The notes below the pieces were generated by a model that was not told the origin of the DNA, did not search any database, and saw only the letters and a list, made by a program, of their open reading frames with translations. Both the position numbers and the translations under genes were made by a program. A stretch of 24,000 nucleotides of DNA, from the NCBI GenBank assembly GCA_025041175.1, contig JAKCFJ010000001.1:1915526-1939525 (forward strand), read 5' to 3'. The first letter of the stretch is position 1. Every line of letters begins with the position of its first letter. Shown here piece after piece: positions 1 through 24,000 of the stretch. This DNA comes from Halobacteriales archaeon YIM A00010 (GTDB lineage Archaea > Halobacteriota > Halobacteria > Halobacteriales > Haloarculaceae).

Positions 1-176
1 GCGTAGCCGTTCTGGAGGATCTCTTCGACGAATTGGAGGTACAAGCCGCCCTCGTACGCCGGGTGCGTGTGCGTCAGAAAATACGCGACGCACACCACAC
101 TGCCAACAAAAAGCGCAGCAGTGAGCCAGAAACGATCGCTGTCGAACCGCGGTTTCGACGTTCCTTTCCCTATCAT
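1..176 (-). CDS. Membrane protein, 5' end only (gene continues past the left edge)
   Basis: Reverse-strand ATG at 176-174 opens MIGKGTSKPRFDSDRFWLTAALFVGSVVCVAYFLTHTHPAYEGGLYLQFVEEILQNGYA..., which stays open to base 1. It has one clear hydrophobic helix. It is absent from the ORF track only because it is truncated (58 codons). Confidence 0.4.
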   Translation of the reverse strand, partial: MIGKGTSKPRFDSDRFWLTAALFVGSVVCVAYFLTHTHPAYEGGLYLQFVEEILQNGY

Positions 177-245
177 ACGAGATCTCCGGCTTCCGGTTTC
201 ATTCTCGTTCACTTTCCCGTTTCGATTCGTCGAGAGAAGATCGTC

Positions 246-452
246 ATACTGTCGGCCCTGCGGACGGAGTGCGACGGACCATCCATCTGCGGTCTAGCGA
301 TTCATCAGCATTCGATATATACCGTCGGTCATGGGCCTTGGAACACTCGGTTGCTTGTTCACCACGGGATCGACCGCGACTCACCCACCAAGCGATCGTA
401 GAGTATCAATGGATATGACCGACGGTATACAATCACCTCGGTCCGACAGTAT
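246..452. repeat. Hairpin-ended mini-element, outer copy (interrupted); homologous to 8863-8961
   Basis: ATACTGTCGG (246-255) is the reverse complement of CCGACAGTAT (443-452). By hand alignment, 246-318 matches 8863-8938 at about 78% and 430-455 matches 8940-8965 at 23/26. The two blocks are separated by the 318-429 insert. Confidence 0.8.
318..429. mobile_element. MITE-like element nested inside the 246-452 copy
   Basis: Perfect 15-bp terminal inverted repeat: TATACCGTCGGTCAT (318-332) and ATGACCGACGGTATA (415-429). The segment is absent from the otherwise homologous copy at 8863-8961. It has no coding capacity. Confidence 0.6.
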
Positions 453-455
453 CAC

Positions 456-1820
456 TCACCGGGGGTGGCTCTGTCCTTGGTCCGAGCGCGACGTGGTGAC
501 GTAGATGCTGTCTTTGTCGAGAATGAACTCGTCGATGAACGCGGCGATGAACACTGCGGTTTGGAACACGAGATACGGCCAGAGCGTGAACGCAGCGAGG
601 TATTCGAGCGGATGGTGGGTCTCTCCCTCTAGCCAGTCCTGAATGAAGATGAGATACGACACGATGATGGGGGTGATCGATATGAACGACCATACGACCC
701 AGCCGTTGGGAATGAGCGTCGCAGTCGAAACCCCGGTCAAACCGTTGAACAACGGCATCGGAAAGACGAGGACGAACAACACCGGAACGATCGCGTAGGC
801 GAAGGTGTACACAGCGTCGATCTTTTTCCGGATCGAGATCGCTCGCTCCTGGGGCAAGAGGGGAAGATACCGGACCGCCACCTGCATCCAACCTCGCGCC
901 CACCGCTTTCGCTGGTTCCACCACGCGGACAGCGTTGCGGGGTTCTCCTCGTAGGTGATGACCTGTGGATCGACGCGCAACTCCTTGCCGATCGAGTGGA
1001 TCTTCGAGGACATGTCGATGTCCTCGACGAGGATCTCCTCGTCGAACTCGCCGAGTTCCTCGAACACCTCTTTCCGGAAGAACGCCTGCCCACCACCGAA
1101 GATAGTGAACCCGTCCACCACCTCCCGAGCGAACAGGTCGCCCTTCTCGGCGATGTGGCGCTCGACGGTCGCGTGCAGCGCCAACAGCGAGTCCGTCGGG
1201 TTGTCGCCGTAACACCGCCCTTTCACACACCACGTGTCCTCATCAGCGAGGAACCACGCCACTGCGCGCCGGATCGCGTCCGGTTTGAACTGGTGGTCGG
1301 CGTCGATGCTCGCAATGATGTCACCCGTGGCGTGTTTCAGCGCGTAGTTCGTCGCCTTGGCTTTCCCACCGCCCGGTTCGTCGCGCTCGACAGCGACAAA
1401 CCGAGGATCGTCGGCAGCAGCCTGCTGTGCGATTTCGGCGGTTCGATCCGTCGAACTCGCCTCATAACAGAGCACGACTTCGAGCTTCTCCGCTGGATAG
1501 TCCACCCGCTTACAGGCCTCGATCGTCCCCGGTAACACCGGCTCCTCGTTGTACGCCGGTATCACCACCGACACGGTGGGAAGCGTCGTGTCGCCGATCG
1601 CTGGAGGATCCGTTCTCGAAAACGCAAGTACTGCGGACAGAAGCGTCCGTCCGACGAGCCCAACCAATCCGAGCAACAACACCGTGTTGAGCACACTCCC
1701 GTACCCCTTGACGTACGGGATCGGCAGTAAGATACCGACAACGAGTAACCCCGTTATCGTCGCATACGTCGTTATTTTCTTGAGAGATAACGACGTCTCT
1801 TCGACCGTCTTGACTTCCAT
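456..1820 (-). CDS. Family-2 glycosyltransferase, membrane-integrated processive synthase type
   Basis: 454-aa ORF. It has N-terminal TM helices, a GT-A core (VSVVIPAYNEE, SIDADHQF) and QRKRWARGW (the Q-x-x-R-W motif of NodC/cellulose/PNAG-type synthases), followed by several C-terminal TM helices. Confidence 0.9.
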   Translation of the reverse strand: MEVKTVEETSLSLKKITTYATITGLLVVGILLPIPYVKGYGSVLNTVLLLGLVGLVGRTLLSAVLAFSRTDPPAIGDTTLPTVSVVIPAYNEEPVLPGTIEACKRVDYPAEKLEVVLCYEASSTDRTAEIAQQAAADDPRFVAVERDEPGGGKAKATNYALKHATGDIIASIDADHQFKPDAIRRAVAWFLADEDTWCVKGRCYGDNPTDSLLALHATVERHIAEKGDLFAREVVDGFTIFGGGQAFFRKEVFEELGEFDEEILVEDIDMSSKIHSIGKELRVDPQVITYEENPATLSAWWNQRKRWARGWMQVAVRYLPLLPQERAISIRKKIDAVYTFAYAIVPVLFVLVFPMPLFNGLTGVSTATLIPNGWVVWSFISITPIIVSYLIFIQDWLEGETHHPLEYLAAFTLWPYLVFQTAVFIAAFIDEFILDKDSIYVTTSRSDQGQSHPR

Positions 1821-1842
1821 ACGAATGAAAGCAACCGGTTAC

Positions 1843-1850
1843 CTAATAAA
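1843..1850 (-). promoter_or_regulatory. TATA-like box for the glycosyltransferase gene
   Basis: The reverse strand reads TTTATTAG 23-30 nt upstream of the ATG at 1820. This fits a leaderless or near-leaderless haloarchaeal transcript. Confidence 0.4.
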
Positions 1851-2067
1851 TGAGTGAAATCGTTCCAGTCCGTTGCGCGATCCAAGCGTCGTTGCAGACC
1901 GTTTCGTCGCTTTGTATCGTCTCACCATAGGATGGCAATCGCCGTACGTAGCGGCTCAAATACGGACGTACCGATAATAGCCACCTATTAACACTGTATT
2001 ATGGAGACGATAAACGTAGATTCTCAAAGATGGTTCAAATATTCGGTAGTATAGGGAAACGATCCGT

Positions 2068-2313
2068 TCAACCGACGACCGTGATCGCTTCGGACTCGGC
2101 GTGTTCGGTCTCCAAGTACATCGGGACGTACTCGCGGCGTTCGTAGGACTCTCGCTCGTCCTCTGCACCGACCGTACACCACAGCTGAACCCGCTCGGGA
2201 CCGTGCCAGTCGCCCTGGCGCTTGACCGAAAAGCAGACGACTTCCTCCTCGTCGTACTCGATGACCGCGTCCTTCCGAATGCCTGGATCGCCGTCGATGA
2301 TGAGGTTCTTCAT
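2068..2313 (-). CDS. Small acidic hypothetical protein
   Basis: ORF MKNLIIDGDPGIRKDAVIEYDEEEVVCFSVKRQGDWHGPERVQLWCTVG..., with an alternative GTG start at 2319. A TTTAAT-like box lies on the reverse strand about 25-32 nt upstream of the ATG at 2313. I recognise no family. Confidence 0.6.
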   Translation of the reverse strand: MKNLIIDGDPGIRKDAVIEYDEEEVVCFSVKRQGDWHGPERVQLWCTVGAEDERESYERREYVPMYLETEHAESEAITVVG

Positions 2314-2457
2314 ATTCACTCTCGTCCCAGCATGGGATTAAACTTTACCAAGGAGAGTTTCCCGGATCACCGCATCCGCGGTGATTCATAGGGACTGTTG
2401 TGATTCCGTCCCGCTGTGGCGACACAGAACGGTTCGTGACACCACAGAGCAGTCGTC

Positions 2458-2566
2458 ATACTGTCGGTCATCCTTCCGTACACCGGCAGTGGACGCTTCG
2501 GGATCGTGGAGCACGCTGCTGGCTGAACCGGCGACCGAGTGGTCACAGACCGATGACCGACAGTAT
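2458..2566. repeat. Hairpin-ended mini-element copy (MITE-like)
   Basis: Perfect 15-bp inverted repeat: ATACTGTCGGTCATC (2458-2472) and GATGACCGACAGTAT (2552-2566). The left flank-plus-repeat 15-mer TCGTCATACTGTCGG (2453-2467) is identical to 241-255. Confidence 0.8.
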
Positions 2567-2626
2567 CAGTCTACGACCGTGCCGAACATACTCACAACAG
2601 TCCCTATCACCGGCTCGGCGGTTCGA

Positions 2627-2881
2627 TCATTCGTTTCTGAGGCTGTACACGCGCTTTCTGGCGTCGGTGAACGAAAACCGCGACTGGACGATATCGATCT
2701 CGTCCAACTGCGAGACCGCGTACCGAACCGTCCGCGTGGGCAACAGCGTCTCCTCGGCCAGCTCCTGCTGGGTGAGTGGCCCGTCGTATTCGAGTACCTT
2801 CGCAACTAGCTTCGCGCTCGGCGGACAGTCGTGTAACCCCTCCCGAACAGTCGCGTTCTCTTGCTCCTCTGCAGCGCTCAT
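2627..2881 (-). CDS. Small winged helix-turn-helix transcription regulator (MarR/TrmB-like)
   Basis: 84 aa. PPSAKLVAKVLEYDGPLTQQELAEETLLPTRTVRYAVSQLDEIDIV is a typical wHTH. Confidence 0.8.
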   Translation of the reverse strand: MSAAEEQENATVREGLHDCPPSAKLVAKVLEYDGPLTQQELAEETLLPTRTVRYAVSQLDEIDIVQSRFSFTDARKRVYSLRNE

Positions 2882-2924
2882 ACCCTCACTACATAATGCA
2901 ACTATGTAATATTTTCCATCTTGA

Positions 2925-2941
2925 GATTACTATTAGTAATC
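2925..2941. promoter_or_regulatory. 17-bp perfect palindrome upstream of the wHTH regulator (candidate operator)
   Basis: GATTACTA-T-TAGTAATC lies 44-60 nt upstream of the start at 2881. A second inverted repeat, TACATA-N7-TATGTA (2890-2908), lies next to the start codon. Confidence 0.4.
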
Positions 2942-3040
2942 CGCCATCGTCGAGAGGCGGTGCGTGTTGAGACTCACACGGCGTGTACGCCTGGGGAACC
3001 GCCGTGATATCGGTAGTTGCGGTGTAGCGGACCCGAAACC

Positions 3041-3048
3041 TCTTATGA
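3041..3048 (+). promoter_or_regulatory. TATA-like box (preceded by CGAAA BRE-like purines) for pan
   Basis: cgaaacc-TCTTATGA lies 24-31 nt upstream of the ATG at 3072. Confidence 0.4.
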
Positions 3049-3071
3049 GAACGAGCGCTATTCACGCGTAG

Positions 3072-4286
3072 ATGACCGACATCGTTGACGACGTCGATTG
3101 GCCGTACGAACCCGGCGCGTCACAACAGGAGAAGATCGAGTCGCTACAGGAACGGCTCGAAATACTCGAGGGGCAAAACGAGGAAATGCGGGACGAGCTC
3201 CTCGATGCGAACGCAAAGAAGAACAAGTACCAGCAGAAGCTCGAACGGCTGACCCACGAGAACAAGAAGCTCAAGCAGTCGCCGCTGTTCATTGCGACGA
3301 TACAGGAGATTTCCGACGATGGCGTCGTGATCAAACAACACGGGAACAATCAGGAGGCGCTCACCGAGGTTACCGATGAGATGCGCGAGCAGCTCGAACC
3401 CGACGATCGCGTCGCGGTGAACAACTCTCTCTCGGTCGTTCGCGTGTTGGACGCCGAGACCGACGTTCGTGCGCGCGTGATGCAGGTCGAGCACGAGCCG
3501 GCGGTGGCCTACGAAGACATCGGTGGCATCGGCGAGCAGATTGAGGAGGTCCGCGAGACCGTCGAACTGCCGCTCACCAGCCCGGAGCGGTTCGACGAGG
3601 TCGGGATAGAGCCGCCCTCGGGGGTGTTGTTGCACGGTCCACCGGGGACGGGCAAGACGATGCTGGCCAAGGCGGTCGCCAACCAGACCGAGGCGACGTT
3701 CATCAAGATGGCTGGCTCGGAGCTGGTGCACAAGTTCATCGGGGAGGGCGCAAAGCTCGTCCGTGATCTGTTCGAACTCGCACGCCAGCACGAGCCGGCG
3801 GTGTTGTTCATCGACGAGATCGACGCGATCGCGTCCAAACGCACCGATTCGAAGACCTCCGGGGACGCGGAGGTCCAGCGCACCATGATGCAGTTGCTCT
3901 CGGAGATGGACGGCTTCGACGACCGGGGCCAGATCAGCATCATCGCCGCCACCAACCGCTTCGACATGCTCGATCGCGCCATCCTCCGCCCCGGCCGCTT
4001 CGATCGCCTCATCGAAGTCCCCAAACCCGACCAAGAGGGCCGGGAGATGATCTTCCGCATCCACACCCGCTCGATGAACGTCGCGGACGACGTGGATTTC
4101 GAGGGGCTGGCCGACAGCACCGAAAACGCCAGCGGCGCGGATATCAAGGCCGTCTGTACCGAGGCGGGGATGTTCGCCATCCGCGACGACCGCGAAACCA
4201 TCAGCCGCGAGGACTTCGAGAGCGCGTGGGACAAGATCGACGACGGGGAGAGCGAAACCGAAGAAATCAGCCGGACGTTCGCGTAG
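3072..4286 (+). CDS. pan: Proteasome-activating nucleotidase (AAA+ ATPase)
   Basis: 404 aa. It has an N-terminal coiled coil, Walker A GPPGTGKT, Walker B LFIDEID, and an Rpt-like C-terminal domain. Confidence 0.95.
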
Positions 4287-4289
4287 TTA

Positions 4290-4294
4290 TTTTT
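4290..4294 (+). terminator. Oligo-T archaeal terminator after pan
   Basis: A TTTTT run starts 4 nt after the TAG stop. Confidence 0.5.
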
Positions 4295-4322
4295 GATAGA
4301 CGGGTTTCGTAACGGAATCGCC

Positions 4323-4343
4323 GATTTGCTGGCTCAGCAAAAC
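4323..4343. repeat. 21-bp palindrome, copy 1 (GATTTGCTG-GCT-CAGCAAAAC)
   Basis: The arms 4325-4331 and 4335-4341 are perfectly complementary, and the 9-bp arms carry one mismatch. It shares GATTTGCTG-N3-CAGCAAA with 5662-5682. It is nested inside the weaker outer repeat GTAACG...CGTTAC. Confidence 0.8.
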
Positions 4344-4371
4344 GGAGTCGTTACAACGGGACAGTCGGTCG

Positions 4372-5603
4372 TTACGAGTCGACGACCTCGAGCGTCCAGT
4401 TGCCGTCGGCCTCGACGTTGATCCAGACGGGTCCGCCCGCCTTGTACGACCGAGAGTTATCGAATTCGCCGGTTTGATGGACGAGAACCTCCCGACTACC
4501 GTCCGCACCGTAGCCGTCGACGATGAACACGCCGTCGCTGTCGTGTGTCGCGACGACCCTGACGCCCGCATCGTTGGCGACCGGCTGGGCGAAAGCGTCG
4601 GCGACACGCGGCGACTCGCGAACGCGCTTGTTCAACTTGCAGTTCAGTGCGACGCCGCCGGCGATCGCGACGTTCGCCGTGCCCACCTGTTCGACGGCCG
4701 TCTCCGCGATGTCTACGACCGTCTCTTCGAGCAGTTTCTGGGCAGTGTACGCGAAGTCTTTCTCCCACTGGTCGAACTCGCCGGGCGTCTCGTTCCGGGG
4801 ACGGCCGAACGCGTCCTCGAGGGTTTCAACACCGTGGTCGGTCCCCCAGCGTTCCGTCAGCTCGGTGACGTCGTAGCCAGCACCCGTGTCAATCAGATCG
4901 CGCAGGACACCTTCGATCTCCGGATTGTCGTTTCCGTACGGAGCGAGACCCATCACTTTCCCTTCGCCGTTGAACATCCGGTAGCCGAGATACTCCGTGA
5001 CGATCGCGAAAAAAAAAGCCCGAGGCTGTTCGGGTGTTCGTACGTGCGTTCGCGCGCCAATCCGGTGGTGTCGGCGTGCCAGACGACCGTCGAGTCGTAT
5101 TCGCCCTTCGCGTCGATCGTGAGGACAATGCCCTCGTCGAACCCGGATGGATAGAACGCGCTCGCAGCGTGACAGCGGTGGTGAGGTATCGTCTCGATCG
5201 GCGGTAGCGGTGTGCCGAACGATTCGAGACGGTTCTCGATTTGTCGTGTCGGAACGAACCGACTCCTGAGCTGTGTGATGAGCGTCTGTTCGAGTGCGGA
5301 GAGTTTTCGTTCGACTCCGGGCGCTTGGATGGCGGTGATGACGTAGTGCGAGGCGAGTTTACCCCGGAGCCGTGGATCATACGGAAGAAGGATTCGATCG
5401 AGGTCCGGAAGAGTCAGATTTCGGTGAGCGAGACACGCCCGAATCGCGTGTTCGGGAAAGGTGTCTGTTGCGTGTTTTTCCCGCGTGTATCGTTCTTCTT
5501 CGACGCCGAAGACGGGAGTACTCTCTTCGAAGAGGACGGCGCTCGGGTCGTGCTGGCCGTAGAGCCCGATAGCAGGTTTGAATGCGAGTTGATAGTCAGT
5601 CAT
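4372..5603 (-). pseudogene. NodU/CmcH-type carbamoyltransferase, frameshifted and 3'-truncated/chimeric
   Basis: ORFs 4953-5603 and 4372-4977 together give the carbamoyltransferase N-domain (EEERYTREKH, HHRCHAASAFYPSGF, GEGKVMGLAPYG, GGVALNCKLN, QPVANDAG). The frame breaks at a T9 run (A9 on the + strand, 5009-5017). The C-terminal carbamoyltransferase domain is missing. Confidence 0.85.
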
Positions 5604-5661
5604 GGCTTGTGAGAGGAACGTGCTGTGATCTGAAGCCGGATAACGGCAAAACGGCAGTGGT

Positions 5662-5682
5662 GATTTGCTGTATCAGCAAATC
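5662..5682. repeat. 21-bp palindrome, copy 2 (GATTTGCTG-TAT-CAGCAAATC)
   Basis: Perfect 9-bp arms. It lies 59-79 nt upstream of the carbamoyltransferase start (5603). GCAAAACGG occurs next to both copies (4337-4345 and 5646-5654). Confidence 0.8.
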
Positions 5683-5770
5683 GCCGGCTGTATAGTCGTG
5701 TGGAGTACTGCCGGTACAACAGAGACCTCGTCGCTACGCATCGAAAACTGAGGAGTGGCGGCCGGATTCG

Positions 5771-5920
5771 TTAGAGCCCAACGTCTCCACCGCCGAGATC
5801 ACCTGCCCCTCCGATATCGAGCTGTGAGAGCAGTTGTTGCCGCTTCTCTTCGGGAAGGTTTTCGATGAGGTTCTGAAGATCATCGACCTGTACGTCTTCT
5901 GGGTTTGGGTAAATTGCCAC
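5771..5920 (-). CDS. Possible 49-aa acidic small protein (GTG start)
   Basis: Hand translation gives (V/M)AIYPNPEDVQVDDLQNLIENLPEEKRQQLLSQLDIGGAGDLGGGDVGL*. The composition is halophile-like and an AT-rich putative promoter region lies just upstream. It is too short for the ORF track. Confidence 0.25.
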   Translation of the reverse strand: MAIYPNPEDVQVDDLQNLIENLPEEKRQQLLSQLDIGGAGDLGGGDVGL

Positions 5921-6114
5921 TCATATCATTCGCCCCTGTGTTTACAACTATGCCGTGCGCAATAAGAATTTTCCACATTATAAAATATATTCTTAAAAGA
6001 ATTCAATTAATAGAAAGTACCACTGGCTCTTGCTGTGACAGTTGTCGTGTGCGTATCAGAACGTACTGAGCGTCGTATCGACGTTCATTTGAACGCGTAT
6101 TCCGTAGCCGGGAT

Positions 6115-6540
6115 ATGGAGGATCAACCGGGATTGAGCGATCAGTACCGGATGTCGAGTCCGTGGCCGGTGTTCGTTGTGCTAGGGCTCGTTCTTTCGGA
6201 GCTCGGGGTGCTGTTCGGGATCGTTCCACTGTCCGTGGGAGGGTTGTTGCTGTTCGTCGGAGCGATCTCCGGCATCCTCACCGAATCGGGCTACACCAAC
6301 AGCCTGTGGCGGGTGCTGGGCATTCTCGGTACGGTTCTCATCCTCGCCGGTGGGATACTCATCGGGACACAGCTGCAGCTTTCGGATCCTAGTGGGCTCC
6401 TATCGGGGCTGACCGCCGCGTTCGGGGCGCAGCCCAACGGGATCATCGTCCGGGGCGTTTCGATCGTCGTCGCGGGCGCGCTCGCCATCGTGGCGGGTGC
6501 TGTCGTCCCGTTCGTACAGCCTGACTCCGACCCGCTCTAG
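6115..6540 (+). CDS. Four-TM membrane protein (type usually found next to haloarchaeal cox genes)
   Basis: 141 aa with four hydrophobic helices. It lies directly upstream of the oxidase subunit I gene. TCATTTGA lies 22-31 nt upstream of the ATG. Confidence 0.7.
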   Translation: MEDQPGLSDQYRMSSPWPVFVVLGLVLSELGVLFGIVPLSVGGLLLFVGAISGILTESGYTNSLWRVLGILGTVLILAGGILIGTQLQLSDPSGLLSGLTAAFGAQPNGIIVRGVSIVVAGALAIVAGAVVPFVQPDSDPL

Positions 6541-6583
6541 GGCGAATCGATACTCTATTTACGCGGCCACTCCGAACCCCGGT

Positions 6584-6823
6584 ATGGCATCGAGCGTCTT
6601 CGATCGTGAAACGCTGCTCGATCTCACGGTCAACATCATCCCCCTGGGCATCATCCTGTTTTTCATCGTCGTGTTCGCTGCCCTGCCGGGGTTCGGGTAC
6701 GATCCGTTCACAACGACGATCCAGATGAGCCTGCTGATTATTCCGTTCATCGGGCTTGCAGTCCTCACCTACGTTTCCGGAAAAGCGATCGCACAGGCCG
6801 AAGAGGAGCTCGAAGAGCAGTAG
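6584..6823 (+). CDS. Small two-TM membrane protein (cox-cluster-type)
   Basis: Start moved to the ATG at 6584 (MASSVFDRETLLDLTVNIIPLGIILFFIVVFAAL...). The track start at 6497 overlaps the previous gene. TCTATTTAC lies 22-30 nt upstream. Confidence 0.6.
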   Translation: MASSVFDRETLLDLTVNIIPLGIILFFIVVFAALPGFGYDPFTTTIQMSLLIIPFIGLAVLTYVSGKAIAQAEEELEEQ

Positions 6824-6983
6824 CCACTCGCCGGGTTTCGTGGGGTGGTCGGCGTCGTGACGATCGGGGACGAGCGGATGAGCAGTGGCAAAAACCGTGT
6901 GAAGGAAACGGGATGCTGGCGGTTGATTGTCCGATACGACCAGAACATAACCTTTCTAATCACCCGGTTCCGAAGGGTCGTAT

Positions 6984-8780
6984 ATGGACCTATCAGCACA
7001 GCTCGCTCTGACTGTTTTGATGGGGGTGTTTCTCGCTGCCGTGGCGATGGCCCTGTCGCGCATGGAGAACTGGCGGTCGTACACACCGCTCGTGAGCGGG
7101 GGAACCGCAGTGGGTGGAGAGACCGGCTACGTCTCCAAAGAAAAGCCGGCCGGCTTCACGCGCTGGTTGACAACGGTCGATCACAAGGACATCGGGATAC
7201 TGTACGGCGCGTTCGCAGTCATCTCCTTTGGCTGGGCTGGCGTGGCAGTGCTGTTGATGCGGGCAGAACTCATGACGCCCGCGATGGACATGCTCACCGG
7301 GCTTGGCGGTGAGAACTTCTACAACGGATTGATGACGAGCCACGGCATCACTATGCTGTTTCTGTTCGGAACGCCGATTCTCTCGGCGCTTGCGAACTAC
7401 TCGCTTCCGCTGCTCATCGGAGCCGACGACATGGCGTTCCCCCGGATCAACGCCATCGCGTTCTGGCTGCTGCCGCCGGCTGCGATCCTCATCTGGGCAG
7501 GGTTTTTCCTCGATCCGATGACGGACGGTGCTATTCAGGCTTCTCAGACGAGCTGGACGATGTACGCGCCGCTTTCGGCCGAACAGGCCAACCCCGGCGT
7601 GGATCTGTTCTTGCTGGGGTTACACCTGTCAGGGATTTCGGCCACGATGGGGGCGATCAACTTCATCGCAACCGTCTTCACCGAGCGCGCAGAGGACGTG
7701 AACTGGGCCAACCTCGACATCTTCTCGTGGACGATGCTCACCCAGTCGGGACTGATCCTGTTCGCGTTCCCACTTCTGGGAAGCGCGCTGATCATGTTGT
7801 TGCTGGACCGGAACTTCGGCACCACCTTTTTCGCCGCCGAGGGGGGCGGACCGATGCTCTGGCAGCATTTGTTCTGGTTCTTCGGGCATCCGGAGGTGTA
7901 CATCCTCATCTTGCCACCGATGGGCGTCGTGAGCCTCATCCTCCCCAAGTTCGCGGGCCGGAAGCTGTTTGGCTTCAAGTTCGTCGTCTACTCGACGCTG
8001 GCGATCGGTGTGCTTTCGTTTGGCGTGTGGGCACACCACATGTTCTCGACGGGGATCGACCCGCGCATCCGGCTGAGCTTCATGGCGGTGTCGCTGGCGA
8101 TCGCCATCCCGAGCGCCGTCAAAACGTTCAACTGGATCACCACGCTGTGGAACGGTGATATCCGGTTGACGGCGCCGATGCTGTTCTGTATCGGCTTCGT
8201 CTCCAACTTCATCATCGGCGGCGTGACCGGAGTCTTCCTCGCGGCCGTTCCGGTCGATCTTCTCCTTCACGACACGTATTACGTGGTCGGGCACTTCCAC
8301 TACCTCGTCATGGGCGCGATCGCGTTCGCCGGCTTTGCGGCCATGTACTACTGGTATCCGATCTTCACCGGCCGCATGTACCAGCGAACGCTCGCACGGT
8401 GGCACTTCTGGCTCTGGATGATCGGCTCCAACATCACCTTCTTTGCGATGTTGTTGTTGGGCTACGACGGCATGCCACGCCGGTACGCGACGTACGAACT
8501 CGCGGATGGCGGCGCGTTCTCGGCGCTCATCCAGAACCTCCACGTGATCGCAACCGTCGGCGCGTTCATCATGGCCGTCGGGACGATCATCTGGCTGTGG
8601 AACTTCGTGGTCTCGTGGTACGAAGGTCCCGAAGTCGGGGAAGATCCGTGGGATCTCCGGGAGTACGGCATGGAATCCCGGGAGTTCGAATGGCACGCCA
8701 AACGCATCCAGACGGCCGTCACCGACGGCGGCGAGGAAGAGGCCGCCACTGACGGTGGAACCGAATCGACCGACGAGTAA
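6984..8780 (+). CDS. coxA: Heme-copper (cytochrome c/quinol) oxidase subunit I
   Basis: 598 aa and polytopic, with WFFGHPEVYILILP, AHHMF and VVGHFHY metal-ligand motifs and an acidic C-terminal tail. Confidence 0.95.
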   Translation: MDLSAQLALTVLMGVFLAAVAMALSRMENWRSYTPLVSGGTAVGGETGYVSKEKPAGFTRWLTTVDHKDIGILYGAFAVISFGWAGVAVLLMRAELMTPAMDMLTGLGGENFYNGLMTSHGITMLFLFGTPILSALANYSLPLLIGADDMAFPRINAIAFWLLPPAAILIWAGFFLDPMTDGAIQASQTSWTMYAPLSAEQANPGVDLFLLGLHLSGISATMGAINFIATVFTERAEDVNWANLDIFSWTMLTQSGLILFAFPLLGSALIMLLLDRNFGTTFFAAEGGGPMLWQHLFWFFGHPEVYILILPPMGVVSLILPKFAGRKLFGFKFVVYSTLAIGVLSFGVWAHHMFSTGIDPRIRLSFMAVSLAIAIPSAVKTFNWITTLWNGDIRLTAPMLFCIGFVSNFIIGGVTGVFLAAVPVDLLLHDTYYVVGHFHYLVMGAIAFAGFAAMYYWYPIFTGRMYQRTLARWHFWLWMIGSNITFFAMLLLGYDGMPRRYATYELADGGAFSALIQNLHVIATVGAFIMAVGTIIWLWNFVVSWYEGPEVGEDPWDLREYGMESREFEWHAKRIQTAVTDGGEEEAATDGGTESTDE

Positions 8781-8862
8781 CGCTGTCCGCGATCCGCTGA
8801 TTCTCGCCCGTTCGTGTTACGCTCGTATCCACTCGAGGATGGCGAGGGATTCGAAACGAAGT

Positions 8863-8961
8863 ATACTGTCGGACAGATCCACGAACGGATTGCGACGGAA
8901 TATCCATCTGCTGTCTGGCGTTCACCAGCGTCTGATATTCAATCACCTCTGTCCGACAGTA
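8863..8961. repeat. Hairpin-ended mini-element, compact uninterrupted copy
   Basis: Perfect 13-bp inverted repeat: TACTGTCGGACAG (8864-8876) and CTGTCCGACAGTA (8949-8961). The interior is homologous to 246-318 plus 430-452. Confidence 0.8.
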
Positions 8962-8991
8962 ACAGTATGCGCGCGTCGCTACGAGAAGTGG

Positions 8992-9462
8992 ATGCCAGAC
9001 GTGGATATTCAGCGAGCGACCGGTGCCGATGCGAAAGCGCTCACAGCGGTGTACCGGAGCGCGTATCGGGAGAACCGCGAACTCGGATTTCCGGCCACAG
9101 CAGGATCAGTAACTCCCCCGACCGTCGCGGACTGGATTCGGGAGTGCCGGATCTACGCGGCCAGAACTGGTGGCGAGATCGTCGGCGGTGTACGACTCGA
9201 ACTGACGGAGAACGATCGCGCAAAGCTCAGCCGGTTTGGCGTTCACGAGGACTGCAAAGGAGAAGGGATCGGGAGTGAACTGCTCGATCACGCGGAGAAA
9301 CAGGCTCACGAACGCGGCTACGTGGTGATTTGGCTCACGACGCCCAAAAACCATCCGTATCTTCCCGGGTTCTATCGCCGTCGTGGATACGAAAAAACGG
9401 GAGACTACCCCCTAGAGAACCGCGAGTACGACGAAATTATTATGGAAAAGCAACTTCGATAG
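8992..9462 (+). CDS. GNAT-family N-acetyltransferase
   Basis: Start moved to the ATG at 8992 (MPDVDIQRATGADAKALTAVY...). Acetyl-CoA motif HEDCKGEGIGSELLDHAEKQAHERGY. The track's 5' extension overlaps coxA and runs through the repeat element. Confidence 0.85.
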   Translation: MPDVDIQRATGADAKALTAVYRSAYRENRELGFPATAGSVTPPTVADWIRECRIYAARTGGEIVGGVRLELTENDRAKLSRFGVHEDCKGEGIGSELLDHAEKQAHERGYVVIWLTTPKNHPYLPGFYRRRGYEKTGDYPLENREYDEIIMEKQLR

Positions 9463-9587
9463 AGGAGATCCTCGTACCGACCGAAAGACATCCGAATCAG
9501 GTGCGTAGAGCCCACTCGACTGTACGTCATTTGTATCTATTTACCGATTCCGATCGATCCACGCTTTGAACGCACGGATATCCCTCG

Positions 9588-9989
9588 TCACACATCGGAC
9601 TCACTGTTGGAATCTGTGTCATCGACCAACGCGTCCATCGTCTCGATGAATTCCGTCGAACGTTCGAGCAACTCGTTCACATCGGCGGGGACGGGCTGGT
9701 ATTCGTAGTCGGCCCGTTCTCTATAGTCGTATATCTGACTGAAAAACGTCCCATGAGTCGGAGCGAGCGCTCCGTTCTGGACCAGTTCTTTGCCGATCAG
9801 GACTTTGATGCCTTTGTGCGTCTTTAGATTGTGTCCTCGATCGTACAGGACAGCACGCGTCGCGTGGAAACACGCGTAGTACAGTCGATTCACCGCTGTC
9901 TTGTCCGACATGCCGCGATCCTTGAGCGTGTACACCTCGGAAAGAAGCGTGTGCGCCTCCTGGAGAGCGTCAGCAACGTCTTCATCCAT
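9588..9989 (-). CDS. HEPN-domain protein (putative toxin partner of the upstream nucleotidyltransferase)
   Basis: 133 aa and all-helical. NRLYYACFHATRAVL and YDYRERADYEY resemble the HEPN signature. Its start overlaps the stop of the upstream gene by 8 nt (ATGGATGA). Confidence 0.75.
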   Translation of the reverse strand: MDEDVADALQEAHTLLSEVYTLKDRGMSDKTAVNRLYYACFHATRAVLYDRGHNLKTHKGIKVLIGKELVQNGALAPTHGTFFSQIYDYRERADYEYQPVPADVNELLERSTEFIETMDALVDDTDSNSESDV

Positions 9990-10569
9990 ACACGCGGCCC
10001 TCTTGGAGTACGTTTTTGATGTACGCCCTGTCTCGTTGTTCCTCTAACTCCTCGACTGTTTTGAAATTCAAGGAGAGGGCAACGCTGTGTTCGAGCATCA
10101 CGTCAAACGCGATCTCGTAGGCAGGATCGTACACGGTTTCTCGGGTGGCTGTGGACGGTGTGATGACCAGTACGTCCACGTCGGAGTCGATGCCCCGCGC
10201 CTCACCGCGGGCCGTGCTCCCATACAGGATGAGCTGCTCGATCTCGTCTCCCCACTGCTCGGTCATCCGGGAGGCAAACGCCTCGAAGGCCTGTTCGTGT
10301 TGCGGGTCGGTGCGCACAGACCACACGAGCGAGTTTCCCACTTTCTTTTTATTGATCCGTTTGTCATCGGCTAATGCGTCAAGTCGGTGTTGTGCGCTCC
10401 GTCGATGAATGCCGATCTCATCAGCAACTTCCTGAGTCGAGGCCGGGGAATGCCTCCTGACAGCTTCCATGAATACACGATCAGGGTACGATCGCTCGAA
10501 ACGGCCTGACTGGTTATCACGATCCATCTCCTCCATAGGAGACGGTACGTCAACTGGCGTGAAAAGCAC
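9982..10569 (-). CDS. wHTH-fused minimal nucleotidyltransferase (MNT-type, putative antitoxin)
   Basis: LILYGSTARGEARGIDSDVDVLVI matches the G-S...D-x-D polymerase-beta-type NTase motif. The N-terminal roughly 85 aa (STQEVADEIGIHRRSAQHRLDALADDKRINKKKVGNSLVWSV) form a wHTH. An alternative start at Met12 is possible. Confidence 0.8.
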   Translation of the reverse strand: MLFTPVDVPSPMEEMDRDNQSGRFERSYPDRVFMEAVRRHSPASTQEVADEIGIHRRSAQHRLDALADDKRINKKKVGNSLVWSVRTDPQHEQAFEAFASRMTEQWGDEIEQLILYGSTARGEARGIDSDVDVLVITPSTATRETVYDPAYEIAFDVMLEHSVALSLNFKTVEELEEQRDRAYIKNVLQEGRVYG

Positions 10570-10611
10570 ACTGGTGACCGACGTGGAGGACGGCCCGGTT
10601 GGTCCGCGTCG

Positions 10612-11130
10612 TCAGTCTTCCCGGCTGTACCTCATCAGAACCAGTTCCTCGGTGCCCTCCTCGGGAATCTCGATGGCGGGATCGAACAGGTCGAATCCCA
10701 CCGATTCGTAGTAGGGAATCAGGCCGCGCCGACACCGCAACGAGAGACTCACGTTCTCCAACGCGGGATGATCGACGACCGCACTCATGAGCGTTTCACC
10801 GACCCCCTCGCCGCGGCGGTCGGCGGCGACAATCACATCACCAGAACGCTCCGCGTTCTGGTTAGCAGCCAGAAATCAAAGATTTCTGGCGACATCGAAC
10901 ACAATCGCGTAGTAGGTGTGATCGGTCATGACCCGCGCCGCGGCCACGAGTTCGCCGGCGTCTTCGACGCCGACGGCGACGTCCGTTTCGGAAAGCGCCG
11001 CCCGAACGTCCCCACTCTCGCGGTCGGCCCACCACTCGTATCCTTCGTATAGGGCAGTCAACGCTTCAGCATCGTCGGGTGTTAGATCCCTGATTTCACT
11101 CACAGCTGATCGATCGTCGTCACCGGACAA
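10612..11130 (-). pseudogene. GNAT-family acetyltransferase interrupted by a 51-bp insertion carrying an in-frame TGA
   Basis: ORFs 10876-11130 (...YYAIVFDV-ARNL*) and 10612-10836 ((V)IVAADRRGEGVGETLM...) are in the same frame. Together they form one GNAT protein once 10840-10896 is removed. Confidence 0.85.
10840..10890. mobile_element. 51-bp double-hairpin insertion with flanking direct repeat
   Basis: Two hairpins: ACCAGAACGC-TCC-GCGTTCTGGT (10840-10862) and CCAGAAATC-AAA-GATTTCTGG (10869-10889). The ends are inverted ((A/G)CCAGAA). It is flanked by cACATC (10834-10839) and gACATC (10891-10896). Confidence 0.65.
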
Positions 11131-11181
11131 CCGCTTTGTGGTGGCGTGGGAACGAGCAACGCAGTCGATTCGACAGGGTAC

Positions 11182-11277
11182 TCAGTACACGGCGTTCGTG
11201 ATGAGGACGATCCCGGTGACGAACATCAGCACGGCGATCCCGACGAGGACGAGGAGGAGGAGATCCTTTTCGCGCAT
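11182..11277 (-). CDS. Possible 31-aa hydrophobic micro-protein
   Basis: Hand translation gives MREKDLLLLVLVGIAVLMFVTGIVLITNAVY*, a single TM helix with an ATG start, in otherwise unassigned DNA. Confidence 0.25.
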   Translation of the reverse strand: MREKDLLLLVLVGIAVLMFVTGIVLITNAVY

Positions 11278-11335
11278 ACGCCGGCTTATAGTCGCAGGAC
11301 AAAAGGCTAATCGTACTGGTGTTCGTAGCACCAGT

Positions 11336-11608
11336 GTGAGTCACGACGGTTCCGCATACGACGGTCATCGGTTCGTGACCGGTCTCTACCTCGTTATCGT
11401 CGGCATTGCCGCGCTCGCCGGATACATCATCGGGAGCCTCGGGGTCGAGGGGATGGACCCGGAGCTGTTCGGGATCATCCAGCTCCCACCCACGGCGCTC
11501 GGGATGGCCCTGTACGGAGGGATCACGGTCGGAGCGATGCTTGGGGCGTTGTTCGTGGTAATGATCTACGTTTCGAACCGGTACGCCGATCCTGATGGGA
11601 GGCAGTGA
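11336..11608 (+). CDS. Small two-TM membrane protein
   Basis: Only the 3' third of track ORF 10928-11608 looks real: (V)SHDGSAYDGHRFVTGLYLVIVGIAALAGYIIGSLGVEGMDPELFGIIQLPPTALGMALYGGITVGAMLGALFVVMIYVSNRY. The GTG at 11336 is the only plausible start. The upstream part is Arg-rich antisense of the GNAT pseudogene. Confidence 0.5.
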   Translation: MSHDGSAYDGHRFVTGLYLVIVGIAALAGYIIGSLGVEGMDPELFGIIQLPPTALGMALYGGITVGAMLGALFVVMIYVSNRYADPDGRQ

Positions 11609-11651
11609 TTCCATCCACGGGATTAAGCGTCAGTGACCGCTGTGTTCTGCT

Positions 11652-12041
11652 ATGTACCACGTCGTTACGGGGATCGCCCCCGACGATCCACAGGTTCGCT
11701 CGAAGGTGAACGCCATCGCCGGTCTGCCCGCTGCCGTCGAGTCCGTTTCGGTGACGATCGTCCACGTGACCGACGAAGAGACCGATCTCCTTGCGATTCC
11801 GACGGTCGCCGACGCCCACGAGCAACTCACCGACCGCGGGATCGACGTGTCGCTGCGCGCCGCCGACGGAACGCCGCTGAACGCCGTGCTTTCAGTGGCC
11901 GAGGACCAAGACACCGATCTCATCTGTATCGGCGGCCGCCGCCGGTCTCCCGCCGGGAAAATGCAGCTCCGCAGCGGCTCCGAAGCGGTCATTCTCAACA
12001 CCGATCGTCCCGTGTTGATCGCCGGCCGAGACGAAGCGTGA
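11652..12041 (+). CDS. Universal stress protein (UspA family)
   Basis: 129 aa. ICIGGRRRSPAGKMQLRSGSEAVILNTDRPVLI matches the USP G-x2-G-x9-G-S nucleotide-binding motif. Confidence 0.85.
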   Translation: MYHVVTGIAPDDPQVRSKVNAIAGLPAAVESVSVTIVHVTDEETDLLAIPTVADAHEQLTDRGIDVSLRAADGTPLNAVLSVAEDQDTDLICIGGRRRSPAGKMQLRSGSEAVILNTDRPVLIAGRDEA

Positions 12042-12050
12042 ACGCCATAC

Positions 12051-13277
12051 TCACAGCCGGACGAGACAGACGTACCGACTCAGCGACTCCAGAGCGCCAT
12101 CGCCGTCGTCCGCGGATTCGGGAGAGACGACCACCGGAACGTCCGTTTCGTCTGTGCTGTGTGAGAGCGCCCGACCGGCCGCCTCGAACGCTCCACACTC
12201 CGCGACGACGACCACGAGCCGGACAAACGGCGTCGTCACGAGGAAATCGGGTCCTGTTTCGGGTTCGTTGACGGCTGTGGGACCGTAGCCGTTGGTCAGC
12301 GCGCGCCGGACCCGATCGCGGAACACCGCCTGTGGTTCGGTCTCCGTGGCGGGGGTCAACGGGCCGTGCTCGTCGACGACCGCCGCCATCGGAACGGCGA
12401 GCGTGACCCGGTCACTCCCCGCAAACAGGAGGTGCGTGGCGCGAAAGCCGTCGTCCGCTTGGATCCCGATCACGCTCCCGCTGTCGCCGCTGGCGCTCAT
12501 CGGACTGAAGACGCCGACCCCCTCGAAGACGACCGGTTCGTCGTAGTACCCCCGCACCCGAACGCGCGCGTCACGACCGCGCTGGCCGCCGGTCGTCACG
12601 CCGGTCGTTCGACCGCTTTTCGTGTACGTTGCGTCCATGTCGGCCGATTCTTCGATCCCGACGAGCGGACCGATCCCGAGAACGTCTCCAGCGATCGCGT
12701 CGGGATCGACGGCGACCAGCGCGCTGTCGGTCGTGTTTGGCTCCGTGCGTGTGATCTCGCTGTACTCGCGCAGCTCTCCGATCGCATCCCCCTCGGTTCC
12801 GCCGTCGGCCGGGCCGGGCTGGTAGAGGGGATCGCCCTTCGAGGCGGAACCGATCGGGGCGGCGACGTGGGCGTTCGTGAGCACGACCGGACGATTCTTG
12901 GCGTCGAGCACCACCGGCGATCCGAGCGTTCCGGCGGTGGTTTCGGGATGACCCACCGAGACGCCCGCCGGCGCTGGCCGCCACCGACGGGTTCGATCCG
13001 TGTCGGACTCGACCGGCTCGACAGCGCCACCGACTGCGTGGATCCGTGGCTCGCCGATCTCCTGTACGTCCGTGGGGACCTCCTGCCCGTCGATCTTCAC
13101 CGTTTCGGGGACGACAGCCTCCGTGCTGAGTTGATCCTCCGGTATCTTCCGGGTGACGAGGACGATCACGCTTTCCTCGCCGGTTTCTCGCCCACCGACG
13201 CGCCGGTTGCCGAGACACGTTCCGATGACGTTCGGGTGTGATTCGAGTGCGTCCCGAACGGAGTCAGGAAGATGCAT
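12051..13277 (-). CDS. Chymotrypsin/trypsin-fold (S1-like) serine protease with extra N- and C-terminal domains, no signal peptide
   Basis: 408 aa. The triad candidates appear in the order H-D-S: LTNAHV, TDSALV, SGDSGS. There is an N-terminal module of about 100 aa and a C-terminal module of about 95 aa of unknown function. The N-terminus is not hydrophobic. Confidence 0.8.
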   Translation of the reverse strand: MHLPDSVRDALESHPNVIGTCLGNRRVGGRETGEESVIVLVTRKIPEDQLSTEAVVPETVKIDGQEVPTDVQEIGEPRIHAVGGAVEPVESDTDRTRRWRPAPAGVSVGHPETTAGTLGSPVVLDAKNRPVVLTNAHVAAPIGSASKGDPLYQPGPADGGTEGDAIGELREYSEITRTEPNTTDSALVAVDPDAIAGDVLGIGPLVGIEESADMDATYTKSGRTTGVTTGGQRGRDARVRVRGYYDEPVVFEGVGVFSPMSASGDSGSVIGIQADDGFRATHLLFAGSDRVTLAVPMAAVVDEHGPLTPATETEPQAVFRDRVRRALTNGYGPTAVNEPETGPDFLVTTPFVRLVVVVAECGAFEAAGRALSHSTDETDVPVVVSPESADDGDGALESLSRYVCLVRL

Positions 13278-13425
13278 GCTGATTACGGTTCGTCCGGAAC
13301 GGCGGTAAACGTTTGGCCAACGACATCACCCACCACAGCCCATCCGTCGGAATCGCGGGCCTGATATGCCCGGACGCGAAATTCTTCCGTACTGGAGCGT
13401 AGACGGATACCGATCGACGCACACC

Positions 13426-14754
13426 ATGACGAACCACGATACCGGCAGTCCCTTCGCACCACACACCCCCGATGAGACGGCGGCCATGCTCGCCGCCGTG
13501 GGGGTGGACAGCGAAGAGGAACTGTTCGACATTCCCGATGAGGTACTGTTCGACGGTGAGTTTGGCATCGCTCAACGGTCGGAACAGTCAGTGATCGACG
13601 AAACAAAAGCAGTATTGGGCGAGAATTCAGACTTGGCTGAATTTCTCGGACGAGGACATTACGACCACTACGTTCCGTCGTGGGTCGACCACGTCGCTGA
13701 TCGATCCGAGTTTCTCACGAGCTACACGCAGTATCAGCCCGAGATCGCCCAGGGGTTCCTCCAGGCGCTGTTCGAGTATCAGTCGATGCTCGTGGAGCTG
13801 ACGGGGCTTCCGGTTGCGAACTGCTCGATGTACGACGCGGCCACGGCGCTCGGGGAGGCCGCAACCCTCGCTAGCCGTGCTCGAGCGACCACGGGCGAGA
13901 CGGTGCTCGTGCCCGAGTTGCTCGACGCAGGTCGACGCGAGGTGGTAGAAAACTACGTAGCAGGGACCGACATGCGCGTCGAGTCCTATCCGATGGCTGA
14001 CGGGAACGCGGACGTAACCGCGCTCGAACGCCGTATGGACGACGACGTGGCGCTGTTGTACGCCGAGACACCCACGGTCCGGGGCACCATCGAGGAACAG
14101 CTCACCGAACTCGGGCGGCTCGCCCACGCCACCGACGCGCTGTTCTGTCTCGGCACCGACGTGGTCGCGCTCGCGCTGTTAGAAGAGCCCGCGAGCGTCG
14201 GCGCTGACGTCGTCGTCGGGGGGGCGGGATCGTTGGGGCTTTCGACGAGCTACGGAATGGGTCTCGGGCTGTTTGCCTGCCGCGAGCGGTTCTTGCGCCA
14301 GGTGCCCGGGCGGCTCGTCGGAGCGAGCGAGGACACCACTGACCGGCGGGCGTACACCCTCACCCTCCAGACGCGCGAACAACACATCCGCCGAGAGCGC
14401 GCGACGAGCAACATCTGCACGAATCAAGCGTGGGTTGCGCTCCGAGCCGCGATGTGCATCGCTTCGCTCGGTCCCGACGGGCTGGTCGAGCTCGCAAACG
14501 ACTGCGTGAAGGGAGCACAGGAACTCGCCGGGAAACTGGACGCGATCGACGGCGTCTCAGCCCCGGTGCATGACCGACACCACTTCAGGGAGTTCGTCGT
14601 CCGCGTACGAGCCGCCCCGGAGATGCGGACAAAGCTGGAAGAGCGTGGGTTCGCCGTCCACGCCGTCGACGACCACCTCCTCCAGGTGTGTACGACCGAG
14701 ACGAACGCGGACGAGCGCGACCGCCTCGTCGCGGCCATGGAGGAACTTGCATGA
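13426..14754 (+). CDS. gcvPA: Glycine dehydrogenase (aminomethyl-transferring) subunit 1
   Basis: Start moved to the ATG at 13426 ([34 protein letters not shown]). [11 protein letters not shown] and the overall layout are typical of the P-protein alpha subunit. Confidence 0.93.
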
Positions 14755-16190
14755 GATACGACCAAGCGCGGTGGACCGAAGACGAGGACCGATACGAGCC
14801 GCTGCTCGCGGAAAAGCGATCGACGGAGGTCGCCATCGATTCGACGGATTCGGCGCTCCCGGCGGATCTCACGCGCGAGTCGCTCACGCTGCCGGAGCTC
14901 TCCGAGCCGGAGCTGTCCCGCCATTACACCCGGCTGTCGGAGATGAACTACGGTATCGAGAACGGTCCGTTCCCGCTGGGCTCCTGTACGATGAAGTACA
15001 ACCCCTCGTTTACCGAGGACATCGCAGCCCTCCCCACGGGAAGCGTTCACCCCGACCGATCCGAGGAGAGCGTTCAAGGCACGCTCGAACTCCTGTATCG
15101 GTTACAGGACTATCTCGGACGCATCGGTGGAATGGACGCGGTCACGCTCCAACCGCCGGCGGGCGCGGCCGGGGAGTTCACTGGCATTCTCGTGGCCAAG
15201 GCCTACCACGAGACCAACGGCAACGACAGAACCGAGGTGGTCGTTCCGGACAGCGCGCACGGAACGAACTTCGCTAGCGCCGCGCTTGCGGGGTACGACG
15301 TGGTGAGCCTCCCCGGTGGGGACGACGGCCGCGTCGATCTCGACGCGCTCACGGCGGCCGTGGGTGAGGACACCGCCGCGTTGATGCTGACGAACCCGAA
15401 CACGCTCGGGCTGTTCGAGCGCGACATCACCGAAATTGCCGACATCGTTCACGACGCGGGCGGGCTGTTGTACTACGACGGCGCGAACCTGAACGCGCTG
15501 CTCGGGCGCGCTCGTCCCGGCGACATGGGATTCGACGTGATGCACTACAACGTCCACAAGACGTTCGCCACACCCCACGGCGGCGGCGGGCCGGGTGCCG
15601 GACCGGTCGGCGTCGTCGAGGAGCTCGCGGAGTTCCTCCCCGAACCGCGCGTCAGGCCGACGGAAGACGGGGACGGGTTCGAGCTGTTCTCACCCGAGCG
15701 ATCGATCGGACGGGTCCACGGCTATCACGGCAACTGGCTCGTGTTGCTCAAAGCCTACGCGTACATCGCACGGCTCGGTGACGCCGGACTAACCGATGCG
15801 AGTGCCAAGGCGGTGTTGAACGCCAACTACCTCGCTAGCCAGATCGAATACGACATTCCGTTCGGCCCGTTCCACCACGAATTCGTCGCCAGCGCGACCA
15901 GCGACGCTGCCGACGTGGCCAAGCGCATGCTCGATTACGGCGTCCATCCGCCGACGACGAAGTGGCCCGAAACCGTCGACCAGGCGCTGATGGCCGAACC
16001 GACCGAGATCGAAACGCGGCGGACGCTCGACGCGCTCGCCGAGGCGTTCAATGCTGTCGCGGCCGAGGACGAATCGACGATCGAAACGGCACCCCAACGC
16101 ACGGCCGCCCGGCGGATCGACCAAGCTGACGCCGCCAGAAATCCGCGGCTGTCGTGGCAGGCGCTGGCCGAAAACGCCGACGAGCAGTAG
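14751..16190 (+). CDS. gcvPB: Glycine dehydrogenase (aminomethyl-transferring) subunit 2
   Basis: The start at 14751 overlaps the gcvPA stop (ATGA). [18 protein letters not shown] is the PLP-lysine region. Confidence 0.93.
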
Positions 16191-16252
16191 CGGGTTGCTT
16201 CCGAAACGCCATGCTATCGGCGCGAGCGGTCTTCACACACCGGCCGAGGAGA

Positions 16253-16561
16253 TCAGTCCCATCCCATCGTCGGGAGGCGACGAACGCAGTTCCGACAGTA
16301 CGTGTACAGCGGGTCGTTTTCGGTGCCACACTGGGGGCACGTGATCGTAGACGAGTCGGTTCCTGATTGAGTGGTGTCGCTGTCGAACGAGGACATCGGT
16401 TGTGGATCACTCGGATCGATCCAGTAGTGGTTCGTGGCAGGCGTTAGGGCGTCGTCATCGGGGTCTTCCTCGTCCAGACGACGAGTGACGTAGATGAGTA
16501 TCGGAATCTGGAGCAAGGGAAACAGCACGAGGATGATCAGCCCCCACACCAGCGCACTCAT
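16253..16561 (-). CDS. Membrane-anchored zinc-ribbon protein
   Basis: 102 aa. It has an N-terminal TM helix, an acidic linker, and a C-terminal CPQCG-x11-CRNC motif. Confidence 0.7.
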   Translation of the reverse strand: MSALVWGLIILVLFPLLQIPILIYVTRRLDEEDPDDDALTPATNHYWIDPSDPQPMSSFDSDTTQSGTDSSTITCPQCGTENDPLYTYCRNCVRRLPTMGWD

Positions 16562-16650
16562 AGATGCACTACGTTACCGAATGACTTACTCATTACGCTG
16601 GTTTTATACTTCCTATCCGAACGGCGGTAGTAGTATAGTGATGGAACCAC

Positions 16651-16863
16651 ATGCCACACGGCATGGTATCAGGATCAGTTACGTCGCTGGGATCGATCGG
16701 GGGCGTCACCGTCGGGATGGTCGTGTTGCTGGTCGGTGTCGCCAGCCACGGTGGAGAACAGTTTCAGGCGCTCGGTGGCGCGATCGTGTTGCTCGGCGTC
16801 GCTGGGCTGGCCGTGCATCTCTCGGGGCTGGACGCCCCGGCCGAACAGGCCGAGAAAGAGTAA
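16651..16863 (+). CDS. Small two-TM membrane protein
   Basis: 70 aa with two hydrophobic helices, high third-position GC and an acidic tail. Confidence 0.55.
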   Translation: MPHGMVSGSVTSLGSIGGVTVGMVVLLVGVASHGGEQFQALGGAIVLLGVAGLAVHLSGLDAPAEQAEKE

Positions 16864-16897
16864 CGCTATTGTATCGCCAGGGACAAGCCACGCGTGC

Positions 16898-17002
16898 AGT
16901 CCCGTGGTGTAGTGGCCAATCATAATGGCCTTTGGACGCGATACGGCAGTTCCCGATCGCGGAAGACAGCCATCGACCCCAGTTCGAATCTGGGCGGGAC
17001 TA
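16898..17002 (+). tRNA. tRNA-Gln (anticodon UUG) with a 32-nt intron
   Basis: Acceptor stem AGTCCCG/CGGGACT with discriminator A. D-arm GTGT-AGTGGCCAA-TCAT. Anticodon stem ATGGC/GCCAT with loop CTTTGG(intron)A. T-arm CCCAG-TTCGAAT-CTGGG. No encoded CCA. Confidence 0.88.
16936..16967 (+). other. tRNA intron at the canonical 37/38 position
   Basis: 32 nt lie between the anticodon-loop G37 and A38, and the boundary can slide by 1 nt. An internal helix CGCGAT/ATCGCG is consistent with a bulge-helix-bulge substrate. Confidence 0.7.
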
Positions 17003-17012
17003 GTCTTCCACC

Positions 17013-17018
17013 TTTTTT
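17013..17018 (+). terminator. Oligo-T terminator after the tRNA
   Basis: A T6 run lies 11 nt after the tRNA 3' end, followed by an 8-bp hairpin GGGTGAGC-AGA-GCTCACCC (17025-17043). Confidence 0.55.
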
Positions 17019-17049
17019 CCGTTCGGGTGAGCAGAGCTCACCCTCACGC

Positions 17050-17070
17050 AAAAAACGTGGGCGAAAAAAA
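17050..17070 (-). terminator. Oligo-T terminators (T7 and T6 on the reverse strand) for the 17180-17737 gene
   Basis: A6 (17050-17055) and A7 (17064-17070) on the + strand read as T-runs downstream of the reverse-strand gene. Confidence 0.45.
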
Positions 17071-17179
17071 GCCGCTCGCTTGCTCCCGCTCGCTACGCTC
17101 GCAGGAGCTGCGCTCGCGGTGAGTGGAGTCACGTTACCGCCTCCGCTTCCGCCACCGCCCCGCTTACTACGATTCCCTG

Positions 17180-17737
17180 TCAGTCGTCGGTGGTGGGTTC
17201 AGCGGCGGCCGCACCGACGATGCGCGCCAGTTCGGGGTGGCGCTGGCGTAAGCCAGCGAGATCCCCACGCTGGCGGTACTTACAGTAGGTTACCAGCGTT
17301 TCGACCAGACACGACGAGGCGGTGTTCGCGTCGGGCTTTTCGGTGATCTCGGCCGGTTCGCGCGAATCGTCGGGTGTGAACACGGATTGGATCACCGTGC
17401 CATCACGCTGCTCGTGGAATCGGACGCATGCGCCGTTGTCGAACCAGCATTCGACGACCATCTCGCCGGTGGCCTCGTAGCGGGTGAATCGTGCGATGCC
17501 CGGCAACTCGTCGTACCCGCCCGTGCTGGCGGTGCCAAGCCCCGCCGTCGCTAATACCTGCTCGATCTGGGTGGCGTGGGCACAACCAGTGGATTGGCAC
17601 GGTCTACACCACAGCCCCTGACCCACGTCGATGATGTGGTACAGCTCCGCTTTCGACACCACGTCCCGGTTGTCGATTGCGGACAGATTCACTACGTCGC
17701 CTCGACGGTCGCGGAACTGGAACAGCGGCAAACTCAT
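17180..17737 (-). CDS. Hypothetical protein with a C-x2-C-x4-C-x-H motif
   Basis: Start moved to the ATG at 17737 (MSLPLFQFRDRRGDVV...). It contains WCRPCQSTGCAH, a SWIM-like Cys/His cluster. I recognise no family. Confidence 0.55.
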   Translation of the reverse strand: MSLPLFQFRDRRGDVVNLSAIDNRDVVSKAELYHIIDVGQGLWCRPCQSTGCAHATQIEQVLATAGLGTASTGGYDELPGIARFTRYEATGEMVVECWFDNGACVRFHEQRDGTVIQSVFTPDDSREPAEITEKPDANTASSCLVETLVTYCKYRQRGDLAGLRQRHPELARIVGAAAAEPTTDD

Positions 17738-18507
17738 CGCCACCACCGCCCCAGCGGGCAGCCCATCCGGTGTTCGAGCCGCGTGCGAACCGGCCGACCA
17801 CACACCGGGCAGCGCGTTCTCTGGTTATCATTCTGATACGATGCGACACCGTTACATGTCTCTGATTCGTTCCCTGTCATGGGTTTGCTCACTTCGTGAG
17901 AACCCAGCGTCGGGTGCTACTACACCCGGCGCGTTTCAGTGAACGCGCACGCCAACCGGCGCACTGGCGTTCTCATCTATCGTTGGCTTCCCCATCACAC
18001 ATAAAGGTACTGATGGAATCAGGAATGTTATATTCTACTAACAGCTCGTTGCTCCAGCGGTTGCTCGGAAGGTGCCACCGAGCCATTTGAATCGGGCGTT
18101 GCTGCCGGGATTGTACCGGTAGCAGTGGATTTCTGTCCGGCGATCACGTCAGACAGCGAGACGCCTGAGATGTCGAACAAGCGAGTCACTCAGACCACCG
18201 ACCGCGACGAATGACCCGGGACAGAGCAGGCTGAGCACCAGCCCTACACGAGGCCGCCCCGTTCTCCGTCACCTTTCTCGGAATTGTTCTCGCGGGTGGG
18301 TTCGTCGGGTTCGTTCGTTTGGTCGGGATCATCGGTAGGGTAGGACCCGTTTCTGGGTTGATTGTGCTGCGACCAGTCGCTGTTGAGTTCTAACTCCCGG
18401 ATCTCTTCGTCACTGAGGGTTCTGTTGGGATCGAACCCCGATGTCGATGAGCGAATCGCGCGCGTTGAACCGTCACTTTGACTGTGTTACCGGGAGAACG
18501 TTCCATC

Positions 18508-18750
18508 ATGAGTGACGAGCTACGCGAGCGCGCCCACGACATCGACGCGACGATCCGAGTCGGAAAGGGCGGCATCGATCCCGTGGTGGATGAACTGCGC
18601 GACCAGCTCACCGAGCGTTCGCTCGTGAAGGTGAAGTTTCTCCGATCGTCCCTGGGCGGGACGACGACCGACGAACTGGCCGACGAACTCGCATCGAGCG
18701 CCGATGTGGAACTCATCGAAACACGGGGGCACACAGCGGTGTTTCATTGA
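18508..18750 (+). CDS. YhbY/CRM-domain RNA-binding protein
   Basis: 80 aa from the ATG at 18508. IRVGKGGIDPVVDELRDQL...LVKVKF is the YhbY/CRS1 signature. Confidence 0.85.
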   Translation: MSDELRERAHDIDATIRVGKGGIDPVVDELRDQLTERSLVKVKFLRSSLGGTTTDELADELASSADVELIETRGHTAVFH

Positions 18751-19619
18751 TGGTCCAGCCGCTCCCGTTCCTGGAGTTTCTCGGTCGGTACGCGGAGCCG
18801 GTCACACAAGTGATCTATTTTGTCGTCGCGTTCGTGTTCGTGTACATCGGCGGTCGGATGCTCTTTCGACCGGTGCTCGATCGCACGCTCTCGGGTCTCG
18901 ATATGGATACCCACGAGAAACGACCGATCAAACGGGTCGTTACCATCAGCCTCCTGTTCGTTGCCGTTCTTTTCGGACTGACTGTGGCCGGTCTCGATCG
19001 GCTTCTCCGTTCGTTATCGACCATCGCCGCAGCGGGGACGCTCGCCATCGGGTTTGCGATGCAGAACATGATCTCGAACATCGTCGCCGGCGTGTTCATC
19101 TACACCGACAAACCGTTTCGCATCGGTGACTGGATCGAGTGGGACGAAGAAGAAGGGATCGTCGAGGACATCAGCCTCCGCGTAACGCGCGTCCGGACGT
19201 TCGACAACGAGCTGCTCACTGTTCCGAACTCCCTGCTCACCGAAGGCGTGATCAAAAATCCCGTTGCGAACGACAAGCTCCGACTCACGTTCGACTTCGG
19301 GATCGGCTACGAGGACGACATCGAAGCGGCCATGAAGATCATCGTCGAGGAAGCCAACCGTCAGGACGGTGTCCTGGAGACGCCCGCGCCGTCGGTCCAC
19401 CTCACCGAACTCGCTGACTCCTACGTCGGACTCACCGCCCGCATCTGGATCGACGACCCGACCCACACCGATTTCGTCGAAATCCGGAGCGAGTTCGTTA
19501 CCAACGTCAAAAACGCGTTCGACGAACACGACATCGACATTCCGTATCCACAGATCGATCTCTCCGGCGGAGTCGAATTCGCCGATCCGTCCTCTCCAGT
19601 CACAGAAACGCACAGATAA
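18747..19619 (+). CDS. mscS: MscS-family mechanosensitive channel
   Basis: 290 aa with three TM helices, then FRIGDWIE...GIVEDISLRVTRVRTFDNELLTVPNS (the MscS beta-domain). The start overlaps the upstream stop. Confidence 0.9.
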   Translation: MMVQPLPFLEFLGRYAEPVTQVIYFVVAFVFVYIGGRMLFRPVLDRTLSGLDMDTHEKRPIKRVVTISLLFVAVLFGLTVAGLDRLLRSLSTIAAAGTLAIGFAMQNMISNIVAGVFIYTDKPFRIGDWIEWDEEEGIVEDISLRVTRVRTFDNELLTVPNSLLTEGVIKNPVANDKLRLTFDFGIGYEDDIEAAMKIIVEEANRQDGVLETPAPSVHLTELADSYVGLTARIWIDDPTHTDFVEIRSEFVTNVKNAFDEHDIDIPYPQIDLSGGVEFADPSSPVTETHR

Positions 19620-19653
19620 GAATTCCAATCGAAACGACACCGGGGAGAGAACG

Positions 19654-20598
19654 TCAGTCGACGAGGTAGGCGTCTGCGCGGTCGTTGTCGCGCACGACAT
19701 CGGTGAACCCCTCGGGGTGTTCGACGTGTGGGAGCAACATTGCTTCGTCGAACACGGCGAGTTCGGTGTCGGCGTGTGCCGCGAGCGACTGGCCGGCCGT
19801 GAGCGGCGTGGTCGTGGCGTTGCGCCCCCACACGAGCGTCACGGGAGCGTCCAACTCCGACAGCGTCGTTCCGAGATCCACGTCCGGATCGAGCGTCCCA
19901 CTGACGAAAGACGCGGGCGCAAAGCGTGCCCCGGGCTGGTGGGTCGTCTGCCACCGGTACTCGATGTACTCCGCGTCGGCGTTCGAGGGATCGTACAGGC
20001 CGTGGTCGGTCCCAAAATGCCGCAGCGCGGACTTGCTCGTCAGCAGGTTGAACAGTCCATTCCCGAGCACCGGCGACCGCAACAGCGACCGCAGCCACGT
20101 CCGGTTGCCGGGCATGGTCGTGGTGGTCGGACAGACGAGCACGAGGTCGGAAACGTCCGCTGTCTCGGCGGCCATCGCCGCGTACGCGCCGGTGAGCGAC
20201 GATCCAACCACGCGTGGCTCCTCGGCCACGTCGCGGATGAAATCAGTGACGAACGTCACGTACAGCGACGGCGAGTACAACAGCGGCGGTCGATCGGAGA
20301 GTCCAAACCCCGGCAGATCAGGCGCGATGACGTGGTAATCGGACGATAGGTCGTCGAAAACAGTGGCGAACTCCGCGCTCGACCCCGCGGCGTTCAGTCC
20401 GTGCAACAACAGCAGATCCTGATCCCCCGGCGTTCCGGCCTCCGTGTACGAGATGTCGAACCCGCGCCAGCGGTACTCCTCGGTCGATCGTCCCAGCGGT
20501 GCCCGGAGCTGGCCCGCACGCTGGGTCAGCAACCGATTCGTGGCGGCAACGAGACCGAGCCCGCCGACGGTCCCTGCGAGAAGCCTTCGAAGTCGCAT
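19654..20598 (-). CDS. Alpha/beta-fold hydrolase
   Basis: Start moved to the ATG at 20598 (MRLRRLLAGTVGG...). It has LLLLHGLNAAGS, the nucleophile elbow GSSLTG, and a C-terminal PHVEHPE histidine region. The track's longer start overlaps meaB. Confidence 0.85.
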   Translation of the reverse strand: MRLRRLLAGTVGGLGLVAATNRLLTQRAGQLRAPLGRSTEEYRWRGFDISYTEAGTPGDQDLLLLHGLNAAGSSAEFATVFDDLSSDYHVIAPDLPGFGLSDRPPLLYSPSLYVTFVTDFIRDVAEEPRVVGSSLTGAYAAMAAETADVSDLVLVCPTTTTMPGNRTWLRSLLRSPVLGNGLFNLLTSKSALRHFGTDHGLYDPSNADAEYIEYRWQTTHQPGARFAPASFVSGTLDPDVDLGTTLSELDAPVTLVWGRNATTTPLTAGQSLAAHADTELAVFDEAMLLPHVEHPEGFTDVVRDNDRADAYLVD

Positions 20599-20675
20599 GA
20601 GCCAACGTACGGCCGTCGCTGGCTTAACAGTGGGTGAAATCCGTGTGCTGTTGGTGGGACCGTTCGGTGGAGTGA

Positions 20676-21713
20676 TCAGGGTTCGTTTTCCGCTCGCTCC
20701 CGTTCGGCGCGTTGTTCGACGCATTCCTCGATCGGAGCGAGCAGCTCGTCGACGATCGTGTACGGATCGGTCTCTCGTCGCGTGACCGCCGCAGCGAGAT
20801 CGTCGAGACCGCCCTGTGCGTCGATCTCACGCGCGGTGAGACGGTGGAGGTCTTCGCGGAGATGGGTGGTGATCTCTTCGGCGTACCGCCGGCGGGCGCG
20901 TTCGGTCCGTTTGCCCGAATCAGCGAGATAGTCGGCGTGTTCCTGGAGAACGGAGACGAGTTCTCCAACGCCTTCGCCGGCGCTTGCGACCGTTTCGACG
21001 ACCTGTGGTTCCCATTCGGTGGCGGTCCGGTCGATCGATCGGTCGATCCCTGTGGTCCCGTTTCGTTCGGGGGTGTAGTCCTCGCGGGTTCGGATCATCT
21101 CTCGAAGCTCTTTGACGATCCGATCGGCCCCCGAGAGATCGGCCTTGTTGACGACGAACACGTCACCGATCTCGAAGATGCCCGCTTTGAGCATCTGGAT
21201 GTCGTCGCCCGTGCCGGGTGGTACGAGCACGGCGACCGTGTCGGCGGTTTTCACGATGTCGATCTCGTTTTGGCCGGCACCGACGGTTTCGATGATGATC
21301 TTGTCCTTTCCGAACGCGTCGAGCGCTTTCACCGCGTCGGCCGTGGCGGTCGACAGCCCCCCGAGACGACCACGAGCGCTCATCGAGCGGACGAACACGT
21401 CCATATCTCCCGTGGTCGAACCCATGCGAATGCGGTCGCCGAGCACCGATCCGCCCGTAAACGGTGATGAGGGATCGATGGCGAGCACGCCAACAGTGAG
21501 ATCGTCGTCACGGTACTGTCGTGTAAGCTTGTCAACGAGCGTGGATTTCCCCGCACCGGGGCTTCCAGTGACACCGATCACGTCCGCCGTGCCGGTGTGT
21601 TCGTGCAGCTCGCTCACCAGCTCCCGGTAGCCGGCGGTCCGGTTTTCGATGTTCGTGATGGTGCGTGCGAGCGCCCGGTGGTCGCCCGCCAGCAGATCCG
21701 AAACCAAACTCAT
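20676..21713 (-). CDS. meaB: Methylmalonyl-CoA mutase-associated G3E GTPase (MeaB/ArgK)
   Basis: 345 aa with GSPGAGKST (Walker A), ETVGAGQ and NKAD. The start overlaps the stop of the B12-binding subunit gene. Confidence 0.93.
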   Translation of the reverse strand: MSLVSDLLAGDHRALARTITNIENRTAGYRELVSELHEHTGTADVIGVTGSPGAGKSTLVDKLTRQYRDDDLTVGVLAIDPSSPFTGGSVLGDRIRMGSTTGDMDVFVRSMSARGRLGGLSTATADAVKALDAFGKDKIIIETVGAGQNEIDIVKTADTVAVLVPPGTGDDIQMLKAGIFEIGDVFVVNKADLSGADRIVKELREMIRTREDYTPERNGTTGIDRSIDRTATEWEPQVVETVASAGEGVGELVSVLQEHADYLADSGKRTERARRRYAEEITTHLREDLHRLTAREIDAQGGLDDLAAAVTRRETDPYTIVDELLAPIEECVEQRAERERAENEP

Positions 21714-22132
21714 CGCTCCGGAGCGTTCTCACGGACGAACTGGGTCGTCTCCTCCATCGACGCACCCGGTCCGAAAATCTCCGCCACACCCATCTCCCTG
21801 AGCTCCGGACGGTCGTCCTCGGGAACGATCCCTCCGAGGATCACGAGCGTATCGGACAGCGCGTTGTACTCCTCTAGCCCCTCGATGATCTTCGGTACGA
21901 GCGTGTTGTGTGCGCCCGACAGGATCGAAATTCCGAGCACGTCGACGTCCTCCTGCACCGCTGCCTGAACGATCTCGTCCGGTGATTTGTGCAAGCCCGA
22001 GTAGATCACCTCGAATCCGGCGTCCCGAAACGCACGGGCGATCACGTGCGCCCCTCGGTCGTGTCCGTCCAAACCCACCTTGGCAACGAGACAGCGTATC
22101 GTTCGTTGCTCACGGCCCTGCTCTGCGCTCAT
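21710..22132 (-). CDS. Methylmalonyl-CoA mutase, cobalamin-binding small subunit/domain
   Basis: 140 aa. KVGLDGHDRGAHVIA matches the D-x-H-x2-G B12-binding motif, with SILSGAH and GGIVP. Confidence 0.92.
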   Translation of the reverse strand: MSAEQGREQRTIRCLVAKVGLDGHDRGAHVIARAFRDAGFEVIYSGLHKSPDEIVQAAVQEDVDVLGISILSGAHNTLVPKIIEGLEEYNALSDTLVILGGIVPEDDRPELREMGVAEIFGPGASMEETTQFVRENAPER

Positions 22133-22230
22133 ATTGTACCTAATAAACTCAGCGTGGGTTTGACTCTAACGGTCATATATGATCGTTCAAGGAAACGTCC
22201 ACGCGTGCTCTCCGGTTGTTGCCAGCGGCG

Positions 22231-23328
22231 TTAGTCGGCGGTTGGCATCGGTTCGGTGTCGATCGTCACCGCCGCGTTGCGCTCGCTCGAGCGATAGGTC
22301 GCGTCCATCACTCGTTGCACCAAAAATCCTTGTTCGACGGTGTTCACCGACAGCGGTTCCGACCCCCTGATCGCCTCGATGAACCGTCGTTGTTCCTGTC
22401 GGTGGGGGTTCTCATCGCGGGTTCTGATCTCGGCGTCCGAAAAGTGTGGCTCGCCCGCTGAGGAGGACTCGTAGACAGTGAGTCCGCCATCGGAGAGATC
22501 CAGCCGCGCACCGGCGTCGGTTCCTTGGATCACGAACTCGTTGGAGGGCGTTCGGTTGGCAGCCCACGCGACGTCGAGCGAGACCGTCGATTCGTCCGCA
22601 CACCGGATGAAGGCGTTCGCCGAGTCGTCGACATCGAACGGGCCGTCGCCGCGTTCACCCCACATCTCCAGATGGGTGTAGTCCGGTCGGTCACCGAACA
22701 CCGAGCGCGTCACGCCCGAAACCTCCGTCACGCGGGGGAAATCGAGCAGATACAACGAGAGATCGATTGCGTGCGCACCGATGTCGACGAGCGCACCGCC
22801 ACCCGCAGAGGCCTCTTGGGTGAACCACGTTCCCCGGCCCGGAACGCCCCGGCGCCGGATGTACTTCGCCTCGATGTGGTGAATCTCCCCGAACCGCCCC
22901 GAACGAGCGTACTCTTTGAGCACCTGAACCGGGCTTGCAAACCGGTTGTGAAAGCCGATCATACAGATACCCTCCGACTGGTGGGCTGCCTCGCGGATCC
23001 GCTCTGCGCTGTCGATGGTGTGGGCGATCGGCTTCTCCACGAGCACGTCGAGATCCGCGTCCAGCGCCCCAACTGCGTACTCCTCGTGGTACCTGTTAGG
23101 CGTCGTGATGATGACCGAATCAACAGTCTCGTACAACGACCCGGGATCGTCGTGCGTCGGAACGCCGAACGTCTCACCAAACCGTTCGCGCGCCCTCGGA
23201 GAGATGTCCATCCCGCCTGCGAGTTCGACGTCGAGCTGAGCCGTCAGCGATCGGAGCTGTTCGGCGTGGTACCGACCGATGTTTCCCAGACCAACGATTC
23301 CGATAGAATGGGGAACGTGGCTGCTCAT
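22231..23328 (-). CDS. Gfo/Idh/MocA-family NAD(P)-dependent oxidoreductase
   Basis: 365 aa with an N-terminal Rossmann motif IGIVGLGNIGRYHAEQL, VLVEKPIA, and a C-terminal alpha/beta domain. Confidence 0.9.
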   Translation of the reverse strand: MSSHVPHSIGIVGLGNIGRYHAEQLRSLTAQLDVELAGGMDISPRARERFGETFGVPTHDDPGSLYETVDSVIITTPNRYHEEYAVGALDADLDVLVEKPIAHTIDSAERIREAAHQSEGICMIGFHNRFASPVQVLKEYARSGRFGEIHHIEAKYIRRRGVPGRGTWFTQEASAGGGALVDIGAHAIDLSLYLLDFPRVTEVSGVTRSVFGDRPDYTHLEMWGERGDGPFDVDDSANAFIRCADESTVSLDVAWAANRTPSNEFVIQGTDAGARLDLSDGGLTVYESSSAGEPHFSDAEIRTRDENPHRQEQRRFIEAIRGSEPLSVNTVEQGFLVQRVMDATYRSSERNAAVTIDTEPMPTAD

Positions 23329-24000
23329 TGGGGGATTGTACAGCCGCGGGATTGATGTGTATTGCTATATGGACCGCCAGCAACCATCTATCATCTGAAA
23401 ATAGACCACAGCGGTTCGTTCGTATCCAAGCGAACTGTTCACGGACGGCTTCTGTCCGGCAATTTCCATCGTATTTTAGTTGCGACTACTACATCACCAT
23501 GATTGAGTTTTTATGTTTTAATGTCGGGGAAATATCCTTCAGTCCGGCACGATGATCGACGGTTGTTGTTTTTCGTTCAGATATTTATCAGTTACTAACC
23601 GACTACATACTCATGGTTATTGAATGGTGGAATGAGCAACGACGACAGTCCCAACGATCCTTCTTCGGGCGACATAGCTCTCGCTGTGGTTAAAGAGGTA
23701 CTCAGCTACCATCCCTACGGTGCGAAGATACTGAACGCGGGACAAACCGTGAACCGCCTGCGAAGACTCGGCTCCAGGAACAAGGGGACAGACAAGAAAA
23801 ACGGACGTAGCGGTTTTCCGGTGCCAAACGGGTTTGTATCTAGGCGCGATTCTCCGCCGAAATAGGACCTAACGAGGAGTATTCGATCCGCATTCGGAAC
23901 GGATGCGGAAAGCCCAACGTACGGACCGACTTCAAACTCTATCTCTAGACGCGATCGCAGCGCCATCAACACTCCGGCGAGAAACACGGCCATCGGTTGC

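Follow-up and report, generated by a model that had tools for sequence, protein, structure and literature searches.

The small mobile repeats (SMRs) of Haloquadratum walsbyi, described by Dyall-Smith et al. in 2011, are the closest described class to the elements reported here. They comprise HqIRS41, with a length of 79-80 bp, as well as HqIRS42, HqIRS43 and HqIRS55, with around 103-122 bp, are found in up to 54 copies, and carry prominent inverted terminal repeats with ends unlike those of any transposon in the two fully curated genomes (PMC3119063). According to the same paper, they come without target duplication, their mobilisation is 'enigmatic', and they are often located within other mobile elements, with SMR-A mainly found inside PATEs and IS605-type elements; for the IS630-type elements of Haloquadratum no duplication was recorded either (PMC3119063). 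A literature search for later work on SMRs, or for 3-bp duplications made by any haloarchaeal MITE, returned nothing beyond this 2011 paper.

Compared by description, given that the paper contains no sequences, our elements agree with SMRs in their Halobacteria hosts, their sizes of around 80 and 110 bp, which are too short for a transposase, their inverted ends and their occurrence in tens of copies per genome, as well as in that no transposon with matching ends was found around the copies; a tendency to insert into palindromes or other mobile elements may also be common to both. In addition, Haloquadratum MAGs harbour copies of the TACTGTCGG end type (contigs L050 and L061). We regard the elements as belonging to the MITE-like small mobile repeats of haloarchaea. 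They differ from the published SMRs in that the family shows a clear target-site duplication (TSD) of 3 bp (TNA) or 2 bp, and in that its copies are mostly found at ordinary gene stop codons, not in other elements. Since the flanking A and T are read as part of the repeat, a duplication in SMRs would be easily overlooked, and the published 'no duplication' may have missed it.

IS1031-group elements of the IS5 family insert at 5'-TNA-3' with an exclusive 3-bp repeat (PMC12016507), and of the eukaryotic PIF/Harbinger (PHIS) superfamily and its relatives, Harbinger targets TWA and NuwaII C|TNA|G, while ISL2EU generates 2-bp duplications (PMC4482050). The quoted ends of these groups are of the GA/GG type, in contrast to the ends of our family, which begin with TA, and the one readable IS1031-group end, GAACCTGTCTAGTATCT (PMC12016507), is unlike TACTGTCGG. 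The likeness lies in the 3-bp TNA duplication, and the 2-bp subfamily parallels ISL2EU. The Tourist-type MITEs of the PIF/Harbinger superfamily are similar in size to the elements of the family. The Correia elements of Neisseria are hairpin-ended non-coding repeats of around 100-150 bp with a very short TA-type duplication, many copies of which adjoin genes and are co-transcribed; we know of no cognate transposase identified for them, nor of a reported preference for stop codons or nesting. They differ from our family in being bacterial, in their unrelated sequence and in duplicating TA rather than TNA.

The window, i.e. the whole 24-kb stretch of DNA analysed here, harbours elements A, B, C, D and E, with units of 95-108 nt and terminal inverted repeats with arms of 10-16 nt, which match in 15 of 15 positions in B and 16 of 16 in E (Table 1). 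A, C and E are flanked by TCA on both sides and B by TA. With up to one mismatch, the motif ATACYGTCGG was found 11 times in the window vs 3.8 times expected, a number reached by none of 100 shuffles, and a scan for TA-ended inverted-repeat pairs of 74-125 nt returned only A-E-type elements in the window. The same scan gave 0-1 pairs in every one of 20 shuffled sequences, and no pair at all in two syntenic relatives, of which 21 kb apiece were covered. Chance inverted repeats are thus excluded by the shuffles, both by the motif counts and by the paired-end scan. As DNA, B is predicted to form a near full-length hairpin (-22.5 kcal/mol, z = -3.3), and element E reaches z = -5.5. The window gave no Rfam match at gathering score over its whole length.

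Table 1. Positions of the elements, their target-site duplications and the neighbouring glycosyltransferase gene in the window
Feature	Position	Strand	Evidence
Left TSD of outer element A, TCA	244..246		Identical TCA at 452-454; register of 75/108 family copies
Outer element A, left part, starts TACTGTCGG	247..319		Aligns to D
TA within A targeted by inner insertion B	318-319		Last two bases of A left part
Inner element B, 108 nt, ends TACCGTCGGTCAT...ATGACCGACGGTA	320..427		12/12 arm match, TA flanks; ends match C
Second TA from B insertion	428..429		Gapless A/D alignment after 320-429 removed
Outer element A, right part, ends CCGACAGTA	430..451		Alignment to D
Right TSD of A, TCA	452..454		1 nt from GT2 stop codon (456-458, minus strand)
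Family-2 glycosyltransferase (GT2) gene	456..1820	-	PF00535, 1.8e-29; stop 456-458
Left TSD of element E, TCA	2386..2388		Same TCA at 2607-2609
Element E, left part, end TAGGGACTGTTGTGA	2389..2458		88% identical to uninterrupted copy in L110
TCA within E targeted by C	2456-2458		Last three bases of E left part
Element C, 107 nt, B's family, nested in E	2459..2565		12/12 arms, TCA/TCA
Second TCA from C insertion	2566..2568		Matches TCA at 2456-2458
Element E, right part, ends TCACAACAGTCCCTA	2569..2606		93% identical to L110
Right TSD of E, TCA	2607..2609		L110 copy also TCA-flanked on both sides
Element D, 98 nt, uninterrupted relative of A	8864..8961		Flanks decayed (GTA / ACA)

An earlier note on this DNA had read positions 246-452 as one copy of a hairpin-ended repeat split by the insertion of a second member of its family. 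The outer inverted repeat on which this was based, ATACTGTCGG (246-255) and CCGACAGTAT (443-452), is an exact match, the edges of 318-429 carry the perfect 15-bp inverted repeat given there (TATACCGTCGGTCAT / ATGACCGACGGTATA), further copies are present at 2458-2566 and 8863-8962, and the composite ends 3 nt from the stop codon of the glycosyltransferase gene. While these repeats are real, their exact ends had to be moved, i.e. the mobile unit runs from TAC to GTA, one base further in. The absence of a transposase from the window was borne out by Pfam, which detected no transposase domain in the window ORFs tested.

When B (320-427) and one TA are taken out, element A amounts to 95 nt with 80% identity to D (79/99), and the junction between the two parts aligns without a gap (GATATACAATC in A vs GATATTCAATC in D); with the two blocks joined as in the earlier note, the identity to 8863-8962 is 79/101 (78%) with a 4-nt indel, so that the figures given there are reproduced. 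The opposite course of events, which the earlier note had itself raised, would make 318-429 the original sequence and the compact copy at 8863-8961 a deletion product. This is a formal possibility with hardly any likelihood: B is bounded by perfect 15-bp ends and flanked by TA in its own right, A and D align gaplessly once B and one TA are taken out, B-type ends are also found on other, independent elements, namely C and those of a seven-member cluster, and in the analogous case of C in E an uninterrupted E with a single TCA is found elsewhere. The view of 318-429 as an insertion therefore stands, and the nested MITE-in-MITE reading of 246-452 is supported, with two amendments. B did land in an older element, but A and B share only termini of around 10 nt, their interiors being unrelated (43% identity), and although B is located at a TA, the target of the family is T(N)A and not merely TA-rich DNA. 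Due to the 2-bp duplication in an ATATAT context, the boundaries of B are ambiguous by a base or two.

More direct evidence for insertion is given by element C. Without C, element E has 108 nt, its own TCA duplication and 16-bp ends, TAGGGACTGTTGTGA, which are unrelated to the family of C. An uninterrupted E copy (L110) was found on a contig with 65% GC in a metagenome scan for E-type ends, and matches the window at 2385-2458 with 88% and at 2566-2610 with 93% identity. The two matches overlap by exactly 3 nt, TCA, so that L110 carries a single TCA at the insertion point of C, which is direct proof that C inserted with a 3-bp duplication. The earlier note had listed the copy at 2458-2566 and overlooked its nesting in the unrelated hairpin-ended element at 2389-2606.

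Nesting is also found elsewhere. A nested copy in L095 has the same ATA|TAC...GTA|TA junction as B in A, and nested pairs were seen by eye at L050, L095, L025, L009, L061 and L089, with further end types involved. Another hairpin element encloses 4 of 103 copies and 3 of 444 positions taken as controls (P = 0.026, Fisher's test), most copies being located at gene ends rather than in other elements. Nested MITEs are an already known phenomenon, and the pair in the window looks neutral.

Orthologous loci were compared in three Halocatena relatives, i.e. the closest relative, Halocatena pleomorpha and H. halophila, whose GT2 orthologues are 92, 90 and 84% identical, respectively, and in all of which the gene order around GT2 is conserved; the window therefore stems from a haloarchaeon resembling Halocatena. 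All three are without elements at the A/B, C/E and D sites, the case of the D spacer being shown for H. pleomorpha. The distance from the GT2 stop to the next gene is 58-101 nt in the relatives vs 278 nt in the window, and the spacer harbouring E and C measures 45-127 nt vs 307 nt. A reconstructed empty site, GAGTGACGAT, aligns with GAGTGGCGAT in the closest relative, and taking out A together with a single TCA leaves GAGTGACGATCTTCTC, which can be aligned to GAGTGGCGATTTCTC of that genome; the conserved block upstream of the next gene (GAATCGAAACG...) is undisturbed by the composite.

The distribution of the family was estimated by scanning a single genome of each species for exact matches to ATACYGTCGG-N70-100-CCGACRGTAT, with an allowed length of 90-120 nt. 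This gave matches at at least 100 loci, nearly all of them in Halobacteria, from at least 12 named genera and many MAGs, which answers the copy count that the earlier note had proposed. Among the matches listed are the genera Natrialba, Halococcus, Salinibaculum, Natronomonas, Halostella, Halorussus, Haloterrigena, Natronorubrum, Natronococcus, Natronolimnohabitans, Haloglomus and Haloquadratum, some contigs harbour several copies, and 117 pattern matches comprise 109 haloarchaeal copies and 8 from non-haloarchaeal contigs. The length is 109-111 nt in 91 of these 117 listed matches, with minor groups near 100 and 80 nt. The interiors of the subfamilies are mutually unrelated, and the median identity inside the largest cluster is 76%; B-type ends also occur in C and in one seven-member cluster. 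In the family copies listed, the arms are complementary up to position 14-16, and positions 11-14 vary among subfamilies, with pairing between the arms nevertheless preserved in at least 94% of copies by three pair types. A length held at 110 +/- 1 nt and an outer 10 nt common across genera despite unrelated interiors are unusual for decaying MITEs, the conservation of the outer 10 nt being only partly informative because the search pattern itself prescribes these bases. A hairpin-reading mechanism would also be in keeping with the constant length and with compensatory changes at positions 11-14 of the arms.

A typical copy used as query against 72,556 plasmids returned one weak 29-nt match with uninformative surroundings, and a scan of viral contigs with a 14-mer end returned 120 loci, most likely by chance since none of them contains a complete element. 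When solo ends were searched with one mismatch allowed, random matches in GC-rich DNA swamped the listing.

Alignment of the flanks showed that, on the left, the two bases outside the repeat plus its initial A read the same as, on the right, its final T plus the two bases outside it, i.e. the unit is TAC...GTA with a direct repeat T-N-A on both sides. Among the copies listed, this TNA duplication is perfect in 75 of 108 (TCA 42, TGA 27, TAA 3 and TTA 3), while other registers give only 0-4 of 108 (binomial P vs 1/64 of around 1e-108), so that the ends and duplications which the earlier note had left to be defined are now assigned. As the middle base differs among copies and agrees within a copy, the triplet was made at insertion and is not borne by the element. 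Around ten further copies show a 2-bp duplication of TA, or twice TC, including all seven members of one subfamily. Element orientation is independent of the target, with 20 TCA vs 15 TGA in the largest cluster and 5:5 in another, the pattern to be expected if symmetric ends act on double-stranded DNA. The multi-copy spread, the target duplications and the empty sites at orthologous and paralogous positions together show that these elements are mobile.

These duplications also bear on a comparison with the REPIN/RAYT systems, whose symmetric hairpin repeats of around 100 nt persist across lineages and are mobilised in trans by a separate gene. REPINs make no target duplication and require an HUH enzyme, and HUH single-strand transposition in general inserts beside a fixed motif without any duplication; to our knowledge, RAYTs have been described in bacteria only. 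Hairpins copied as single-stranded DNA by a single-copy host HUH enzyme (RAYT or IS200-type) would agree with the hairpin architecture, the fixed size and the covariation of the arms, with a spread that is class-wide and not patchy, with the tendency to land in other palindromic elements (copies listed here; PMC3119063) and with the lack of an insertion sequence with matching ends around the copies or in Haloquadratum (PMC3119063). However, the copies of our family carry true 3-bp duplications with a middle base that is variable among copies and matched within each, insertion is independent of orientation, and no HUH or RAYT gene was seen beside any copy, quite apart from RAYTs not being known to us outside bacteria. 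The true target duplication in particular makes a single-strand mechanism of this kind unlikely. IS200/IS605-like single-strand insertion, first suggested by the TCA-G target logo, was rejected on account of the orientation independence. Likewise, an IS630/Tc1-mariner (Stowaway-like) MITE with a strict TA target was rejected, most copies duplicating TCA or TGA.

The asymmetry of the target logo, with a G following TCA in 54 of 75 sites, has its explanation in the G/C-rich third codon position ahead of a TGA stop. In 42 of 68 perfect-TNA copies listed (62%), the duplication falls on the TGA stop codon that ends an ORF of 100 or more codons, in contrast to 17.6% of random TCA/TGA sites, and for ORFs of at least 300 codons the values are 26% of copies vs 3.7% of random TCA/TGA sites. 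Compared with the TCA/TGA sites within 60 nt past the same stops, 38 insertions are located on the stop where 23 are expected. The 50 ORFs in question match 48 different Pfam families, with DnaJ, eRF1, asparaginase and aldo-keto reductase among these ordinary genes, and none of the 50 was assigned to a transposase by Pfam. Element A of the window is a near case, its target TCA being located one base past the TGA stop of GT2. Considering that an insertion at TGA rebuilds the stop, selection alone could yield much of this bias, and the present data fit targeting as well as selection.

Such a placement might also be expected of functional RNA or DNA hairpins, e.g. stabilisers of 3' ends or terminators, that are selected after stop codons and are repeated because of their function rather than their mobility. 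The composite of A and B has a strong predicted RNA fold (-85.8 kcal/mol, z = -2.7), well over half of the copies are placed exactly on a TGA stop, the genes concerned are ordinary and diverse, and compensatory changes keep the arms complementary, all in keeping with a function. On the other hand, the TSDs, the empty orthologous sites and the nesting show that copies arise by insertion, their orientation relative to the gene is random, the interiors are unrelated among subfamilies, Rfam has no match, and the corresponding genes of three close relatives lack the elements. Selection for function as the origin of the repeats is therefore improbable, while the host may make secondary use of them. 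In the window, transcription of the composite would provide the glycosyltransferase mRNA with a strong 3'-terminal hairpin, judging from its predicted fold, and any effect on this mRNA is conjecture.

Returning to mobility, we consider it probable, at roughly three chances in four, that the elements are non-autonomous transposable elements, nested and mobilised in trans. Identical inverted ends, a TSD of short, fixed length with a variable middle base, orientation independence, the lack of coding capacity and the empty sites point to double-strand transposition in trans with staggered cuts, and a trans-mobilised cut-and-paste element is the best reading of these data. In the window, the older element A, of around 95 nt, would have landed at the TCA one base past the TGA of the glycosyltransferase gene, with duplication of the TCA, and B, of 108 nt, would have followed later at a TA inside A, with duplication of the TA, only the TAC(T/C)GTCGG termini being common to both. 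A transposase supplied in trans would bind the two identical ends and excise or copy the unit, which would then be joined to target DNA cut with a stagger of 3 nt at T-N-A, or of 2 nt in one subfamily, and repair of the stagger would leave the target duplication. As the IS1031 group and PIF/Harbinger are characterised by a 3-bp TNA duplication, a DDE enzyme of this kind is the leading candidate, the assignment to an IS5/IS1031- or Harbinger-like class being tentative.

A search for the autonomous insertion sequence with the same termini, as the earlier note had suggested, found none in around 750 kb around the copies, and the family also differs from IS1031 and PIF/Harbinger in that no transposase was found with it in this sequence. 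Family ends paired 130-3000 nt apart only belonged to separate small copies, or flanked host genes located between two copies, i.e. those for an alcohol dehydrogenase and a MobA-like protein. A generic search for inverted repeats 600-2600 nt apart around the copies gave nothing new, and when 2,421 ORFs of these loci were compared all-vs-all, sensor kinases, ABC ATPases and pterin-binding enzymes emerged as recurrent proteins, without any transposase. Size, ends, TSD and copies are MITE-like, as the earlier note had proposed, but since the autonomous partner was not found, the term 'MITE' in its strict sense is unproven.

It is tempting to speculate, although we would rather doubt it, that a Halobacteria-wide superfamily of TA-ended hairpins exists, with fixed lengths of around 80 and 110 nt, several unrelated ends and no parent insertion sequence, moved by an unrecognised, possibly chromosomal, T-N-A-cutting enzyme and preferring TGA stops and each other. 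The end sequences proposed for such a superfamily are TACTGTCGG, TAGGGACTGTTGTGA / TACGGACTACTGT, TAGCGATTACTGCGA and TAATGACGGTTGTAG. If this is true, the duplication at a TGA would rebuild the stop and the gene would be left intact.

Hairpins abutting a TGA are easily taken for terminators or small RNAs, which matters for annotation, and the placement at stop codons is also relevant to haloarchaeal 3'-end biology. The TSD points towards a DDE enzyme with a 3-nt stagger, and also provides a well-defined mark by which autonomous partners, or a transposase encoded by the host, could be sought. Moreover, the spread across many haloarchaeal genera, the clean TNA or 2-bp duplication and the placement of more than half of the copies on stop codons make the question of the 'enigmatic' mobilisation of SMRs testable.

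Among the loci listed by our genome scan for the family ends (L001-L100), in 62 % of the copies with a perfect T-N-A target-site duplication an ordinary gene ended with the duplicated triplet as its TGA stop codon, compared with 17.6 % of random TCA/TGA sites in the control. The genes with a family element on their TGA stop represented 48 different Pfam families, and the excess may reflect targeting or selection.

Nesting recurs in the window, where we found a second nested pair (2386-2609) that was absent from the earlier note, i.e. element C within its host element E, located between the stop of the HTH gene (2627) and a conserved TATA-like block that belongs to the DUF7098 gene. Besides the TACTGTCGG family, there are further families of TA-ended hairpin elements of ~80 or 108 nt, which are frequently nested in, or hosts to, TACTGTCGG elements. 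Their ends (TACGGACTACTGTA, TAATGACGGTTGTAG and TAG(C/T)GATTA(C/T)TGCGA) loosely have the pattern TA-NN-GAY-NNN-TGY in common.

Positions of the nested pair in the window and of other TA-ended hairpin elements at scanned loci (L110, metagenome contig with an uninterrupted copy of E)
Feature	Position	Length	Ends	Setting
C	2459-2565			inside E; TCA duplication on flanks
E	within 2386-2609	108 nt	16 bp, TAGGGACTGTTGTGA, unrelated to those of C	TCA duplication on flanks
Other TA-ended element	L009:1233-1313
Other TA-ended element	L061:5270-5351
Other TA-ended element	L089:1123-1230
Other TA-ended element	L025:5585-5802
Other TA-ended element	L025:3690-
Other TA-ended element	L110:2953-3068

Two Halococcus species harbour an element at one and the same site (L004:4904-5005 and L041:4301-4393), with identical flanks (GGAACG / AAGTCCCCGCCG) and identical 10-nt termini around unrelated interiors (elements of 102 and 93 nt, respectively), reminiscent of the 'switch repeats' reported from Haloquadratum; a long minus-strand ORF extends into the element at this site. 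At two other loci, inverted family ends ~1-1.2 kb apart bracket one host gene each, i.e. a zinc alcohol dehydrogenase (L009:5281-6472) and a MobA-like nucleotidyltransferase (L036:5653-6643), and at the latter the inverted symmetry continues beyond the ends into flanking DNA. Such an arrangement could be composite, or it could consist of two copies that have decayed.

Elements of 107-109 nt with a common 17-bp end (ATACTGTCGGCGAATTC) and no clear target duplication in their flanks were found on contigs of GC ~0.6 binned as a proteobacterium and Deinococcus (L044:2069-2177 and L047:4319-4425); either the family extends to bacteria or these contigs are mis-binned. A 29-nt unit (GACGCCGGTACAAGTATGGCCCGACAGTC) including the family core CCGACAGT is present as three tandem copies at L088:3076-3153, adjoined by complete elements. 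A pterin-binding (dihydropteroate synthase-like) gene recurs at four loci from different genera (L061, L066, L069 and L099), each retrieved for the presence of a family element, which at L061 abuts the end of this gene; the recurrence may be coincidental or go back to an old insertion that these loci share.

At 8958-8994, the right end of element D, the uninterrupted relative of the interrupted element A, forms together with its flank (CAGTAACAGTATG) the sole AT-rich stretch in the ~30 nt upstream of the probable start of the GNAT gene (ATG at 8992). The sequence at the equivalent position in Halocatena pleomorpha is unrelated. It is possible that D either displaced this gene's promoter or supplied one.

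All five elements of the window lie within its first 9 kb, with none in the other 15 kb (1-9500 versus 9500-24 000), and the syntenic region of two relatives is free of such elements over 21 kb. Together, this suggests that the elements accumulated in a lineage-specific and locally clustered manner.

What the first reader, a model, noticed from the sequence alone, without database searches (positions are those of the whole stretch)
10834..10896. 51-bp double-hairpin insertion with a 5-6 bp flanking duplication splits a GNAT gene in frame
The GNAT reading frame is broken exactly at a 51-bp segment (10840-10890) made of two adjacent perfect hairpins. They are ACCAGAACGC-TCC-GCGTTCTGGT (10-bp stem) and CCAGAAATC-AAA-GATTTCTGG (9-bp stem). 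Both are built on CCAGAA/TTCTGG, so the segment also has inverted termini. It is flanked by cACATC (10834-10839) and gACATC (10891-10896). Deleting 10840-10896 restores a textbook GNAT motif-A junction, ...YYAIVFDV|IVAADRRGEGVGETLM. Insert plus duplication is 57 nt (19 codons), so the frame is preserved, but a TGA at 10876-10878 splits the gene into 84-aa and 74-aa ORFs. This has the hallmarks of a very small non-autonomous insertion (target duplication, terminal inverted repeats, hairpins) caught inside a gene.
Basis: partly seen in the sequence, partly recalled or inferred. Interest (0 to 1): 0.7.

Follow-up and report, generated by a model that had tools for sequence, protein, structure and literature searches.

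The report
Double-hairpin mini-element splits GNAT gene
A 57-base piece of DNA made of two perfect hairpins has recently landed inside an acetyltransferase gene of a salt-loving archaeon and broken it. It belongs to a widespread family of tiny mobile "double-hairpin" elements in haloarchaea that I could not find described.

Summary
Window 10840-10890 holds two perfect hairpins (10-bp stem, 3-nt loop) joined by TAGCA. They sit in a GNAT gene on the minus strand (10612-11103). Fourteen aligned orthologues, three of them also compared as DNA, and three syntenic close relatives lack exactly 57 nt at this site.

It is not a unique local palindrome. The same module occurs in about 88 places across many Halobacteria genera: ATC, CCAGAA-type hairpin, TAGCA, hairpin, GAC. 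Most copies lie at one spot in the right-end palindrome of IS1341-type tnpB elements. Others lie in hairpin arrays or in other genes (beta-carbonic anhydrase, a low-molecular-weight phosphatase, an ABC ATPase, the tnpB N-terminus).

Where empty sites are known, about 57 nt are added and nothing is duplicated. The window's "ACATC" repeat is therefore not a transposase-made target duplication. The target (CAC^ATC) resembles the element's joined ends (GAC+ATC). A nearly identical 58-nt variant hit a GAC^ATC site independently in two genera.

The classical "inverted termini plus target duplication" reading is not. What moves it is unknown. An IS200/IS605 TnpA acting in trans is the leading, untested candidate. 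I found no published description.

The parts
10837..10893 (+). The 57-nt double-hairpin element (DHE): ATC + hairpin 1 + TAGCA + hairpin 2 + GAC. Because of the ACATC repeat, the 57 nt can be placed anywhere between 10834-10890 and 10840-10896. This placement matches the family ends.
   Evidence: 57-nt gap against orthologues and close relatives. Family consensus and ends. The covariance model scores 83.7 bits on the + strand and 55.8 on the - strand (the window copy was one of the 43 sequences the model was built from).
10840..10862 (+). Hairpin 1: ACCAGAACGC TCC GCGTTCTGGT (10-bp perfect stem, 3-nt loop)
   Evidence: An identical 23-mer is found in several haloarchaeal plasmids and genomes.
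10863..10867 (+). Linker TAGCA. It was fixed by the search pattern in the CCAGAA set, and it recurs in Halocatena variants that carry other hairpins.
10868..10890 (+). Hairpin 2: GCCAGAAATC AAA GATTTCTGGC (10-bp perfect stem, 3-nt loop). On the gene strand, its loop plus the next two bases give the stop codon.
10834..10839 (+). Left copy of the flanking repeat (cACATC). It consists of target sequence CAC plus the element's first three bases, ATC.
10891..10896 (+). Right copy of the flanking repeat (gACATC). It consists of the element's last bases GAC plus target sequence ATC.
10876..10878 (-). In-frame TGA created by the element (gene strand CTT TGA). Inverting the hairpin-2 loop (TTT to AAA on the gene strand) would give CAA AGA and open the whole 19-codon insert.
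   Evidence: The effect of loop inversion is read directly from the sequence. Loop inversions within the family are shown.
10894..11103 (-). 5' part of the split GNAT gene, from the GTG start at 11103 to ...YYAIVFD
10612..10836 (-). 3' part of the split GNAT gene (V)IVAADRRGEGVGETLM... through the stop. It holds the acetyl-CoA-binding motif A, R-x-x-G-x-G.
   Evidence: This 74-aa ORF is called as a separate protein in the public record.

Best explanation
The feature is one copy of a Halobacteria-wide family of about 57-nt double-hairpin elements (DHEs). The anatomy is 5'-RTC, a 23-nt perfect hairpin, TAGCA, a 23-nt perfect hairpin, GAC-3'.

Shown:
- This copy inserted recently into a GNAT acetyltransferase gene.
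- It splits strand beta4 just ahead of the acetyl-CoA-binding motif and brings an in-frame TGA, so the gene is almost certainly dead.
- The family is dispersed, and close relatives differ in whether a site is filled.
- It adds a fixed unit without duplicating the target.
- It is concentrated in or beside the terminal palindromes of IS200/IS605 elements, that is, in the tnpB/omega-RNA 3' region.
- Its stems stay perfect through paired changes, and its loops invert.

Inferred:
- The element moves as a defined unit, probably as folded single-stranded DNA or as a small circle.
- It prefers sites that resemble its own joined ends (GAC^ATC). This explains the apparent 'target duplication' in the window.
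- The enzyme comes in trans. My leading guess, at about 35-40%, is the Y1 (HUH) TnpA of IS200/IS605. That enzyme recognises DNA hairpins, makes no target duplication, and works at the very ends where DHEs accumulate.
For: Insertion and recency:
- 57 nt are absent from 14 orthologous proteins and 3 orthologous genes.
- They are also absent from 3 syntenic relatives that are 96-100% identical downstream of the gene and carry an intact 140-aa GNAT.
- The gene shows only 1 window-specific change at 60 columns that are at least 95% conserved.

Family:
- 35 haloarchaeal plasmids match, and nothing else does.
- A scan of one genome per species gave 97 hits. Of these, 88 are in Halobacteria and have complementary inner stems. 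The other 9 are non-hairpin chance hits elsewhere.
- In 43 copies, 98.1% of stem cells are paired, with 107 two-sided changes (0 of 500 shuffles reach this), and G-U pairs are almost absent.
- Variants occur in the source genus, Halocatena.

No target duplication and a fixed unit: tnpB right end GCCCC^ACCCTC compared with ISNph20; L063/L079 TCCG^GCTTC; L064; L005; and two units in tandem, GAC|ATC.

Mobility and site preference:
- A nearly identical 58-nt variant sits at GACGAC^ATCGAC of the beta-carbonic-anhydrase gene in Haloplanus ruber and in Salinigranum sp.
- Each lies in its own genus-specific background. Congeners have the site empty, and 119 of the 120 best homologues are full length.
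- The window target, CAC^ATCGA, is the same kind of site.

Link to IS200/IS605:
- 27 of 91 copies lie inside tblastn tnpB matches, and many more carry the same right-end flanks.
- One variant interrupts a left-end palindrome beside tnpA (L007). Two abut a terminal palindrome next to tnpA (L030, L091).
- ISNph12's published right end carries a double hairpin that the authors do not remark on.

Loop inversion: IS copies in one genome with identical flanks differ only by GGA/TCC or GAA/TTC loops. Family loops occur as complementary pairs.
Against: - No enzyme is identified. The window holds no tnpA or tnpB, and no co-occurrence test could be run.
- IS200/IS605 elements insert 3' of a conserved 4-5-nt target and have asymmetric ends. 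DHE left flanks vary (CAC, GAC, CCC, CCG, ACC, AAT), and both DHE ends lie 3 nt from a hairpin foot.
- DHE hairpins do not resemble the IS palindromes that they interrupt.
- The family is low-copy in Halocatena: 1 per 100 kb of plasmid sampled and 1 in the window.
- The many tnpB-associated copies may trace back to a few old insertions that spread with the IS. The enrichment in IS ends therefore rests on perhaps 6-7 independent events.
- The source genome could not be retrieved, so the copy number in the same genome is unknown.
- Loss of GNAT activity is inferred from the position in the fold, not measured.
Confidence: 0.72

Rival explanations
1. Classical MITE. A cut-and-paste DDE transposase recognises the inverted termini (CCAGAA/TTCTGG) and makes a staggered cut. 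The cut is repaired into a 5-6-bp target-site duplication (ACATC).
For: - The window copy is flanked by cACATC/gACATC.
- The element is nearly symmetric: ATCACCAGAA against the reverse complement of its other end, GTCGCCAGAA, matches 8 of 10.
- The family is dispersed.
Against: - At least four other insertions with inferable empty sites add 56-57 nt with no duplication.
- 51 nt plus a 5-bp duplication would add 56 nt, not the 57 observed.
- The 'duplicated' bases ATC and GAC are conserved at the ends of copies in unrelated contexts.
- No autonomous IS with the same ends was seen in about 700 kb of DHE-bearing loci.
Confidence: 0.06
2. Same element, different engine. The DHE is excised as a small circle, and its joined ends (..GAC-ATC..) recombine with a target that carries the same short core. 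The agent would be a site-specific recombinase or microhomology-guided copying (replication template switching). IS200/IS605 TnpA is not involved. The flanking repeat is then the shared core.
For: - Targets mimic the joined ends: window CAC^ATCGA, beta-carbonic anhydrase GACGAC^ATCGAC hit twice independently, tandem units GAC|ATC, and right flanks ATCG in L070 and L123.
- Left flanks are not conserved as an IS200/IS605 target would be.
Against: - Several insertions share only C^A or nothing with the joined ends: CCCC^ACCC, TCCG^GCTT, CAAT^GCC.
- No recombinase is linked to the element.
- The fixed unit length argues against imprecise template switching.
Confidence: 0.17
3. The insert is tolerated or regulated rather than lethal to the gene. 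It could be removed from the mRNA, skipped by the ribosome (take-off GAU GUC, landing GAU GUG 57 nt on), or switched by inversion of the hairpin-2 loop, which would remove the TGA. In that case the GNAT is conditionally expressed.
For: - The length is 19 codons.
- In this frame only the loop-dependent TGA blocks translation.
- Loops do invert in the family.
- DHE variants are translated in frame in tnpB, in a low-molecular-weight phosphatase gene and in an ABC ATPase tail.
- The gene is otherwise undecayed.
Against: - There is no bulge-helix-bulge splice motif.
- Other DHE insertions lack matching take-off and landing codons. Some are 56 or 58 nt long or carry stops (L063, L064, L023/L037), so the family is not built for read-through.
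- The 19 residues would sit inside strand beta4, just ahead of R-x-x-G-x-G. This follows from general knowledge of the GNAT fold. It is very likely destructive even if translated.
- The lack of decay is equally explained by a recent insertion.
Confidence: 0.04
4. A unique local event or artefact: a palindrome generated in place by duplication and inversion, or an assembly error.
For: There is only one copy in the 24-kb window, and none in the relatives' 8.5-kb contig.
Against: - The connector and stem sequences match dozens of copies in other genera base for base.
- No source sequence lies nearby.
- The 74-aa downstream ORF is in the public record of the genome.
Confidence: 0.01

Closest known systems
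Small mobile repeats (SMRs: HqIRS40-43, HqIRS55) of Haloquadratum walsbyi (Dyall-Smith, Pfeiffer et al. 2011, PMC3119063)
   Same: - Transposase-free and very short.
- Inverted termini unrelated to any known transposon.
- No target duplication.
- A strong habit of inserting into the near-terminal palindromes of IS605-type transposons and PATEs.
- A way of moving that the authors called 'enigmatic'.

Two DHE units in tandem (L031) add up to 112 nt, which is within the SMR size range.
   Different: - SMRs are 79-112 bp (one family is 296 bp) and were described in only one species. A DHE is 57 nt and is found across many genera.
- Sequence relatedness could not be tested. No SMR sequences are held, and plasmid PL47 has none.
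- The window copy sits in an ordinary gene, not in an IS.
PATEs, the terminal-only derivatives of IS200/IS605 elements (PMC3119063; PMC4615843)
   Same: - Palindrome-based, with no inverted terminal repeats in the classical sense.
- No target duplication.
- They can be as short as 52 bp.
- They live in the same genomes and are tied to the IS200/IS605 world.
   Different: - PATE palindromes are the IS's own left-end and right-end palindromes, for example GCCCCACCCT...AGGGTGGGG followed by the end TTCAC.
- PATEs have a 4-5-nt targeting sequence and unequal end distances.
- DHE hairpins are different sequences that interrupt those palindromes. They have symmetric 3-nt ends and no conserved left-flank target.
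Bacterial REP / BIME / REPIN elements moved by RAYT (Y1) transposases (PMC3116915, PMC3733652, PMC2817692)
   Same: - Short palindromic units with short conserved tags at the stem foot.
- Often found as dimers and arrays.
- Dimers inserted in ORFs encode 20-30 residues, and dimers also insert inside other palindromes.
- The proposed single-strand, hairpin-recognising HUH enzyme is supplied in trans.
   Different: - REPs have been described only in bacteria. None of the REP papers retrieved by my searches covers archaea.
- REPINs are two inverted copies that fold into one long hairpin. A DHE has two independent, different hairpins.
- REP stems are imperfect and DHE stems are perfect.
- DHE copy number is low in Halocatena.
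- No RAYT-like gene has been tied to DHEs.
Double-hairpin elements (DHEs) of fungal mitochondria (Paquin et al. 2000; summarised in PMC10085805)
   Same: The architecture and behaviour are the same. Each is two adjacent short hairpins, dispersed, probably mobile, and found in intergenic DNA and inside genes.
   Different: They come from unrelated genomes and have unrelated sequences, so this is an analogy only. The mechanism is unknown there too.
Rickettsia palindromic elements (RPEs) and intragenic REP dimers
   Same: Palindromic insertions whose length keeps the reading frame, so they persist as extra peptide segments in proteins. DHEs do the same in tnpB, in a low-molecular-weight phosphatase and in an ABC ATPase.
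   Different: RPE-1 is reported to be 100-150 bp (from memory; not checked here). The window copy carries a stop codon and lies in a core strand of the fold.

Membership tests
Classical MITE (moved by a DDE transposase) | A target-site duplication of fixed length at every insertion | tested here: not met
   No duplication at the tnpB right end compared with ISNph20, at L063/L079, at L064 or at L005. About 57 nt are added each time. The window's ACATC repeat is explained by the element's ends plus a similar target.
Classical MITE (moved by a DDE transposase) | Terminal inverted repeats shared with a cognate autonomous IS | tested here: inconclusive
   The ends match each other 8 of 10 (ATCACCAGAA / GTCGCCAGAA). 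No transposase-bearing element with these ends was seen in about 700 kb of loci. Whole genomes were not searched.
PATE / IS200-IS605 derivative | No target duplication | tested here: met
PATE / IS200-IS605 derivative | Near-terminal palindromes homologous to the left-end and right-end palindromes of an IS605-type element | tested here: not met
   DHE hairpins (ACCAGAA...) differ from the palindromes they interrupt: GCCCCACCCT/AGGGTGGGG, CCCGCTG-TTCA-CGGCGGG and CCCCGACCC/GGGTCGGGG.
PATE / IS200-IS605 derivative | Insertion immediately 3' of a conserved 4-5-nt targeting sequence | tested here: not met
   Left flanks are TCAC, CGAC, CCCC, TCCG, TACC and CAAT. Treating xxTC as the target breaks the conserved tnpB motif SQSGF in L063.
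SMR (Haloquadratum small mobile repeats) | Short, no transposase, inverted termini unlike any known transposon, no target duplication | tested here: met
   57 nt, with properties as described above.
SMR (Haloquadratum small mobile repeats) | Preferential insertion into the near-terminal palindromes of IS605-type elements and PATEs | tested here: met
   This holds for the family: the right-end 5' arm in at least 3 tnpB subfamilies, the left end in L007, positions next to the palindrome in L030/L091, and the ISNph12 right-end loop. It does not hold for the window copy.
SMR (Haloquadratum small mobile repeats) | Sequence similarity to HqIRS40-43/55 | not testable with these tools
   The paper and its supplements give no sequences. 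PL47 holds no such element.
REP / REPIN-RAYT | Palindromic 20-40-nt units with a conserved tag at the stem foot, often as dimers or arrays | tested here: met
   23-nt units, with tags ATC, TAGCA and GAC. In 702 kb there were 130 adjacent pairs against 0 in a shuffle.
REP / REPIN-RAYT | The dimer consists of two inverted copies that fold into one long hairpin (REPIN) | tested here: not met
   The two hairpins fold separately and differ in their inner stems.
REP / REPIN-RAYT | An associated single-copy RAYT gene and high copy number | not tested
   No whole genome was available. Copy number is low in Halocatena, at 1 per 100 kb.
Archaeal bulge-helix-bulge intron | A bulge-helix-bulge motif at both exon-intron junctions | tested here: not met
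   The RNA fold of the gene strand shows the two hairpins and a flank-flank helix (GAUCACA/UGUGAUU). There are no 3-nt bulges around a 4-bp helix at the junctions.
GNAT acetyltransferase (host gene) | An Acetyltransf_1/7/10 profile match and the R-x-x-G-x-G motif A | tested here: met
   The restored protein matches PF00583 at 1.5e-7, and scores drop with the insert. Identity to full-length orthologues of about 145 aa is 63-76%.

The most novel reading that the evidence does not exclude
DHEs are a distinct, so far undescribed class of archaeal mobile DNA. Each is a 57-nt pair of perfect hairpins that parasitises IS200/IS605 elements, making it a parasite of a parasite. They integrate without target duplication at sites that match their own joined ends. 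They have become standing modules of the tnpB 3' region that encodes the omega-RNA scaffold. They can also hit ordinary genes, as here. If so, they would be among the smallest mobile elements known, and they could report on, or modulate, TnpA/TnpB activity in haloarchaea.
Probability: 0.25. Interest if true: 0.8.

Novelty: new variant of a known kind. Interest (0 to 1): 0.6.

Why it matters
**For this genome.** The finding explains two orphan ORFs of 84 and 74 aa. They are the halves of one recently broken acetyltransferase gene.

**Minimum size of mobile DNA.** The finding exposes a family of 57-nt hairpin pairs spread over many haloarchaeal genera, with direct signs of present-day mobility. 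Sites are filled or empty between close relatives, and one hot spot was hit independently in two genera. Elements this small test what the minimum substrate for DNA mobility is.

**Link to TnpB.** DHEs concentrate in the ends of IS200/IS605 elements. These are the regions that TnpA binds and that encode the TnpB guide RNA. That makes DHEs relevant to how those widely studied systems are controlled. It may also matter when haloarchaeal TnpB guide RNAs are engineered.

**Annotation.** Their fixed length of 19 codons lets them persist as extra peptide segments in proteins, which is a source of annotation error.

Tried and rejected
- **First collection pattern.** A pair of CCAGAA...TTCTGG hairpins found only AT-rich terminator-like repeats in viral contigs.
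- **Viruses and phages.** The refined pattern gave only two non-hairpin chance hits in viral contigs. The phage collection gave nothing.
- **Metagenome scan** for close GNAT relatives: nothing closer than 63% identity.
- **Rfam.** No family matched the window or seven DHE-bearing loci. The window has no tRNA.
- **Intron idea.** No bulge-helix-bulge motif.
- **IS200/IS605-type reading with xxTC as the target.** Rejected, because it breaks the conserved SQSGF motif in L063.
- **Old, tolerated insertion in beta-carbonic anhydrase.** Flanks have dS of about 0.6 and downstream omega is 0.38. Rejected in favour of two independent insertions, because congeners are empty and 119 of the 120 best homologues are full length.
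- **DHE at a recombination breakpoint.** BLAST splits there. The identity profile puts the edge of the divergent block about 140 nt away, near 10700.
- **Retrieving the source genome.** Attempts through exact-protein look-ups failed. Only the cluster look-up worked.
- **Comparison with Haloquadratum SMRs.** Not possible.
- **Literature searches.** No description of haloarchaeal double-hairpin elements was found. This covers only the held library.
Full report
**1. What is in the window**

On the + strand, 10834-10896 reads cACATC ACCAGAACGC-TCC-GCGTTCTGGT TAGCA GCCAGAAATC-AAA-GATTTCTGGC gACATC. Both hairpins have perfect 10-bp stems and 3-nt loops.

Chance does not explain this:
- The CCAGAA...TTCTGG pattern occurs twice, against 0.00 expected.
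- The fold has z = -5.2 against shuffles.
- This is the only adjacent hairpin pair in 24 kb. In 702 kb of shuffled haloarchaeal DNA there were none.

The host gene lies on the minus strand. Its frame reads ...YYAIVFDV[ARNL*FLAANQNAERSGDV]IVAADRRGEGVGETLM.... The restored 144-aa protein is a GNAT acetyltransferase.

**2. It is an insertion, and a recent one**

- The best 120 homologues are almost all 143-149 aa. Fourteen aligned orthologues all lack the 19 residues.
- At DNA level, three orthologues show a clean 57-nt gap at TTC|GATGTG.
- An exact-sequence look-up places the window in a Halocatena-like genome.
- Three syntenic assemblies of close relatives carry the same gene order with an intact 140-aa GNAT: GNAT, HEPN, MNT, GNAT, DUF7520, Usp, gcvP. 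At the site they read GTA TTT GAC GTG ATT. They are 96-100% identical to the window downstream of the gene.
- Apart from the insert, the window gene shows only one lineage-specific change at 60 highly conserved columns. It has therefore not had time to decay.
- The insert sits inside strand beta4, immediately before the R-x-x-G-x-G acetyl-CoA loop. This placement follows from general knowledge of the GNAT fold. It also brings a TGA at 10878-10876. The gene is therefore very probably inactive.

**3. It is one of a family**

A short BLAST against plasmids hit 35 records, and all of them were haloarchaeal. Reading those hits gave the module ATC-hairpin-TAGCA-hairpin-GAC.

I then scanned one genome per prokaryotic species with CCAGAA-N9-TTCKGGTTAGCA. 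This gave 97 hits:
- 88 were in Halobacteria: Halorubrum, Halobellus, Haloplanus, Halolamina, Halorientalis, Halalkalicoccus, Halarchaeum, Salarchaeum, Halogeometricum, Salinigranum and others. All had complementary inner stems.
- 9 were elsewhere and had no hairpin. That number is within chance expectation.

In 43 distinct full-geometry copies, 98.1% of stem positions pair. There are 107 two-sided (compensatory) changes, and 7 of the 10 pairs of hairpin 2 vary on both sides. No shuffle out of 500 reaches this. G-U pairs are almost absent, which points to a constraint on DNA palindromes rather than on an RNA helix.

Loops occur as complementary pairs: GGA 13 / TCC 11, GAA 10 / TTC 3, AAA 7 / TTT 4. 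IS copies in one genome whose flanks are identical differ only by an inverted loop. Examples are Halorubrum sp. CSM-61 (L051, L084, L093 against L056) and Halobellus rufus (L012, L072 against L040). Loops therefore flip faster than point mutations accumulate.

The CCAGAA type is one branch of a wider set. In that set the hairpin sequences differ (CACGAGAGC, GACGAGACGC, TCGTCAGACC and others), but the geometry and the connectors TRGC(A) and GAC|RTC are kept.

The source genus has variants in its plasmids: L008, L123 and L122. Copy number there is low. I found one in 100 kb of Halocatena marina plasmid and one in the window.

**4. Where the copies sit**

- **tnpB right end.** Most copies lie at a single spot, GCCCC^ACCCTC, in the 3' end of IS1341-type tnpB genes of at least three divergent subfamilies. 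There they are translated as G-S-P-[ITRSQRLLVSSQNSESSDD]-T-L-K-E. The published right end of ISNph20...GGAAGCCCCACCCTCAGCGAG...AGGGTGGGGTAGTTCAC, is the empty version. It shows that the spot is the 5' arm of the near-terminal right-end palindrome.
- **Other IS-associated positions.**
  - A second slot upstream in the same region (L005; L063 5564).
  - The left-end palindrome beside tnpA in L007.
  - Positions that abut a terminal palindrome next to tnpA (L030, L091).
  - The tnpB N-terminal coding region (L063/L079, L064).
  - The ISNph12 right-end loop in the published table.
- **Outside IS elements.**
  - Intergenic hairpin arrays.
  - The window GNAT.
  - A beta-carbonic anhydrase gene (L023, L037).
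  - A low-molecular-weight phosphatase gene, where the insert is in frame and open (L069).
  - The tail of an ABC ATPase (L122).

**5. Ends, target and the 'duplication'**

| Site | Junctions | Nucleotides added |
|---|---|---|
| L063/L079 | TCCG^[GTC-51-GAC]^GCTTC; deletion restores S-Q-S-G-F-N-L-K exactly | 57 |
| L064 | TACC^[ATC...GAC]^ACCG | 56 (one loop base lost) |
| tnpB right end | CCCC^[ATC-51-GAC]^ACCC | 57 |
| L005 | | 57 |

None of these has a duplicated flank. Two units sit head to tail as GAC|ATC in L031. The unit is therefore RTC, then a core that is 51 nt in the canonical CCAGAA type, then GAC or AAC, with no target duplication.

In the window, the target CAC^ATC plus the element's ATC...GAC produces cACATC...gACATC.

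This looks like a real site preference. A nearly identical 58-nt variant sits at GACGAC^ATCGAC of the beta-carbonic-anhydrase gene in both Haloplanus ruber and Salinigranum sp. Each copy lies in its own genus-specific sequence background. H. aerogenes and S. rubrum have the site empty, and 119 of the 120 best homologues are full length. The flanks differ at dS of about 0.6, while the two DHE copies differ at only 3-4 of 58 positions. That means two independent hits on one hot spot that mimics the joined ends. The window site, AC^ATCGA, is of the same kind.

**6. Mechanism**

Shown:
- a fixed unit;
- no duplication;
- present-day mobility;
- perfect palindromes kept up by paired changes;
- loop inversion;
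- enrichment at IS200/IS605 ends;
- a subset of targets that resemble the joined ends.

Inferred: the element moves as a defined piece, as folded single-stranded DNA or as a small circle, using an enzyme supplied in trans.

The leading candidate is the Y1 TnpA of IS200/IS605. It binds DNA hairpins, leaves no duplication, and acts exactly where DHEs pile up. Against this candidate: DHE left flanks are not a conserved tetranucleotide, both ends lie only 3 nt from a hairpin foot, and the hairpins differ from the IS's own palindromes. I put this candidate at about 35-40%.

The main alternative is recombination between the circle junction and a matching core, or microhomology-guided copying, at about 15-20%.

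Loop inversion and stem perfection are most simply explained by intrastrand template switching at palindromes. That is established for quasi-palindromes in bacteria and is inferred here.

**7. What it is not**

- Not a classical MITE.
- Not a PATE in the strict sense.
- Not a bulge-helix-bulge intron.
- Not an Rfam family.
- Not viral.
- Not a local one-off.

A read-through or phase-switch reading cannot be fully excluded. Inverting the hairpin-2 loop would turn CTT TGA into CAA AGA and open the frame. Even so, the position in beta4 makes a functional product unlikely.

**8. Comparison with what is known**

The closest described things are the Haloquadratum 'small mobile repeats'. They are 79-112 bp, cause no duplication, insert into IS605/PATE palindromes, and have an unknown mover (PMC3119063). 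Sequence relatedness could not be tested.

By architecture, DHEs resemble bacterial REP dimers and BIMEs, and the double-hairpin elements of fungal mitochondria. By in-frame persistence, they resemble Rickettsia palindromic elements.

I found no paper that describes this haloarchaeal family. The search covers only the held library.

**9. Verdict**

It is wrong on target duplication and inverted termini. I rate it a new variant of a known kind, with interest 0.6.

Noticed in passing
window 8750-10700: This block is only 64-90% identical to the syntenic relatives L117-L119, while both sides are 96-100% identical. It holds a second GNAT gene (8755-9462), a HEPN/nucleotidyltransferase toxin-antitoxin pair (9588-9989, 9982-10569) and the last ~90 nt of the split GNAT. 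It looks like a replaced, fast-evolving 2-kb island. Its right edge lies about 140 nt from the element, not at it.
   Followed up: partly
L023 2357-2414 (Haloplanus ruber) and L037 2092-2149 (Salinigranum sp. DT28): A nearly identical 58-nt variant (hairpin 2 has a 4-nt loop) interrupts the beta-carbonic-anhydrase gene at the same codon in two genera, causing a frameshift and a TGA. Congeners have the site empty (L127, L128). This is a recurrent hot spot, GACGAC^ATCGAC.
   Followed up: yes
L069 1343-1393; L122 1498-1550: Element variants are kept in frame and open inside two genes. One is a low-molecular-weight phosphatase / ArsC-like gene, which still matches the full LMWPc profile. The other is the C-terminal tail of an ABC ATPase on a Halocatena marina plasmid, where it is annotated as part of the protein.
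   Followed up: partly
L051, L056, L084, L093 (Halorubrum sp. CSM-61); L012, L040, L072 (Halobellus rufus): IS copies within one genome whose flanks (25-55 nt on each side) are the same or differ at one base differ only by inversion of the hairpin-1 loop (GGA/TCC, GAA/TTC). Loop 'flip-flop' is therefore faster than point mutation.
   Followed up: partly
Published Table S9 of PMC3119063 (ISNph12 3' end): The printed alignment shows a 54-nt gap in ISNph12's right-end palindrome. It is filled by TCGT ACGGAAGAC GGA GTCTTCCGT GATG ACGAGAGAC GAA GTCCCTCG AACCA, a double hairpin of the same build. The passages I read do not comment on it.
   Followed up: no
L063 5564-5613, L027 2771-2817, L100 5133-5180, L094 4723-4772, L003 1514-1562: A second connector type (GTCC, hairpin, TGTGCG, hairpin, AACG) recurs. 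In L063 it lies ~125 nt upstream of the main tnpB right-end slot, at the TCAA^CGCC site that L005 also uses. In L003 it lies ~285 nt upstream of the tnpB start, in what would be the left-end region. The positions of the L027, L094 and L100 copies relative to tnpB were not checked. This suggests several element subfamilies, and at least two 'slots' in the tnpB 3' region that encodes the guide RNA.
   Followed up: no
window 17008-17060: An imperfect 25-nt inverted repeat with a T/A-rich stem: CCACCTTTTTTCCGTTCGGGTGAGC / GCTCACCCTCACGCAAAAAACGTGG. It may be a bidirectional terminator.
   Followed up: no
window 1004-1045 and 5662-5682: Other perfect hairpins were found. TCGAGGACAT-GTCG-ATGTCCTCGA, overlapping a second one (1024-1045), lies inside the glycosyltransferase ORF 456-1820. 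GATTTGCTG-TAT-CAGCAAATC lies at 5662-5682. Neither has the family connectors.
   Followed up: no
L004 3001-3023 (Halobacterium salinarum NRC-1 pNRC200): Hairpin 1 of the window element occurs alone, 100% identical over 23 nt, in an intergenic region. A different imperfect hairpin lies upstream of it. Single hairpins of this type therefore also exist.
   Followed up: no
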